NCBI GenBank assembly: GCA_963703285.1
Contig: OY969807.1
Span: forward strand, 1,024,001-1,088,000
DNA length: 64,000 nucleotides
Origin: an uncultured Nitrososphaerota archaeon
GTDB taxonomy: Archaea > Thermoproteota > Nitrososphaeria > Nitrososphaerales > Gagatemarchaeaceae
Direction: 5' to 3'
Below the pieces are notes generated by a model. It did no database searches. It was not told where the DNA came from and was given only the letters and a program-made list of their open reading frames with translations. Positions 1-64,000 of the stretch are shown here, one piece after another. Each line of letters starts with the position of its first letter. The first letter of the stretch is position 1. A program made the translations under genes and the position numbers.

Positions 1-434
1 CGGAGCCTATCTATCCGGCGACAAAGCTCCCCGATAGTCTTCGGCAGCTTTACAGCCATCCTTCCCATCTCTCAGAGCAAGAGTTGCGAGTCAACCAGAG
101 AATGATAGATGGGTTGAATTCCACTATCACGAAGCTTCTTTCCTACGATGGCGCAGAAGTCAAGACCAAGGACGCGGCGAGACGCGATGGCTACTACAGA
201 ACAAACATGGGCAAGTACTTCGTGGCAAACGGCGGCAGGACTCACGCGACTACGCTCCTCACGAGCCTGCAGAGCCAGCTCGCCGAGGCAACGAAGCTTG
301 CGCAGTCGAACCTCGGGTTCTTTGAGGTTCTGGAAATAGAGAGAGTGAAGTCTTCTGGTCCATTCGTCTACGACGTGTCCGTCCCCGACACGGAGAACTT
401 CATGGCTGGATTCGGCGGCGTTTTCTGTCACAAC
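1..434 (+). mobile_element. C-terminal part of an intein in the Walker A loop of the HerA-like ATPase
   Basis: Block F/G sequence VYDVSVPDTENFMAGFGGVFCHN ends at 434, followed by +1 Thr (ACC 435-437) of TGAGKS. Confidence 0.92.
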
Positions 435-1604
435 ACCGGTGCCGGTAAGAGCAATCTTACGAGTGTCCTCCTGAGGAAGGTCATGAACTCGGGATTGGAC
501 GTCACGACGATAGTCTTCGACGTCTCGGGAGAGTACGCCACGCACCTCATAGATCTACTCGAGAAGGACGGCAGGATACTCTCCACGGAGCAACTGGACG
601 ACGCTCAGCAGCTGTACAACTCCCAGGTGATTCCGGAGAGCCTCGAGGGAACGGTCAGTGACCAGGCCATCAGGAGCATATTCTCGGGGCTGCTCTCGAA
701 GAGGCTGGTGGAGAGGCTATCCATAGGGAGCGGGACGTCGGCGCTCGACCTAGCAGCCGTGGAAGACCTCCTCGAGAGCACCGCCGCAGATGCCAAGTCG
801 GGCGCAGTCGCCGCAAAGATTGGCCTCGAGAGGCTGACCAACAGGCTCTTCAGGGAACTCAACCTCCAGAGGAACTCGAAGCTCTCCGAACTCGACGGGA
901 GCGCGAAGGCCGAACTGCTGGCACTCATCGACGACATCAAGGGGAAGGTGAACGATAGGACCTCGCTCTGGTCAGAGCTGAACGCCATCGCGGAGTATAT
1001 CGAGTCGCCGCCGACGCAGGAGGCTGGCGAGAGGGGGGCGGAGCCGCTCACGCCTGAGAGGTTCGCCTCGGAGGTCGTCAGGGAGGGGGGGCCCAGGCTC
1101 AACGTCCTATACCTCCCCGACCCGAAGGACGCAAGGCTCGTGGCCAACCGCCTGATAACACGACTCCTCACCCTGAGGAAGAAGCAGGGGAGCAGGAAGA
1201 AGATCCTCATAGTGCTCGACGAGGCCCAGGAGTACATACCGGGGGAGCCGAGGGAGAGGGACATGACCATCCCCTCGAACCTGGCCGTGGAGGCGCTGCT
1301 GAGGCAGGGCAGGAAGTACAGGATTCACTGCTGGCTCGCCACGCAGAGGGTGGCACGACTGAACGTCTCCGCGCTCCAACAGCTCCACAGCTACTTCGTA
1401 AGCACGCTCCCGAGGTTCTACGACAGGATGGTGATCTCCGAGTCCTTCGCCCTCCCCCTGGAGGTGCTCGAGAGGACGGCCCAGCTCGACACGGGCGAGT
1501 GGGTCTTCGTATCGTATAAGGCGACGAAGCGCAAGAACGTCCCTGTCTTCCTCAGGACCGAAGACAACGAGAAGGCGATAGCCGCCTACCTGAAGGGCAG
1601 GTAG
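1..1604 (+). CDS. HerA/FtsK-like (DUF87) P-loop ATPase, intein-containing, 5' truncated by window edge
   Basis: Frame open from base 3. After the intein end come the Walker A remainder TGAGKSN, IVFDVSGEY, Walker B IVLDEAQEY, arginine-finger RQGRKY and LATQR, all typical of HerA. Confidence 0.85.
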   Translation, partial: EPIYPATKLPDSLRQLYSHPSHLSEQELRVNQRMIDGLNSTITKLLSYDGAEVKTKDAARRDGYYRTNMGKYFVANGGRTHATTLLTSLQSQLAEATKLAQSNLGFFEVLEIERVKSSGPFVYDVSVPDTENFMAGFGGVFCHNTGAGKSNLTSVLLRKVMNSGLDVTTIVFDVSGEYATHLIDLLEKDGRILSTEQLDDAQQLYNSQVIPESLEGTVSDQAIRSIFSGLLSKRLVERLSIGSGTSALDLAAVEDLLESTAADAKSGAVAAKIGLERLTNRLFRELNLQRNSKLSELDGSAKAELLALIDDIKGKVNDRTSLWSELNAIAEYIESPPTQEAGERGAEPLTPERFASEVVREGGPRLNVLYLPDPKDARLVANRLITRLLTLRKKQGSRKKILIVLDEAQEYIPGEPRERDMTIPSNLAVEALLRQGRKYRIHCWLATQRVARLNVSALQQLHSYFVSTLPRFYDRMVISESFALPLEVLERTAQLDTGEWVFVSYKATKRKNVPVFLRTEDNEKAIAAYLKGR

Positions 1605-1723
1605 AACGGCGAGACATTCCGAGCCGCGGGCATCCGAACGGCCTAACGGTTCGTCATGAGGCGTATTAGCATCCCGCCGAAGAACACCTTAATACTTGAC
1701 GACGGGCCGGGCGGGACTTACCT

Positions 1724-3097
1724 ATGACGAGAGTTGGGATAGAGGCGCTCTATATTTATTCGCCCGGATGCTACGTCGATAACGCGGAGCTTGCGGTGGC
1801 GAGGGGCAAGGAACCAAAGCACTTCACCGAGGGCGTGGGGATCAAGGCCTTCGCCGTCGCGCCACCGAACGAAGACCAAGCCAGCATGGCTGCGACCGCG
1901 GCCCACAGGCTGATGGAAGCCCACGACATCCTGCCGTCGGACGTATTCAGGATCGACACTCCGACCGAGAGCGGAATGGACTCGTCAAGGGCTCTGGTTT
2001 CGGACGTGGTGGGGATGCTCGAGCAAGTCTACGGCAAGGGGAGCTTCTCGCACGTCCTCGGCTACGAACAGAAGTTCGCCTGCGTCAGCGGCATGGAGAG
2101 GTACCTTGACAGCAGCGCCTGGTTCGGGGCCGGATGGAACCCGAGGAAGTACGCCCTCATCCTGGCGACGGACATTGCGAAGTACAACCTGAACAGCGGC
2201 GAGGAGCCCACCCAGGGCGCGGCCTCGGCTGCACTGCTGATAGGGAACGACCCCAGAGTGCTCGAGATAGTCCCCGGCGAGCTCGGGTCAGCGCTGAGGC
2301 ACGAGATGAGGGACTTCAAGAAGCCGGGGGCGCGGACCATCGCGATGGTGGACGGCGCGGTCTCGTACGCCTCGTACCTGACCGAGATGAAGGAGGCTTG
2401 GCTCAACTTCCAAGCGTCCGTCGAGAAGGCGGGGATGATGAGGCCGAAACCGGACCAATCCACCCTCGACTACATCGACAGGGCGGTCTACCACAACCCG
2501 CACAAGAAGATGGTGATATCCGCCTACGCGTCCCTGCTAATCCACGAATGGAGGAGCCTCTCCAGGTGGAAGAAGATAGAGGAGGCGATCGGCCCCGAAC
2601 CCTCGAGGGAGGGGATGGACGACCTGGCGTTCTACATGAGCGACGCCTACAAGGACTACAGGAGAAAGTTCATGAAGGCGCCCGAGTTTGTGAACTACTT
2701 CGAGGAGCACATCGGCAGCTCTCTCGTAGCGCCCGACCTCGTGGGCAACTCCTACTCCGTCTCGGTCTTCCTGGGGCTCGACAGCCTGTTTGAGAACGAC
2801 AAGGAGGACCTCACCGGCAAGTCGGTCGTCCTTTGCGGCTATGGGAGCGGGAGCCACGCGGTGATACTGGGCAACAGGATACCGCAGGGGTACAAGGAGG
2901 TCACGAGGGACCTGGACCTCATGAGCAGGCTCAACTCCAGGAGGAAGCTCACGATAGAGGAGTACGAGAGAATCCACCGCGGGGAAATCCAGCCAGAGGA
3001 GTGGTCCCAGGGTCCCGGGAAGAGGTTCATCCTGACGAGCATCGGCAAGAAGGAGACCCCGTCCGAGGGAGACAGGGGTTACGTCCTCGCTGGTTAG
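1724..3097 (+). CDS. mvaS: Hydroxymethylglutaryl-CoA synthase (bacterial/haloarchaeal type)
   Basis: TESGMD, catalytic KFAC, DIAKY..GEEPTQGA, YHNPH, VGNSYS and YGSGS motifs. Confidence 0.88.
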   Translation: MTRVGIEALYIYSPGCYVDNAELAVARGKEPKHFTEGVGIKAFAVAPPNEDQASMAATAAHRLMEAHDILPSDVFRIDTPTESGMDSSRALVSDVVGMLEQVYGKGSFSHVLGYEQKFACVSGMERYLDSSAWFGAGWNPRKYALILATDIAKYNLNSGEEPTQGAASAALLIGNDPRVLEIVPGELGSALRHEMRDFKKPGARTIAMVDGAVSYASYLTEMKEAWLNFQASVEKAGMMRPKPDQSTLDYIDRAVYHNPHKKMVISAYASLLIHEWRSLSRWKKIEEAIGPEPSREGMDDLAFYMSDAYKDYRRKFMKAPEFVNYFEEHIGSSLVAPDLVGNSYSVSVFLGLDSLFENDKEDLTGKSVVLCGYGSGSHAVILGNRIPQGYKEVTRDLDLMSRLNSRRKLTIEEYERIHRGEIQPEEWSQGPGKRFILTSIGKKETPSEGDRGYVLAG

Positions 3098-3132
3098 AGC
3101 TGCGGCTCAGAGAAGCTCGATCAGGAGATTCT

Positions 3133-3774
3133 CTAGACCGTGCCGGACGGGGGAGGCGGGATGACCTGGGCGGTCGGAACCTCCCTCGATGTGTCGTCAG
3201 GCATGGAGAAGAACGCTATTGCCATCAGTATGACCGCGATTAAGAGGACAAGGATCCCGACGATGACGATCGTGAGCGCAGCCCCGATCAGGTAGACGAA
3301 GCCCGCCGTCTCGAACATCCTGACATTGAGCGTAGAAGCTAGCTTCGTGAAGACCCGCCGCAGGAAGACGGCTGAGAGGACGGAGAAGGCGCACAACAGG
3401 GCGAGGCCGATGAACACCCCCACCAACAGCCCCCCGAGGCCGGCGATGTGGCCCGAGGAGAGGGCCGTGCTGTTCAGGTTGGTGTAGCCCGTCAGAGAGA
3501 AAATCTTCAGCCCGTTTTCGTTTGCGAAGTGGATGGCGCTGAGGACGGCGACGCCGGCGAAGGTCACGAAGCCGACGACCGCGAAGACCATGGCGAGTAT
3601 GGTGTTGTTCATCATGGTCTTCTCCCCGTAGACGTCGGCTATGTTGCTGACGGCGATGAGGACGAGTATCCACCCCACAACGGCGAGGAAGGTGCCGATC
3701 GGAGCGAAGGGGAAGAGCAGTATCATCAGGGAGCCGATTCCCCCGAAGGTCCGGGCCGTCGACAGAGAACCCAT
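3133..3774 (-). CDS. DUF996-like integral membrane protein
   Basis: Multi-TM; GGIGSLMILL..VGWILVLIAV and FETAGFVYLIGA..IAFFSMP pattern. Confidence 0.7.
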   Translation of the reverse strand: MGSLSTARTFGGIGSLMILLFPFAPIGTFLAVVGWILVLIAVSNIADVYGEKTMMNNTILAMVFAVVGFVTFAGVAVLSAIHFANENGLKIFSLTGYTNLNSTALSSGHIAGLGGLLVGVFIGLALLCAFSVLSAVFLRRVFTKLASTLNVRMFETAGFVYLIGAALTIVIVGILVLLIAVILMAIAFFSMPDDTSREVPTAQVIPPPPSGTV

Positions 3775-3817
3775 CCCGTTCGGGGGCGACTATGATTCTC
3801 TAATAAATCCGACGCAA

Positions 3818-4423
3818 CTACTGTCGCCTCTGGGTCTTCCCCTCGCTGATCACGTAGAGGTGATCGGCCATCCTGACGTCGGACTCGTCCTGGGTCGAGA
3901 AGACCACGTCGATATTGGCCTCGGCCGCCAGCTTCCGGTACGTCGAGATGAATCCCTCCTTCTCGTGGAGATTGGAGAAGGCCTCGTCAACCAGGATCGC
4001 TCGGGGAGACGCCAGGAGGGCTGTTGCCAGGGACACCCGCTCCCTCATGCCTAGGCTCAGCGTCCTGACGCTCCCCCCGTAGTCGATGCCAAGTTCCGCC
4101 TTGACCGCGGCGACGCGCTCCTCGGCGAGCGGCAGCTTCCTGATCTTCGCCCCCCATCGCAGGTGCGAGTCCACCTTCATGTGGGGCATCGACGACCCCG
4201 AAGTCACCATGACGATGCCCCTCCGCTCTGCCGGCAGCCTGGTGACGTCAGCTCCGCCGACCCTGACGAAGCCGTCGTCTATCTGGAGCTGGCCCGCCAT
4301 GGCCTTCATGAAGCAGGACTTCCCGGAGCCGTTCCTCCCTGCGAGACAGATGAAGCCCCCGTCGTTGAGCTCCGCTGAGAGGGCGAAGGACCCGAGCTTT
4401 GTCCGGACGTTCGCCTCTATCAC
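3818..4423 (-). CDS. modC: Molybdate/tungstate ABC transporter ATP-binding subunit (short)
   Basis: Walker A GRNGSGKS, signature LSLGM, Walker B ILVDE; overlaps the permease stop. Confidence 0.8.
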   Translation of the reverse strand: MIEANVRTKLGSFALSAELNDGGFICLAGRNGSGKSCFMKAMAGQLQIDDGFVRVGGADVTRLPAERRGIVMVTSGSSMPHMKVDSHLRWGAKIRKLPLAEERVAAVKAELGIDYGGSVRTLSLGMRERVSLATALLASPRAILVDEAFSNLHEKEGFISTYRKLAAEANIDVVFSTQDESDVRMADHLYVISEGKTQRRQ

Positions 4424-5205
4424 TGCCGGTGCCCCCTCTTCCTAAGGAAGTGACCGGCGAGCGCTATCGGAAGCGCGACGAGAATCATCGCCGCCGACGC
4501 TGTCACGGCGGCGTCGAGACCGCCCGGAATCGCCCCGTTGAAGAATGAATAGATGGTAACGGACGCTGGGCTGACACCGTAGAACGGGTACTGCAGAACG
4601 TAGTACGCGATTATCGAGATGGAGCCGAACTCGCTCAGCGCCCTGCTCATAGAAATCAGGGAGGCACTGGAGAGACCGTCGAACGAGTCGGGGATGACGA
4701 CCGAGAAGAGCGTCCTGAGCTTTCCAGCACCCAGTCCTGCGGCGAAGTTCTCCGCAGAGGGGTCCCTTGACTCGAAGTAGGGCTGGAGCGCCTTCACGTA
4801 GATAGGCGCGGACATGATGACGAGCGCGGTCACGAGGCCCAGGATGGTGTCGAAGAAGTCGATGTGCAGACTGAGGAGGAACTTCCCGGTTGGGGTGATG
4901 GGGCTATCCAGTATGAGGAGCGCGACCCCTATGATTGGGTGAGGGACGCTCACCGGGATGTCCACCAGCGACTCTGCGATTCGATCCTTCCCCCTCGCAA
5001 GATAGTAGGCGAGGGGCGTGAAGAGGGCGAAATCCACCGCCACCGCTATCGCGGATGAGAATAATGAAAGGGCAATCGACCGGAGCACCGGCGCGCTGTA
5101 ACCGGCCGGCGATCGCAGGGGTCCGAGACCGTAGTAGAGGAGGACCAGGATTGGGATTAGGAGGAGTACCAGTACACCGATAGAAATGAGCCGGAGCCAG
5201 TTCAT
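4420..5205 (-). CDS. modB: Molybdate/tungstate ABC transporter permease
   Basis: DIPVSVPHPIIG, EAA-like loop and SRALSEFGS typical of ModB/WtpB. Confidence 0.82.
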   Translation of the reverse strand: MNWLRLISIGVLVLLLIPILVLLYYGLGPLRSPAGYSAPVLRSIALSLFSSAIAVAVDFALFTPLAYYLARGKDRIAESLVDIPVSVPHPIIGVALLILDSPITPTGKFLLSLHIDFFDTILGLVTALVIMSAPIYVKALQPYFESRDPSAENFAAGLGAGKLRTLFSVVIPDSFDGLSSASLISMSRALSEFGSISIIAYYVLQYPFYGVSPASVTIYSFFNGAIPGGLDAAVTASAAMILVALPIALAGHFLRKRGHRQ

Positions 5206-5238
5206 TTTGGGGCGCCGGCTCCTATTGCTAGATCCCGG

Positions 5239-6393
5239 CTATATGGGCCCCGATGCGACGATGAGGCCCTGCGTCTCGAGTTGCTGTATCGGTGCGGGTA
5301 GCGTGGTTGCGCTGCTGTACAGCAGACCCTGCGACGAGACCGTCAACCCGAAGGACGCCAGGCTCGCCATGTTCTTGACGACGTATTGGATGAACTCGTA
5401 CGCCTCCACGGTGTTCACGCTGTTCAGCGGCACGGTGATGACAATCTCGATTGGTGCCCCGACCGTCGTCCCGGCTGAGTCAGTGTATGAGAACTTGGAG
5501 TAGAAGCTGCCCAGGCTCGGGTTCCCTAAGTTGACGTGCGTGTTCAGGGAGAGATAGCCTACACCTGCCCCGATGGCTGCTGACCTGTAGTCGAAGAGGA
5601 ACTGGATCTGCCCGGACTGGAGTGGTGCAACCAAGTCCGCCGCGCTGGCCGCGGTCACGTTGTCCCCCGACTTGAGGAGTGGAGCGGCGTACGCTTGCTG
5701 GTTGCCCCCAGCGTAGAGGTAGCCCGCGGCCTCAAGGACCAGCCAGCCCCTCAGACCTCCTGGGTCCTGTGCTGGCGAGGAGATTCCAATCTTGACGCTC
5801 CCAGAGGTGAGGGCTGTGAAGAAGGTATTCCACGCGGAGGTCGAGTTGGAACTCGCCGCTGTTTGTCCGTCCGATATTATCGTCTTGGCCGCTGAATTGG
5901 TGAGCGTCGCGTTCGAGTAGGCCAGGATCATCTGGTCCGAGCCGATCCCTATGGCCCAGTTGGCGGAGTCGGTGCTCAGGTGCGCCGGCGCCGCGGCGGC
6001 GAGCGCTGCGGACAGGAAGACATCGTCCGGGGCGCCTGCTGCAATGGCGCTTGCATCGGCGTTAGAGCCTCCCGACACGGGGGGAGCGACCGGGATGCCT
6101 GTGGACGCCGAGAAGCCCTTCAAGAGCGCCGTCATCTCAGTAGCGTAGGAGTCGGCCGAGTACGAGATCAGCGGTGCCAGAGCAAAGGACGTCGAGGTGG
6201 CGGTTGTCGTCACGGTGGTAGTGGCCGTTGTTGTCGCCGTCGTCGTGGCGGTGGTCGTGGGTGGGACGACCGTCGTGGTGTGCCCGCTCACCGTAACCAC
6301 TTCATACGCAGACAGAATCAGCACAACTGCAACTATCACGGCGGAGATACCGGCCGCCGAGGAGATACCCGTCTTTTGGGATCTGAGATTCAT
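5239..6393 (-). CDS. Molybdate/tungstate ABC substrate-binding protein (WtpA/ModA-like) with N-terminal anchor and Thr-rich linker
   Basis: TM anchor, TTTA-repeat linker, GGS, DVFLSA, DPGGLR and FLFDYRSAA motifs; first gene of the operon. Confidence 0.8.
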   Translation of the reverse strand: MNLRSQKTGISSAAGISAVIVAVVLILSAYEVVTVSGHTTTVVPPTTTATTTATTTATTTVTTTATSTSFALAPLISYSADSYATEMTALLKGFSASTGIPVAPPVSGGSNADASAIAAGAPDDVFLSAALAAAAPAHLSTDSANWAIGIGSDQMILAYSNATLTNSAAKTIISDGQTAASSNSTSAWNTFFTALTSGSVKIGISSPAQDPGGLRGWLVLEAAGYLYAGGNQQAYAAPLLKSGDNVTAASAADLVAPLQSGQIQFLFDYRSAAIGAGVGYLSLNTHVNLGNPSLGSFYSKFSYTDSAGTTVGAPIEIVITVPLNSVNTVEAYEFIQYVVKNMASLASFGLTVSSQGLLYSSATTLPAPIQQLETQGLIVASGPI

Positions 6394-6395
6394 TT

Positions 6396-6421
6396 GCGTT
6401 ATGCAGGGCCATGCATAACGC
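6396..6421. promoter_or_regulatory. ModE-type operator (perfect inverted repeat)
   Basis: GCGTTATGCA-gggcca-TGCATAACGC lies between the minus-strand TATA (tattta 6422-6427 on +) and the start codon at 6393; resembles the CGTTATAT..ATATAACG ModE box. Confidence 0.85.
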
Positions 6422-6545
6422 TATTTATCTATTCCGGGCCCCCATTTTGCTGCCCGCGTGAGGCCCACCTTCGGTCGAAGGTGCCACCGAAAACGGTCTC
6501 GTCCGAGCGTGCGGACTCGGGACCCGGAGATTGTAGGGTCCTTCT

Positions 6546-6755
6546 TTAGTCCTTCGCAATCATGACCTCTGTGGACTTGATGACCACAGAGACCTTGTCG
6601 CCCCTCTTCAGCTTCAGATCTTCAACGGCTTCCTTCGTGATTAGCGAAGTGATGGTGAAGGGCTCTGAGATATCCACCTTGACCATTGCCGCGACCGCAC
6701 CCTTGTCGACCGCGCTTACCTTCCCGATTACCTTGTTTCGTGCACTCAACTTCAT
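6546..6755 (-). CDS. Molybdate-binding TOBE/Mop (molbindin) protein
   Basis: KLSARN...ITSLITKEAVEDLKL...IKSTEVM. Confidence 0.92.
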   Translation of the reverse strand: MKLSARNKVIGKVSAVDKGAVAAMVKVDISEPFTITSLITKEAVEDLKLKRGDKVSVVIKSTEVMIAKD

Positions 6756-6949
6756 TCTTTTCGCGTCCTCCCTTGGTCCTGCGCACCGTTAAATCTGTTA
6801 ACTTTGCGCGAGCTTCGGCATGCCGAGGCGTATTCGCCCCCCTTGCGAGACCGACCCCCCGTCCAAGTTTGCTCGGCCTTCGCCGTCCCAGCTTTGCATT
6901 AGATTCCGGGCTCAAGGCTTAAAGTGAAGCGCGGGTAGGCCGACTCGGA

Positions 6950-7540
6950 ATGGCACCGAAACACAAGGTGAACCTGCAGCCAGCGTTTCGCCTTTCGCTT
7001 TCGGACGACAGGAACATAATCCTCGACCAGACGGACGCCCTGCTCCTCCGAAGAATCTCAGAGACTTCGTCGCTTACGGAGGCTGCTAAGCTCACAGAGA
7101 TATCCTACAGGAACGCGTGGGACCGCATCAAGGCCGTCGAGTCGAACCTAGGTGTGAAGATAGTCGAGACAAAGGTAGGCGGCGCAGCGGGCGGGGGGGC
7201 CACCCTCACGCCAGAGGGCGCTTCACTGCTCCGCGACTTTCGGAAGTTAAGGAAGTACCTCTTCGACGTACTGGACGAGCGGGAATTCATGGTCCACGCA
7301 AGCTACAAGCTGACCGCTAGGAACAGGTTCCGGGTTGAGATAAAGGAGGTCAAGAAGGGCGAGGTGACGGCCTCGGTCAAGATGAAGGTCGTCGGTCCAG
7401 CCTCCTTGACCTCGATAATCTCGAAGGAGGCGGTGGAAGACCTCGACCTCAAGGAGGGCGATGAGGCAGTGGCAATAATCAAGTCGACCGAGGTCATGCT
7501 CGCCAAGGAGACCAAGGCGGGAGAGGGGTTTTGGCTATGA
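6950..7540 (+). CDS. modE: ModE-family regulator (wHTH + TOBE)
   Basis: SLTEAAKLTEISYRNAW HTH, VGGAAGGGATLT and a C-terminal TARN..TOBE domain. Confidence 0.9.
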   Translation: MAPKHKVNLQPAFRLSLSDDRNIILDQTDALLLRRISETSSLTEAAKLTEISYRNAWDRIKAVESNLGVKIVETKVGGAAGGGATLTPEGASLLRDFRKLRKYLFDVLDEREFMVHASYKLTARNRFRVEIKEVKKGEVTASVKMKVVGPASLTSIISKEAVEDLDLKEGDEAVAIIKSTEVMLAKETKAGEGFWL

Positions 7541-7565
7541 TACAGGTCTAGGAAGGAAACGGGAG

Positions 7566-7898
7566 TTAGCTCAGAGCAGCGTCTATCTTCTGCTTGTACA
7601 TAGTGGCCGGTCCTGCTCCGACGGTCCTCGAGGCCACTTCCCCGTTCTTGAAGACCATTATCGTCGGTATGCTCATGATCCCGAACTTCTCAGCGAGGTC
7701 GGGACTCTCGTCGGTGTTGATTTTCACGAACTTCGCCCTTCCCGAGTACTCCTTCGACAACGCCTCTATGATGGGTGAGACCATCCTGCAGGGACCGCAC
7801 CAGTCGGCATAGAAATCGACGATGGCGGGAACTTCTGAATGAAGCACCTCCGTCTCGAAATCCTTGCTCTTCAGGTGCAGCATAGGGTTGCCATCCAA
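7566..7898 (-). CDS. trxA: Thioredoxin
   Basis: DFYADWCGPC and SIPT motifs. Confidence 0.95.
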   Translation of the reverse strand: MDGNPMLHLKSKDFETEVLHSEVPAIVDFYADWCGPCRMVSPIIEALSKEYSGRAKFVKINTDESPDLAEKFGIMSIPTIMVFKNGEVASRTVGAGPATMYKQKIDAALS

Positions 7899-7961
7899 AT
7901 GGGTTCAGCTGAAATCGGCTGTTATCAGCGTATTTACGCCTTTTCCGATTTTGGAGGTTAG

Positions 7962-8309
7962 CTACACGGAGAACCTTGGGGAGGCTTCCTTGTCGTGCCT
8001 CTTGAGCTCGGCGAGGACGGTTTCCTTGTCCGCGTCCGATGTCACGGGTCTGTACAGGAGCCCCTTGACCTCACCTCTAACCCTGAACGTGTCGATGTAC
8101 CACCCGCATACGAGCCAGTCGTGAGGACTCTTCCTGTTACGAAGAATCGTTATCGCGTCGTGGGGAGTCGGGTGATATACTTGGAGAGGGATGGTATCGT
8201 ACTGGATCTTGACCTCGGTGGAAACAAGCTGGGCTCCGGGCGGAATCGATTCCAGGCCTCCTTTTGCAAAACCCTTCTTCTCGGGACGGACACCATATGC
8301 GCGGCTCAT
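7962..8309 (-). CDS. Hypothetical protein
   Basis: 115-aa ORF with protein-like composition, co-oriented between the regulator and trxA. Confidence 0.6.
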   Translation of the reverse strand: MSRAYGVRPEKKGFAKGGLESIPPGAQLVSTEVKIQYDTIPLQVYHPTPHDAITILRNRKSPHDWLVCGWYIDTFRVRGEVKGLLYRPVTSDADKETVLAELKRHDKEASPRFSV

Positions 8310-8350
8310 TTGCGATTCGCCGCCTCGAAGCCGGAAGATTGTAAACCTTC

Positions 8351-8653
8351 CTAGCCTTTGAAACCGAGCTTCGCGCAGATCTGTTCAAAGATGTCAAAGT
8401 GGGCCTCGAACCACGGGTTGAGCGAATAGACCATCCCGTACCTTTCCCCCGAGGTGACGAGGAGCGAGCTGCTGAGCAGTATCCTGACGTGGTGCTGTAT
8501 CGCCTTGTACTGAAGGCCGAGGTCGCCCGCAAGCTGATTCATGTTGCTCGGCCTCTCGCGGAGCCTGCGGATGATGCGGGCCCGGTTTTCGCCTCCTCGG
8601 CTGCCTCCAAGCAGGAAGAGGAGCAGCCTGCGGAACTCCGGGTCGTCTGACAT
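8351..8653 (-). CDS. ArsR-like winged-helix regulator
   Basis: LLGGSRGGENRARII..RPSNMNQLA..LQYKAIQHHVRIL..YGMVY. Confidence 0.88.
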   Translation of the reverse strand: MSDDPEFRRLLLFLLGGSRGGENRARIIRRLRERPSNMNQLAGDLGLQYKAIQHHVRILLSSSLLVTSGERYGMVYSLNPWFEAHFDIFEQICAKLGFKG

Positions 8654-8746
8654 CGACCAGAATTCCACTAGACGGTATTTATCGATTCGGAACCCGAAGA
8701 TTAAGAAAAAGAGTTAAACGAGCCACGGTCGCGGCCGGAAGAAGAC

Positions 8747-9028
8747 ATGGATGTCCTGATCCTCGTTGCGACCTTGTTCTCCACGTTCAACGTCATCCTG
8801 CTCATCGGGCTCATCTACTTGTACGCCAGGATTGTGATGAAGACCCGTGCGGGCTACTCCATCGGGCTACTAATCTTCGCCGTCCTCCTCCTCTTCCACA
8901 ATGTCGTCACCCTCTTCGGCTACGCCGTGATGGGCGGGTTTTACAGCGACCAGTTGTACCCCGTGCTCGTCGCAATAACGGTCTGCGAGTTCGGCGCGCT
9001 CCTCGCACTCCTGAAGGTCACGGTCTAG
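8747..9028 (+). CDS. Small 3-TM membrane protein divergent from the wHTH regulator
   Basis: Hydrophobic 93 aa; similar to the C-terminal part of 35528..36010. Confidence 0.8.
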   Translation: MDVLILVATLFSTFNVILLIGLIYLYARIVMKTRAGYSIGLLIFAVLLLFHNVVTLFGYAVMGGFYSDQLYPVLVAITVCEFGALLALLKVTV

Positions 9029-9199
9029 GTTACGCCAGCTCTTCGGCTCACGGCCTCAACGAATTGAACTCTATCCAACTTCCTTGGGAATCACTCTCGG
9101 CCTGCTGCGTCCGGAGTCCCTATCACCGCTTCCCCTTGCTTCAGGTGCCTTATTCGAAGCGACTCCAGAGCGGGGTTTAGATACAAGAGGAGAAGCCCA

Positions 9200-9391
9200 G
9201 TGGGCATGAGGGGCAGGAGAGCGGCCGGATTCGGGCTAATCCTAATCGGGCTGCTAGGAGTCTCATTCTTCAAGGAGGTCATCTCGAGCCTGCTCCTCAC
9301 TGGGATCTGGGTTGGCATGCTGCTGCTCGTGCTGGTCTTCGTAGTGGGAGGATCGATACTTGTGGCGATAAGGGGCGAACCCGAGCACTAG
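9200..9391 (+). CDS. Small 2-TM membrane protein
   Basis: Hydrophobic 63-aa ORF. Confidence 0.55.
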   Translation: MGMRGRRAAGFGLILIGLLGVSFFKEVISSLLLTGIWVGMLLLVLVFVVGGSILVAIRGEPEH

Positions 9392-9494
9392 CCCAGGCCT
9401 CTCGCGAGCGCCTCAATCTCGCCGATGGGTTTCCAGAGCAGAGTCAATTCGGGTCGAGGGAGCAGAAAGGTTATTCCGGACCTAGCCCGCTATT

Positions 9495-9869
9495 ATGGTT
9501 GATAACCCGTTGCGCAACGGAGGTTCAAAGAAGAAACCCGCAACCGTGGACGAGTTGCCGGAAGTTGTCGGAAACCCCCGCAGGGAGGCCCTAGAGAAGA
9601 TGCGGGCGATCGTGAAGAGGGCGCTTCCCGGTGTTGTGGAGTCGATTAAGTGGGGTCAGCCGGTCTACGAGTACCGCGGGAGCAACGTAATCTGCTTTAT
9701 GATATACGATGACCATGTGAACTTCGGCCTCTTCATGGGCGCGAAGCTGAAACCAAAGAGACTCGAGGGAACCGGGAAGGGTCTGCGGCACGTCAAGGTG
9801 ACACGACCGGACGACGTGGACGAAAGAGAATTCACTCGGCTAGCAAAGGGAGCGGCGAAGCTCGTCTAG
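9495..9869 (+). CDS. DUF1801 domain protein
   Basis: ESIKWGQPVY..HVNFG..LEGTGKGLRHVK. Confidence 0.85.
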   Translation: MVDNPLRNGGSKKKPATVDELPEVVGNPRREALEKMRAIVKRALPGVVESIKWGQPVYEYRGSNVICFMIYDDHVNFGLFMGAKLKPKRLEGTGKGLRHVKVTRPDDVDEREFTRLAKGAAKLV

Positions 9870-9927
9870 CGGCGGAGGACGGGGCGCCGAAGAATCGTTA
9901 TATCGGCTCGGTCGCCGCGTCAAAACG

Positions 9928-10362
9928 TTGTCACATTCGAAGGGTGCGCGTAGCGGAACCCAGGTCAAGCGTACGATGCTCCGAATCTATCACGCTTTCG
10001 AGAACCTAGACGCCAAGGCTCTGGACGAGAACTTCTCCCACACGGATGACCTACTTGCATTCGGCACGGACTGGGACGAGAAGTTCGAGGGATGGAAGCA
10101 CTACAAGGACGTCCACGCGGTTCAGTTCGCAGCGCTGAAGAGGTTCACGTTTACGAGCAGAGAACTCGAGGCGCACGTCCTCGGAGACGTCGCGTGGGCC
10201 GCTGACCGACCCCGCTGGCAGATAGAGACGAAGGATGGGGTGAAGGTGGAAAGCGAGGTGAGGATCACCGCCGTCCTCCGGTGGAACGAGCGGGCGAAAA
10301 GATGGCTCGTCGTGCAGTGGCACGTCTCCTCTGGTCTCAAGGAAAGACTTCATGAATACTGA
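9928..10362 (+). CDS. NTF2/SnoaL-like protein
   Basis: AFGTDWDE..GDVAW..RITAVL..WLVVQWHVS. Confidence 0.85.
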   Translation: MSHSKGARSGTQVKRTMLRIYHAFENLDAKALDENFSHTDDLLAFGTDWDEKFEGWKHYKDVHAVQFAALKRFTFTSRELEAHVLGDVAWAADRPRWQIETKDGVKVESEVRITAVLRWNERAKRWLVVQWHVSSGLKERLHEY

Positions 10363-10386
10363 GTTGGTAAGGGTGAGCGACGAACC

Positions 10387-11256
10387 ATGACGAACTCCGA
10401 CGATCCGGTGAGGAGCGTGAAGGTCGACCACGTCTCGATCGGGTGGTCCGACCTCTCGGCGATACAGAAGGAATTCTCGGCCGTGGGCATGGCGACCGAA
10501 TACGGCGGCCCACACTCGGGCGGACAGACTCACATGTCGCTTCTTGGGTTCAGGGACGGCTCGTACATCGAGCTGATCTCGACCGTGAAGCCCGGTACAG
10601 AGGCGACGATGTGGAAGAAACAGATCGAGGAGGACGGGGGTCCCTGCGCCTGGTGCGCAGGTTCGGATGACATCGCAGCTGATGTTGCCAGAGCGAAGAG
10701 CTTGGGCATCCCCGCAAGCGGACCAGGGAAGTACACCAGGAAGAGGCCTGATGGTGTTCTGGCAAAGTGGGAGCTTGGCTTCCTCGGGGGTGGGGAGGCG
10801 GGGTCTACGCTGCCGTTCATAATCAAGGACGAGACACCGAGGTCGTTCAGGGTAAGGCCGTCAAAGAGCGTCTCCTTGGGCCTATCGCCCTTGGTCGGTA
10901 TCGGCGCCGTCGTCCTGGCGGTCGAAGACCTCGATGCCTCCGCGAGCCTCTTTCGGAAGTACTACTCGTGGCGCGACCCCGCCAGAAGCTCGGACTTCGT
11001 GACCGGGGCTGAGCTGGCTTGGTTCAAGGGGACCCCGGTGGTCCTCGCGGCGCCGAGAGGTGACGGATGGCTGAGCCAAAGACTCTCCAAGTTCGGACCC
11101 TCGCCTGCCGCCTTCCTCATACAGTCCGACAATCTTGAGAGGGCGAACCTCAGACATCCTCTTGGCCCAAAGAGGCCTTGGTTCGACGGCAACGAGGTCG
11201 GCTGGGTCCGGCCCCTCGAGGTCAGGGGAATCATGCTCGGCGTCCTCGGGCGTTAG
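10387..11256 (+). CDS. VOC/glyoxalase-like family protein
   Basis: DHV..YGGPHSGGQTHM..GSYIELI..RKRPDG..PFII. Confidence 0.85.
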   Translation: MTNSDDPVRSVKVDHVSIGWSDLSAIQKEFSAVGMATEYGGPHSGGQTHMSLLGFRDGSYIELISTVKPGTEATMWKKQIEEDGGPCAWCAGSDDIAADVARAKSLGIPASGPGKYTRKRPDGVLAKWELGFLGGGEAGSTLPFIIKDETPRSFRVRPSKSVSLGLSPLVGIGAVVLAVEDLDASASLFRKYYSWRDPARSSDFVTGAELAWFKGTPVVLAAPRGDGWLSQRLSKFGPSPAAFLIQSDNLERANLRHPLGPKRPWFDGNEVGWVRPLEVRGIMLGVLGR

Positions 11257-11306
11257 AACGGTTGGCCTCTGTTTTCGACTATCACGCCTGGAGGTCCGTG
11301 GAAACC

Positions 11307-12269
11307 ATGGGTCGCGTCAGAATAGGGGTCCTCGTCCCGACCCGCGGGGAGCTGATACGGTCCCCCGAGCATCCGGACTTCGGAAACATACTGCGGATGG
11401 CAGAGAGAATCGAGCAAGACGGGTACGATTCTGTCTGGGTCGGCGACAGCGTAACCGCGAAGCCGCGATTCGAGGCGCTTACGTCCCTCGGGGCCATAGC
11501 TGCGAGGACCAAGAGGGCGAGGCTCGGGACGGCGGTGCTCCTCTCGGGTTTGAGGAACCCGGTCGTTCTCGGGCACCAGGTGGCTACCCTAGACGTGATC
11601 TCAAGGGGCAGGATCGTGCTTGGTGTGGGCGTCGGAGGGAGCGAATCCAAGAATCTCATTACCGAGTTCCCGGCTTCGGGCGTCGAGTACAGCAGGAGGG
11701 TAGACGCGTTCGAGGTTGGCCTTCAGACGATGAAGAGGACCTGGTCAGAGGACAGGGTCACGATGAAGACGCCTTTCTTCGAGCTGGACGAGATATCGGT
11801 GGAGCCGAAGCCTGTGCAGAAGCCGCATCCTCCGGTCTGGATAGCCGGGGCACACTTCGGCCAGGCAGGAGAGAGACAGCTGTCCAGAATCGCGCGGTTT
11901 GGCGATGGCTTCATCTCGACGCTGATAAAACCCGAGGAGTACGCTGACACATTCAACCGAATCAAGGACATGGCGAGGGCTATGGGAAGGAGGCCCTCGG
12001 AACTGAGCACCTGTCTCTACATGTCGGTGAATCTGAACCGGAACAGAAGGGTCGCGACGAGGGAAGGAAACAGATTCCTCGCGGCCTACTATGGATACGA
12101 GTTCTGGGGCGACAGGTGGGGGCCGTTCGGCCCGGCGCAGGAGGTGATCGACAGCATCCAGAGCTTCGCCGACGCGGGTGTCGAGACATTCGTGGTGAGG
12201 TTTGCCGCGACCGACCAGGACGGACAGCTCGAGTCGTTCACACGAACCGTGCTTCCGAGCTTCAGGTGA
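11307..12269 (+). CDS. LLM-class (luciferase-like) flavin/F420-dependent oxidoreductase
   Basis: YDSVWVGDS, RLGTAV, ATLDVISRGR and PKPVQKPHPPVWIAG; ATG at 11307. Confidence 0.9.
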   Translation: MGRVRIGVLVPTRGELIRSPEHPDFGNILRMAERIEQDGYDSVWVGDSVTAKPRFEALTSLGAIAARTKRARLGTAVLLSGLRNPVVLGHQVATLDVISRGRIVLGVGVGGSESKNLITEFPASGVEYSRRVDAFEVGLQTMKRTWSEDRVTMKTPFFELDEISVEPKPVQKPHPPVWIAGAHFGQAGERQLSRIARFGDGFISTLIKPEEYADTFNRIKDMARAMGRRPSELSTCLYMSVNLNRNRRVATREGNRFLAAYYGYEFWGDRWGPFGPAQEVIDSIQSFADAGVETFVVRFAATDQDGQLESFTRTVLPSFR

Positions 12270-12315
12270 CGGACGACGGGAACCGATTTATAACCGAGGA
12301 GGCACATTTCCGTTC

Positions 12316-13056
12316 ATGACGGTCCAGAGCAAGCGAAAGCCCGGGGACTTCACGCGCGACTACCAGCTCGAGAAGGCGCGCAGAGACTATGCTACCGGTC
12401 TGGCGAGCATCCGGATAGACCCGAGGAAGTCGGCGCTCGTGGTCGTCGACATGATAGACGAGTTCACAAAACCCGGCGAAGCTCCGTTCTGGGTGCCAGA
12501 CGCAACGAGGATCCTGCCGCTCGTCAGGGACCTCATAGACGCGTCGAGAAGGGCCGGAACGCCCGTAATCTACACCTACTACACCTTCAATCAGACGAAC
12601 ACCGACATGAACCCCTGGTTCAGGGAGGGTTGGGCGCCCATCGACAAGGTAGACGACTACGACGGGCCTCCCCTCTTCACGCGGGAGACGGTGGACGCGG
12701 CGATAAAGCCGGACTACGGCAAGGACATCCTGATAGCAAAGCCGAGCTACGGGGCCTTCACGAACACGCCCCTCGACTACATCCTCAGGAACCTCGGTGT
12801 CGACACGGTAATCGTCTGCGGGACGATGACCAACTACTGCTGCGGGACGACCGCCCGTGAGGCCCACGCTAGGGGGTACAAGGTGGTCTTCGGCTCCGAT
12901 TGCAACGCCACCGACGACCCTTCCATCCAAGAGGCCGAGCTCAAGACACTGAGGCGGGGATTCGCCTTGGTCATCTCCGCCAAGGAGATAATCGACGCTC
13001 TCAGCGGGACTGGACAGTTCTCGGCTGCGAGAACCGCGGAAGCCCGGGTCAGATAG
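12316..13056 (+). CDS. Isochorismatase-family cysteine hydrolase (amidase)
   Basis: Triad VVDM / KPSYGAF / TNYCC..TAREA; ATG at 12316. Confidence 0.9.
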   Translation: MTVQSKRKPGDFTRDYQLEKARRDYATGLASIRIDPRKSALVVVDMIDEFTKPGEAPFWVPDATRILPLVRDLIDASRRAGTPVIYTYYTFNQTNTDMNPWFREGWAPIDKVDDYDGPPLFTRETVDAAIKPDYGKDILIAKPSYGAFTNTPLDYILRNLGVDTVIVCGTMTNYCCGTTAREAHARGYKVVFGSDCNATDDPSIQEAELKTLRRGFALVISAKEIIDALSGTGQFSAARTAEARVR

Positions 13057-13195
13057 TTCAGGGACCATACGGCCTGTGGGGATGGCAGGACACCGATGGG
13101 TGCCCTGACCGGTCCGAACCGCGCGGGCGGGCCACTCCTCACGCTTCAGCTCATCTTTGAGAAACGATATATCAGTCAAGTATGAGGCGGGGCAG

Positions 13196-14182
13196 ATGCG
13201 AAAGACCACCTTCGGAATCGTCCTTCCGACTAGGGGCGTCCTGTTCTCTGGCGCCGACCCTAGGAAAGACGTTATCGAACTCAGCAAGCTCACCGAGGAG
13301 TACGGATACGACGGCGTGTGGGCCGGCGACAGCATACTGGCGAAGCCCCGACTGGACTCCATCGCGGTCCTCTCGGCTGTCGCGGGGGCGACCGAGAAGG
13401 TGAAGCTCGGGACTTCCTGCTTCGCTAGCTTCCCCATCAGGCACCCGATACTCATGGCCTACCAGTGGGCCACGCTGGATCAGCTCTCTGGAGGGAGGAC
13501 GATACTGGTGGTCTGCCAGGGAACGCCGACCACCCACGGGAAGATATACAGGAACGAGTACGACGCCTTCGGAATCCCGCCGTCCGAGAAGGTCGAGAGA
13601 TCGAACGAGGGCATTGAAATCCTGAGGAAGCTGTGGAAGGGTGACAACGTCTCCTACGACGGGAAAATCTACAAGTTCAAGGACGTGACGATGCTCCCCA
13701 AGCCCGCCCAGAAGGACTGCCCCATCTGGATAGCGTCCAACCCCAGGTCGACGGGGGAGCTCGAGGGCGCGCCAGGGAACATAGAGGGGAACTTCGAGAG
13801 GGTAGGAAAGTACGCGGACGGGTGGATGACCACGATGGTGACGCCGAAGGAGTACGACGAGGACCTGACCAAGGTCCTCAGCTACGCCAAGAAGTATGGC
13901 AAGAGCAAATCGAAGTTCAAGGCGTCGCTGTATTACAATGTGAACATGGGCGAGAAGGAGAAGGCTGGAGCGGAAGCGGTCGACTTCCTGACCAAGTACT
14001 ACAGAGAGGACGCATCTCACGTGCTAGACAAGTGGGTCGCGTTCGGGAACAGGGCCGACGTCATGAAGAAGCTCGAGGCCTTCGTGGACGCGGGGGTCGG
14101 AGACTTCAACATCAGGTTCGTGGCCTGGGACCAGATAAAGCAGCTCAAGAGGTTCAGCAAGGAGATCCTTCCCTCCTTCTAG
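13196..14182 (+). CDS. LLM-class oxidoreductase (second paralog)
   Basis: YDGVWAGDSILAKPR, ATLDQLSGGR and PKPAQKDCPIWIA. Confidence 0.9.
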   Translation: MRKTTFGIVLPTRGVLFSGADPRKDVIELSKLTEEYGYDGVWAGDSILAKPRLDSIAVLSAVAGATEKVKLGTSCFASFPIRHPILMAYQWATLDQLSGGRTILVVCQGTPTTHGKIYRNEYDAFGIPPSEKVERSNEGIEILRKLWKGDNVSYDGKIYKFKDVTMLPKPAQKDCPIWIASNPRSTGELEGAPGNIEGNFERVGKYADGWMTTMVTPKEYDEDLTKVLSYAKKYGKSKSKFKASLYYNVNMGEKEKAGAEAVDFLTKYYREDASHVLDKWVAFGNRADVMKKLEAFVDAGVGDFNIRFVAWDQIKQLKRFSKEILPSF

Positions 14183-14186
14183 CGGG

Positions 14187-15435
14187 CTACCAGTGTACCT
14201 TCTCGAGGGCCGTGAGGGACTCGACCCCGTCGGAGGTGACGACGAGGCAGTCCTCGATGACCGCCGTACCGAAGTCGAGTATGTGCGCCATGGGCTCGAA
14301 GGCAAACGACATGTTCCTCCGGAGCCTGGTGTCGGGTTGCCCCATCGACGGTATCTCGAAGAAGGAGGTCGCTATCGCATGGTGGACCATCAGACCGAGG
14401 TAGATCCTGCCCGCGGTACCGCTCCCTCAGGCCCGAGGCGCGGGCGAGCTCCTCGGACCTCTTTAGCAGCTTTGAGACTCGGACGCCGGGCCGCATCATC
14501 CCGGTAAGAGTCTCGTAGGCGTTCTCGATGACGTCAAGGACCCGCCGCTGCTCTCGGTTCGCCCCTCCTATCACCACGGTCCGCGACATGTCGCTCTGGT
14601 ACCCGTACTTGACGGCGCCCATGTCGAGGTAGACCATGTCCCCCTTCTCCATCCTCCTCGGGGTCGGGTAGCTGTGCTTGATCCCCGACCTCGGACCCGA
14701 GTTGGCTATCGAGAAGCCGGAGTGCGCACCCTCCTTCGTCATGGTGTAGTTCGCGACGGCGGCGACCTCGCTCTCGGACCTACCGGGCGAGATGGCCTCT
14801 ATGGAGGCCTCCATCGCCCGCGCGGTGATCGAGCCCACATCCCGAAGCATCCCCACCTCCCTCTGGCTCCTTATGCTCTTGACGAGGGTGTATTCGGGCG
14901 AGAAGTCCACCCAGGCCACCTTCGCGCTGGAAGAGAGGGACACCCATATCGGCATCGGGAGGTTCTCCCCTCCGACGAGCCCCACCGTCCTAGCTCCGGC
15001 CCTGGCGAGGGACTCGGCAATCACCCGGGCGAACTCGCGGGGGTCGTGCCTTACCGGCCGGTAGTCCTCGATCCACGTCATCCACGCGTAGGAGTTGATT
15101 GGCTCACCGTGTAGCACCGCGTCGGTGACGATCTCAGGCGCCCCGTCCATCGGGAGGATCAGGGCCGCCCTTCCGAATGGGATGTAGTTCGAGAGGTAGA
15201 CCAGGTCCCCGGGGTCGCCCTGATCACCGAAGACCAGGAGGGCATCAACCGCTCTCTTCCCCATCGAGCTCCTGACCCTCCGAATCCTTTCTTCGTACTC
15301 GCTGACTGGGAACGGGAGGTCGAGGTACCTCTTCCTGGTCTGCCAGTCGTACGGGACCTGGGACGGGTACCCTGAGCTTGGAGGCGGAGAGCGAGCTCCC
15401 CCTGCCAACGTCCGCCTCCACGCGTGCGGGACCAA
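14187..15435 (-). CDS. M24 (Xaa-Pro peptidase/creatinase fold) metallopeptidase, split by a +1 frameshift near 14410
   Basis: LDMG..YQSDMSRT in ORF 14179..15435; HH..FAFEP..AVIED continues in ORF 14187..14390. Deleting one base at CCCGCG 14410-14415 joins them. Confidence 0.8.
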
Positions 15436-15442
15436 CCGGCCA

Positions 15443-17116
15443 CTAGCCCCCGCGCGGGACGACCGGGAGCGTGAGGCACGAAGGGTGCCGGGCGTCGTGG
15501 AAGACCTTCTGCTCCGCGACCGCGAGCTCCGAGTCCTGGCCGAACGCGTTGCCCGTGTTCGGGTTCCTGTCGTACTTGGGGAACGAGCTGCTCGAGACGT
15601 GGAGCCTGATGCGGTGGTCCCTCAGGAAGACGTTGCTCGTCACCCAGAGGTCTATCGAGAACTCGTAGACTTCGCCGGGCTTGAGCAGTGCCGGCCTGTC
15701 GAGCTTCCTCCTGTAGCGGCCCCGGACTATCCCCTCCGTCAGGTGCATTGAGTAACCGTTCGGATGGACGTCGACGAGCTGCGCCCAGAAATCCGTGTCC
15801 CTGGCCGACGTTGACGCGAAGAGGGTGACGGCGACGGGACCGGTGACCTCGAGGTCCCGCGCGAGGGGCGGGGTGGAGTACACGAGGACATCGTCCCTCC
15901 TCTCGATGGGCCTCTGGTCGAAGGGCCCCTCGGCGCCCCCATCGTCGATGTTCGGGACGGGGTTGGCTGGGTCGTAGGAGAAGGTGTCAGGCGGCGAGCG
16001 CGATGAAGGTGCCCTCCTCTCTAGGATGCCGTTGCCGAGCGAGGTGTTGGCGCCGCCGCGGCTGCGGAGGTAATAGCGGGTGGGGGTCATCCCACCGGGG
16101 GGCCACTCCCGCCTCGTCACCCAGGCGTTCCGGCCCATTGCGAATGTCTCTACAGGAGGTCCCCTCTCGACCCCGTTCCTGACGCCCTTGAGCCAGCGGT
16201 CGAACCACCTGAGCTTCGCACCCAGGAGGTCCACCAGCGCCGTCTCGCCGAAGTCGACCTCGCCGAGGGCCCGCGAGACGTTGACGTGGTGCTGCCACGG
16301 GCCGATTATCAGCCTCTGGTTCCTCCGAACCCTGGCCGGCCTGGACGAGGTCATCCCGACGAAGTTCTTGTGGGTCCCCACTATGTCGTCATCGTACCAC
16401 CCTGAGATGTGCAGCACCGGGACGCCGACGCGCCTCAACTTGTCCTCGTAGAACGCCTTGGTCCAGTAATCATCGGCGGATGGGTGCTCGACCCACTCCT
16501 TCCAGATTCGGGACCTCCTCCCGAACCCCTCATCCATCGTCGCGAGGGGCAGGTGGGAGAGCAATCTCCGGTCGTAGAGCGACATGACGGTGTTCCTCTT
16601 GCCCTCGATCAGGGCCATCCACTCGGCCATCCAGAGCACCAGTGCCCCGTTCTGGTAAGGGACGTTGAGGACCGGGTCGGGGAGCGAGACGGTGCAGACC
16701 ATCGCCCTCAGGCCGGGGGGCCTTAGGACGGCCGCGGTCCACTGGTTCCACGCCGCGTAGGAGGCTCCTATGGTGCCGAGCGATCCGTTCGACCACTTCT
16801 GCTTGGCGCACCATGCCAGCGTGTCGAACCCGTCGCGCCCGTCGTCGTCCTGGAACGGCCTGAATGTTCCCTCCGAGTCGTTCTTCCCCCGGCAGTCCTG
16901 TATCACGTATGCGTACCCGTGCTTGGCGAAGAAGAGAGCCTCAGCGTTCTGGGAGGCTTGGTAGCCCTCCACCGTGCGGTACGGGGTCCGGGTGAGTATC
17001 ACCGGGAAGCGCCCTTGGACGTCTGGCCTGAAGACGTCGGAGGAGAGACGCGTCCCGTCCCTCATCCTCTGCTGAACGCCAAGCTCCAGCTTGACTTGAT
17101 GGTCAGCGCCGGACAT
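15443..17116 (-). CDS. CocE/NonD family serine hydrolase
   Basis: MRDGTRL, RTPY, QDCRGK.DSEG, GASY, GWYD, IIGPWQH and SSSFPKYDRNPNTG. Confidence 0.92.
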   Translation of the reverse strand: MSGADHQVKLELGVQQRMRDGTRLSSDVFRPDVQGRFPVILTRTPYRTVEGYQASQNAEALFFAKHGYAYVIQDCRGKNDSEGTFRPFQDDDGRDGFDTLAWCAKQKWSNGSLGTIGASYAAWNQWTAAVLRPPGLRAMVCTVSLPDPVLNVPYQNGALVLWMAEWMALIEGKRNTVMSLYDRRLLSHLPLATMDEGFGRRSRIWKEWVEHPSADDYWTKAFYEDKLRRVGVPVLHISGWYDDDIVGTHKNFVGMTSSRPARVRRNQRLIIGPWQHHVNVSRALGEVDFGETALVDLLGAKLRWFDRWLKGVRNGVERGPPVETFAMGRNAWVTRREWPPGGMTPTRYYLRSRGGANTSLGNGILERRAPSSRSPPDTFSYDPANPVPNIDDGGAEGPFDQRPIERRDDVLVYSTPPLARDLEVTGPVAVTLFASTSARDTDFWAQLVDVHPNGYSMHLTEGIVRGRYRRKLDRPALLKPGEVYEFSIDLWVTSNVFLRDHRIRLHVSSSSFPKYDRNPNTGNAFGQDSELAVAEQKVFHDARHPSCLTLPVVPRGG

Positions 17117-17136
17117 TGGGTGTCAGCCCGACCCTA

Positions 17137-18783
17137 TCACTCTGGCGGGATCTCTTTCGCTATGAGGCCGAGGTTCACGCCCTGCTGGCGCCTGGCGAGC
17201 CAGGCGACGATGTAGATCACAGCGCCGAGGACGAAGGTCGGGATGATGCCCTCCTCGAGTATGCTTCCGAACGTCGGTCCTCCGATGGCGGGCGCGAGCA
17301 GCGCGTAGACCACGTAGATAGAAATCACCAGGGAGAGGGCGCCGAGTATGGTTATGAACGGCAAACCTCCGTACTTCTTCTTGGCCGTCTCGTCAGACGC
17401 CGACGCAAAGAGGTCCTTCCTCCGGTACGGGTAGACTATCGCGGCTATCGCCACGAAGATGAAGCAGATGAAAGTGCCCGCGGTCGAGTACGAGAAGAGG
17501 ACGCTCAGGTAGCTCGTCTTGAAGATGGAGATGTAGAGGTAGATGAGCGAGCCAATGATCATCAGGATCACGGCGTTCAATGGCGTCTTGGTCCTCTCGT
17601 TGACGTTGGAGAAGACGTTCGGCAGGACGCGGTCGAAGGACCACGCGAAGATGTTCCTGCTGAGGACGAAGAGCTCCGAGACGAACATGGCGATGATGGT
17701 GCCTGCGAACGCCAGGTTGAAGAGCACAACAAGGAAGGTGTTGTGGGTCCAGAACATCGAGAGGCCCGAGGAGAGCGGGATCGTGATGTACGGGTTCGCT
17801 CCACCTGTATACCAGAGCGAAGCTATCGCGTTCACGAAGGCTGGGCCCTCGTTGTAGTATGCAGCGGCGAATATGATGGTCACGACGATCATGAAGATGA
17901 TGCTTCCGCCGACCTGGGCTAGGATCTGGCTTCTCCTGTTCTGCTTGACCTCACCCGCGAAGTAGGCGGGGTAGTAGAAGCCCAGGTAACCGAGGAGGCC
18001 GAGCGCGCCGGCGGCCAGCGTGGTCGAAGTGAAGACGGGCGGGATGCCCGGGTAGGAGGGAAGCAGGGCGTTCGACTCCCCTGCGTTTATCACAGCCTGG
18101 TAGGCCGAGGTGCCGTTCACGGAGGGATACAACGAGTTGAAGTTGGAGATGAACGTCGACTTGCCCGCGGAGAGGACCGTCACGATGAATATGACTCCGA
18201 TTATCACTGCCAGTATTGTCCAGTACTTCACGACAGCCCCCGAGAGCCTCGTGCTCCCCACGACGATGGCGCCCGTGACCAAGACCGAGATCGCGGCGAT
18301 CCAGAAGGTGGGGCCGGGCTGCTGCAGCGTGCTCGCGAGGCTGGTGTACGAGGCGTTGTTCGTCAGAATTCCGAGGTCGTAAAACATCGGGGAGAACGAC
18401 CACTGGGATATCCATGGGCTGACCGAGCCGATGGTTGCGAGCGCCAGGAGGGTGAGCGAGAAGTTGATCACGAAACCGGTCCCCGAGTTGATGACCCTGC
18501 TCGTCCAGACGTAGTCGCCGCCCGTCCTAGGCATCGCGATTGAGAAGAGCGCGTACATCCCGGCGACCGGAAGGATGAGGAGAAGACCGATCAAGGGGCC
18601 GACGATCGGATTCGCGTCGGGGTAGAATGCAGGCGTGAAGACTGTCGCATTGAAGACGTAGAGCAGCCCCATTCCGGAGAGCGCCATGCCGAGAGCCTCG
18701 AACCCGGAAATCTGTTTTGTCAGTCCTGTCGCTTCCCTCACGAACGACACAGGCGACTTAGCCAACGGGAAGAGGCCCCTCAT
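17137..18783 (-). CDS. APC-family amino acid/amine permease
   Basis: FVREATGL, MPRTGGDYVW, AGEVK, SRNIFAWSFDRVLP and C-terminal EIPPE. Confidence 0.9.
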   Translation of the reverse strand: MRGLFPLAKSPVSFVREATGLTKQISGFEALGMALSGMGLLYVFNATVFTPAFYPDANPIVGPLIGLLLILPVAGMYALFSIAMPRTGGDYVWTSRVINSGTGFVINFSLTLLALATIGSVSPWISQWSFSPMFYDLGILTNNASYTSLASTLQQPGPTFWIAAISVLVTGAIVVGSTRLSGAVVKYWTILAVIIGVIFIVTVLSAGKSTFISNFNSLYPSVNGTSAYQAVINAGESNALLPSYPGIPPVFTSTTLAAGALGLLGYLGFYYPAYFAGEVKQNRRSQILAQVGGSIIFMIVVTIIFAAAYYNEGPAFVNAIASLWYTGGANPYITIPLSSGLSMFWTHNTFLVVLFNLAFAGTIIAMFVSELFVLSRNIFAWSFDRVLPNVFSNVNERTKTPLNAVILMIIGSLIYLYISIFKTSYLSVLFSYSTAGTFICFIFVAIAAIVYPYRRKDLFASASDETAKKKYGGLPFITILGALSLVISIYVVYALLAPAIGGPTFGSILEEGIIPTFVLGAVIYIVAWLARRQQGVNLGLIAKEIPPE

Positions 18784-18925
18784 CGTGATATTTTAATTGT
18801 GCGAATATGACGACATCCTTGGAATTTTAGTACAGGAGCGGTCCCACCGCCTGCAGGGCCTGGGAGATTAGGGACTAGCATAAGGCTATCACAGAGATAA
18901 ATAGCGATTTGACGCGAAATCGTCC

Positions 18926-20398
18926 ATGGAAGTCCCCTCCAAGATGTACATCGACGGAAGCTGGGTCGATTCCGAGAGTGCCGAGACCATGATGGTGCTG
19001 AATCCGGCCAATCAGGAGGTTCTCGCGAACGTCCCGAAGGGGGGACGGGATGACGCACTGAGCGCCATCGACGCGGCCGCAGGGGCGATGAAGACGGCCG
19101 AGTCGATGACCGCCTTCGAGAGGTCGAAGATCCTTCTGAGGGTCGCCAACCTACTGGAGCAGAACGCGGAGGAGATGGCTACCCTCATCTCGAAGAACGT
19201 CGGCAAACCAATCGCCGACTCCGAGGCGGAGACCTCGAGGGGAATACTCACGCTGACGTTCGCCTCCGAGGAGGCGAAGAGGATCTACGGACAGACGATA
19301 CCGCTCGACTCCCACCCGTTCCCGCCTGGGAACCAGAACAGGCTGGGCTTCACCATTCGCGAACCGATCGGCGTCGTTGGTGCCATCTCGCCGTTTAACT
19401 TCCCGCTCAACCTGCTGCTGCACAAGGTGGCACCCGCGATAGCTGCAGGGAACACCGTGGTGGTCAAGCCGCCGAGCGACGGCCCTCTCCCGGGGCTGAT
19501 GGTGGCTAAGCTCTTCGAGGATGCGGGTCTCCCTCCGGGCGTACTCAACGTCGTCCTCGGACCGGGTGGCGAGGTGGGGGACGAGATAGTCACAAGCCGG
19601 AAGGTGGGCGCCATCAGCTTCACCGGCGAGACGGAGACGGGAAGGGAGATTGCGGAGAAGGCTGCCCGCACCAACAAGAAGGTCATCCTCGAACTCGGGG
19701 GGCACAATCCGCTGATCGTCCTAGACGACGCCAAGGTGGTGAACGCCGTCAGCTCGGCTCTTGCAGGAACGTTCGGCTACGCAGGTCAGGTCTGCACTGC
19801 GACGAGGAGGATAATCCTGAGCGAGAGGGTCAAGGAGAGGTTCATGGCCCAGTTCGAGCAGGCGGTAGGGACGCTGAGGGTCGGAGACCCACTGGACCGG
19901 ACCACGAACGTCGGGCCCGTGATAAACGTCCGGAGCCTCGAGAAGATTGACGGTCTCGTCAGGGAGGCGGCCGAGAAGGGCGCGAAGGTCAGGATGGGAG
20001 GCTCGCGAATCAACTACGGGGAGCTCGCGCGGGGCAACTACTACTCGCCCACGATACTAGAGGGAGTCATCGGGAGTATGGGAATCGCCCAGAAGGAGGT
20101 CTTCGGGCCGGTGTCGGCGATCATGGAAGCCTCGAGCGACGACGCGGCCGTCGAGCTGGCAAACGACACAATCTACGGGCTGCAGGCTTCCATCTACACC
20201 TCAGACCTTGCCAGGGGAATCAGGCTCGCCAAGAGGGTGAAGGCGGGCGCGGTCCTAATCAACGACAGGACCAACCTGCGATGGGACAACGCCCCGTTCG
20301 GCGGCGTAAAGATGAGCGGCATGGGCCGGGAGGGCGTCAACCTCGCGATAGGTGAGCTGACCGAGCTGAAGTTCGTAGTCGCAAACATCGCGGAGTAG
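18926..20398 (+). CDS. NAD(P)-dependent aldehyde dehydrogenase
   Basis: PFNFP, SFTGET, LELGG, GQVC, EVFGP and PFGGVK. Confidence 0.95.
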   Translation: MEVPSKMYIDGSWVDSESAETMMVLNPANQEVLANVPKGGRDDALSAIDAAAGAMKTAESMTAFERSKILLRVANLLEQNAEEMATLISKNVGKPIADSEAETSRGILTLTFASEEAKRIYGQTIPLDSHPFPPGNQNRLGFTIREPIGVVGAISPFNFPLNLLLHKVAPAIAAGNTVVVKPPSDGPLPGLMVAKLFEDAGLPPGVLNVVLGPGGEVGDEIVTSRKVGAISFTGETETGREIAEKAARTNKKVILELGGHNPLIVLDDAKVVNAVSSALAGTFGYAGQVCTATRRIILSERVKERFMAQFEQAVGTLRVGDPLDRTTNVGPVINVRSLEKIDGLVREAAEKGAKVRMGGSRINYGELARGNYYSPTILEGVIGSMGIAQKEVFGPVSAIMEASSDDAAVELANDTIYGLQASIYTSDLARGIRLAKRVKAGAVLINDRTNLRWDNAPFGGVKMSGMGREGVNLAIGELTELKFVVANIAE

Positions 20399-20694
20399 CG
20401 CTCGCGAACCTTTTCCGAAGTCGGTTCGGATGAGCTCGAGCTGATTCTGGGAGCCCACCCTCCTGACTCTGACGTAGCCGGGCTGCTGCCCCAGACGCCT
20501 GGTCTGCCTCCATGCCGTCGTCCTTGGGACGCCGAACGGAACATGGAACAGTCGTTCCAGAGGGGTCGAGCGAGCTACTTCGCCAGTTGTTGAATCATCC
20601 ATTGTTCAGGGACCCTCCTGGGTCCCGAGGCCCGCATCAGGGGGATGGAAGAGCGCAATGAGACCACAGACTGTCTCCCTTTAATAGTCCTTGG

Positions 20695-20976
20695 ATGATT
20701 CGAGACAAGAAAATGACAAACGAGAAACAGGACGAGGAGACCAGGATTAATTTCTACAACAACAAAACGGTGGCGAAGTTCGTCAAGGCGGAGGGTGTTC
20801 CGAAGACCAAACTCGCGTTCAAGAGAATGGTGGCTTCAGGAAGTTCCGAGAATCTAGACAGCAAGAAGGGCACAGCCCTGATTGCGTGCCTTGGAAACGT
20901 CATGTTCACCAAACATCCTCAGCAGATAAACGTGATGGACAAGGTATCTGGGAAGAACATCGCGACCTTCGCCTAA
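20695..20976 (+). CDS. Hypothetical basic protein
   Basis: 93-aa ORF with TATA-like tttaata upstream; visibly lower GC. Confidence 0.6.
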   Translation: MIRDKKMTNEKQDEETRINFYNNKTVAKFVKAEGVPKTKLAFKRMVASGSSENLDSKKGTALIACLGNVMFTKHPQQINVMDKVSGKNIATFA

Positions 20977-21161
20977 TAGAAGGTCTGGCCTAGCGCCATC
21001 CCACGCGATTGACTTCACCTGGGATCCTGACAGTCTAGAATCTCTAGTGGGCAGATTGCCAGAGACCTATGATGTTTCCCTCGCTGTCCTTTGCTTTGAG
21101 GGCTTTCCATAGATTAAGGACTCTTGACTCCAAATGCGCTTTTCTTGAGCGCGAGAGAGAT

Positions 21162-21584
21162 ATGCCGCGAGCCCGAGGATGGCTCGTGGAGTCGGATCTT
21201 CATCATTCGATGAAGAGAATCGTTCGGGCGGAGCTTGAGCTGGAAAGGTATGTCGTACTCGAGGAGCCCCTGACCCCTCCCACACGAAGAGTGTCGTGGA
21301 GGGCCTACAGGCCGGACCTTGTTGGCCTCCGCTCTGACATCTAACGAGAGGAGCTGGTCGTCGTCGAGTGCGAGACGCATCCCTGCACGAGCAGGTTCGT
21401 CTCCAAGAACTACTCCACCCTCTGGTTCGAGCCGTCCATGTTTCGTGACGGGTCAATACGACGAATCCTGGCGGTCCCCAGAGGAACTCTGAACAGGGTG
21501 GATCTGAACCTCCGTCGCCTTTGGGAGATCTGGTTGATCGGCTCGACGCGGACGGTCCAGAGAATCCCGGCCTTGGCATCGTAG
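21162..21584 (+). pseudogene. PD-(D/E)XK-like nuclease-fold ORF with in-frame TAA at 21342-21344
   Basis: ESDLHHSMK..YRPDLVG..[TAA]REELVVVECET; the frame continues to TAG 21582-21584. Confidence 0.6.
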
Positions 21585-22000
21585 CTTCCGTAGATGTCGC
21601 ACCATTTTCCTCTTGTTTTAGTTAAACCATATGGATGAAGCATAAGAACTATGGCTGTCATGCTAGACAACGCAGTCAGGATCCGGGGATGCAAAGCCTC
21701 CCGGATGAGGGGAGAGAGGATGAGGGCCGAAGAGGGCGATCGTTCTGGCTCTTGAGGTTCCTAGCGACCTGCTGGCTACCGGCCCCGTTAGGTCGCCCGA
21801 AGCTGGCCCGACTCCCCCAGACATTCCTGTACGGTCCGTCGGCCATCGACGGAAACCTGGCAAACCTCACCCCCGGGACTGTGCGGAATCGAGGATTACG
21901 GGACAGTTTCCCTGTCTGAAGGTGGACGGCCCAGTACGAGAAGGCTTGACGGCGCGTTGCAGAATGGAATTATAGTGAAGATTCACACCCTCGTGACGTA

Positions 22001-22543
22001 GTGATTCCCAGACACTTCTTCTTGACCAACGGTGTCGGAAGGCACAAGGAGCGGCTCCAATCGTTCGAGTTAGCGCTCAGGGATGCAGGAATCCAGCACT
22101 GCAATCTCGTCGGCGTCTCGAGCATAATCCCAGCCGGGTGCAAGCTGATTCCGAGGGAGAAGGGCAGGAAGATGCTCACGCCGGGCGAGATCACATTCGT
22201 CGTCCTGGCGCGGAACGAGACGAACGAGCCCCACCGCCTGATTGTCTCCTCGGTCGGTCTGGCCATTCCCTCGAAGAAAGGCCAGTATGGTTACATCTCC
22301 GAGCACCACACCTTCGGGCAGACTGAGGAGTCCGCGGGAGACTACGTCGAGGACCTCGCTGCGACAATGCTCGCGACAACGATGGGCATCGAGTTCAACC
22401 CCGAGACGGCCTGGCACGAGAGGGAGCAGCTGTTCAAGTCGAGCGGGATGATTATCAAGACCACCCACATAACGCAGTCCGCCGCTGGCGACAAGAACGG
22501 TCTCTGGACCTCGACGGTCGCGGCCGCGGTCTTCGTACCCTGA
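22001..22543 (+). CDS. pdaD: Pyruvoyl-dependent arginine decarboxylase
   Basis: [21 protein letters not shown] (Ser-Ser self-cleavage site) and YGYISEHH. Confidence 0.93.
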
Positions 22544-22575
22544 TCTAGCAAAAAATAGTGTGGGACCGAGTAGGC

Positions 22576-23238
22576 CTAACCCTGAACCGTGCCGGTCAGG
22601 AGGACCAGATACTCGGTGGATCCCGATTGTATGTCCAGCGACAACGTTGCTGTGTTGCCGACGAAGCTGCCCCTGGCCGTTCCCTGCAGGATGAACGCGC
22701 CGGAGGTTGTTGTTGTTCCTTGTCCGGAGATGGATGACGCGGATGGGCTCATCTGGCCCGAGCCGGATGAGATGGTCGATGTCGTGCTGCCGACCACGAC
22801 GCCCCCTGATATGGAGAGGGTGTAGGCCTCGGTGAGGTTGCCGGTCACCGTGAACGTCAGCGAACCGGAAGCCGTTCCGTTCTCGCTGCGATTCCCGACG
22901 ACGAAGTACTGGCCGCTCGTGCTGGTGAAGGTGATCTTCGTCCCTACGGAGACGTCAGCTCTGGTCTGGAAGTTCCCGAAGCCTGGGCCTCCCTGTCCCA
23001 TGCCGCCTCCCTGAGAAGGAGGAAAGCCCATGCCGCCGGGTCCTTGGCCCACACAGTTGCCGATGCCCGAGATGCCCGAGCTAGAGCTCGAGGACGCTGT
23101 GGTCGATGTCGAGGACGTGGAGGTCGATGTCTGCGCTGTCGCTGCCAGGATGGATGGAGATGCGAGAAGGATTGCGATGATGCCTATGGCCGATGCTGTG
23201 ACAATCGCTGTTTTCGCGAACTTGGTTGTCATGTTCAA
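22576..23238 (-). CDS. Secreted Ser/Thr/Gly-rich hypothetical protein
   Basis: Signal peptide, S/T-rich and G/M/Q-rich low-complexity segments, beta-rich C-terminus. Confidence 0.75.
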   Translation of the reverse strand: MNMTTKFAKTAIVTASAIGIIAILLASPSILAATAQTSTSTSSTSTTASSSSSSGISGIGNCVGQGPGGMGFPPSQGGGMGQGGPGFGNFQTRADVSVGTKITFTSTSGQYFVVGNRSENGTASGSLTFTVTGNLTEAYTLSISGGVVVGSTTSTISSGSGQMSPSASSISGQGTTTTSGAFILQGTARGSFVGNTATLSLDIQSGSTEYLVLLTGTVQG

Positions 23239-23271
23239 GGTCGATGTGAAGGCTGCAGGTATTTACATGAA

Positions 23272-23292
23272 TTCCTGAATCGTTCCATAATT
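23272..23292 (-). promoter_or_regulatory. 21-bp upstream element, copy 1
   Basis: ttcctgaatcgttccataatt, identical to 37419-37439; 6 bp from tattta (TAAATA on minus strand). Confidence 0.8.
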
Positions 23293-23464
23293 GGTAGCTA
23301 ATCGATGCAAGAAGACCCCAGGATGAGCACGGAGGCATGCCCCTGCCGCGACCCCCGCGCATCGAGGAACGCTCTACGAGAAGCGCTGTGGGGAGTCGCG
23401 AGGGAGTCATACCAAAGAGATATTGCCCCCGGGTCGCCAGAGTGGCCGAGAGAAAATCGGCAAG

Positions 23465-25345
23465 ATGAAACCTCGCAAGAATGCCAAACCAAAAACCTCA
23501 GCTAAAGCTCCATCAACGGCAAGGGGCTTGGTTGCGACAACGAAGATGGGTCTCGGGGGAATCCGCGACAGTCCCGACCCGAGGGACCATTCGTATGTGC
23601 CTCCCGCCGACGTCCTGAGGAACCTTCCCCCGAAGTTAGACCTCAGGAAGCAGTTCCCTCCGGTCTACAACCAGGGTCAGATCAACAGCTGCCACGATTC
23701 GGAGACCGAAGTCCTGACAGACACTGGCTTCAAACTCTTCTCGGAGCTGAGTGGTTCGGAGTTACTCGCCACTGTCAATCCGAGTAACTCTGAGCTATCG
23801 TTCGAAAGGCCATCTAGATTGCTGAAGTTACGATACAAAGGGCCCATGGTCTGCGCTGAAAACTGGAGCCTGAATTTCAAGGTCACGCCGGAACACAAGA
23901 TGTTGGTTAGGAAGTGGGACGAGGCGAGGCGCAGACTCTCGAGTGAGTATACGCTCGTCGAAGCCGAGAGTCTCGGCTGGTACTGCGGGTTGATGAACCG
24001 CGTAATCTGGCGAGGCGACGCGGGGTCGTCCGAAAATTTCACCTTGCCAGGAGTGCTCCACAAGCACAAACCCCAGAGGGAGCCACTGACGGTGTCCATG
24101 GGCTCCTGGCTAAGGTTCCTTGGAATCTACCTCGCCGAAGGGACGATTTTGGAAGAAGAAGGTCAATACAAGATTCAGTTGGCGGCGAGCAAGATGAGGG
24201 AGAAGGAGTTCATACGGCAGGTCCTTTCAGACATCGGGCAGCACTACCTTGAGCTCGAGGATCGGTTCACATTCTCGAACCGTCGACTGTACGAGACTAT
24301 GGAAGGGCTCGGCCTGAGAGGGGTGCACGCCCCCAAGAAGTTCGTCCCGGATTTCGTATTCCACCAGAGTGCGCAGAACATCAAGGAGTTACTCCGTGGC
24401 CATTGGATGGGAGATGGGGGTGGAGACGATAACCGGCGAGCGCATTACACGTCTTCGACAAGACTCGCAGATGACCTCCAGCGCCTAGTATTCCTCTCTG
24501 GAAATGCAACGTCATGGACCTCAAGAGCTCAACAAGTGTCGGTGATGACCGACGGCAGGGTGATAGAGCCCGGGTATGACATGCAACGAGTTTCAGTGAG
24601 GGAGCAGAAGAACCTCTCAATCGTCAGAAAAGAGCAGATATTCACTGATGACTACGACGGCTATGTCTACTGCGCTGAGGTCCCCCGATTCCACACCCTC
24701 GTGACGCGTCGGCGCGGAAAGATACTCATTTCAGGAAACTGTACGGCAAACGCCATCGCGGCTGCGATGGAGTTCGACGCCATTAGCCAGGGCGTTAAGG
24801 AGGTCTTCACCCCCTCACGCCTTTTCGTCTACTACAACGAACGGGTCATGACGAACACTCAGGGCCAGGACTCCGGGGGACAAATCAGAGACGGGATAAA
24901 GAGCATAGCGAAGCAGGGAGACTGCCCCGAGGTCCACTGGCCCTACCTGGCCAAGATGGTGACCCAGGAACCTGCCAAGGGGTGCTACACCCGCGCCAAG
25001 AGTTTCACTGCGCTCGAGTACCAGAGGATGGGGCACAACCTCGACCACATGAAGGCCTGCCTCGCGTCGGGGTATCCGTTCGTCTTCGGCTTCGTCGTCT
25101 ACTCCAGCTTCGAAGGCAGCGCCGTCAAGCAGAGCGGGCACCTCGGCTTGCCGAAGAAGGGGGAGAAGATGGTCGGTCTCCACGCCGTTGTCGCGTGCGG
25201 GTACGACGACGCCAAGCGCTGGTTCATCGTAAGGAATTCGTGGGGAAGGCAATGGGGTCTGGAAGGCTACTTCACGATGCCCTACGAGTACCTTCTGGAT
25301 CCGAAGTTATCGCACGACTTCTGGACCATCCGCGTCGTCAGGTGA
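23465..25345 (+). CDS. C1A papain-family cysteine peptidase (xylellain-like), intein-containing
   Basis: Exteins PPVYNQGQINS | CTANAIAAA..PSRLFVYYNER..GLHAV..GYDD..IVRNSWG..WGLEGY give a complete Q/C/H/N set after splicing (276 aa). Confidence 0.93.
   Translation: MKPRKNAKPKTSAKAPSTARGLVATTKMGLGGIRDSPDPRDHSYVPPADVLRNLPPKLDLRKQFPPVYNQGQINSCHDSETEVLTDTGFKLFSELSGSELLATVNPSNSELSFERPSRLLKLRYKGPMVCAENWSLNFKVTPEHKMLVRKWDEARRRLSSEYTLVEAESLGWYCGLMNRVIWRGDAGSSENFTLPGVLHKHKPQREPLTVSMGSWLRFLGIYLAEGTILEEEGQYKIQLAASKMREKEFIRQVLSDIGQHYLELEDRFTFSNRRLYETMEGLGLRGVHAPKKFVPDFVFHQSAQNIKELLRGHWMGDGGGDDNRRAHYTSSTRLADDLQRLVFLSGNATSWTSRAQQVSVMTDGRVIEPGYDMQRVSVREQKNLSIVRKEQIFTDDYDGYVYCAEVPRFHTLVTRRRGKILISGNCTANAIAAAMEFDAISQGVKEVFTPSRLFVYYNERVMTNTQGQDSGGQIRDGIKSIAKQGDCPEVHWPYLAKMVTQEPAKGCYTRAKSFTALEYQRMGHNLDHMKACLASGYPFVFGFVVYSSFEGSAVKQSGHLGLPKKGEKMVGLHAVVACGYDDAKRWFIVRNSWGRQWGLEGYFTMPYEYLLDPKLSHDFWTIRVVR
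23690..24739 (+). mobile_element. Intein with LAGLIDADG homing endonuclease (350 aa)
   Basis: Block A CHDSETEVLT, block B VTPEHKM, LAGLIDADG motifs FLGIYLAEG and LLRGHWMGDG, block F VYCAEVP, block G ISGN followed by +1 Cys. Confidence 0.93.
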
Positions 25346-25741
25346 ACGGCGCACACGAGGAACTAGTTCGGGGGAAACCCACCCTCTTGAGGAGAGAGGC
25401 GAATAGTGGGTCAGACCGAAGGCTGTCGAACCATCGCTCGACCTTGAGAGAGGACAGATACGGCGAGTGTTCCTCGAAACCCCTCTCGAGCCAGCTGAGC
25501 GCCCTTTCGCTCTCCCCGATGCAGGCGCACATCCCGGCTATCGCCACCGGAGGTACGTGACCCGCCCTCGCGGCTTCCTCCGTCTGAGCAAGGAGCCTCC
25601 GAGCGTGCTTAGGGCAGGGCCTTCGTTGCTCTGGGTCATCGCCGTGTAGCCCACGATGTCACTGAACATGACCGCGGCGAGCCTCCTCCTCGAACCGGAG
25701 TTCGGCGAAGAACCCGTGAGGTCCCGGTCGTCGACGGTCAT
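25338..25741 (-). pseudogene. Internally deleted class III nucleotide cyclase/TPR protein remnant
   Basis: N-terminal RRLAAVMFSDIVGYTAM (25538..25741) abuts C-terminal ALSWLERGFEE..LKVERWFDSLRSDPLF (25338..25547) in another frame; the middle is missing. Confidence 0.75.
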
Positions 25742-25939
25742 GTAGCAGAACGCAGGAACCTGCGCCGTGATTCAAGCCTGATGAAGAGTCCAGCGATTCT
25801 CCGCGTGCGTCCCCGGGGTGCTCTCGGTAGTCCCCCTTGGGTCGTCGCTGCCTCCGACGGATGCGCTGTTAGAACACGGGAAGCGGACCTCGCGAGCCTT
25901 TTAGACCTCACCGACCCAATCTTTGACGGCGTAACCAAG

Positions 25940-26398
25940 ATGTCGACCAACGAAAATCCTTACGGGGCGTTCAACTTCACGGTCTCGATCAGCGGAGTCC
26001 CCGCCGCAGATTTTGCAGAGTGCGTCCTCCCGGCCGTCTCCATAGATGCCATAGAGTACAGGCAGGGCTCGGACTCCGAAGAGAGCGTCCACAAGCTACC
26101 CGGCCTTGTTAGGTATGGTCACCTTGTCCTTAAGAGGGGCATCGCGAGTTCGGCAGGCTCTCTTGCCCTCTGGGACTGGTTCTCAGGATTCGTCCAGGGC
26201 AATGGGACGCTGGCAACGATGACGGTCACCCTTCTCGATCGTGCGAGGGTACCGGTCTTCCAGTGGGCATTCACGAACGCGTGGCCCGTGAAGTACGAGA
26301 CGCCGGTTCTGAACGGGAAGACAAGCACGCTTGCCATTGAGACCCTGGAGGTCTCGGTGGAGGGAATGAAGTTCACGGCCCTCGGCCAGGGCCCCTAG
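25940..26398 (+). CDS. Phage T4 gp19-like / contractile injection system tail tube protein
   Basis: NPYGAFNFTVSI..IEYRQG..KLPGLVRYGHLVLKRGI..LWDW..TLLD..WAFTNAWPVKY..LAIETLE. Confidence 0.9.
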   Translation: MSTNENPYGAFNFTVSISGVPAADFAECVLPAVSIDAIEYRQGSDSEESVHKLPGLVRYGHLVLKRGIASSAGSLALWDWFSGFVQGNGTLATMTVTLLDRARVPVFQWAFTNAWPVKYETPVLNGKTSTLAIETLEVSVEGMKFTALGQGP

Positions 26399-26811
26399 CG
26401 AAGGGAACCGACACGGACCCTGGAGCCTCAGCCGGTCCCGTCCCGGGTCAGGGAAGGCCGAGGGTCATCCTGGACGTGCTGCTGGAGAGAGGGTCGTTCC
26501 TGTTCGTCCTGAAGAACATCGGGGACGAGCCGGCGCTCAAAGTAGCCACGAAGATCGGGGGAAAGATCCTCGGGCCGGACGGGAAGATCGTAATCAACGA
26601 TCTGAACATATTCAGGGGGATAGGGTTCTTCGCGCCGGGGAGGGAGTTCAGGGTCCTGGTCGGCCCATCGGCGACCTACTTCGCCACCAACCAGCCGATG
26701 ACCTTCACCGCGGTGATTTCCTACTCGGACGAGAGCCTAGCGACGTACAGCGAGACCATCACGCACGACATGGCGATATACAAGGACCTCCCGCAGATGC
26801 TCGACCCCTGA
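26395..26811 (+). CDS. Hypothetical beta-rich domain downstream of the tube gene; start uncertain
   Basis: Frame open from 26341; first GTG at 26476 falls after the protein-like RPRVILD; continues with LKNIGDEPA..FFAPG..ISYSD..ITHD. Confidence 0.7.
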   Translation, partial: LAKGTDTDPGASAGPVPGQGRPRVILDVLLERGSFLFVLKNIGDEPALKVATKIGGKILGPDGKIVINDLNIFRGIGFFAPGREFRVLVGPSATYFATNQPMTFTAVISYSDESLATYSETITHDMAIYKDLPQMLDP

Positions 26812-26854
26812 GGCCCGGACAAGACCAGAGCGCGCCCGGCTAGAGACCCGCCCT

Positions 26855-27427
26855 TCAGCGGGGAGGCAGGCCGCCTTCCAGTCGGACCGTGGGATGGGCG
26901 AGGTTTCTGCGAATCAGCGCCTGAACGTCAAGCGCATCTTTGATCATCTTCAGCTCAAAGCGCCGACCGTCGTTGGCTTCGACGATGATAAGTGACCTTC
27001 CCACAATCCTCATTCCGAGCGTCCGGATCAGCCTCGCGTCGGAGAAGGCCATGGGGGAGAGGAAGGTACCCGTGAGGTTTGCTATGCCCCTGTTCAAGTA
27101 CAGACCATCCCCGCGGAGCTCGTACGAGTTCTCCAGCCTGACTATGAGGAGCCGAAGAACCTTGATGACATAGGCCACGCTTATGACCACCGCAGTGACT
27201 ATCTCGAACAGGAAGGGGATTCTGACTGAACCCAGACTCGCGGTGCCCCTGAGGAACGATGCGCCCGAGACGTCGTAGCCCAACCAGAGCTCGATCCCTA
27301 TGAACAGCGCGACGGCAACGGCGGCCAAGATGCCGTAGAGCGCCACGTAGGGACCTATACTGGGCCTGCCCCGCCAGACAACGCCCTCGTCTTTGCTAGA
27401 TGGTTGTGAGTTGGATGTCGTGGTCAC
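26855..27427 (-). CDS. Membrane protein with bacterial PH-like domain
   Basis: VVWRGRPS, two TM segments, YELRGDGLYLNRGI. Confidence 0.65.
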   Translation of the reverse strand: MTTTSNSQPSSKDEGVVWRGRPSIGPYVALYGILAAVAVALFIGIELWLGYDVSGASFLRGTASLGSVRIPFLFEIVTAVVISVAYVIKVLRLLIVRLENSYELRGDGLYLNRGIANLTGTFLSPMAFSDARLIRTLGMRIVGRSLIIVEANDGRRFELKMIKDALDVQALIRRNLAHPTVRLEGGLPPR

Positions 27428-27568
27428 TGATGCACTCTGCCGCACCTTATAAACTCTGAAGGAATCTTCTGTCGCGTCGGACGCACGCACGGAAGAAAGG
27501 TACCCTCGTGGAGAAGGCCCCTTGTGTCAGATCCCATCTGATGGGACTGACGACGGCATGTGACGGTC

Positions 27569-28147
27569 TTACTCCTTCGCCGACGGACCCCTGACGCCCT
27601 CCTGAGAGCCATGGTCTGACTCGCCAGAGGCGCCTGACTCCCTCCTTCGGAGAAAGGACAGGAACTCCGAGTAGCTCTTCGATTTGATCCTGCTTGAAAC
27701 TATGGCCGTAGATAGGTCCGCGGTCAGGGGTTCGAGCTTCCGCAGGACCTCCTCCCGGAGAGTCTGAATGTCCCTGTCCAGGACGACGAGGAAGTACTCG
27801 TCGGAACCCAGGGTCGAGTACGCCTCGATTACGCGGGGCTCCCTCCTGATGTAGTCGTAGAGTTTCGCCACGTCTTCGTCGCCTAGGGCCGTCATCGTCC
27901 CGACGAAGGCAAGCGCGTTGACTCCGATGGCAGCCCAGTCTATCTCGGCGGTGATCCTGACGGCTCCAACCTCCTTAAGGTGATCCAGATGCTTAGCAAC
28001 CGTCCTCTGGTCGACGCCAAGCCGCCCCGCTAGCTGACGGTAGGTGAGGCTGCCGTCCTCGGCCAGCAACTCCATCAGCTGCAGGTCCAGCACTCCCGGG
28101 TTTGATGGCGCAACAGCTCGTCTCTCCTTTCTGTCATCTGATAGCAT
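27569..28147 (-). CDS. Lrp/AsnC family regulator
   Basis: LDLQLMELLAEDGSLTYRQLA..GVDQRTV HTH plus a ligand-binding domain. Confidence 0.88.
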   Translation of the reverse strand: MLSDDRKERRAVAPSNPGVLDLQLMELLAEDGSLTYRQLAGRLGVDQRTVAKHLDHLKEVGAVRITAEIDWAAIGVNALAFVGTMTALGDEDVAKLYDYIRREPRVIEAYSTLGSDEYFLVVLDRDIQTLREEVLRKLEPLTADLSTAIVSSRIKSKSYSEFLSFLRRRESGASGESDHGSQEGVRGPSAKE

Positions 28148-28203
28148 TATCCTACGACCGTCATGCCACTAGGATACAAGAACAATTAAGTCTTCGCTCG
28201 TGA

Positions 28204-28851
28204 ATGGCAGCGAAACCGGTGCCAAACGCGGTGGAAACCTCGGGACTCGCGGGCGGGTTCCTCACGGTCGTGGGCACGATATTTATCGCAGAGCTCACCG
28301 ACAAGGACGCTCTTCTCCTCCTATCACTCGCCACGAAGATGAGACCGATTCTCGTCTTCGCGGCGGGCTCGATTGCGTTCACGATTACCTCGGCAATCAT
28401 CGTCGTCCTAGGGTCGGCGCTCGTGGAGTACGTTCCAATCCTGTGGATCAAACTGGCCGGCGGGACGATAATGCTTGCCTATGCTGCGCTCGAGTATGTC
28501 GAAGGTCTGCGCATCGAGAAGGGCGTCCAGAGGAGCGAGACGAGCATTCGTGGTCGCCTCGGAAGGAAGGAGGCGCTCGCGTTCCTGGGAATACTGGGCT
28601 CGCTGATAACCCTGGACCTGGCCGGCGATGCCACCGAGCTGCTCACCGTCGTGTTTGTCGCGCAGTTCGACGACGCCCTGCTGGTCTTCGCAGGTGCCGT
28701 TGTCGCGCTCGTCGCGGCCAGCGCCCTGGAGACGGCCCTCGGCAGCCGGCTCGGTAAGGTCCTCTCGGCGCGAGGGGTGAGGAACCTGTCCGTGGTTGTG
28801 TTCCTCGTGATTGGTTCGATAGTGATAGTCACCAGCGGGATTCTGCCGTGA
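28204..28851 (+). CDS. TMEM165/GDT1 (UPF0016) cation transporter
   Basis: Two repeats with IFIAELTDKD and LDLAGDATEL, variants of the E-x-G-D-K-T motif. Confidence 0.8.
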   Translation: MAAKPVPNAVETSGLAGGFLTVVGTIFIAELTDKDALLLLSLATKMRPILVFAAGSIAFTITSAIIVVLGSALVEYVPILWIKLAGGTIMLAYAALEYVEGLRIEKGVQRSETSIRGRLGRKEALAFLGILGSLITLDLAGDATELLTVVFVAQFDDALLVFAGAVVALVAASALETALGSRLGKVLSARGVRNLSVVVFLVIGSIVIVTSGILP

Positions 28852-28896
28852 CCATACCCGAGCGGGACGGTCGTTTGGTGGTCCGCCAGCGGGTCG

Positions 28897-29568
28897 TTAG
28901 AAGCCTATGGGCTCACGAATGAGCACTAGCGTGGAGCGACCCGCAGGCCAGTCGCTGTTCATGATGAGGATCTTCGCCAGTCTGCTGGGCATCCCGTACG
29001 CCGCCCGCGCCCGGATGTCCTCCTTGGGATAGGCATAGAGCTGAATCCTGTTAAGCGCGGTCTCCAGGTCAGGAACGATCTTCTGTGAGCCCACCACGAA
29101 TATCACCTTCTCGGCCCCCGCCGAGTATGTCGCCAGCTGGCTACCGCTTGCCGAGGCTGCGATGAGCCGCCCGTCCTCGGTGACTGCGTGCACGCTCCCG
29201 ACTACCACGTCTGGAGTGGCGATGAGCCGTCTCCTCTCGGTCGTCTGCGTTTTGGGGTCCAGCTTGGCCAGTTCCTGACGGACAGACGTGTAGTTTCCGG
29301 ATTTGTTGATGTCGTCGTCGATGCCGGAGAGCCTCAAGGTCTCGCTCGGGGCCGTGTACACGCGCACGCCCTTCTGGAGGATGCTGTTGACGTACTCCCT
29401 CGCCTCCGCCGCGGTGTCGACGACGCGCACCGTCACGTTGTTCTTCGCGAGCGCCTCCGCGGTCCTCTGGATCCGTTCCTCCGACGCAGCTTTGGAGAAA
29501 CTGTGGTCTATCGGGATTCCGAACTCGGTCCTTCCGTATCTTTCGGTCGAACTCTGGCTAAGTGACAT
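28897..29568 (-). CDS. LUD (lactate utilisation) domain protein
   Basis: GSVHAVTEDGRL..SASGSQL..VVGSQKIVPDLE.A..RI. Confidence 0.85.
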   Translation of the reverse strand: MSLSQSSTERYGRTEFGIPIDHSFSKAASEERIQRTAEALAKNNVTVRVVDTAAEAREYVNSILQKGVRVYTAPSETLRLSGIDDDINKSGNYTSVRQELAKLDPKTQTTERRRLIATPDVVVGSVHAVTEDGRLIAASASGSQLATYSAGAEKVIFVVGSQKIVPDLETALNRIQLYAYPKEDIRARAAYGMPSRLAKILIMNSDWPAGRSTLVLIREPIGF

Positions 29569-29580
29569 TTCTATCGGTCG

Positions 29581-29592
29581 CCCAATATTGGG
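29581..29592. promoter_or_regulatory. Perfect palindrome, candidate operator of the LUD gene
   Basis: CCCAATATTGGG between the AT-rich TATA region (~29599-29610) and the start at 29568. Confidence 0.55.
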
Positions 29593-29636
29593 AGTGCAAT
29601 ATAAGTATATCGGGTGTCCAACAATATGGAGTCTGA

Positions 29637-30092
29637 CTAGGGCTGAGGCATGGCGCGCCAAGCCCGGGCGGCTTCGTACCAGAATATCGCGCCGGCGATG
29701 GCAACCAGCAAGGTGAGCCATCCCGCAATGGGAACGCCCGAGTACTCCGTGAGGTAGACCCAGGCCATGTAGCCTACGAGGATGGTGTAGAAGACAGCGT
29801 AGAAGACGAACCGGGGTATCAGAGAAGTGCCGACTCTGAGGAAGTCCCTGAGAACGTCGACCTTGACCTCCTTCATCACCTCATACTCCCCGTTCTCCTC
29901 CCTGACCAGCCCGAGCTCGTTCAGTTTGTTGAGGTGGTACTGCGCCAGCGATGGGTTTGAGAGCCCGAGAGCGCGCTGCACCTCCCTCACGCCGACCCGG
30001 TCCCTCTTCAGGGCGTAGACATACACCCTCAGGGTGTTCCCCTTCAGTTCAGCGTCGACCTTTCCCTTCTCTGACAAGACGCGGGTCACCAT
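29637..30092 (-). CDS. Membrane-anchored wHTH regulator
   Basis: LKGNTLRVY..VGVREVQRALGLSNPSLAQYHLNKL followed by two C-terminal TM helices. Confidence 0.85.
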   Translation of the reverse strand: MVTRVLSEKGKVDAELKGNTLRVYVYALKRDRVGVREVQRALGLSNPSLAQYHLNKLNELGLVREENGEYEVMKEVKVDVLRDFLRVGTSLIPRFVFYAVFYTILVGYMAWVYLTEYSGVPIAGWLTLLVAIAGAIFWYEAARAWRAMPQP

Positions 30093-30140
30093 GGGACCGC
30101 CTCCTGGCTCTTTTAAATCAAAAATGGAGGGCAGAGACGG

Positions 30141-31379
30141 CTACGAGGCCGTCACCACTTCGCTGGCGGACGTCTGCGTCCCGATCACGGTCACGAGGTA
30201 CTGATGGCCCTTGATGATTCCGCCAATCGGTGTCTCGATTGCCATTCCTAGGAAGCCGATGATGATGATACCATGGTGCGTCAAGGTGGCAGTGGCGCCG
30301 GGCGGCAGCTCCAATCCTCGTTGTCCGAACAGGGACGCAGATATCGTGCTGGCGCTCGTCATCATGGTCGCATGCGCGAATACCTGAATCTGGACCAGCG
30401 TGCCGTTGCTGAGTACGACGAAGATGGCCGACTGCCCGAGTGCCGTCGGCAGCACTCCTCCGTGACCCGCGGCCGTCGCGTTGGCGACCGGCGTGATTGT
30501 GACGAGGTTAAGCAGGGTCGAGTTTCCTCCCGTGTTGAGGACCGTGAGGTTGAGGTAGGTCGAGTTCAGAGCCGCCGACCCTATAGAGATCTTGGCCGTG
30601 GACCTCTGCTCGATCGATTGCCACCAGCTGGAGCCGTTCAGGTTCATCTTGAACCCTTGCTGCTGTTGCTGCGTGGTGATGGCGCTGGAGGGTACGGGAT
30701 AAGCCGTCGCGACGGACGTTATGATGAACTCGGGGGTCGCCTGACTTCCCACGTTGATGACCGTCGGCGAGATATCGACCAGCGTCGCGCTCGGCGTCGA
30801 AGCGCTCACCTCGATGCCACCTACTATGGGTATCGACAGCTCGCTGGTCTGGACGAACGCTGTGTAGTTCGTACCGTAGTAAGTCACCTCTGCGCTCGTT
30901 ATGTTGAACCGGATTTCGTTGTAGATGCCGAAATTGACCCTGACAGATGAGATCGTCTGGCTGACGTTGACGGTACCCATCAGCTCGATCGAGCCCGATG
31001 CCTTCACGACTGTCCACCCGCTGTTGTTGCCGGCTCCCGATACGTGGACCTCGAGGTCGGCGTAGTTCACGTAGACCTTGGTGACGCCGGTGGGGACGCA
31101 GGGAGGGTCGGTGAGGAGGACGGAGAGCGTCCCCTGACCCTGGGGACCGGTCGACTGTTGGGACGTCGACTGCGTGGAAGCTTGTGAAGTCTGCTGGGAC
31201 GATTGCGCCGTCGCAGACGAGGTAGACGTCAACTGAAATGAAGAGCTGGAAGGAATCGTTGTCGTCGTCAGCAGTGTTCCGGAGAGCACCGCCGCTGAGA
31301 TCAGGGCTAATGCGGCGACCGCAGCGACTGTGGCTGCGAGGACCGTTGACCTCTTTGTGTTCATGGCCTTGGGTTGCAT
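30141..31379 (-). CDS. DUF4382-like secreted/surface protein
   Basis: Signal/anchor, S/T/Q linker, LSVLLTDPP..VYVNY..EVH..YNEIRFNIT. Confidence 0.75.
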   Translation of the reverse strand: MQPKAMNTKRSTVLAATVAAVAALALISAAVLSGTLLTTTTIPSSSSFQLTSTSSATAQSSQQTSQASTQSTSQQSTGPQGQGTLSVLLTDPPCVPTGVTKVYVNYADLEVHVSGAGNNSGWTVVKASGSIELMGTVNVSQTISSVRVNFGIYNEIRFNITSAEVTYYGTNYTAFVQTSELSIPIVGGIEVSASTPSATLVDISPTVINVGSQATPEFIITSVATAYPVPSSAITTQQQQQGFKMNLNGSSWWQSIEQRSTAKISIGSAALNSTYLNLTVLNTGGNSTLLNLVTITPVANATAAGHGGVLPTALGQSAIFVVLSNGTLVQIQVFAHATMMTSASTISASLFGQRGLELPPGATATLTHHGIIIIGFLGMAIETPIGGIIKGHQYLVTVIGTQTSASEVVTAS

Positions 31380-31528
31380 GGTGAATGACTTGAACCAGCA
31401 TTTTTGAACGCGCCTCGGAGCGCGCATCTGGCTTCCAAGTCGTCGTTCATCCCAGTTGAACGTCACTGCAGCCGTCTGAACCTCGTGAACGCTTTAGAAC
31501 CGCTGAATCCGGACTGAGACAGTACAAA

Positions 31529-32368
31529 TTGGACCTGTTCCTCCTGCGATTGCTCCTCTCATTCGCCATCGGAGGGACGTGGGTGACGATAACCACGGAG
31601 GTTACGGTGAGGCACGGGTCCAGAGTCGGGGGCGTCCTGGCCGGGTTCCCGTCAATAGTCGCATTCTCCCTGGCCTTCATCGCTTGGACTCAATCGACCG
31701 GGGCCGCGGTGGACGCGACGACAGCGCTCCCCCTGGCGCTAGGCTTTACCGCCGCGTATCCCCTTGTCTACAGCGCCCTCGCCAAGGACAGAAGGTTCTC
31801 TGTCGCGCTCCTCTCCTCCCTTGCGTTCTGGGCCGTATCCGCTTTCACCACGACACTTATCATCATCGAAACCGGCGTTGGGTTCACCGTCTCGCTCGCC
31901 GGATTCCTCACGGTCTGGGCTCTTGCGTACATCTCCCTCTCCCGGAGGATCAAGGTGCGGGTCTCGGTTCGAGGCATAAGAATCAGGCCCTTCGACTGGT
32001 TGTGGCGGTTCGCCCTGGCGGGCGGGATGGTCGTCGGGGCCATCCTCCTTAGCGAGACCCTCGGACCGGTTGCTGGAGGAGCCTTCGCATCCTTCCCCGC
32101 GATAGTATCGTCCACCATCTTCGTGGTCAGCCGCGTCGATGGGGTGGAGGCATCCAGAGGTCTGGCCACGCCCGTGATGTTCTCGACCATCCTTACGGTC
32201 GTACCGTACGTGATCGTCGCTAGACTCGCCTTCCCGGCGCTGGGGGTCCTCGGGGGCACTCTAGCCGCATATGCAGCGGCGGCACCACTCTCGGTGTTCG
32301 CGTACTTCCTACTTGGCAGGATGGGATCAAGTGGGACGACTGGAGACGGCCCTACGACCCAATCGTAG
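31529..32368 (+). CDS. DUF3147-like duplicated membrane protein
   Basis: Two repeats with GGVLAGFP and GGAFASFP; multi-TM. Confidence 0.7.
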   Translation: MDLFLLRLLLSFAIGGTWVTITTEVTVRHGSRVGGVLAGFPSIVAFSLAFIAWTQSTGAAVDATTALPLALGFTAAYPLVYSALAKDRRFSVALLSSLAFWAVSAFTTTLIIIETGVGFTVSLAGFLTVWALAYISLSRRIKVRVSVRGIRIRPFDWLWRFALAGGMVVGAILLSETLGPVAGGAFASFPAIVSSTIFVVSRVDGVEASRGLATPVMFSTILTVVPYVIVARLAFPALGVLGGTLAAYAAAAPLSVFAYFLLGRMGSSGTTGDGPTTQS

Positions 32369-32457
32369 GACGCGACGGCGACGCGATCGTGGTCATGAAA
32401 GCTCAGCGGGGATTTCGGACCTCTTCCGCTTCCCGTTTCCAAGGTCCCGGAATCGAT

Positions 32458-33027
32458 CTATTCGGGGACCCGGGCGCCGCAAGCTCCGCAGAATATGGCG
32501 CCTTCGCGAAGCCGCGAACCGCACTTTATGCAGTAGTTGAGCGGCCCGTGGCCAGCCCCAGAAGGGGCGTCCGCCGACGAAATCGGGGCGCTCTGGGGAC
32601 CCAGCGTGACAGACCCGACGGGACCGAGCGGGACGACTATGTTTGACCTTGTTGCCTTGTATGTCAGCCCCATGTAACCGCCTATCGCCGTGAGGATGAA
32701 ACCAATCAGGAGGCCGCCGAGCGCGGGCAGGGCGCCCAGGAACAGCATCACGACAGCCAGTATCCCTCCCGTCTTCCTCCGCGCAGGGATCTCCGACTTC
32801 ATGAGGAACCCTCCGAGGGTTATCAAAATCCCTGAGGCAATGCCGAAACCCCCGACAAGCGAGACTGCTCCGCCAATCCCTGAGGTACTGCCCAGTCCCA
32901 ATGCGCTCAAATCCAGGCTGTTCACGCTTGACGTTAAGGCGCCTGCGAAGCCAACGACCAGCGCGCCACCAATGATGTAGAACACGCCTCCTACCATCGT
33001 CAAGATGACAGCGGACGAGTTGCGCAA
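32458..33027 (-). CDS. Membrane protein with C-terminal zinc ribbon
   Basis: About four TM segments followed by YCIKCG..FCGACG. Confidence 0.8.
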   Translation of the reverse strand: MRNSSAVILTMVGGVFYIIGGALVVGFAGALTSSVNSLDLSALGLGSTSGIGGAVSLVGGFGIASGILITLGGFLMKSEIPARRKTGGILAVVMLFLGALPALGGLLIGFILTAIGGYMGLTYKATRSNIVVPLGPVGSVTLGPQSAPISSADAPSGAGHGPLNYCIKCGSRLREGAIFCGACGARVPE

Positions 33028-33121
33028 TTTGAGCCGCTTGAACTCTTGGTCGACGGTTCGTATTTAAGGGATAAACGCGCGACTCATCCTTCGGTTCCAC
33101 CTTCCCTTTGCTGAGCCCCGT

Positions 33122-33304
33122 AGCGGAGCGACCGCGACCATAACCACCCCCCAGGGCGCGGCTGGAGCCCAGGAGCTCAGCTTCGCACCGGCGGCGCTGC
33201 CCGGGGTATCTCCCAACCTCAAGCAGGGTTCGACGTTCACCGTGACACTCACCACGCCAGGGGCATACACCTACGTCTGCGACTACCACAGCTGGATGCT
33301 GGGA
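33122..33304 (+). pseudogene. Cupredoxin/plastocyanin remnant
   Basis: ..LSFAPA..NLKQGSTFTVTLTTPGAYTYVCDYHSWMLG carries the C-terminal Cys/His/Met ligands; no start codon and no N-terminal His strand. Confidence 0.7.
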
Positions 33305-33401
33305 CCATATCCTTTACCGGATAGGGCAGGCAGTCCAAGCGCCCCCCGAGGTGTCGTCAAGTGGCCGAGTTTATTAGTCGAGGCTTTCTATCAGCCATGG
33401 G

Positions 33402-33680
33402 TTGGCGATAAGGGTCCACCTGGCTGGTTATCTGGGTGCCTACACTAACTCGAACCTTGACATCGACCTTGCCAAAGCTGGCGATGTCCTCGACGTCCTC
33501 TCGAGCCTCTCGGGGATGTTTCCCCATGTCAGGGAGAGAATTCTTGATGACCAGGAAAGGACGAGGCCGTACGTCAACATCTTTGTGAACGAGAATAACA
33601 TAAGGGACCTCCAGAGAGAAAGAACGAAGGTGAGCGACGGGGACCACGTGTACATACTGGCTGCCGTCGCCGGAGGTTAG
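33402..33680 (+). CDS. Ubiquitin-like MoaD/ThiS/SAMP protein
   Basis: RPYVNIFVN..DGDHVYILAAVAGG* with C-terminal diglycine. Confidence 0.93.
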   Translation: MAIRVHLAGYLGAYTNSNLDIDLAKAGDVLDVLSSLSGMFPHVRERILDDQERTRPYVNIFVNENNIRDLQRERTKVSDGDHVYILAAVAGG

Positions 33681-33689
33681 GAACTAGCG

Positions 33690-34769
33690 ATGAACAACAA
33701 AACCACGGTGATGGTTGGGACGAAGAAGGGAGCGTTCGTCTTCGAGTCGGAGGACGACAGGAGGACGTGGAAGTCGTCGGGCCCCCACTTCAAGGGAACC
33801 GAGGTCTACCACGTCACCTACGACCCGAGGAACAAGACGATGTTGGCCGCCGTCGACAGCTTCGTCTGGGGGCCGACCGTAGCCAAGAGCACCGACATGG
33901 GGAGGAATTGGAAGGAGAGCAAGAAGGCTCCAAAGCTCCCGCGCGAGAGTAAGCTCTCGGTCGTCAGGATCTGGCACATTCAGCCTGCCAACGAAGATGA
34001 ACCCGACGTTGTGTACTGCGGGACGGACCCGGCGGAGCTCTTCAAGAGCAAGGATGGGGGCGAAAGCTGGACTCTCAACAAAGCCCTCTTCAAGGATGAG
34101 ACGCGGCCGAAGTGGCAGGCCGGGTTCGGCGGACTCTGTCTTCACTCGATACTAGTCCACCCCAAGGATCCCGATTCCCTCCTCGTGGCCATATCCGCCG
34201 TGGGCGTAATGAAGTCGACCGATGGCGGAGAGAGCTGGGCCTTCAGGAACAAGGACGTGCTCGCCGACTTTTTTCCCCCCAAGCGCCAGTATCCGGAATA
34301 CGGCCAATGCCCCCACCACCTGGTGCGTCACCCCTCTCGGCCAGACGTGATCTATCAGCAGAATCACTGCGGAGTCTACAGGAGTGACGACGGGGCGGAG
34401 ACCTGGGTTGACATAAGCAGGGGCCTGCCCTCGCGCTTTGGCTTCCCGGTAGCGGTCGACTCCAACGACCCTAGACGAATCTACGTGGGACCCGCCGCGT
34501 CGGGGGCCGCCAGAATACCGCCGAAGAACAGGTTCCTGGTGTGGGCATCGGACGACGCCGGCAAATCCTGGTCCTCGCTAGGCGCTGGTCTCCCGAAGAG
34601 ATCCTTCTACAACGTGTTGAGGGAGGGCATGGCTTCGGACACGGAAGACCCCTGCGGGGTCTACTTCGGGACCACCACGGGCCAGCTCTACGGTTCCAGG
34701 AACGGGGGAAGGAGGTGGGGGCTGATCGCGGACGGCTTGCCTCCGATCTACTCGGTAGTGGCCACCTGA
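33690..34769 (+). CDS. BNR/Asp-box beta-propeller protein (sialidase-like fold)
   Basis: VGTKKGAF, repeated S-x-D-x-G-x-x-W boxes, QCPH, QQNHCGVYRSDD and GLPPIYSV; no signal peptide. Confidence 0.88.
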   Translation: MNNKTTVMVGTKKGAFVFESEDDRRTWKSSGPHFKGTEVYHVTYDPRNKTMLAAVDSFVWGPTVAKSTDMGRNWKESKKAPKLPRESKLSVVRIWHIQPANEDEPDVVYCGTDPAELFKSKDGGESWTLNKALFKDETRPKWQAGFGGLCLHSILVHPKDPDSLLVAISAVGVMKSTDGGESWAFRNKDVLADFFPPKRQYPEYGQCPHHLVRHPSRPDVIYQQNHCGVYRSDDGAETWVDISRGLPSRFGFPVAVDSNDPRRIYVGPAASGAARIPPKNRFLVWASDDAGKSWSSLGAGLPKRSFYNVLREGMASDTEDPCGVYFGTTTGQLYGSRNGGRRWGLIADGLPPIYSVVAT

Positions 34770-34773
34770 GAAC

Positions 34774-35442
34774 TTAACCCGCCCCCTCAGGCGCCGTCTT
34801 TTCCGGGGGATTGTCCGGTCGCAGAGCCCTGCCGACCCAGTAGAAGGCGAGCGGAACGTACCAGATGAAGAGCCTGACGGGGGTCCCGAGGAACATCCAC
34901 TGCCAGAAGACAGGGACTATGGAAATCAGCATCAGGAGAGCCGAAACAATCATGCGGTCCCGACCATTGCGAAAGCCGCGTGCCACATCGGGTGCCACCA
35001 GCTTCTTCTCCTCCATGCTGATTACGTGGGCGAATAGCGCCAGTATCGTCAGGATGCCCGTCAGGTCTAGCGCGAACAGGGTCGAAGAGTAGTCCTTTAT
35101 CGCCGAAGCCTGCGAGGCGGTGAGAGAACCGTTGACGAGCGCGATGCTGTTGAGGAGGTAGGGGACGAGGGCCACCAGCAGGAGCAGAGCCACGTTGAGG
35201 AACGTCGCGGCGCGAGTCTCGATGGGTAACACCGACATCTGCGTCGTATAGATCATCCAGGCGGTGATGAGGATGAGGAACGTGAAGGCGAAGGCGAATA
35301 TGTGGTCATTGATTTGGCCGGAGTTGAGCGGCGAGTTCGCAATGAGGGCGATTGACCCGATAGAGAGCGAGAGGCCGAAGATGAGGTCTGCCAGCGCCTC
35401 CATCCTGGGACGCGGGCGCCCCTTGACTGGCTCTCTCTGCAT
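34774..35442 (-). CDS. TMEM175 (DUF1211)-like channel protein
   Basis: RMEALADLIFGLSLSI resembles RxxxFSDxVFAI; multi-TM. Confidence 0.7.
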   Translation of the reverse strand: MQREPVKGRPRPRMEALADLIFGLSLSIGSIALIANSPLNSGQINDHIFAFAFTFLILITAWMIYTTQMSVLPIETRAATFLNVALLLLVALVPYLLNSIALVNGSLTASQASAIKDYSSTLFALDLTGILTILALFAHVISMEEKKLVAPDVARGFRNGRDRMIVSALLMLISIVPVFWQWMFLGTPVRLFIWYVPLAFYWVGRALRPDNPPEKTAPEGAG

Positions 35443-35527
35443 CCTGACGCTATGGAGGGACCTCGGTATTTGGTCTTTTTTAACGGTTGGAGGACGCGGC
35501 GAATGTGGAGGGACGGCGGCGTGCGAG

Positions 35528-36010
35528 CTACTCAAGACTCAGGTAAAGGAAGACGACGTACGCGCACACCGTAAGCACGTCAGCCGAGGGACTGGAGAGA
35601 CCCGGTTCGAGAGAGACGGGCCCGTAGTATCCTATTATCAGAGGATAGGAGAGCAGGGACTGCACCAAGAGCGCGACCAGCATGACTACGAGTCCGAGGG
35701 AGAAGGCTGCCCTGGTCTCAGCGTACATCCGAATGTATATGACGAGCAGCGCCAGTAGAAGAGCCACCTCGACCGTGGTCAGCACCACGTGGAACTGGAG
35801 CACGGGGTCGGCCTGGAAGTGTGGAGGGAACCCGAACCTCCCGGGGGAAGGAAACTCTGGCGTGCTCATGCTGCCGTAGGAAATCGCTTCTCCGACCACG
35901 AGGCCTATGATGATCACCACAGGAACCCAGAGCTTCTGGATGTAGGAGCGTTTCTTCGACGGTTCGCTGGGTGCCGGGGCCGGTGGCACGCTGGGTTGGT
36001 CCTGGCTCAT
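35528..36010 (-). CDS. Membrane protein, paralog of 8747..9028
   Basis: LLALLVIYIRMYAETRAAFSLGLVV compared with LLIGLIYLYARIVMKTRAGYSIGLLI. Confidence 0.8.
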   Translation of the reverse strand: MSQDQPSVPPAPAPSEPSKKRSYIQKLWVPVVIIIGLVVGEAISYGSMSTPEFPSPGRFGFPPHFQADPVLQFHVVLTTVEVALLLALLVIYIRMYAETRAAFSLGLVVMLVALLVQSLLSYPLIIGYYGPVSLEPGLSSPSADVLTVCAYVVFLYLSLE

Positions 36011-36140
36011 GGGGCGACCTTCCCTGTCGGCGGGGGCTTCTTCTTATTGATAGCCTCATGCGACTTCGAGAGGGATTCCATCGCTTCGGAGAATCGGTCC
36101 GCGGTGCGAGCTTTCATCATGAGACAGGACCCGAGCCACC

Positions 36141-37379
36141 CTAGGGGGGTGGCCTCTGTCCGATCGTCACGTTCACCGTGATGAGTTGCCCCGACCTTAT
36201 GACTCCGAGCTGAACCGTCTGCCCGACCGAGGTGTTCTGCTCCAGGTACGTGGAGAGCGCGTCGGTGTTCACGATTCTAGCGCCGTTGATCGACACTATG
36301 ATGTCTCCGCCCACCATGTACTCGGATCCGTCCACGGTCACCGTCTTGGTCCCTGCCCTCAGCCCTGCCTGGCTGGCCGGGCCTCCGGAGACGACGCTCT
36401 CGATGAGCACTCCGTAAGTGACGTTAGTGCCCGAAGCCTGGGCGAGCTGGTAGTTCATGTCCACGCCCCCTATTCCCAAGTAGGGGTGTGAGGTGTAAGC
36501 GCCCGTGTTTATGAGGGACTGGAGCTCCCTGGTTATGGTGTCTGACGGGATCGCGAACCCCACTCCCTGCGAACCGTTCACAGTGGCCGTCGTTATGCCG
36601 ATCACGTCTCCGGCCGCGTCCAGCAATGGCCCCCCGGAGTTCCCGGGGTTGATTGGAGCGCTGAACTGAATCACGCCGGAGATCGAGTAGTTGCCCGTAG
36701 TCGCTTCCTGGATGGTCCTCCCCAGCTGGCTAACGATGCCGAAGGTCATCGAGCTGGCGAGTCCGTAAGGATTCCCGATCACGACGACCGGCTCTCCGAT
36801 GACGACTCCGGAGGAGGAGACGATCTGCAGGGGCGTGTACTCGTTCGCAGGAGCCGTCGGGGCGCTGACGACAGCCAAGTCGCTGTAGGCGTCAGTACCC
36901 ACGACCTTGAGTGGGTATGCGTCGCCGTCTGAGAAGGTGACCGTTATGTTCGTGAACCCGTTTACCACGTGGTAGTTGGTGACGATGTAGTAGGCGCCAG
37001 AATACGAGATGACGAAACCCGAGCCGAGGACCGTCTCAACGGACGTGGATGGGCCGAGGAGAGTGTCCGTTGTCACGAGCGCGCTTCCCTGGATCGTGAC
37101 CACGCTCCTGTTGTCTGTTGCGTAGATCAGTTCAGGGTTTATCCCCGAGATGGAGGCGTTGACCGTCGAGGCGCTCAGACTTGCTATCTGCGACTGGAGC
37201 GCGCTGTTCGAGCTCTCGAGGCTCGAGATCGTGCTCTGGAGGGAGCTTATCGTCGAGCCGGTCGAGTCGCCCGCCTGTCCGAGCTCCTGAATATAGATGA
37301 GGCCCGATCCGACCAGCAGCACAAGGACAACTCCAAGGAGAAGGTTTCTGCGGGCGTGACTCTGCTTCTCGGGAACCAT
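36141..37379 (-). CDS. htrA: HtrA/DegP-like membrane-anchored serine protease with PDZ domain
   Basis: TNYHVV, SDLAV, INPGNSGGPL; coiled coil; PDZ YLGI..GPA..AGL..GDII. Confidence 0.93.
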   Translation of the reverse strand: MVPEKQSHARRNLLLGVVLVLLVGSGLIYIQELGQAGDSTGSTISSLQSTISSLESSNSALQSQIASLSASTVNASISGINPELIYATDNRSVVTIQGSALVTTDTLLGPSTSVETVLGSGFVISYSGAYYIVTNYHVVNGFTNITVTFSDGDAYPLKVVGTDAYSDLAVVSAPTAPANEYTPLQIVSSSGVVIGEPVVVIGNPYGLASSMTFGIVSQLGRTIQEATTGNYSISGVIQFSAPINPGNSGGPLLDAAGDVIGITTATVNGSQGVGFAIPSDTITRELQSLINTGAYTSHPYLGIGGVDMNYQLAQASGTNVTYGVLIESVVSGGPASQAGLRAGTKTVTVDGSEYMVGGDIIVSINGARIVNTDALSTYLEQNTSVGQTVQLGVIRSGQLITVNVTIGQRPPP

Positions 37380-37418
37380 TTTACGGCCGGGTTCCGCTCT
37401 GATTACTATTTAGCGGAT

Positions 37419-37439
37419 TTCCTGAATCGTTCCATAATT
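37419..37439 (-). promoter_or_regulatory. 21-bp upstream element, copy 2
   Basis: Identical to 23272-23292 with the same 6-bp spacing from tattta. Confidence 0.8.
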
Positions 37440-37578
37440 CTTAGAGAATTTGTGCGGCGCAGGACCGTTGGATGTTCGAGTGCCGCGTGTTTCGAGAATG
37501 CCAGTCGGCGAGTTACTGCACGTCAGGTCCATCAATCGCCTTTTAGGCTAGGTCAGATTCGGCCGCCTCCGTTCGACC

Positions 37579-38178
37579 ATGGCGGGCCCATTCCTGGATG
37601 AGCTCCTGAGGGGCACCGTGGCCCTCCTGATCGTCGTCGACCCGGCCGGGTTGGTCCCGGTGGTCCTTGCGCTGACGAGGGGCATGACCAAAGTCAAGAG
37701 GACGAGCACCTTCCACATCGCTCTGATCACTGGGTCAGTCCTCCTCGTCACATTCGCCGTGGCGGGCACGGAGCTGCTCAATCTGTTTGGCATAACCATC
37801 TACAGCTTCATGATCGCGGGCGGCATCCTGCTGATGATCCTGGCCATGCAGATGATGTTCAGGGGAGGTCTTATCTCGACGGGGGGTTCGGAAGAGGACG
37901 TTGGCGTAGTCCCCATCGCGTTCCCCCTCCTCGTCGGCCCCGGTGCCATAACGACAACCATCGTGACCCTGCAGATCTCTGGAATCGTCGTGGCGCTCCT
38001 CTCGATTGCGATCGTGATGTCGGTGACCTGGCTCGTGCTAAGGTATCTCGACAGGATCGATTCCGTCCTCGGACGCCGTGGCACCGCCGTGCTCTCGACC
38101 CTGATGGCCGTCTTCATAGCTGCCATCGCGGTCCAGTTCATCCTCACCGGGATCCAGTTCTACTATCCGGCAGGCTAG
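37579..38178 (+). CDS. MarC family membrane protein
   Basis: VVDPAG..FMIAGGILL..VVPIAFPLLVGPGAIT. Confidence 0.92.
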   Translation: MAGPFLDELLRGTVALLIVVDPAGLVPVVLALTRGMTKVKRTSTFHIALITGSVLLVTFAVAGTELLNLFGITIYSFMIAGGILLMILAMQMMFRGGLISTGGSEEDVGVVPIAFPLLVGPGAITTTIVTLQISGIVVALLSIAIVMSVTWLVLRYLDRIDSVLGRRGTAVLSTLMAVFIAAIAVQFILTGIQFYYPAG

Positions 38179-38530
38179 GCGCAGCTTCGATTCGTGAAAC
38201 CGGGCGCACCCTAGGTCCACAACTCTCAATTCCGCTGTTTGCGCCGCCTGGTCTACGTCGCGATCCCGATCACGGTGGGCATCCTGACTTCCACAGCCCA
38301 CTAGGGTCAGCACCATCCACTGGATCTTATAGCTGGAGCACTGTACGCCCTCGTCCCCTGCCTCAGCAGAGCGGAAGATGATCTCTCCCTTTGGGACGAG
38401 CAGGTGTCTCCGGCGGCCGTCAGGCGACCTCAACCCCCGGCAGAATCCCGACCCAGCCAGATGATGGCAACCCTCGCATACGCTCTGGCCCATGCAGGGT
38501 CGTTGGGATAGATACCGAACTGAGGATGGC

Positions 38531-38902
38531 TCATCTCGAGAGCGTCCGTCTTCGTCTTCGTATGGCCGTCTTGTGCTTCGGCTGGTAGAGCCCGAGGTCC
38601 CCGCCTCCAGGGAGCCTCATCGCAGTGACGTATCCAAAGCTCTCCTCCGAGACGGGCTTCGGGAACCTGATCCCTCTGGCCCGAAGGTCCTTCATCGTCG
38701 ACTTGGGGTCGTCGCACATGAGAAAGAGCTCGTGAACGTCGTTCTCATCCCCCGGATGGAGGCCCAACTCCGCAGGGGGGAGCGAGAAGATCAGCCAGCC
38801 GTCCCCAGTGTCGACGAACGAACGCTTCAGGACGTCCCTGAAGAACGCGCGGTCCTTCTCGGGATGCTTGCTGTATATGAGAGCGTGAACGCCCGTAATC
38901 AT
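38531..38902 (-). CDS. VOC/glyoxalase family protein
   Basis: MITGVHALIYS..DRAFFRDVL..GWLIFSLPPAELGLHP..LYQPKH. Confidence 0.88.
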   Translation of the reverse strand: MITGVHALIYSKHPEKDRAFFRDVLKRSFVDTGDGWLIFSLPPAELGLHPGDENDVHELFLMCDDPKSTMKDLRARGIRFPKPVSEESFGYVTAMRLPGGGDLGLYQPKHKTAIRRRRRTLSR

Positions 38903-38957
38903 GGTATCGCTTCCTGTCGCCGCCGCCAATAAACCTTCGAGGTCCGTTCGGCCGATG

Positions 38958-40230
38958 TCAGAGAGCGATCCTTGAGCCGCGCATGACCGCGAAGGGTATC
39001 GTCATCTCGTCCTCGTGGAGCCCTCCGTGGACCCCCTTCATCGCGGGCTAGGTCGGCCTCCGGGTGCCTGTACCAGACGCTTCGCGTCCCCGTCGGCAAG
39101 ATCAACAGGTTGCCGACCCGCCTTTCGAAGGTCGGCGCCGGCGCGCTCGTCCCGAAGAGCCCCGACCGGGTGACCTCCGAGGTCTTGAAGACACCGGCAC
39201 GGCCTGCCAGGGTCCCAGAGAGGTAGTCCTTCGTCTCCTCCAGCGACTCTGCCTTCACCTGAAGGTAAAGGTCCCTCGTACCACCCCAAGGGAGTATCTT
39301 CCTCCCGTTTCTGCTCTCGGCGAGGGATGCAGCCAAGCGGTCGTCACCGTCGAGCATGAGCGCTTCACCCGTCGGACTGTAGACCTGTCCGTGGTCGGCC
39401 GTCGCGAGGAAGAGGACCTTGGACATGACGGAGCCTTCCATTCGGCTGGCCAGACCCTCAGAGAGCAGGTGCGATATCGCGCTCGCTTCCAGTCTAGCCT
39501 CTTCGGTATTGGGGCCGAAAGTGTGCTCGACCGTATCAATCATGCTCCAGTAGACGTAGAAGAGGGCGGGGCCTTTGGAACTCGCGATGGTCCTTTGGAG
39601 AGAGGCGACCAGGTCGGAGCCGCTCGAGTAGGGTATGACATTGGTTCCTTCGTGGACCACGCTGGAATAGCCGCTGCGAGCTATCCTCCTGTTCAGGAAG
39701 CTGAATACCGGGATGCCTTCATCAGCGATGCGCCTGTAGACGGTCTCCCCCTCGAAGAGCATCCGCGGGTCGTTGGAGGGACGAAGCAGATCGCGGCCAT
39801 CCGCGCCCATGGGCGAGAACGGCAGCGTCTCTATGGTCATGTCGAGCTCGCTGAGATAGAGATACCACTCGATGAGGCCGTGCTCCTGCGGGGTCAGCCC
39901 AGTGGCCAGTGTTGTGAGAGCGGTCGATGTGGTCGACGGGAAGACGGTGGTTATTGGAGTGACGCGCCCCCTCTCGGTCATCTGCCCGAAGAACCCGGCA
40001 TTCTCCTGTCTCCTCCATTCCCTGTACCCCAGGCCGTCGAAGAGGAAGAGCACGACCTTCTCCACACCCGTCGTGTCGATGCCGTCGAAGGTATCGTCGG
40101 GAAGCCTCGGCCGGTCGCTCTGGATGCCCAAGAGATGGAGGACCGTCTGGGGGACCCCCGAGAGGCAGTACGACCCGTACTTCGGCAGAACGCTCCCTGG
40201 ATCGAAGCCGATGTCCCGAACCTGATTCAA
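38958..40230 (-). CDS. Alkaline phosphatase superfamily (phosphodiesterase/NPP-like), frameshift near 39045
   Basis: LFDGLG, TVFPSTTSTA, DTVEH and TADHGQ; the terminal HGGLHEDEMTIP motif lies in the shifted frame after CGCGGG 39042-39047. Confidence 0.82.
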
Positions 40231-40310
40231 GACGCGCCGGCTTGGAAGACAGCCGGCGATTTAGGGATTTGCGCCTTGAAAGAGGGGAGGGCGTAAGGTT
40301 TATTAAGGTA

Positions 40311-40330
40311 GTATACCATCGGTGATATAC
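40311..40330. promoter_or_regulatory. Imperfect palindrome downstream of the hsp20 TATA (candidate heat-shock repressor site)
   Basis: GTATACCATCGGTGATATAC directly after tttattaa (40299-40306). Confidence 0.55.
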
Positions 40331-40345
40331 AAGAAGTGATGTAGC

Positions 40346-40855
40346 ATGACAGAAAAGAACACGAAGGAAACGTCCCGAAAGCGGGATTCGACCGAGTCAA
40401 CGGCGCTCGCCCTACCAGGGTTCGGGCTCCCAAGGATCTTCGAAGAGTATATGAAGCCCTTCGATGATTTCATGGGTCCCCTATTCCCGAGTTCGATGAG
40501 TTCGCTGTGGACCGAGTTCGGACAGAAGGAGCCTAACATCGACGTACAGGACCGCGGAGATCACTTTCTGCTCACGGCGGAGCTTCCTGGCTTCGAGAAG
40601 AAGGACTTGGAGGTCCAGGTGAGTTCCAACGCCGTCGAGCTGAAGGCCGAGAAGAAGTCAGAGAAGCCCAAGAGCGGTGCCAACGGCAAGCAGGTGGAGA
40701 GGTCCTACTCCTACTTCCAGAGGTATCTGACGCTGCCCGAGCGGGTCCGATCCGGGTCGGTCGACGGGACGATGAAGAACGGCGTCCTCGAGCTGAAGCT
40801 CCCCAAGATGGAGCCGACCTCGAAGGAAGCCTCCAGAAGGGTGCACCTTAACTAG
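40346..40855 (+). CDS. Small heat shock protein Hsp20
   Basis: PNIDVQD..AELPG..ERSY..FQR.LTLP..NGVLELKLPK. Confidence 0.93.
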   Translation: MTEKNTKETSRKRDSTESTALALPGFGLPRIFEEYMKPFDDFMGPLFPSSMSSLWTEFGQKEPNIDVQDRGDHFLLTAELPGFEKKDLEVQVSSNAVELKAEKKSEKPKSGANGKQVERSYSYFQRYLTLPERVRSGSVDGTMKNGVLELKLPKMEPTSKEASRRVHLN

Positions 40856-40891
40856 GTGTACCCACCAATTTTTTGTTTTAGATGATTTGAG

Positions 40892-41557
40892 ATGAACCAA
40901 GAAGAGCTCGACGCACTCTTGCAGGTGATTGAGAACCCCGTAAGACGCAGGATCATCAAGAGGCTCAGCCAGCAGCCGTCCTACGCGCTGCAGCTCTCCA
41001 AGGAGCTGGGCCTAGGGCAGCCGCTCGTCGCCAAGCACATGGGGCTGATGGAGAGCGCTGGTCTGGTGACGTCGACCGTGGAGAGCAGCCCTTCGGGCCC
41101 CCAGAGAAGGAGGTACTCGCTTGCGAAGAGCTTCTCGATCACCATGGACCTGGCGCCGAACCTCTTCCTAGAGAGGGGGATGGCCTTCGAGGCTCAGAGT
41201 TCCAAGGCGAGGAGGTCGCGCGCCACCGAGCCGCTGCGCAGACGGGTCGAGACCGCCGCGCAAGTCCAGAACGACAGGGAGAGGCTCTCGATACTCTCCC
41301 GGGTGCTGAACGACGTCGACACCAAGATGGGGGAGATTGACGCTGATCGCGCTGACCTCCTGAGCATCCGGGACGACGCGATGCGGGAGGCCGCGAAGAT
41401 CGCCAGCAAACTCGAGGGTCCGGACAAGAGGAGGGTGCTCTTCCACATACTCGACAGCCACGACATGCAGGTCGAGAGCATCTCGGAGTCCCTGAACATC
41501 AGGGAGCTCTCCGTGCGCACCATCCTGGAAGAGCTCGAGAGAGAGTACCTGGGATAG
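40892..41557 (+). CDS. ArsR-type archaeal heat-shock regulator-like protein
   Basis: IENPVRRRII..SYALQLSKELG..SPSGPQRRRY plus a coiled coil; follows hsp20. Confidence 0.8.
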   Translation: MNQEELDALLQVIENPVRRRIIKRLSQQPSYALQLSKELGLGQPLVAKHMGLMESAGLVTSTVESSPSGPQRRRYSLAKSFSITMDLAPNLFLERGMAFEAQSSKARRSRATEPLRRRVETAAQVQNDRERLSILSRVLNDVDTKMGEIDADRADLLSIRDDAMREAAKIASKLEGPDKRRVLFHILDSHDMQVESISESLNIRELSVRTILEELEREYLG

Positions 41558-41920
41558 CTATCGTCGGGTCAGCGCTCTGCGGCTGACCTGTTCTGCCCTC
41601 GCACCCTGGGGGGCGGCCACCTTGCCCAACGACTTCTGCGCTTCCTTCATCTCTGCGACCTCGTATCCCACACTGGCGAAGAACCTGACCGAGACATCGT
41701 TCGACGGATAGATCCAACCTCTCCGTCCGTCCCATGCCCCCATGGCTGTCCCGATTATCGTCCCGCTCTCCTCTGCGACAAGGAAGAGATGCCGGTCGCG
41801 CTTGAGTTTGCGGCGAATCCCTTCGGGGTCGTCGCCGGGTCTGAGTTTCAGTCCGGACTCGGTCCAGACCTCCCTCACCTGAGGGTAGTCTCTCATCGTG
41901 AAGCCCCTTATCTTGATCAA
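41558..41920 (-). pseudogene. GNAT acetyltransferase with in-frame internal deletion
   Basis: GTAMGAWDGRRGWIY is joined directly to PSNDVSVRFFASVGYE; acetyl-CoA-binding motif A (R/QxxGxG/A) is absent. Confidence 0.7.
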
Positions 41921-42237
41921 TGGGGCCGCACATCGGGGAGTTCCTAAAAAAGGAGGGGCCGAATTGGGATTGGATCTTCTCGAGGGGCAGGACGATGAGC
42001 CCCCCGGGACCTCGGGCGGTCGTTAGCTGCAGGGGGGTTTCTTCTTCTTGGGCACCATAGGCAATCCTTTGGTGTATCTCGATTTAAGGCTGAAGGGGAC
42101 AGCGATGGACCGTGAATGAGGCACATCCTATCGAACCAGAAACCACATAACGACGCTTTGCGGACCGGTGGCTCGACTTCTCGCTGCCGTCCCTAGACCA
42201 GGTCAAGTCAGCCTTCTCACCCAGGATTAGCGCCAGC

Positions 42238-43053
42238 GTGCCGCCGACGGCCGAGGGGGTGAGGCTGCTATCGGGTCTCGGCCTGAAGTACGCCGAATTG
42301 GGTCCCTTCGAAGACAGCGGCCCCGCGAAGACCCTCGGCGTGGACGGCAGCGTCATTGCGGCCCTGAGAGAGGCTTTGCGGTCCTACGGCATCCGCGCGG
42401 CGTCGATGCACGCGCCCTTCATGGGCGAGTTCGACCTGGGCGACCTGGACGCGAGGAAGAGGGAGAAGACGATCGAGCTCCACCTCAGGCAGCTTCGCTA
42501 CTGCTCGGAGCTAGAGGTCCGGTACTACGTCGTGCATCCCGGAGGGCTGATCTACGCAGGATGGGACGACCAAAGAAAGTTGGGCATATGGTCTCACGAC
42601 CACTCGTTCGCGGAGAAGCTCTGGAAGATCAACGCGGAGGTCGTCTCGAGGCTCGCAAGGACGGGGAAGGACCTGGGTGTCGCTGTCTGCCTAGAGAACG
42701 GCTGGCTTAACGACCCCAGTTTCATGACCCGGGAGGACTTCATGGGGATCATCGAAGGGGCCAACAGCGACAACGTCGGAGCGTGCATAGATACGGGTCA
42801 CGCCAACATCGGCTCGGCGGTCAGACCCTCTGACGTGCTGAGGCGAATGGGCTCATCGGTGTGGGCGGTGCACATCTCTGACAACGACGGCTCGGGCGAC
42901 TTCCACCTGCCTCCTGGGAGGGGAAACATCGACTGGCCAGATGTAGTCAGCGCACTGGCGGAGATATCGTATGCGGGAACCCTGAACCTCGAGACGGACC
43001 CGGTCGAGGGCGTCCCCTTCCTGAGGCGACTTCTCGGCGAGCCGTCATCCTGA
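42238..43053 (+). CDS. Sugar phosphate isomerase/epimerase (xylose isomerase-like TIM barrel)
   Basis: SMHAPF, VVHPG, CLEN, IDTGH, VHISDNDG..DFHLPPG.G.IDW and LNLE. Confidence 0.88.
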   Translation: MPPTAEGVRLLSGLGLKYAELGPFEDSGPAKTLGVDGSVIAALREALRSYGIRAASMHAPFMGEFDLGDLDARKREKTIELHLRQLRYCSELEVRYYVVHPGGLIYAGWDDQRKLGIWSHDHSFAEKLWKINAEVVSRLARTGKDLGVAVCLENGWLNDPSFMTREDFMGIIEGANSDNVGACIDTGHANIGSAVRPSDVLRRMGSSVWAVHISDNDGSGDFHLPPGRGNIDWPDVVSALAEISYAGTLNLETDPVEGVPFLRRLLGEPSS

Positions 43054-43112
43054 GGTTCGAGCGCCCTTTCCACCGACCACAATACCGGCGCGGCCGAGTT
43101 CGGCGCAGGCTA

Positions 43113-44150
43113 TCATGAGGTCGCTCCGGGCTGCTGCTGGGTGATGCAGTGAATTCCCCCGAAGCCATAGACGAGCGCTTCGCAGTCTATCCCGACCACC
43201 CTCCTACCCGGAAACGCGCTCCCGATGGTCCCGAGCGCCGCGCCGTCGTTGACGTCGCGGAACGTGGGCACGAGGACGACGGAGTTCCCCACGAAGAAGT
43301 TAGCATAGCTGGCGGGGAGCCTTTCCGACCCTCCAACCTTCTTCCTAGGCATCGAGACGGGGATGACCTCCAGCCCCCTGCCGACCTCGTCCTTGGCAGC
43401 CCTCAAAAGCTCGATGTTCCTTTGCAGCGGTTCGTAGTTCGGGTCACCGGGATCCTCCTCCGCCATGCAGACGACCCTCCTGTCGCCCACGAACCGTGCG
43501 ATGTCGTCGATGTGGCCGTCAGTGTCGTCACCGGCGATCCCCTCCTTGAGCCAGACGAAGTTGGTGAAGCCGAGGTACCTCTCTAGCCTCTCCTGAATCT
43601 CTTCTCTCGACAGCTGCGGGTTGCGGTTCCTGTTGAGGAGGCACTGCTCGGTCGTGAGGCACGTCCCCCGCCCGTTCGAATCGATGGATCCTCCCTCCAG
43701 GACCATCGCGGGCTCGAGGATTGGCGCTCCCGCGTCCAGCGCGACCGCCATCCCGGTTTCGTCGTCTGCGAGCAGCTCGTCGTACTTGTTGCCCCAGGCG
43801 TTGAAAATCCACTTCGTCGCGGCGATTCGGCCGTCACGTCGGCGTACGAAGATCGGTCCGTAGTCCCGCATCCAGACGTCCGCGCTTCGTATCCTGACGA
43901 AGCGCACCCTGGTACTGCGTCCGATCAGTTGGGACGCCCTCCTCTCCATCGCATCGTCGTCCACGAGGACGTTCACCCGTTCGCCCAAAGAGAGTGAGGT
44001 CACCATGACGCGGTAGGTCTCCTCCACCTTCCCGATGATTTCCTCTGGGAAAGTCAGGGGGTCCTTCGGCCAGGCGACCCAGGTGGAGTCGTGACTCTCC
44101 CATTCGGCCGGCATCCTGTAATCTGTAGACGAACCCGGGGAGATGCTCAT
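43113..44150 (-). CDS. aguA: Agmatine deiminase
   Basis: RMPAEW, DVWMRDYGP, LEGGS, DDTDGHID, ASYANF and GGIHCITQQQP. Confidence 0.95.
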   Translation of the reverse strand: MSISPGSSTDYRMPAEWESHDSTWVAWPKDPLTFPEEIIGKVEETYRVMVTSLSLGERVNVLVDDDAMERRASQLIGRSTRVRFVRIRSADVWMRDYGPIFVRRRDGRIAATKWIFNAWGNKYDELLADDETGMAVALDAGAPILEPAMVLEGGSIDSNGRGTCLTTEQCLLNRNRNPQLSREEIQERLERYLGFTNFVWLKEGIAGDDTDGHIDDIARFVGDRRVVCMAEEDPGDPNYEPLQRNIELLRAAKDEVGRGLEVIPVSMPRKKVGGSERLPASYANFFVGNSVVLVPTFRDVNDGAALGTIGSAFPGRRVVGIDCEALVYGFGGIHCITQQQPGATS

Positions 44151-44986
44151 GGCGCTTCTGCAATGCCTTTGTACGTGGCTGTCCTCCTGTTCCGAAGGAA
44201 CCCCCACCCCTTCTCGATGTCTCTTCCCAGCTGCGTGTTGCACGATGCAAGGACGACCTGCTCGGTCTTGCCACCCCGGCGGAGGACCGTCCCGAACTGG
44301 TCGCAGACGAACGATCCGCCCCAGAAACGAGTTTCCTTCTCAACGCCCACCCTGTTTACGGCCGCTACCACCACGCTGTTGGCAATGGCGTGCCCCCGCT
44401 GCACCGTCTCCCAGGCCTCCTTCCAGTCGCCCTCGGTCTGTTCGATCCCTCTCACCGTCCCGATCGCCGTCGGGTAGAAGATGAAGTCTGCTCCCAGCAG
44501 CTTGTTCGCCCTAGCGGCTTCGGGATACCACTGGTCGAAGCAGATCAGGACCCCGAGCCTCCCGTACTTGGTCTCGAAGACCCTGTAGGCCCTCCCTGGG
44601 CTGAAGTAGTCTTGCTCGTAGAATCCCGGATCCTGCGGGATGTGGACCTTGCGGTAGGCTCCCAGTGTCTTCCCGCGTTCATCGAAGACGACGGCGGTGT
44701 TGTACGTCTTCCCCCTGAAGGCCTCGTAGAGGGACCCTCCTACAAGGACGACCTCGTTCCTCCTGGCCGCTTCTGAAAGCGCTTCCGTCGCTTCGTTCGG
44801 GAGCTTCTCGGGTCTTGTGTCAGATTCCTCTTCTTGAGGAAAGTACGGAACGTCGAAGAGTTCGGGAAGGCACACTATCTGGGCGCCCCCCTTCGCCGCC
44901 TCGCCGACCATGCGAGACGCCTTGCTGATGTTCTTCTGGCGGTCGTCCACCATCCTCATCTGGACGAGGCCGAGCTTCACTTCCAT
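44147..44986 (-). CDS. aguB: N-carbamoylputrescine amidase (nitrilase family)
   Basis: CLPELF, YRKVHIP, ICFDQWYPEAAR, YPTAIG and QRGHAIAN; overlaps the aguA start. Confidence 0.9.
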   Translation of the reverse strand: MEVKLGLVQMRMVDDRQKNISKASRMVGEAAKGGAQIVCLPELFDVPYFPQEEESDTRPEKLPNEATEALSEAARRNEVVLVGGSLYEAFRGKTYNTAVVFDERGKTLGAYRKVHIPQDPGFYEQDYFSPGRAYRVFETKYGRLGVLICFDQWYPEAARANKLLGADFIFYPTAIGTVRGIEQTEGDWKEAWETVQRGHAIANSVVVAAVNRVGVEKETRFWGGSFVCDQFGTVLRRGGKTEQVVLASCNTQLGRDIEKGWGFLRNRRTATYKGIAEAP

Positions 44987-45099
44987 GCGATTGCTTCCCA
45001 GCGATTCTCGTGGAAATTTAAACGTGCGCGGGCCGCTAGCCTCGGAATCGTACAGGGTGGGATCCGCGGAACTGAAGACCCCCCGGTTCGTCGATTGGC

Positions 45100-45546
45100 C
45101 TAGACGTTCGGCCGAGTCGCGGGGACCTCCGGCTTGACCGAGGGTGCGGGCGGGGATCGCCGCGCCACTATGATCGCCCCAATCCCTATCAGTACGAGGA
45201 CCACCTGAACCCCAAGGAGGGCCTTGAAGGCGGTGTCGCCAAGAAGATACTTCTGGAAGGAGGACTGTAACCCCACCGAACTCGTCCCAACGCTGGATCC
45301 TATGAAGAGGTCGGCCCCCATCGCACCGAACTGCACCAGACCCAGCAGGGTCAAGCCTATGATGGCCAGTTTCGGCTTCCACCAGAGGCCCCCGATAAGC
45401 CCCAGGTCCAAGACCACGAAGACGATCAGCCCCTCCGCGTGGGTCGGGGCCGCCGACCAGAGATATGAATCGGTGAGGAGTATGTATGTACCTATGGCAG
45501 CGGAGACCAGCAGGACCAACGCCGCCAGCACGTTGATGGTCTTCAA
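45100..45546 (-). CDS. Hypothetical 4-TM membrane protein
   Basis: Hydrophobic 148-aa ORF with upstream TATA. Confidence 0.7.
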   Translation of the reverse strand: MKTINVLAALVLLVSAAIGTYILLTDSYLWSAAPTHAEGLIVFVVLDLGLIGGLWWKPKLAIIGLTLLGLVQFGAMGADLFIGSSVGTSSVGLQSSFQKYLLGDTAFKALLGVQVVLVLIGIGAIIVARRSPPAPSVKPEVPATRPNV

Positions 45547-45695
45547 GCAGAAACAACTCTCTCCATAGAATATATTTAACGCTTGTCTCGGAAATCACCG
45601 AAAAACTGTTATCGTCCGAGGCGGCGCGGATCCACCTGCCTCGCGGCGCAAGGGACAGTTAGGGTTTAAAAACCGAAGTTCGCATAGAAGAAAGC

Positions 45696-45962
45696 GTGAG
45701 ACCCCAGAAAGCGTTCGTGTTGGTTAAGACAGACCCGGGCAAGGAGAGAGACGTTGCGGATAGGCTCTACAAGATTCCGGAGGTCAGGGAGGTCCACCTC
45801 ATCACCGGCGAGTGGGACATCCTCGTCGTCATCGAGACCGAGAGGGAGATTGTCCTTCCTACGGACGAGAAGGTGCTGGAGCTTGTGATGGACAAGATTA
45901 CGACGCTTCCCTACCTTCGTGATACGAATACGATGATCCCGTCGTTCTCGAAGTACAAGTGA
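45696..45962 (+). CDS. Stand-alone Lrp/AsnC ligand-binding domain protein
   Basis: AFVLVKT.PGKE..EVHLITGEWDI..TNTMI. Confidence 0.88.
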   Translation: MRPQKAFVLVKTDPGKERDVADRLYKIPEVREVHLITGEWDILVVIETEREIVLPTDEKVLELVMDKITTLPYLRDTNTMIPSFSKYK

Positions 45963-45997
45963 TCGGGGTCGGGGAGTCCGGCCGCGCTCCCCACTAG

Positions 45998-47266
45998 TTA
46001 CTGCTTCTTGAGTTCGTCGACGATAGCCTTGGCTCTGTCGAACCTGATCATCTTCTCCTGGATCATCCTGTTAGCGACGATGTCGACCATCTCTCCGGTC
46101 GCCCCCGCGTTCGCCGCCACGTTCCGCGCATGGAGCTTCATGTGACCCTTCTGGATCCCCTCCGATGCCAGCGCCCTAAGCGCGGCGAAGTTCTGCGCCA
46201 GCCCGACCGCTCCCATCACCTCGGCGAGCTCTATCGCCGTCTTGACGCCGAGTATCTTGATGGCCGACTTCGCCGCCGGGTGTGTCTTGGCAGCCCCGCC
46301 AACGAGCCCCACGGCCATGGGCATCTCAAGCGTCCCGACGAGGTCCCCCTCAGCGTTCTTCTCCCACGTCGTGAGTGACCTGTATCCTCCGCGCGTCGCC
46401 GCATAGCTGTGCGCCCCCGCCTCGAGCGCCCTGATGTCCTGGCCGCAGGCTATGCCCACGGCGACGACGCCGTTCATGATCCCCTTGTTGTGGGTCGAGC
46501 ATCGGTAGGGGTCAGCCTCCGCGAAGGCGTACGCGTACACGATGCCGTCGACGGCAGCCTCACCTCCTATGGCCTCCTTATCGAAGGTCGCCGCGGCCCT
46601 GATCAGCCTCCTGTCGGCAAGGTTGGAGATGATTCTGAGGTACACCTTCCCACCCGTGACCCTCTCCACGATCGGAGCGACTGCCTCTGCCATCGTGTTG
46701 ACGGCGTTGCCCCCCATCGCGTCGCCGGTGCTCACGATCAGCTCGGCGATAACCATGGGCCCCTTGGTGGATGAGAGCACCTTGGCATTGAGGTCCTTGG
46801 CCCCGCCTCCCAGAGAGACGAGCATGGGGTCCTGTTCGTTGGCCTTGGCGAGGATCTCGGCCTTGTGGAGGAGGAGGTCCATCCTCGCCCTGTACGGGTC
46901 CTTCACGTCGACCGCCTGGATCTGTCCTATCATTACGGGACCTGTGTTGGTGACTCGGAAGCCGCCCTTCACCCTCGCCATCTTCGCCGCGTTGCTGGCT
47001 GCGGCCACTACCGACGGCTCCTCGATGGCCATCGGGACGAGGTAGTCCTTGCCGTTTATCATGAAGTTCGTGCCTATGCCCATCGGGATGGTTATGCCCC
47101 CGATTACGTTCTCGATCATCCTGTCCGCCACCTCCCCCGGCAGCCCGCCGGTGTTGCCCAGCGTCCTTGCCTCCTCCTCCGTGAGACCCGTGAGCCTCTG
47201 GACCAGCTTCAGCCTCTCGCCCATGGGGAGCTTGTAGAAGCCGGGTTGCTCTGAAGATTCCTCCAT
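45998..47266 (-). CDS. mvaA: HMG-CoA reductase, class II (degradative type)
   Basis: MIENVIG, EEPSVVAAAS, DAMG.N, THNKGIMNG, LAQNFAA and GIQKGHMKLHA. Confidence 0.95.
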   Translation of the reverse strand: MEESSEQPGFYKLPMGERLKLVQRLTGLTEEEARTLGNTGGLPGEVADRMIENVIGGITIPMGIGTNFMINGKDYLVPMAIEEPSVVAAASNAAKMARVKGGFRVTNTGPVMIGQIQAVDVKDPYRARMDLLLHKAEILAKANEQDPMLVSLGGGAKDLNAKVLSSTKGPMVIAELIVSTGDAMGGNAVNTMAEAVAPIVERVTGGKVYLRIISNLADRRLIRAAATFDKEAIGGEAAVDGIVYAYAFAEADPYRCSTHNKGIMNGVVAVGIACGQDIRALEAGAHSYAATRGGYRSLTTWEKNAEGDLVGTLEMPMAVGLVGGAAKTHPAAKSAIKILGVKTAIELAEVMGAVGLAQNFAALRALASEGIQKGHMKLHARNVAANAGATGEMVDIVANRMIQEKMIRFDRAKAIVDELKKQ

Positions 47267-47356
47267 TTTGTTGTCGGGGTGCTCCCGCCCCGTGGGCTAT
47301 TTAATTTGAGCGAAGCCGCGGGGGTCCTGAATCGGCAAGAGCCGAAGTGCGGTTCG

Positions 47357-48307
47357 CTACTTCTTCAGGAGCCGATGGAGCGTCTCTCTGTCCACCTTCA
47401 GGAGACCCACTTCTGGGAGCCTGGAGAGCAATGTCTTGAGGTCCTTGTTGGCCCTGAAGGCCGATCTAAGCACAGATTCTCCCTTCGAGGTCTCGCCGTG
47501 GTTCAGAAGCGTGACTCCCTGCCAGAACCCAAGCTCCGGGTTCTCGGGGGACAGCTCGGCCGATCTCTTGTACTCCTCAAGGGCCTTCGCGTTCTCGCCC
47601 TTCTCCATCAGGAGGTCTCCGTTGTCTGCGTGGGTGAACGCCTCGTGAATCCTGAGGAGCCTCCTCATCTCGACGAGGGGCTTGGGGTTGTCCTCGACGC
47701 GGAGGTCGACCACCCTGTCGTGCCATGGAGTACCGCTGCCCAAGACCTTGACTATCAGGATGGCGGCCGACTGCCTACCCCTGAGGTCGCCTCCCGCCTG
47801 CTCCGCGCTCTCGAGCGCGAGCATGAGCCTCTCTGCCAGGCTTCCCTTCGACCTCCTGAAGGAGGTGGCCATGGCCTTCCAGACCCGACGGTTGCGCATG
47901 ATGTTCGCCTGGGCGCTGAACCCTCGGCCCGACTCGTGCCCGGCCTCGGGCATGCACTTGCGCCCGGTATGTACCGCGACCCTTCCCCGGGAGTCGAGCA
48001 TCGCCACCTGCCTCACCTCAGGCCTCGGGTCGGTCGCCAGGAGCGACTTCAGCGCCTGCTGAGGAGTCTTCCCGCCCTTCATGAGGGCGAGCCCCAGCGG
48101 ACCGTAGCTCACCTCGACCGAAGCCTGGGTTGCGACCACCCCGACCCCGGCCTCCGCCCACGTCACCACCAATCCGACCGAGAACCAGTGCGACTGGACG
48201 GCGACGCCCATCTCCCCAGTCCTCCTGTCGATGGCCACGATGGAGTAGGTGTCAACCGGCCGCATGGGGGCCTGACCGGAGTAGTCTGGATAAAGCTCTT
48301 CTTCCAT
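47357..48307 (-). CDS. DUF1028 (Ntn-hydrolase-like) protein with C-terminal TPR
   Basis: TYSIVA.D..GVAVQS..VATQ..RQVA..HTG..GGDLRGRQSAA..DLRVED; the start may instead be 48265. Confidence 0.88.
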   Translation of the reverse strand: MEEELYPDYSGQAPMRPVDTYSIVAIDRRTGEMGVAVQSHWFSVGLVVTWAEAGVGVVATQASVEVSYGPLGLALMKGGKTPQQALKSLLATDPRPEVRQVAMLDSRGRVAVHTGRKCMPEAGHESGRGFSAQANIMRNRRVWKAMATSFRRSKGSLAERLMLALESAEQAGGDLRGRQSAAILIVKVLGSGTPWHDRVVDLRVEDNPKPLVEMRRLLRIHEAFTHADNGDLLMEKGENAKALEEYKRSAELSPENPELGFWQGVTLLNHGETSKGESVLRSAFRANKDLKTLLSRLPEVGLLKVDRETLHRLLKK

Positions 48308-48345
48308 GAAGGATAAAAGCCGCAAGTTTCAGGGCCGAACAACTA

Positions 48346-48453
48346 GGGCCGGTCGTCTAGCATGGTTAGGACGTCGCTCTGACACTCCAGAGCAGAAGAC
48401 GGCGAATGCAGGATCCGCCAAGGTCCCCGGTTCAATTCCGGGCCGGCCCACCA
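48346..48453 (+). tRNA. tRNA-Val(GAC) with two 15-nt introns (48385-48399 anticodon loop; 48407-48421 at 44/45), CCA encoded
   Basis: Acceptor GGGCCGG/CCGGCCC-A-CCA; removing both inserts gives TCGCT-CT-GAC-AC-GGCGA-AGGTC-CCCGG-TTCAATT-CCGGG. Confidence 0.88.
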
Positions 48454-48476
48454 CCCTTTCCAACGGCTCCCGCCCC

Positions 48477-49253
48477 CTACTGAACGAGCCGTTTGACGAC
48501 GACGGATGCAAAGCTCACGAAGAAGACGGTTGACACCACCAACGCGAAAATGTCCAGGGGAAGCCCGGAGTAGTCGCCCGTCAGCAGGAGCGACCTCAGG
48601 GCGTCGACGACGTAGCTGAGTGGGTTGACATATGCAACGTACTTGAGCCACTGGGGCATGAGCGAAATGGGGTAGATCGCGCTGCTCGCGAAGAAGAGCG
48701 GCATGGTCAGCACCTGTCCGATGCCCATCATTCTGTCCCTAGTCTTCAGGAACGACGCCAGTATCATCGAGAAGCTCGAGAAGCACATGGAGAGCATCAC
48801 GACGATCCCGAAGACGCCTAGTACGTTCAGCACGTCGAGCCTGAGGCTCACACCGATGATCAGCGAGAGCACGATGATGACGATGGCCTGGAAGAACCCT
48901 CGAACGGCCGAGGCGAGCGCCTTGCCGATGACGATCGAGGACCGGGGCGAGGGGGTGGAAAGAAGCTTGGTCAGGAGGCCGACGTCCCTCTCCCAGACAA
49001 TCGTAATCCCGTAGAAGATTGCCACGAACAGAACGGATTGCGCCAAGACACCTGGAGCTATGTACTGGATGTACGTGTAGCCCGCTGGAGCGAGCACCTT
49101 CACCGAGTTCAGGACCTCCCCGAAGATGAGGAGCCAGAGAGCCGGCTGGACGGATCGCATCCAAAGCTCCGTCGAGTCGTGCCTTATCTTCCGCGCCTCC
49201 ATCTCGGCCACGGTGAGGACGCTGGATATGGACCTCGGAATGCTCAGGCTCAT
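48477..49253 (-). CDS. ABC-2 type exporter permease
   Basis: QPALWLLIFG..YIAPGVLAQ..WERDVG..PLFFASSAIYP..NPLSYVVDALR. Confidence 0.92.
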   Translation of the reverse strand: MSLSIPRSISSVLTVAEMEARKIRHDSTELWMRSVQPALWLLIFGEVLNSVKVLAPAGYTYIQYIAPGVLAQSVLFVAIFYGITIVWERDVGLLTKLLSTPSPRSSIVIGKALASAVRGFFQAIVIIVLSLIIGVSLRLDVLNVLGVFGIVVMLSMCFSSFSMILASFLKTRDRMMGIGQVLTMPLFFASSAIYPISLMPQWLKYVAYVNPLSYVVDALRSLLLTGDYSGLPLDIFALVVSTVFFVSFASVVVKRLVQ

Positions 49254-50245
49254 CTCCCCCGCCTCGTAAACGTCCTTCTCTCCGAACGAGCCTCGACGTA
49301 GCGGCCCTGGTCGACTCGCGAACCTGCGTACTTGATGAAGACGTCGTCGAGGGTCGGCTTCGCCAGCGAGATGGAGTCGATGACCATCCCCTTCGACTCG
49401 AGGAAGTCGATTATCCTCGGAATCTTCTGCTCCCCGTTCTCGGTAAGGATCCTCATCTCGCCCCCCTCGTACCCGAGCAGCCGCCCAGCGTCGCTTGGAA
49501 GCGAGGTAACGATTCCGCCCTGGGATGTCTTTGCTGTGATGATGTCTCCGCCCACAGATTCCTTGAGGCGCGTCGGCGTGTCGATGACGGCTATCTGACC
49601 GCCGTTCATGATGGCGACCCTGTCGCACATCTCGTCGGCTTCGGTCATGTCGTGGGTCGTGACGAGCATGGTCATCTTGAGCTCCTTGTTTAGCTCCTTC
49701 ACCCTGTCCTTGACCTGGTTCTTCGAGAACGGGTCGAGCCCTATGCTTGGCTCGTCGAGGAAGAGTATCTTGGGCCTGTTCACGAGCGCCTGCGCTATCT
49801 CGAGTCTCCTCATCATGCCTCCGGAGTAGTGCTTCACGAGGTCGTCAGCGCGCCCCGCCAGGTCCATGAACTCCAGGGCCTCGGAGATTCGCTCCTCCCT
49901 CTCCTTCCTCTCGACGTAGAAGAGCTTCGAGAAGATAAGAAGGTTCTCGTATCCGCTCAGGTCGCCGTCGACCGAGATAGCCTGGGGGACGTAGCCGAGC
50001 ATCTGCCTGACCTGCTTCGGGTACCTGAGGACGTCGACGCCAAAGACTCGCGCCGTCCCGCTCGTGGGCTTGATCAGGGTCGTAACGACCTTGATGGTCG
50101 TCGTCTTCCCGGCGCCGTTGGGGCCCAGCAGCCCGAAGATCTCACCCTCGTCCACCGAGAAGCTGACGTCGTCCACGGCCTTGGTCTCCTTGCCGTACAC
50201 CTTGGTCAGGTTCTCGACCTCGATTGCCTTCAATGAGTTGCTCAA
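49250..50245 (-). CDS. ABC exporter ATP-binding protein (DrrA-like)
   Basis: GPNGAGKT, YSGGM, LFLDEPSIGLD, TTH and PTLDDVF. Confidence 0.93.
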   Translation of the reverse strand: MSNSLKAIEVENLTKVYGKETKAVDDVSFSVDEGEIFGLLGPNGAGKTTTIKVVTTLIKPTSGTARVFGVDVLRYPKQVRQMLGYVPQAISVDGDLSGYENLLIFSKLFYVERKEREERISEALEFMDLAGRADDLVKHYSGGMMRRLEIAQALVNRPKILFLDEPSIGLDPFSKNQVKDRVKELNKELKMTMLVTTHDMTEADEMCDRVAIMNGGQIAVIDTPTRLKESVGGDIITAKTSQGGIVTSLPSDAGRLLGYEGGEMRILTENGEQKIPRIIDFLESKGMVIDSISLAKPTLDDVFIKYAGSRVDQGRYVEARSERRTFTRRGR

Positions 50246-50385
50246 TTTTGATTGAAAGGGCCCGGGGGCCACCCTCGACTCCTCTGTTATTGCATAGGGA
50301 TATTTGCTTTTATCGCGGCGTTGGGCGCTCCAACATAACCTTCATCAGACACCCATGGCGGAGTTGTTAGGTTGAGGTTGGTACC

Positions 50386-50991
50386 ATGAACGTCGGACGC
50401 GAGGTGAAGATCCTGCTCCTGAACAACAGGGGAATCTCGCTGGACGCTCTGGAAGAACAGTTGAGGGGCCTTGGAGCTCGCGTAGACCTAGTCGAACCAG
50501 AGTCCACTGACGGGCCTCTCCCGGTCAGCGGGTACGACGGGGTCGTAGCATCGGGCGGCTACTTGAAGTCAGATGTCCGGAGCGACACCCTTCGAAAGTA
50601 TTCGGCGTTCTTCGATGGACTTTCGGCTCCCTTCCTCGGGATATGCCTCGGGATGAAGATACTGGGCTACTGCTACGGGGCGAGGATCGCGAGGACGTCT
50701 CCGGTGGTCGGAGTTCGTCGGGTCGCCCTAAGCGGATTCCCGCTGTTTCCGGGGTTCCAAGAGTTCGCGGTACATCAGAACCACAGGTACGAGCTAGTCC
50801 GCCCGCTACCAAGCGCCCTGCAGGATTTCACAGCCGACGGAGGACCCGTTCAGGCGATAGGCGTCAAGGGGAAGAGGCAGTATGCGGTGCAGTTCCATCC
50901 CGAGGTGGGAAGGATGCACGCGCGGGTCATCCTCGAGAACTTCGTCTCTCTCTCCTCACAGGGTGCACAGGTCGGCGCTCAGGGGACGTAG
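50386..50991 (+). CDS. Class I glutamine amidotransferase domain protein
   Basis: PFLGICLG and AVQFHPE catalytic motifs. Confidence 0.85.
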   Translation: MNVGREVKILLLNNRGISLDALEEQLRGLGARVDLVEPESTDGPLPVSGYDGVVASGGYLKSDVRSDTLRKYSAFFDGLSAPFLGICLGMKILGYCYGARIARTSPVVGVRRVALSGFPLFPGFQEFAVHQNHRYELVRPLPSALQDFTADGGPVQAIGVKGKRQYAVQFHPEVGRMHARVILENFVSLSSQGAQVGAQGT

Positions 50992-51866
50992 ACGCCTATC
51001 TCTTCGCCTATCTTCCTTAACCGCTCGATGCGGTGTTCGGTGGAGGGATGGGTCGAGAAGAGCTCCATCATCGAAGAGCCCCGGAACGGGTTCACTATCC
51101 AGAGGGATGCGGTTGCTGGCGAGGGGGCGCCAGTGCTGTTGGCCCCCGGCTGACCTGCCATGGGGCGAGTCTTCGCCTTGACGCTAATCTTCTGGAGCGC
51201 CGACGCCAGCGCGCCCGGGTTGTGGGTAAGCTTGGCCCCGTACTCGTCCGCATTGTACTCCACGCTCCTCGATATCCCCAGCTTCACGAAGGTGGCCCCC
51301 AGCGGGACGAGCACAATCGCAGCTATAGCGAGCAGCGGGTTTCCTCCGTTCCTACCGTTTCCGCCGTACCCACCGCCCAGCATCATGGAGAAGAGCGCGA
51401 TGTAGGAGATGACCCCCGCCATCGTGGCGGCGACGCTGGACATCAGAACGTCTCTGTGCACGACGTGCCCGATCTCGTGGCCAATTACGGCCTGGAGCTC
51501 GCTGGGAGTGAGGGTGGAGAGGATGCTAGAGGTGGCCACTACGACGGCCTTGTTCGGTCCCCGGCCGGTGGCGAAGGCGTTGGGCTGTGGCGAGTTCACT
51601 ATCCCGACCTTGGGCATCGGGATTCCAGCCTGCTGCGCGACCGTCCTGACGACCCCGTAGAGTGTCGGGTTGTCGCTCTCCTGTATGAGCTTCGCACCGC
51701 TCATCCTGAGGACGATGCTGTCGCTCTCGAAGTAGGAGTAGAAGTTCACGGCCACCGACACCAGCAACGCGAAGCCCACGAACAAGAGAGGGGCGTTGAA
51801 GTATAGCCCCACGGCGTAGCCCACGAGCATCACCATCGCGGTCAGAACGAAAAAGAGCAGCGTCAT
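50979..51866 (-). CDS. htpX: HtpX (M48) membrane zinc protease
   Basis: PNAFATGR, HEIGH, SRSVEYNAD and FSTHPSTEHRI. Confidence 0.93.
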   Translation of the reverse strand: MTLLFFVLTAMVMLVGYAVGLYFNAPLLFVGFALLVSVAVNFYSYFESDSIVLRMSGAKLIQESDNPTLYGVVRTVAQQAGIPMPKVGIVNSPQPNAFATGRGPNKAVVVATSSILSTLTPSELQAVIGHEIGHVVHRDVLMSSVAATMAGVISYIALFSMMLGGGYGGNGRNGGNPLLAIAAIVLVPLGATFVKLGISRSVEYNADEYGAKLTHNPGALASALQKISVKAKTRPMAGQPGANSTGAPSPATASLWIVNPFRGSSMMELFSTHPSTEHRIERLRKIGEEIGVYVP

Positions 51867-51982
51867 CCTCAGATAGAATGCCAGAACCGTATCACCTTGA
51901 AATCGGCGGCTCCGAACACACGTAAAAACTTTTGCGTGAAAAGGTTATTACATTTCAGCGCTCGGACGACGACCGAGAAGAC

Positions 51983-52567
51983 ATGTCGGAAGACGACAAT
52001 TGGCAGAACAGATGGAGAAGGATGATGCCATTCGGCCCGTGGTCCTTCCCGGACATCGACGAGATGATGAAGGAGATGGAGAAGGAGTTCATGCAGTTCA
52101 AGGACATAGAGAAGCAGGTCCCCAAGGACCTGGTCAGGGAGCGCACCTCTCCCGACGGGAGCGTGAGGAAGGAAATCGGGCCGATAGTCTACGGCTACTC
52201 GATGACGATAGGCCCGGACGGCAAGCCGGTCATCAGGGAGTTCGGCAACGTGAAGAGGAGCGACGATCCCCTGAGGGGCATCACGGACAAGAGGGAGCCG
52301 CTGACGGACGTCGTGGACGGCGAGAAACAGGTCCGCATAATCGCAGAGATCCCAGGCGTGAAGAAGGAAGACATCGAGATGTCCGTCAGGGACAGGACCC
52401 TGACCATCTCGGTCGATACGCCCGAGAGGAAGTACCAGAAGGTCCTCCAGCTGCCGGAGACGGCGGAGGTCGAGGGGGCGAAGTCCAGCTTCAACAACGG
52501 GATTCTCGAGGTCACCTTCCCCAAGAGGCAGGGGGGAAGCACCGGCGTGAGGCTCAAGGTAGAGTAG
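51983..52567 (+). CDS. Archaeal Hsp20
   Basis: GPIVYGYSMTIGPDGKPVIREFGN..REPLTDV..AEIPGV..NNGILEV. Confidence 0.93.
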   Translation: MSEDDNWQNRWRRMMPFGPWSFPDIDEMMKEMEKEFMQFKDIEKQVPKDLVRERTSPDGSVRKEIGPIVYGYSMTIGPDGKPVIREFGNVKRSDDPLRGITDKREPLTDVVDGEKQVRIIAEIPGVKKEDIEMSVRDRTLTISVDTPERKYQKVLQLPETAEVEGAKSSFNNGILEVTFPKRQGGSTGVRLKVE

Positions 52568-52678
52568 GGCCGACCCGGAAGGGCGTGGCGCACCCTCCGT
52601 GCGCATTCCTGATGGGACTGCCGACGAGTGCGCTCCTTTCAGGAATCCTTATTACCCCGGAGACTCATTTATTCCACC

Positions 52679-52834
52679 ATGGCCAAGATGATGTCGTGCG
52701 AATGCGGATGGACCTTGATTACCCCCATGGGTGAGGCCGACCTCAAGAAGCACGCGATGATGCACGTCGCGGACGCCCATCCGGGAATGCACATGACAGA
52801 CGCAGACATGATGAAGATGATGAAGACGGTCTAG
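52679..52834 (+). CDS. DUF1059-like small metal-binding protein
   Basis: MAKMMSCECGW..HAMMHVADAHPGM; T-rich terminator follows. Confidence 0.75.
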   Translation: MAKMMSCECGWTLITPMGEADLKKHAMMHVADAHPGMHMTDADMMKMMKTV

Positions 52835-52925
52835 TCATCTTCACCTCTTTTTCTTAACCGGAGGTTCAGCGTGTGCCGCCAGCAAGAGATTAATCCCCAC
52901 GCAGGCGGAAACCACGCGGCTGCAC

Positions 52926-54068
52926 ATGACGCTTCTGCGAGGAATCACCTGGGACCACGCGAGGGGATCAGGGGGGCTCGATGCGACTGCGAGGGCATAC
53001 AACGAGTCGCACGAAGCAACGCAGGTGAAGTGGGAGCGGATTCCCCTACCGGAGCTGAAGGGCAGGAATCTGGAGGACCTCGCCGGGTTCTACGACCTCA
53101 TCATGATCGACCACACCGAGGTCGGCTCGGCGGAGAGGAACGGCTCGCTGCTTCCCTTCGACGCGGTCGTCCCCCGCGAGGTCCTCGAGCTGCTGCACGA
53201 ACAGTCTGCGGGGCCGAGCCATCGGTCCTACGAGTACGCGGGCCACCAGTGGGCTCTCGCTGCCGACGCGTCCTCCCTGGTCTCGGCCTACCGCCCTGAT
53301 CTCCTGGGGTCGCCCCCAGGCGACTGGGAATCCGTCACGGACCTGGCCCTCCGTCGCGGGACCAGCGTCGCGATCCCGCTCCTCCCCGCGGATTCGTTCG
53401 CCTCCTTCCTCACCCTGTGCGCGAATGGGGGCGAGCCCCCCTTCTCCCACGAGGACAAGGTGGCCCCGAGGGAGACGGCGCTTCGCGCGCTCACCCTCCT
53501 CGGGAGGCTCGCCGGCCTCGTCAACCGGGCTTCCCTGACGCTCGACGCGACGGGCGTTCTCGAGATGATGTCGACGGGCGACGAGATAGCATACTCGCCC
53601 CTCCTCGACGGTCACTCCAACTACTCGAGGTCTGGCTTCAGGAGGAGCGCGGTCCGCTTCGCCGATATCCCATCGTCGGGGGAAGGTCCCACGGGAAGCC
53701 TGCTCGGCGGCAGGGGGATTGCCATCTCCTCCAGATGCCCAGACCCGAAGGTTGCTGCCGAATACTCCGTCTGGGTCTGTCAGCCCGAGGTCCAGAGGGG
53801 CCTGTACTTCGATTCGGGGGGACAGCCCGGCAACAGGGCGGCGTGGCTCGACGAGGGCGTCAACCGCGCGTCGGACGATTTCTTCAGGCGCACCCTAGCT
53901 ACGCTCTCTGGCGCGTATCTGGGCCCCCGATACGATGGGTACCTGGAGGTGGAGGCCGCCTGCGGGGCGCTCATCCACAACTGGTTGGTAAACGGGGGGG
54001 ATGCAGAGAAGCTCTACGGGGAGCTCAACGCCCGCTATGCGGGCACCAGGAGGGACTCCAAAGCGTGA
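52926..54068 (+). CDS. Solute-binding-protein fold (sugar ABC type) lacking a signal peptide
   Basis: LRGITWDHARG..DLIMIDH..SY.Y.G.QWALA.DA..LGG.GIAIS..GGQPG. Confidence 0.8.
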   Translation: MTLLRGITWDHARGSGGLDATARAYNESHEATQVKWERIPLPELKGRNLEDLAGFYDLIMIDHTEVGSAERNGSLLPFDAVVPREVLELLHEQSAGPSHRSYEYAGHQWALAADASSLVSAYRPDLLGSPPGDWESVTDLALRRGTSVAIPLLPADSFASFLTLCANGGEPPFSHEDKVAPRETALRALTLLGRLAGLVNRASLTLDATGVLEMMSTGDEIAYSPLLDGHSNYSRSGFRRSAVRFADIPSSGEGPTGSLLGGRGIAISSRCPDPKVAAEYSVWVCQPEVQRGLYFDSGGQPGNRAAWLDEGVNRASDDFFRRTLATLSGAYLGPRYDGYLEVEAACGALIHNWLVNGGDAEKLYGELNARYAGTRRDSKA

Positions 54069-54080
54069 ACCCGCCGGATC

Positions 54081-54809
54081 CTATGGGCTGCGGGCCGGCT
54101 TCGCCGACATCACGTGCCGCTTGAGGAGCTGTATGCCGAGGGACGGGTCGACCCCCTTGGGGCACACTTCAGAGCAGCTGCCGGAGAAGTGGCAGCGCCA
54201 GATGCCATGCTGCCTGTCGACGAGCTCCAGCCTCTCGGGCCCGGCCTCGTCTCTCTTGTCCGCCGAGTAGCGGTAAGCCTGCGTCAGGGCCTGGGGGCCG
54301 AGAAAGAGACTGTCGGTTGCCACCGTGGGGCAGGCCGATGCGCAGAGCCCGCACTTTATGCAGTAAGTGAACTGGGAGATCGCGTCTAGGTCCGCCGGCT
54401 TCATGAGGTACTCGCCCGTCGGATTCTCCTGCTCGGCTGCGTCCTTCCTCTCTAGACGGGGGAGGATTTCCCGGTGGTGGGTGAAGAACCCCTCCAGGTC
54501 CACCACGAGGTCCCTCACTATGGGGAAGTTGTCCATCGGCTGGATGGTGAGGTAGTCCCACCCGAGTGCGGAGATCTGGGTCTCGCACGCGAGCGAGGGG
54601 CGCCCGTTGATTTTCATTCCGCAGGACCCGCACGACGACATCCTGCAAGAGCACCTGACGGCGAGCGAGTGGTCCAGGTAGCTCTTCGCGTACAGCAGGG
54701 CGTCGAGCACCGACGTCGCGTCGCCGGTGGGGACGATGTAGTTCCTGAACTCCGGCCTCTCATCCCTTGATGGGTCGAATCTCTGGATCCTCAGCCTAAC
54801 CTCGCCCAC
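54081..54809 (-). CDS. sdhB: Succinate dehydrogenase iron-sulfur subunit
   Basis: SCRMSSCGSC, CIKCGLCASACP and CHFSGSCSEVCPK. Confidence 0.95.
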   Translation of the reverse strand: MGEVRLRIQRFDPSRDERPEFRNYIVPTGDATSVLDALLYAKSYLDHSLAVRCSCRMSSCGSCGMKINGRPSLACETQISALGWDYLTIQPMDNFPIVRDLVVDLEGFFTHHREILPRLERKDAAEQENPTGEYLMKPADLDAISQFTYCIKCGLCASACPTVATDSLFLGPQALTQAYRYSADKRDEAGPERLELVDRQHGIWRCHFSGSCSEVCPKGVDPSLGIQLLKRHVMSAKPARSP

Positions 54810-55169
54810 CTAGGACGGCACCCCCGTCACGGCGAGGATCACGGTCCTCGTGCCGTAGCCCATCACGGCGACGGCTATCACGAGCGTGCCCCAGTTGACG
54901 CCCCTGCTCCACGAAAGACCCTGCCTCCACTCCAGCAGTATGACCCGCAGACCGTTGAACCCGTGTGCGACGACGACGATGAGCAGCATCTCCAGCAGCG
55001 AGAGGTCGACCCAGCTTCGGTAGACTGAGAGGACGTGCTGGAAGTCGATGGCCTTGTAGTAGGGGACGAGCACACCCTGCATCAGCAGATGGATCGAGAC
55101 GAGGACGAGAGCGGCCACCGCGGTCGCGTACTGTATGAGCATGAGCCTCGATTCTCTCAACGCTATCAC
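54810..55169 (-). CDS. sdhD: Succinate dehydrogenase membrane anchor
   Basis: Three TM segments, HGFNGLRVIL. Confidence 0.85.
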   Translation of the reverse strand: MIALRESRLMLIQYATAVAALVLVSIHLLMQGVLVPYYKAIDFQHVLSVYRSWVDLSLLEMLLIVVVAHGFNGLRVILLEWRQGLSWSRGVNWGTLVIAVAVMGYGTRTVILAVTGVPS

Positions 55170-55660
55170 ACCTGAAGTATCGACCACGCCCAGAGCGACG
55201 CCACGATTGCGGCCGCGATGGCGATCCATATCATGTGCCTTTGAAGAGCCCTGTGCGACTTCGCTCTGTACGGGAAGTCTGGTCTCGAGGGCTTCTGGAA
55301 GATGATTCCGTACTCCGAGAGTATCAGCCTGATCCCGTTGATCCCGTGGAAGACCACCACGAGCACGGTCAGGCTCAGGACGAGGTTCCCGAGGAGGTTC
55401 TCGGTGGCGGCGATGTCTCCCGCCCAGCTCGCTTGGCTAGGGGCGCTGCCGAAGGGCCCGCCGACGAAGAAGCTGGTGTCGCCAATGTGGCCGAGGACGT
55501 ACAGCAGGATGAGGACGCCCGTCAGCCTCTGGAAGGTGTACGCCCAGCGTTCGAGGCCGTAACCTGCCGGGTTGAACCAGGCGACCACCCCTCGCTTGTT
55601 CTGGACCTTCTTCTCGGCCGCCACAGGGTCCACCTCGGCTCCCTCCGTCGTGCCACCCAT
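55166..55660 (-). CDS. sdhC: Succinate dehydrogenase cytochrome b subunit
   Basis: WAYTFQRLTG..YVLGH..FHGINGIRLIL. Confidence 0.88.
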   Translation of the reverse strand: MGGTTEGAEVDPVAAEKKVQNKRGVVAWFNPAGYGLERWAYTFQRLTGVLILLYVLGHIGDTSFFVGGPFGSAPSQASWAGDIAATENLLGNLVLSLTVLVVVFHGINGIRLILSEYGIIFQKPSRPDFPYRAKSHRALQRHMIWIAIAAAIVASLWAWSILQV

Positions 55661-57369
55661 CAGTAGGTCCTCTCCGCGGGCTGGTACCTCGTTATCCTGA
55701 CCGGAGAGTAGTCCAGCCTGATTCCCTCTTCGCTCTGGTACGCGAGGGTGTGCTTCAGCCAGTTCACGTCGTCCCGCCTGGGGTAGTCGCGCCTCGCGTG
55801 CGCCCCCCTGGATTCGGTCCTGGCGACCGCTCCGACGAGGAACGCCTCGGCCGCCAGCAGCATGCTCTCCACCTCGAGGACGTTGGTGAGATTCGTGTTG
55901 TATCGCCTGCTGGTGTCGTCGCAGTGGAGGTAGTCTTCCGACTTGAGCCCCCTCACCACCTTGATGGCCTCGGCAAGCCCCTCGCCTGTGCGATAGACGT
56001 AGGCGTTCTTGTCCATCGCCGCCTGCAGCCGGTCCCTCACCTCGTAGGGGTTCGTCCCACCCCTGCCATGGAAGATCTCGTCGAAGATGCGCTTCTCCTC
56101 CTTCGCCACCCGGGCCTCGGCCGGCGGGACCTCCGATCGTTGAAGGGCGTACTTGGCCGCCGCCTCCCCCGTGATACGGCCCCACACGAGGCACTCGGCG
56201 GTGGAGTTTGCGCCAAGGCGGTTCGCGCCGTTTATGCTGACGCACGCCGCCTCGCCCGCTGCCCAGAGCCCCTTCACCTTCGTGGCGCCGTCGATGTCCA
56301 CGTCGATGCCGCCCATCGTGTAGTGGCAGACGGGCTTCACCGGAAGCGGGGTCTCGATGGGATCGATGGCCCTGAACTTCATCGCAATCTCCCTTATCCC
56401 CCCGAGCCTCTCCTTTATCTTCGCCGCACCGATTCCGGTCAGGTCGAGGTTCAGATACGCCTGGCCCTTGTCATCGGTGAATCCCCTCCCTTCGTCCATC
56501 TCGGTTATCATGGCCCTGGAGACCACGTCCCTCGAGGCGAGCTCCAGCTTTCCCGGAGCGTATCTCTCCATGAACCGCTCGCCGTCTCTGTTCAGGAGAA
56601 TCCCTCCCTCCGCTCTGGCCCCCTCGGTTATGAGTATCCCGGAGGGGATCAGGCCCGAGGGATGGAACTGGAAGAACTCCATGTCCTTCAGGGGAAGGCC
56701 TGCCCTCAGGGCGAGCGACATCCCGTCGGGAGTCGAGCTGTACCCATAGGTTGCGAAGCTGAAGAGCCTGCCCGCCCCGCCGGTCGCGACTATGCAGGCC
56801 TTGGCGGCGATCGCCGCGAATGCCCCCGTCTTCATCTCGATTGCCGTTATCCCGCGGAACCCGCCCTGGTCGACGAGCAGCGAGGTGGCGTACCACTCCT
56901 GGTAGAAGCTGATGTTCGGACACCTGGTGCAGGTGTCGTAGAGCGTCTGCATCTGGTGGAAGCCCACCTTGTCCTCGGCGAAGGTAGCCCTCGGGTACGA
57001 GTAGCCCCCGAAGTCCCTCTGCGCGAGGCGTCCGTCCTCCCGCCTAGACCAGGGCATCCCCCAGTGCTCGAGCTGGTAGACCTCGAGGGGGACCATCTTG
57101 GCGAACCTCTCGACCGCGTCTTGGTCGGCGAGGTAGTCCGACCCCTTCACCGTGTCGAAGATGTGCGACTCGATCGAGTCCCCAAGTTCGGGGTAGAGGA
57201 CAGCCGCCGTCCCTCCCTCGGCGCTCACGGAGTGCGACCTCATCGCCTGGACCTTCGTGACGACGCCGATGCGGATCTTCTGGCTGACCCTTGACGCCTC
57301 GATGGCGGCCCTGAGTCCGGCTATGCCCGAGCCGATGATAAGGAGGTCCTGACTGAGCCGCTCTGCCAT
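55660..57369 (-). CDS. sdhA: Succinate dehydrogenase flavoprotein
   Basis: IIGSGIAG, RSHSVSAEGG, QFHP, ITEGAR, HYTMGG, GANRLGANS and ESRGAH. Confidence 0.96.
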   Translation of the reverse strand: MAERLSQDLLIIGSGIAGLRAAIEASRVSQKIRIGVVTKVQAMRSHSVSAEGGTAAVLYPELGDSIESHIFDTVKGSDYLADQDAVERFAKMVPLEVYQLEHWGMPWSRREDGRLAQRDFGGYSYPRATFAEDKVGFHQMQTLYDTCTRCPNISFYQEWYATSLLVDQGGFRGITAIEMKTGAFAAIAAKACIVATGGAGRLFSFATYGYSSTPDGMSLALRAGLPLKDMEFFQFHPSGLIPSGILITEGARAEGGILLNRDGERFMERYAPGKLELASRDVVSRAMITEMDEGRGFTDDKGQAYLNLDLTGIGAAKIKERLGGIREIAMKFRAIDPIETPLPVKPVCHYTMGGIDVDIDGATKVKGLWAAGEAACVSINGANRLGANSTAECLVWGRITGEAAAKYALQRSEVPPAEARVAKEEKRIFDEIFHGRGGTNPYEVRDRLQAAMDKNAYVYRTGEGLAEAIKVVRGLKSEDYLHCDDTSRRYNTNLTNVLEVESMLLAAEAFLVGAVARTESRGAHARRDYPRRDDVNWLKHTLAYQSEEGIRLDYSPVRITRYQPAERTY

Positions 57370-57443
57370 CTTGGCGCTCCCCCTAGACGTTCCCCTTAAA
57401 ACTTGACGAAACGGGTTGCAGCAGTCTGCAAGCCCTCCTCTCC

Positions 57444-58439
57444 TTACTTGAATATTCCGAGGACGGCGTCATCGGCGAGCGCGACCGCGTAGCCGGCGAT
57501 CCCCCTGACGTCCCTCAAGATCAGCGTAAGGTGATAGGCGTCCTTGGCGCCTCCCTTCATCGGGAGCGTGTACCCGTCCTCGTAGAGCTGCCGTACCTGG
57601 GGCATCTTCCTGAAGACGGAGTCCGCTGCGGCGATGTCCTTGGACATGAGGGCCTTCACGGAGAGCGTCAGCATCTCCTCCGTGATGTCGGTCATCCGCC
57701 TTATGATCGAGACGAGGGCGGGCTCGGGCCTTGCTGTGAGCTCCTTCACGTGCCTGGCCGTCCACATGGAGTAGTAGGCTATCCTTCCGAGCTCCCTGGT
57801 CGCGATGGCTAGGACTATCACGCTGTTGACGTCGGGGATGTTCATGTGCTCCCTCAGCTTCCTGTTCCTGGCTGCCTCGAAGGCCAGGCGCATCATGAAG
57901 CTGTAGAGCTTCGCACCCTCCGCGCCCCTCAGGTCGGCGTCCTTGGCGAGGTTAGAGTCCCCGGCTTCGAGGGCCTTCGCAGCGTCCACCAAGACCGCGA
58001 GCGACGCCGCGGAGAACCGCTCGACCATCTCCGGCAGGCTGAACTTCCAGGGGTCGATCAGGTTGAGGAGCGAGATGTGGTCGGCGTAGTCCTCGGTTAT
58101 CTCCACCCCCATGAGACCGTCGAGGACCTCGCGGATCCACTCTTTGTGGTAAGCCTGCATCTTGTTGCCGGGGGAGTATATCCTGGTGACGTCGTGGCCG
58201 AGGATGTAGGAAGCTGTGATGTTGAGCTCCAGGAGCCTCTGGTCCTTGAGCTTGTCGACGTCGATGGTCCTAGCCTCGCCCGCGTGCCTCGCCTCCGTTG
58301 GAGCGATCACCAGGCTGTCCCCTTCGGTCTCGGTCGAGAGCAGGTCGCCCTTCTTCAGCTTGAGCTTCTCGACCCACTCCTTGGGGAGGGTCACTATGTA
58401 CGTGCCTCCCGCGGTCGTCTGCAGCTTCCTGACTTGCAC
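57444..58439 (-). CDS. AbrB-PhoU domain regulator
   Basis: RKLQTTAGGTYIVTLPKEW..LKKGD, ASYILG.D, then PhoU-like helical repeats. Confidence 0.85.
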   Translation of the reverse strand: MQVRKLQTTAGGTYIVTLPKEWVEKLKLKKGDLLSTETEGDSLVIAPTEARHAGEARTIDVDKLKDQRLLELNITASYILGHDVTRIYSPGNKMQAYHKEWIREVLDGLMGVEITEDYADHISLLNLIDPWKFSLPEMVERFSAASLAVLVDAAKALEAGDSNLAKDADLRGAEGAKLYSFMMRLAFEAARNRKLREHMNIPDVNSVIVLAIATRELGRIAYYSMWTARHVKELTARPEPALVSIIRRMTDITEEMLTLSVKALMSKDIAAADSVFRKMPQVRQLYEDGYTLPMKGGAKDAYHLTLILRDVRGIAGYAVALADDAVLGIFK

Positions 58440-58529
58440 GTAGGCCGAGTCGGCGCCTTCTCGTAATAAGCGTTGCCAAGATTTACGTATAATATGTATT
58501 AGTTGCAGTCTACCGATAAGTCGTAGAGA

Positions 58530-58550
58530 ATATACGTAATCTACGCATAT
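58530..58550. promoter_or_regulatory. Inverted repeat upstream of the aceA TATA box
   Basis: ATATACGTA-atc-TACGCATAT directly before cttaaaa; a related TTACGTATA lies at 58483-58491. Confidence 0.6.
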
Positions 58551-58579
58551 CCTTAAAACGTCTCGATTCCGCGAAGGCC

Positions 58580-59914
58580 GTGTCAGCGATGGATTCCCCG
58601 TACGCCGCCGAGACGGTCGACGAGATCGAGAGGTCATGGCAATCGGAAAGGTGGGCCGGGATAAAGAGGGCGTACTCGGCCGAGGACGTCTTCGCTCTGA
58701 GGGGCTCTATCAGGATACAGCACACGGTAGCGGAAGCCGCCGCCGAGAAGTTGTGGAGGGTCCTCCACTCCGATCCGTACATCCAGACCCTCGGAACCCT
58801 TACGGGGAACCAGGCCGTCCAGCTGGTGAAGGCGGGGCTGAAGGCCATCTACTTGAGCGGCTGGCAGATAGCGGCCGACGCGAACCTTGCGGGCCAGACC
58901 TATCCCGACATGAGCCTCTATCCCTCGAACAGCGCTCCGGCCCTCGTGAGGCGCCTCAATCAGGCCCTCCTCAGGGCTGACCAGATAGAGCACATGGGGG
59001 CTGACGCGGCGACCGACTGGCTCTGCCCAATCGTCGCTGACGGCGAGGCCGGGTTCGGGGGGCCCCTGAACGTCTTCGAGCTGACGAAGGGCTTGATTGA
59101 GGCGGGCGCGGCGGGTGCTCACTTCGAAGACCAGCTCGCCTCCGACAAGAAGTGCGGGCACATGGGAGGGAAGGTGCTGGTTCCCACGAGCCACTTCATC
59201 AGGACGCTTACGGCGGCGCGACTGGCATCGGACGTGATGGGCGCGCCCACGATAATAGTCGCCAGGACGGACGCGAAGGACGCGAGCCTGATCACCAGCG
59301 ACATCGACCCGCACGACAGGCAGTTCATGCTGGGCGAGAGGACCCCGGAGGGCCTCTTCAGGATGCGGAGCGGGCTGGAGACGGCCATCGCCAGGGGGCT
59401 CGCGTACTCGCCCTATGCCGACCTGCTCTGGTTCGAGACACAGAAGCCCGACCTGGACGAGGCGAAGCGCTTCGCTAACGCCATACACGCGGTCTACCCG
59501 GACAAGCTCATGGCCTACAACCTCTCCCCGTCGTTCAACTGGGACAAGGCCCTGACAGCCCTGGAGCAGGCGGATTTCCAGAGAAAGCTCGGGGAGCTCG
59601 GGTACCGCTTCCAGTTCATAACCCTCGCGGGGTTCCATTCGCTGAATCACGGCATGTTCGACCTGGCGAAGGGATTCGCGGAGAGGGGCCTCCCCGCGTA
59701 CGTCGAGCTGCAGCGGAAGGAGTTCGAGAGCGAAGCGAGGGGCTACACCGCGACCAGGCACCAGAGCTTCGTGGGAGCGAGCTACTTCGACGAGGTGCTC
59801 AGGGTCGTCTCGGGGGGAGTCGCATCGACCACCGCCATGGAAGGCTCGACCGAAGAGGGGCAGTTCATCTCCAACCGGGACAAGGTCGGCAAGCCCGTTA
59901 GCGGCTCGGGCTGA
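58580..59914 (+). CDS. aceA: Isocitrate lyase
   Basis: [47 protein letters not shown] and QFITLAGFH. Confidence 0.96.
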
Positions 59915-59993
59915 GAGAGCCGCCCTTCGCCTGCGGGGCGGGGTCGCAGAAGTCTTTTAGCGCCAAGAGCTGCGGCCGGGGCTCGGCGGGAAA

Positions 59994-61077
59994 ATGCATT
60001 ACTTCGTCATCCTGACCAAGGAATGCAACCTCTTCTGCAGCTACTGCGGGGGAGGCAGCGACACCCCTCCAAGGGAGATCGAGTACTCGATCCAGGACCT
60101 CAGGTCGTTCCTCTCCCTCGACGAGGCACCCGTCATAGAGTTCTACGGAGGCGAGCCGCTCCTCCGGATGAGGACGATGAAGAGCATCATGGACTCGGTC
60201 CCAGGCAGATTCGTCATCCAGACGAACGGCATCTTCCTGGACAGGATTGAACCCGAGTATCTCTCGAGGTTCCACTCGATCCTCGTCTCGATCGACGGGA
60301 CGAAGGAGGTCACGGACAGGGAGCGTGGGAAGAGGGTCTACGAGCGCGTCATACGAAACGCGGGAGCTAGTCAGGACCAAGGGCTTCTCCGGGGACCTTG
60401 TGGCCAGGATGACCGTCGAGGAGGGGACGGACATCTACGAGAACGTGAGCCATCTACTCGGCACGGGGCTCTTCGACCACGTCCACTGGCAGCTTAGCTT
60501 CAGCATGTTCTGGAAGGGGGCGCAGGATTCGGAGGTCGGTCTCTCGAGTTGGATAGAATCGTACAACTCGGGCGTCACATCTCTCGTCGACGCCTGGACC
60601 GGCGAGATGTCTCGCACCGGCCGGGTCCCTGGTATAGTCCCCTTCGTCGCGCTGATGGATTCCCTCCTATCTGGGAGGGCGTCGCGCCTCCGCTGCGGTT
60701 CTGGCATAGACTTCTTCTCCGTCACGCCGGACGGGAAGATCTCGGCCTGCCCGGTCTCCATCGATTATGACTTCTCGCTGGTCGGCTCGATATTCGACAG
60801 CAGCCCCGGTTCGATCCGCGAGGTTGCAACGATCGGAGAGCCGTGCCTCTCCTGCGACATCTACGGTGTCTGCGGGGGGAGGTGTCTCTTCGTAAACAGG
60901 ATGCAGGAGCTCCTTCGCGAGGATGGCTTCAAGTACATCTGCTCCACCGTCAAGCACCTGGTGAGCGAGCTGAAGAGGTCGCAGCCCGCGGTCGAGGCCC
61001 TGATCAGGCAGGGGACGGTAAAGAGATCCGACTTCGAGTACCCCGAACTCAACAACGGCTGCGAGATCATCCCGTGA
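59994..61077 (+). CDS. Radical SAM/SPASM protein (TIGR04084-like), split by a +1 frameshift near 60362
   Basis: CNLFCSYC, FYGGEP, QTNG and SIDG; the second frame has ARMTV, HWQL, CGSG..SACP, C..C....CGGRC and GCEIIP. Confidence 0.85.
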
Positions 61078-61092
61078 GTCGGCCGTCTTCTG

Positions 61093-61394
61093 CTGCTACC
61101 CTTCCCTGAGCGCGGGGATGAACGCGACGATATCGCCGACGTTTGTGGTCGCCCAAGTCTTGAGTTCCGCCACGATCCCCCCATGGGACGCGCGCAGCCT
61201 CTCGACCCTCGATCCGAACGAATCCTCGTCTCAGCGACGACATCCCCCTTCGAGACGAGCTGTCCAAGGGAGACCTTCAGCTTGAGGTATCCGGACCTGC
61301 TCGCTCGAATGTGACCCAGGATAACTGAGCTTCGCCGGTTCAGGCTGAGACTCTCGAACTGGAGCAAGGCTTCAGCGACAAAACCGGGAGCCAC
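61093..61394 (-). pseudogene. C-terminal remnant of a succinylglutamate desuccinylase/aspartoacylase-like protein
   Basis: IRASRSGYLKLKVSLGQLVSKGDVVAE then, after a 1-base shift near 61228, EDSFGSRVERLRASHGGIV..NVGDIVAFI; the catalytic domain is absent. Confidence 0.55.
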
Positions 61395-61407
61395 ATTAAT
61401 GGATAGG

Positions 61408-61502
61408 TGGACCGGGGGGGAATCGGACCCCCGACCTAGGGAAGCTCTCGGGGCTTTCTCCCGCGTGCAAGGCGGGCGTTCGTACCGCTGAACTACCGGC
61501 CC
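61408..61502 (-). tRNA. tRNA-Ala(TGC) with a 22-nt variable-loop intron (~61436-61457)
   Basis: GGGCCGG/CCGGTCC with G3-U70, CCCGC-CT-TGC-AC-GCGGG; removing the insert restores AGGTC; T-loop reads TCCGATT. Confidence 0.85.
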
Positions 61503-61653
61503 ACGAGGGAGCCAGAGATGAGTAGCTTCTTATCTTCTTCCCGTTTTCTCAACCTTTCGCGTGGCCTGACAGGCTCTTGACCCCAGGTGGTTTCCGAAAC
61601 GTCATGTGAGATGGGTCACGCTTATAGCGGAACACTTCCGCCCCGCTCTCGCT

Positions 61654-61750
61654 GGGCCGGTAGCTCAGAGCTCCAAAAAGGGGCGGGCAGCTTAGCTAGA
61701 GCACTCGACTGATAATCGAGAGGTCGAGGGTTCGAATCCCTTCCGGCCCA
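61654..61750 (+). tRNA. tRNA-Ile(GAT) with a 22-nt D-loop intron (61669-61690, position 15/16)
   Basis: GGGCCGG/CCGGCCC, CTCGA-CT-GAT-AA-TCGAG and GAGGG-TTCGAAT-CCCTT; BHB with GCTC:GGGC helix and AGA/AGC bulges. Confidence 0.88.
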
Positions 61751-61838
61751 TTTATTCAAACTAGCTTAGGAGGGACTCCGCGCTAGTCCGTAGCATATGG
61801 CGAAGAAATCAGCGGCCTTGAACACGACTGTTCTTACA

Positions 61839-62855
61839 TCAGCTTGCGTCCTCAACTCTCTTCAAGACTCGAAGAGCAGTGAGCGTAATCCATTTGCTCG
61901 GTTTGCTCGGCTCTTCCAACACGAAGGGCCTGAGCTTCTTCACCCTCTTCACGAGGTCGTCGTTCGCGCCTGCGTCCACGTCAGGGTGCACCTTGTCCAG
62001 TGGCCAGGTTCCGTCGATTCGGCGCTTGTCATTGAGGATTTTGAGGGCTGGCTTGAGTCGCCTGTCGTCTGCATATCCCAGCTTCGTAATCACGTCCAGC
62101 CCGATCAATACGTCATAGAAGTAGTGAACGGGATAGTGGAATCTAAACCAGGGCGGGTATCTCGCTTCGCCCTCCTCGAACAGTTTTCGCTCTAGGTAGA
62201 ATTCAGCTCCCCGCGAGATGGACTGCTGAATCCTCCTCGACCTCTTCGACTTCGGCAGGGCGGCGAAGGCGGCCAAGGCTTCCCAGCTGTCCAGAGTACC
62301 GTGCTCGTTCTTATTGTCACAGTTCCAGCCGCCGTCTTCCTTCTGGTCCTCGAGCAACCTGTCATACAGTTTCCTCACCCTGTGGTCGTCGCCGTAGCCG
62401 AAGTGCACCATCATGCGGGCTGTATTCCCTACGATGCACATCTCCTCGGTGAAGAAGTTGACCGGCGTCCCCAGCTGAAGCTTGTACTCGAAGAGGAGTT
62501 CCGCAATCCTTCCAATCCTCGGGTCTTCAGAGGTGAGTCCCAGGTCTGAGAGAACCAAGGCCCGCCAAATCGTGGAACGGTACTCAGGGAACTGCAGAAA
62601 TCTCAGCCAGCTGCGGACGCTCTTGGGCTCTCGTGGTTCAAAGTATCCCTTTGGCTTCTGGAGCCTCAGGATGTCGTTCGCCCAGCCTTTCTCAGGGATC
62701 ATTGAACGGGCTTCTCTTGCTTCCGGATCGTTTTCCTTGCGCCCGAGAATGTCAACCAGTGTGAAGTACCGGACCGAGGGCTGAGTCTCATCGAGCAACC
62801 AGCCTAGGACACGCTGGTTCAGTTCGCTGGACCCTGAATTAGCAAGCTGGCTCAA
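61839..62855 (-). CDS. Prenyltransferase/squalene-cyclase-repeat (alpha/alpha barrel) hypothetical protein
   Basis: WLL...PSVRY, QKEDGGWNC, FHYP..YFYD.L, DGTW.L and PSKWITL.AL. Confidence 0.8.
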   Translation of the reverse strand: MSQLANSGSSELNQRVLGWLLDETQPSVRYFTLVDILGRKENDPEAREARSMIPEKGWANDILRLQKPKGYFEPREPKSVRSWLRFLQFPEYRSTIWRALVLSDLGLTSEDPRIGRIAELLFEYKLQLGTPVNFFTEEMCIVGNTARMMVHFGYGDDHRVRKLYDRLLEDQKEDGGWNCDNKNEHGTLDSWEALAAFAALPKSKRSRRIQQSISRGAEFYLERKLFEEGEARYPPWFRFHYPVHYFYDVLIGLDVITKLGYADDRRLKPALKILNDKRRIDGTWPLDKVHPDVDAGANDDLVKRVKKLRPFVLEEPSKPSKWITLTALRVLKRVEDAS

Positions 62856-63196
62856 TGACTGGTATCAGGCCCAATTGGTCCTGACTTCGGGGATTTTTAA
62901 CCTAACTCGGTGTGCGAATCGGCGACCGCCCATTGGACCTCGATTCAAAGGATGAGATATGCCTGCGCAAGCGCAATGAGCCTGAGGCGCGCCCCCCTCC
63001 CGGCGAATCTGAATGGGTTTTCCAATGCGCAGCGGTTGATTTGGCGGTCGCCGACCACTCTTCGGGTTCCCCATCATCGTGACCCGCCATTTTGGGGCGG
63101 TCTGGAGGACTCTCACACTTTCAATGACCCCTCCTCCGACCAAATAAGGAACTTCGGTTAGAGGATTAAATAGCCCGAACCAAACGAGAGTCTGCC

Positions 63197-63895
63197 TTGA
63201 CAGAGTTCGTCCTAGTGCCGGGAGCATGGCTCGGGTCGTGGGCGTGGAGGAAGGTCGTTCCCCTGTTGGAGGAGAAAGGTCACTCTGCCTACCCTGTTAC
63301 GTTGACGGGGATGGGCGAGCGGGTCCACCTCGCTTCGAAGGATTTCGGCATTGAAACCGCCATACAGGACGTCCTGAACATCGTCAAGTACAACGACCTC
63401 GACGATTTCGTGCTAGTGGGCCACAGTTTCGCTGGCAAGGTCGTGGCAGCCGTGGCGGACCGCGAGCCTAAGAGGGTTAAGAAGCTCCTCTACGTCGACG
63501 CGTTCCGGCCCGGGAAGGTCAGAACGCCGCAGGGTGCTTTCAACCCGACGGAGTTCGGGCCAATTCCCCCCGAGAGCTGGACTATCCCCTTCACAGAGGA
63601 GATTCTGGAGAGTATCGGAAAGGACGTGATCGGCCAAGACCGAACGTGGATGCTGTCCAAAGCCACGCCGTGGCCGTTGAGACTCGCCGGAGAACCGGTG
63701 ACCCTCTCCGGGAGCTTTGACAGCGTGAAGAGCGCGTACATATTCTGCACGGGCGGCGGGGACTCCGTCGAAGAAATCCTGAGCGGAAAGTGGGGGAAGC
63801 TGGAGGGTCCTTACAGAGTCATAGAGTCAGGGCACTGGCCGATGATAACGAAGCCGGACGAGCTGGTCAATGACATGCTCGATTTGTCCCGTTGA
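63197..63895 (+). CDS. Alpha/beta hydrolase (methyl/salicylate esterase-like)
   Basis: FVLVPGAWLGSW.W, LVGHSFAG and SGHWPM. Confidence 0.9.
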   Translation: MTEFVLVPGAWLGSWAWRKVVPLLEEKGHSAYPVTLTGMGERVHLASKDFGIETAIQDVLNIVKYNDLDDFVLVGHSFAGKVVAAVADREPKRVKKLLYVDAFRPGKVRTPQGAFNPTEFGPIPPESWTIPFTEEILESIGKDVIGQDRTWMLSKATPWPLRLAGEPVTLSGSFDSVKSAYIFCTGGGDSVEEILSGKWGKLEGPYRVIESGHWPMITKPDELVNDMLDLSR

Positions 63896-64000
63896 GTTCG
63901 ATTCGGCAACGCTGAAGACTTGCTTCCACGAGAGCGGGAGAAAGTGGCTTTGAAGAGTTCAGTCACTGATTGGCTCCTTGAGGAAAAACAACCTTCCATC

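What the first reader, a model, noticed from the sequence alone, without database searches (positions are those of the whole stretch)
23465..25345. Papain-family protease whose catalytic cysteine is the intein +1 nucleophile
Seen: NQGQINS-[CHDSETEV...350 aa...ISGN]-CTANA. The intein separates the oxyanion-hole Gln from the catalytic Cys, and that same Cys must perform transesterification during splicing. The precursor should therefore be inactive until spliced, and Cys oxidation or metal binding would block both reactions. Known: most inteins sit in replication, repair or nucleotide-metabolism proteins, so an apparently non-essential C1A peptidase is an atypical host. The intein has a penultimate Gly rather than His, two LAGLIDADG motifs, and looks more AT-rich than its exteins by eye, suggesting recent homing. 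Inference: it could act as a conditional, splicing-based zymogen switch.
Basis: partly seen in the sequence, partly recalled or inferred. Interest (0 to 1): 0.85.

Follow-up and report, generated by a model that had tools for sequence, protein, structure and literature searches.

The report
Mobile intein splitting archaeal papain-type protease
A self-splicing, mobile protein insert (an intein with its own homing nuclease) sits directly in front of the active-site cysteine of a papain-type protease in a soil archaeon; it is real and widespread, but it behaves like an optional selfish element and not like a built-in switch.

Summary
ORF 23423..25345 (+) encodes a xylellain-like C1 (papain-family) peptidase. 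A 350-aa insert (window 23690..24739) interrupts it between Ser89 and the catalytic Cys (24740..24742). The insert is a genuine intein with a nested LAGLIDADG endonuclease: a family profile hits PI-PkoII at 1.4e-17, and the AF2 model (pLDDT 92) matches the TliVMA, PI-SceI and PI-PfuI inteins.

It is one copy of a large allele family at this site, found in Archaea, Bacteria and viral contigs. In the window's genus, 3 of 12 genomes with the peptidase carry the intein at this site; 8 have only intein-free copies, with nearly the same target DNA. One metagenomic pair has identical exteins with and without exactly 350 aa. The endonuclease is under purifying selection.

Penultimate Gly and a block-F Cys are traits of the whole intein clade, not defects. 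The low G+C is shared by 8 of 9 other inteins in this genome, and synonymous sites are saturated, so recent homing is not shown.

The precursor must be inactive until spliced. A regulated zymogen switch is untested, and the optional distribution argues against it. This scan has met the same arrangement before on other DNA. My literature searches found no description of it.

The parts
23423..25345 (+). Whole precursor ORF, stop included.
23528..23689 (+). N-extein: N-terminal segment of a xylellain-like C1 peptidase, ending ...VYNQGQINS. The oxyanion-hole Gln84 lies at 23672..23674.
   Evidence: Aligns to 3ois residues 28-78. Gln84 is kept in 118 of 120 rows; the other 2 are gaps.
23690..24739 (+). 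Intein, 350 aa: Hint splicing domain with a nested LAGLIDADG homing endonuclease.
   Evidence: Profile hits PI-PkoII at 1.4e-17 and TliVMA at 1.6e-11. AF2 model has pLDDT 92.2, pTM 0.90. Foldseek top hits are 7qsu, 2cw7, 1vde and 1dq3.
23690..23692 (+). Intein Cys1 (block A nucleophile), in CHDSETEVLT.
   Evidence: Cys in 118 of 120 rows, 2 gaps, and in 160 of 160 clade domains.
23885..23896 (+). Block B TPEH (Thr155, His158).
   Evidence: T and H each in 118 of 120 rows, 2 gaps. His in 160 of 160 clade domains.
24110..24145 (+). LAGLIDADG motif 1 (LRFLGIYLAEGT), acidic residue Glu239.
   Evidence: 113 Glu + 5 Asp in 120 rows. Aligns to the PI-PkoII endonuclease core.
24389..24421 (+). LAGLIDADG motif 2 (LLRGHWMGDGG), acidic residue Asp331.
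   Evidence: Asp in 119 of 120 rows.
24665..24703 (+). Block F (VYCAEVPRFHTLV): Cys417 at the position where most inteins have Asp (F:4), and His424.
   Evidence: Cys417 in 120 of 120 rows, His424 in 118 of 120. Cys417 aligns to the Asp of VYDLSV in PI-PkoII. F:4 Cys in 147 of 160 clade domains.
24722..24739 (+). Block G (ILISGN): penultimate Gly438, terminal Asn439.
   Evidence: Gly in 119 of 120 rows, Asn in 120 of 120.
24740..24742 (+). +1 Cys440. It is both the splicing nucleophile of the C-extein and the catalytic Cys of the peptidase.
   Evidence: Cys in 120 of 120 rows. Alignments to 3ois and cathepsin K.
24740..25342 (+). C-extein: the body of the C1 peptidase, with catalytic His587 (25181..25183) and Asn605 (25235..25237).
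   Evidence: Pfam PF00112, 41.7 bits against a cut-off of 20.7. 3ois domain E 7.6e-55.

Best explanation
The insert is a splicing-competent class-1-type intein with a nested LAGLIDADG homing endonuclease. It sits in a chromosomal, cytoplasmic-looking, xylellain-like papain-family (C1) peptidase gene of a Nitrososphaerota (Thaumarchaeota) soil archaeon, immediately before the codon of the catalytic cysteine.

Inferred mechanism:
1. Cys90 makes the N-S acyl shift at Ser89.
2. Cys440, the future protease nucleophile, takes over the N-extein by transesterification.
3. Asn439 cyclises and frees the intein.
4. An S-N shift restores ...NQGQINS-CTANA..., placing the oxyanion Gln and the catalytic Cys in one active site.

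The precursor cannot be an active protease. That follows from where the element sits, not from a regulatory design. The free intein, as a LAGLIDADG endonuclease, cuts intein-free alleles at the conserved ...AACAGC|TG.AC... site and copies itself in (homing).

The element belongs to a large clade that is common in viral contigs and recurs at this site in Archaea and Bacteria. It is optional for the host.

Shown: anatomy, fold, family, conservation, patchy distribution, intein-plus and intein-minus alleles. Inferred: splicing, endonuclease activity, homing.
For: Identity of the insert:
- Precise in-frame interruption of a motif that is continuous in 3ois and in intein-free relatives.
- Intein family profile hits solved inteins: PI-PkoII 1.4e-17, TliVMA 1.6e-11, AceL NrdHF 2.4e-7.
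- AF2 model pLDDT 92.2, matching TliVMA, PI-PkoII, PI-SceI, PI-PfuI and I-DmoI.
- Splicing residues are near-invariant in 120 aligned relatives: Cys1, TxxH, Asn, +1 Cys.

Endonuclease maintained:
- Acidic LAGLIDADG residues are kept in 118 and 119 of 120 rows.
- dN/dS of the endonuclease part is 0.05-0.08 against two same-genus copies, though dS is saturated.

Optional and mobile:
- Of the 22 other genomes of the genus, 11 have the peptidase. 2 carry this intein (one of them also holds a second copy that is empty at this site), 8 have only intein-free copies, and 1 has an empty site here with a different intein elsewhere in the gene.
- Empty sites differ from the window's flanks by a few mostly synonymous bases.
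- The C-extein tree of 230 rows (115 with, 115 without) needs at least 10 gains or losses, 8 forced by well-supported branches. The window's closest rows are a mix of both states.
- P0005 (603 aa) and P0181 (253 aa) have identical exteins (52 + 201 aa) and differ by exactly the 350-aa insert. Both sit in clusters seen on several contigs.

Spread:
- Named genomes with the intein at this site include Nitrososphaerota MAGs, Chloroflexia, Abditibacterium, Omnitrophica, Pseudonocardiaceae and Arthrobacter terricola JH1-1.
- 160 relatives in viral contigs. Of the 80 kept, 12 are C1 peptidases split at this Cys.

The peptidase itself was not found in 11 of the 22 other genus genomes, many of them incomplete.
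Against: - No experiment shows splicing, protease activity or DNA cleavage.
- No RNA or protein data.
- The curated Pfam models miss the gathering score: Intein_splicing 16.9 bits against 35.8, LAGLIDADG_3 14 against 22.5. The identification rests on a family profile and a predicted fold.
- dS is saturated, so dN/dS values are rough.
- The intein is more conserved than the C-extein in 98 of 108 comparisons. A host-beneficial role could also produce that. The sample was chosen by total score, which biases this comparison.
- The tree is FastTree only, on the top hits of two searches.
- Purifying selection on the endonuclease does not prove that it still homes.
Confidence: 0.8

Rival explanations
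1. Conditional zymogen switch. Splicing, and so protease activation, is gated by redox state, metals, pH or temperature through a three-thiol centre: Cys1, block-F Cys417 and catalytic Cys440. The lineages that keep the intein use it as a post-translational regulator.
For: - The active site is physically split, so the precursor must be inactive.
- Three conserved cysteines lie at or near the splice centre.
- Conditional splicing by oxidation or zinc is reported for mycobacterial DnaB inteins (PMC6195587, PMC7360933; search listings and abstract starts only) and reviewed in PMC10663303 (passages).
- The intein is more conserved than its extein in 98 of 108 comparisons.
- The intein is under strong purifying selection.
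Against: - 8 same-genus genomes have only intein-free copies, including the closest C-extein at 79% identity.
- Identical exteins exist with and without the intein.
- At least 10 gains or losses on the extein tree.
- The same clade signature occurs in 100 of 160 domains in unrelated host proteins, so it is not tailored to this protease.
- Penultimate Gly does not imply slow splicing (Kelley 2016).
- Xylellain-type enzymes already carry an N-terminal segment; that it covers the active site is recalled, not tested here.
Confidence: 0.12
2. Domesticated or hybrid-mechanism intein. The invariant block-F Cys acts as a nucleophile, as in class 3, even though Cys1 is present. Alternatively, the endonuclease has been retained for a host function other than homing.
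For: - F:4 Cys in 120 of 120 relatives and in 147 of 160 clade domains.
- Tori et al. [quoted passage not shown]
- The endonuclease is under purifying selection.
Against: - Cys1 and the Thr/His of block B, which class 1 uses, are invariant.
- The class 3 Trp at B:12 is Met here and the Thr at G:5 is Ser.
- Cys is simply the second commonest residue at F:4 (Mills et al. 2014, passages).
- The patchy distribution fits homing.
Confidence: 0.05
3. Dead insertion: the intein no longer splices and the peptidase gene is a functionless relic.
For: - The peptidase is dispensable in the genus.
- Decayed copies exist elsewhere. Nocardia miyunensis ends in Gly-Ser with a truncated C-extein. G009:C2 has fragments with TGA stops.
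Against: - The frame is open over 640 codons.
- All splicing residues and the protease Gln, Cys, His and Asn are intact.
- dN/dS is 0.06-0.10 in the intein and 0.09-0.22 in the C-extein.
Confidence: 0.03

Closest known systems
Class-1 inteins with a nested LAGLIDADG endonuclease: TliVMA/PhoVMA (7qsu, 7qss, 7qst), PI-PkoII (2cw7), PI-SceI (1vde), PI-PfuI (1dq3)
   Same: Hint splicing domain plus a double-motif LAGLIDADG domain. Cys1, block B TxxH, terminal Asn and a +1 nucleophile. Best profile and fold matches.
   Different: Only 8-14% identity in the structural alignments. Block F has Cys where PI-PkoII has Asp. Penultimate Gly instead of His. The host is a protease and not a V-ATPase or a polymerase.
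Mycobacteriophage Bethlehem gp51 (RDF) intein and other phage class-1 inteins without a penultimate His (Kelley et al. 2016, PMC5050341; passages)
   Same: Class 1 with penultimate Gly. The clade has a strong phage connection: 160 relatives in viral contigs.
   Different: Different host protein. Relatedness to that intein was not tested here.
Class 3 (WCT) inteins, e.g. MP-Be DnaB (Tori et al. 2010, PMC2807308; passages)
   Same: Cys at block F position 4.
   Different: This intein has Cys1 and a canonical TxxH. It has Met, not Trp, at B:12 and Ser, not Thr, at G:5. It has Cys at +1, whereas class 3 mostly has Ser or Thr.
Inteins in other proteases: archaeal LonB (10 inteins in Table 2 of Novikova et al. 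2016); chloroplast ClpP of Chlamydomonas eugametos (Wang & Liu 1997; only the reference title was seen; its penultimate Gly is recalled)
   Same: A protease as host. ClpP also lacks the penultimate His (recalled).
   Different: Those are ATP-dependent or Clp-type proteases. In those cases the intein +1 residue is not reported, to my knowledge, to be the protease's catalytic nucleophile.
Xylellain, the cysteine protease of Xylella fastidiosa (PDB 3ois): the host enzyme's closest solved relative
   Same: E 4.7e-62 over both exteins. Same QG..GSCTANA, GGHAV and NSWG motifs.
   Different: 3ois has no intein. The biochemical role of the archaeal enzyme is unknown.
Conditional protein splicing inteins: M. 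smegmatis DnaBi1 (oxidative stress, zinc), Pho RadA (PMC6195587, PMC7360933, listings and abstract starts; PMC10663303, passages)
   Same: Catalytic cysteines that could be oxidised or bind metal. The host protein is inactive until splicing.
   Different: Conditionality was shown by experiment there. Here it is only a possibility, and the element is optional among close relatives.

Membership tests
Intein (class 1) | In-frame insertion at a site that is continuous in homologues | tested here: met
   3ois and intein-free relatives read QG..(G/N)SC(T)ANA without a break. P0005 and P0181 differ by exactly 350 aa.
Intein (class 1) | Hint-fold splicing domain with N-terminal Cys/Ser and block B Thr-x-x-His | tested here: met
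   Cys1 and T155/H158 in 118 of 120 rows, 2 gaps. Profile and fold matches to solved inteins.
Intein (class 1) | C-terminal Asn followed by Cys/Ser/Thr | tested here: met
   Asn439 and Cys440 in 120 of 120 rows.
Intein (class 1) | Usual assisting residues: block F Asp (F:4) and penultimate His (G:6) | tested here: not met
   Cys417 and Gly438 instead. Both are documented variants and are not required: F:4 is Asp, then Cys, then Trp in frequency, and a penultimate-Gly intein splices.
Intein (class 1) | Curated Pfam model PF14890 above its gathering score | tested here: not met
   16.9 bits against a cut-off of 35.8. Some relatives carry PF14890 or PF14528 in the precomputed annotation.
Intein (class 1) | Protein splicing demonstrated | not testable with these tools
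   Needs expression of the precursor.
Class 3 intein | No N-terminal nucleophile; Trp (B:12), Cys (F:4), Thr (G:5) triplet | tested here: not met
   Cys1 is present. B:12 is Met, F:4 is Cys and G:5 is Ser. Definition taken from Tori 2010.
LAGLIDADG homing endonuclease | Two LAGLIDADG helices, each with a conserved acidic residue, in an I-DmoI/PI-SceI-like fold | tested here: met
   Glu239 (113 E + 5 D) and Asp331 (119) of 120 rows. Foldseek matches to PI-SceI and I-DmoI. Profile alignment to the PI-PkoII core.
LAGLIDADG homing endonuclease | Site-specific cleavage of the intein-free allele | not testable with these tools
   Indirect only: intein-plus and intein-minus alleles with identical exteins and purifying selection.
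Papain family (Peptidase C1, PF00112): the host | Pfam model above its gathering score | tested here: met
   41.7 bits against 20.7, on residues 484-620. It is the only PF00112 match in the genome.
Papain family (Peptidase C1, PF00112): the host | Oxyanion Gln and catalytic Cys, His and Asn present after splicing | tested here: met
   Gln84, Cys440, His587 and Asn605 align to the motifs of 3ois, cathepsins and procerain.
Papain family (Peptidase C1, PF00112): the host | Peptidase activity | not testable with these tools
   Needs an assay of the spliced protein.

The most novel reading that the evidence does not exclude
In the lineages that keep it, the intein works as a thiol-based maturation gate. 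Cys1, the clade-specific block-F Cys and the protease's own catalytic Cys form a three-thiol centre. Its oxidation or metal binding would reversibly stall splicing, so the protease appears only under reducing, metal-poor conditions. The same clade signature (Cys1 / TxxH / F:4 Cys / Gly-Asn) might also mark a hybrid class 1/class 3 chemistry.
Probability: 0.12. Interest if true: 0.75.

Novelty: new member of a known kind. Interest (0 to 1): 0.45.

Why it matters
Inteins are known mostly from replication, repair and nucleotide-metabolism proteins, and are said to be rarely inserted at catalytic residues (Novikova et al. 2016). Here a large, conserved intein allele family uses the catalytic nucleophile of a simple hydrolase as its +1 splicing nucleophile.

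The same peptidase family also carries other inteins next to its catalytic His and Asn. Natural intein-plus and intein-minus alleles with identical exteins exist.

This gives a convenient model for three questions:
- Is splicing conditional? The read-out is simple protease activity.
- Is homing active? The empty sites are known.
- What do the block-F Cys and the Gly-Asn end do in a big, phage-linked intein clade?

The papain-family review I checked does not mention inteins, and my literature searches found no description. The kind of element is ordinary, and this scan has already met the same arrangement on other DNA.

Tried and rejected
- Sequencing runs. No RNA holder was listed. Four soil-metagenome runs of one study, kept as contigs, were laid on 23400..25400. 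Contigs bridge the N junction (X4 record 15) and the C junction (X1 record 4, X2 record 10). No joint skips the intein. The runs may include the window's own source and coverage is thin, so this says nothing about intein-free alleles in that population.
- G+C as a sign of recent arrival: rejected. Genome-wide, 9.4% of 1050-nt windows are G+C-poorer than the intein, and 8 of 9 other inteins in the genome are also poorer than their flanks.
- Recent transfer as the reason the intein is more conserved than the extein: rejected for same-genus copies, because dS is 1.6-2.3.
- Mobile island or prophage context: not seen. Neighbours are an S15 peptidase, an amino-acid permease, an aldehyde dehydrogenase, a pyruvoyl arginine decarboxylase and an Lrp/AsnC regulator, plus one lone T4 gp19-like gene.
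- BIL/Hint domain without splicing: rejected, because of the terminal Asn, the +1 Cys and the nested endonuclease.
- Earlier-findings look-ups by place in this genome returned nothing.
- Two paper-reading runs failed on term format and were repeated with valid terms.
- My first motif rule for clade members missed most rows. I replaced it with an HMM alignment.
- Literature searches for this arrangement found none. Subscription journals and bioRxiv supplements were not searchable, including the supplementary tables of 10.1101/2025.01.02.630785, which may list host proteins.
Full report
**1. The observation**

Window 23423..25345 (+) is one open frame of 640 codons. It reads ...PPVYNQGQINS | CHDSETEVLT ... 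KILISGN | CTANAIAAAMEF....

- The insert is residues 90-439 of that frame: 350 aa, window 23690..24739.
- The next residue, Cys440, lies at 24740..24742.
The database record of the same gene (P0002) starts at TTG 23528 and has 605 aa. The true start is open.

The closest solved protein, the Xylella cysteine protease 3ois, aligns to the N-extein up to the junction and resumes exactly at the C-extein (E 4.7e-62). Its own sequence reads QGRIGSCTANA without a break.

An intein-free relative (P0123) aligns over its whole length with 3ois, cathepsin K, cathepsin H and procerain:
- The Gln and Cys of NQGQVNSC pair with NQGQCGSC.
- GLHAV pairs with NHAV.
- NSWG pairs with NSWG.

By established knowledge of papain (recalled), these are the oxyanion Gln, the catalytic Cys, His and Asn.

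**2. The insert is an intein with a homing endonuclease**

The curated models alone are weak. Pfam Intein_splicing scores 16.9 bits against a cut-off of 35.8, and LAGLIDADG_3 scores 14 against 22.5. NCBIfam matches only the intein parts of intein-bearing PolD, DnaB and RpoA'' models.

A profile of 14 copies of the insert alone (A2) finds solved inteins:
- PI-PkoII at 1.4e-17
- TliVMA at 1.6e-11
- AceL NrdHF at 2.4e-7

An AlphaFold2 model from that alignment has mean pLDDT 92.2 and pTM 0.90. Foldseek ranks the TliVMA, PI-PkoII, PI-SceI and PI-PfuI inteins first (E 7e-16 to 3e-10), followed by I-DmoI for the endonuclease part.

I aligned 120 rows: the window protein plus 119 of the 120 listed long relatives, leaving out its own record P0002. 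The splicing residues are almost invariant:

| Residue | Rows of 120 |
|---|---|
| Cys1 | 118 (2 gaps) |
| Thr155 (block B) | 118 (2 gaps) |
| His158 (block B) | 118 (2 gaps) |
| His424 (block F) | 118 |
| Asn439 | 120 |
| Cys440 | 120 |
| Glu239 (LAGLIDADG 1) | 113 Glu + 5 Asp |
| Asp331 (LAGLIDADG 2) | 119 |

**3. Two unusual residues are traits of the clade, not defects**

- Gly438 (penultimate) is found in 119 of 120 rows.
- Cys417 is found in 120 of 120 rows. It sits where PI-PkoII has the block-F Asp.

Searching the insert alone against 1.84 billion representatives gave 7256 proteins at E <= 1e-3, 3916 at <= 1e-10 and 265 at <= 1e-30. I aligned the best 150 to the A2 profile. This gave 160 complete intein domains in 124 proteins:

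| Feature | Domains of 160 |
|---|---|
| Cys1 | 160 |
| Block B His | 160 |
| F:4 Cys | 147 |
| Penultimate Gly | 156 |
| Terminal Asn | 159 |

Their hosts, by my flanking-motif rule:

| Host and site | Domains of 160 |
|---|---|
| C1 peptidase, before the catalytic Cys | 35 |
| C1 peptidase, one residue earlier (...G | intein | SC...) | 23 |
| C1 peptidase, after NSWG | 2 |
| Other proteins | 100 |

Comparison with the literature:
- Mills et al. 2014 (passages) state that F:4 is most commonly Asp, then Cys, then Trp.
- Tori et al. 2010 (passages) tie F:4 Cys to class 3 inteins. Class 3 also lacks an N-terminal nucleophile and has Trp at B:12 and Thr at G:5. Here these are Cys1, Met and Ser, so class 3 membership is not met.
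- Kelley et al. 2016 (passages) show that a phage intein with penultimate Gly splices, and that changing Gly to His slows it.

The Gly therefore gives no reason to expect poor or conditional splicing.

**4. Distribution**

The word-indexed protein search found 363 relatives of 352-1120 aa, most near 600 aa and so intein-bearing. It found 5419 shorter relatives of the C-extein, typically 251-280 aa and intein-free; the best is 80% identical.

Named genomes with the intein at this site:
- Three Nitrososphaerota MAGs: Ca. Gagatemarchaeum stordalenia, a 'Thaumarchaeota archaeon' and a 'Nitrososphaerales archaeon' (71-79% intein identity)
- A Chloroflexia MAG
- An Abditibacterium MAG
- An Omnitrophica MAG
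- A Pseudonocardiaceae MAG
- The cultured Arthrobacter terricola JH1-1
- A decayed copy in Nocardia miyunensis

Viral contigs hold 160 relatives of the intein. Of the 80 kept, my motif rule assigns 12 to C1 peptidases split at this Cys, 55 to other hosts and 13 to neither.

In the window's own genus (22 other species genomes, many incomplete), the peptidase was found in 11:

| State in the genus | Genomes |
|---|---|
| This intein at this site | G001, G003 |
| Only intein-free copies | G002, G004, G006, G009, G010, G014, G015, G022 |
| This site empty, HNH-type intein at ...WGK | C...VHN | SGYF | G021:C9, and a second copy G003:C84 |

The empty sites read TACAACCAGGG.CAG.T.AACAGC|TG.AC.., almost the same as the window's flanks. 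The whole genome has a single PF00112 match.

**5. Evidence for mobility**

A FastTree of C-exteins used 230 rows: 115 with the intein and 115 without. I dropped 5 long rows (four with a second intein, one without the motif) and 5 short rows without the motif. The tree needs at least 10 changes of state, 8 of them forced by well-supported branches, against a shuffled mean of 77. The window's nearest rows are a mixture: P0011 with the intein, P0122 and P0123 without.

P0005 (603 aa) and P0181 (253 aa) have identical N-exteins (52 aa) and C-exteins (201 aa). They differ by exactly the 350-aa insert. Their clusters hold 3 and 4 members respectively, from several contigs.

Against two same-genus copies, dN/dS values are as follows:

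| Region | dN/dS |
|---|---|
| Whole intein | 0.06-0.10 |
| Endonuclease part | 0.05-0.08 |
| C-extein | 0.09-0.22 |

dS is 1.6-2.3 for the intein, which is saturated, so these are rough.

The intein is more conserved than the C-extein in 98 of 108 comparisons with the window (11 of 119 rows dropped for lack of clean junctions). The two identities are uncorrelated (rho 0.08). The sample was chosen by total score, which biases this.

Together this fits a long-lived homing element that keeps re-invading empty alleles. It does not fit a recent arrival in this genome.

**6. The composition argument**

The intein has 54.6% G+C and a GC3 of 0.68. The C-extein has 60.2% and 0.84. The genome has 60.6%. 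However, 9.4% of all 1050-nt windows of the genome are lower still. Of 9 other inteins in this genome (located), 8 are also G+C-poorer than their flanks.

**7. How it most likely works**

Shown:
- The anatomy and the fold.
- The conservation of every residue that class 1 splicing needs.
- An intact protease triad.
- The optional, patchy distribution.

Inferred:
1. N-S acyl shift at Ser89-Cys90.
2. Transesterification to Cys440.
3. Cyclisation of Asn439, possibly helped by the block-F His, as Kelley 2016 discuss for inteins without the penultimate His.
4. S-N shift giving ...NQGQINSCTANA...
5. The free intein then cuts intein-free alleles at the conserved site.

The precursor cannot be an active protease because its oxyanion Gln and its nucleophile are 350 residues apart. 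That follows from where inteins can survive: conserved motifs that offer a Cys, Ser or Thr. It needs no regulatory purpose.

The switch idea remains possible. Three conserved thiols sit at the splice centre, and redox- and zinc-sensitive inteins are known (listings and abstract starts of PMC6195587 and PMC7360933; passages of PMC10663303). Nothing here requires it, and the intein-free close relatives argue against a need for it.

**8. Comparison with what is known, and novelty**

Novikova et al. 2016 (passages):
- Report the concentration of inteins in replication and related proteins.
- List LonB and mention ClpP among protease hosts.

The 2023 papain-family survey PMC10380794 has no occurrence of 'intein'. 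Full-text searches for inteins with papain, cysteine protease, peptidase C1, zymogen or Thaumarchaeota found no description of this arrangement. The main text of the 2025 actinophage intein preprint has no occurrence of protease, peptidase or papain; its supplements were not readable.

Automatic annotations do label a few of these proteins 'intein/homing endonuclease'. Earlier agents of this scan reported the same arrangement on other DNA: phages, an Omnitrophota bacterium and an Asgard archaeon. They reached the same reading. I read those notes after forming mine. My viral-contig scan partly confirms their phage link.

I file this as a new member of a known kind: an ordinary type of mobile intein in an unusual and, as far as I could search, undescribed host and site.

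**9. Context**

The neighbours are ordinary chromosomal genes: an S15 peptidase, an amino-acid permease, an aldehyde dehydrogenase, a pyruvoyl arginine decarboxylase and an Lrp/AsnC regulator. There is also one lone T4 gp19-like tail-tube gene downstream, which G001 also has next to its copy. The genome is intein-rich.

Noticed in passing
L108 (G021:C9) and L109 (G003:C84); proteins P0010, P0038: The same peptidase family carries a second, unrelated intein about 8 residues after the catalytic Asn (...NSWGxxWGK | CL..T.ISLLDG ... VFVHN | SGYF). It has a canonical Asp in block F, a His-Asn end and an HNH-like segment. In G021 and in a second copy in G003 it occurs with the catalytic-Cys site empty.
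   Followed up: partly
proteins P0075, P0096: A third insertion point three residues after the catalytic His (GGHAV | CFT.DTK..LLDG ... VFVHN | CAVGY(D/N)D), present together with the catalytic-Cys intein (979- and 1023-aa proteins). Two further representatives (P0277, P0288) carry a clade member directly after NSWG. All three catalytic-triad motifs of this family are therefore intein landing sites.
   Followed up: partly
proteins P0030, P0039, P0045, P0067, P0073, P0097, P0107, P0113; locus L012: Register shift. In 8 of the 120 listed long relatives and in a Woesearchaeota MAG, the same intein sits one residue earlier (...QG.LG | intein | SC...). Ser, not the catalytic Cys, is then the +1 nucleophile. 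23 of 160 clade domains show this register.
   Followed up: partly
proteins P0005 and P0181: A natural intein-plus/intein-minus pair with 100% identical exteins (52 + 201 aa): a ready-made pair for homing and splicing experiments.
   Followed up: yes
window 1..434 (G000:C1:1022884-1024434) and eight other places in the genome: The genome is intein-rich. Pfam Intein_splicing matches fall in about nine other long ORFs, one holding two inteins. One intein-bearing 1139-aa ORF ends in the first 434 bases of this window. The hosts were not identified.
   Followed up: no
window 25781..26398 (+): A lone T4 gp19-like tail-tube gene (PF06841, 1.6e-32) directly downstream of the peptidase, with no other tail genes among the neighbours scanned. 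A 57%-identical copy lies next to the peptidase gene in G001 (L017).
   Followed up: partly
L010 (Nocardia miyunensis NBRC 108239); G009:C2:609939-610548: Decaying copies. The Nocardia intein ends Gly-Ser instead of Gly-Asn, has Ser at the block-F Cys position, and its C-extein stops after 16 residues. G009 holds peptidase fragments with TGA stops beside an intact intein-free copy.
   Followed up: no
window 22576..23238 (-): A 220-aa Ser/Thr/Gly-rich ORF with a hydrophobic N-terminus and no Pfam match, between the arginine decarboxylase gene and the peptidase gene.
   Followed up: no
proteins P0269-P0356 (representatives of 1000-3700 aa): Members of the same Cys1 / F:4-Cys / Gly-Asn intein clade occur two to three (up to seven matched stretches) per protein in giant proteins. 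Their flanks look like RNA-polymerase motifs (..GDK. | intein | S.R.G) and helicase or terminase DE(A) motifs. The hosts were not identified.
   Followed up: no
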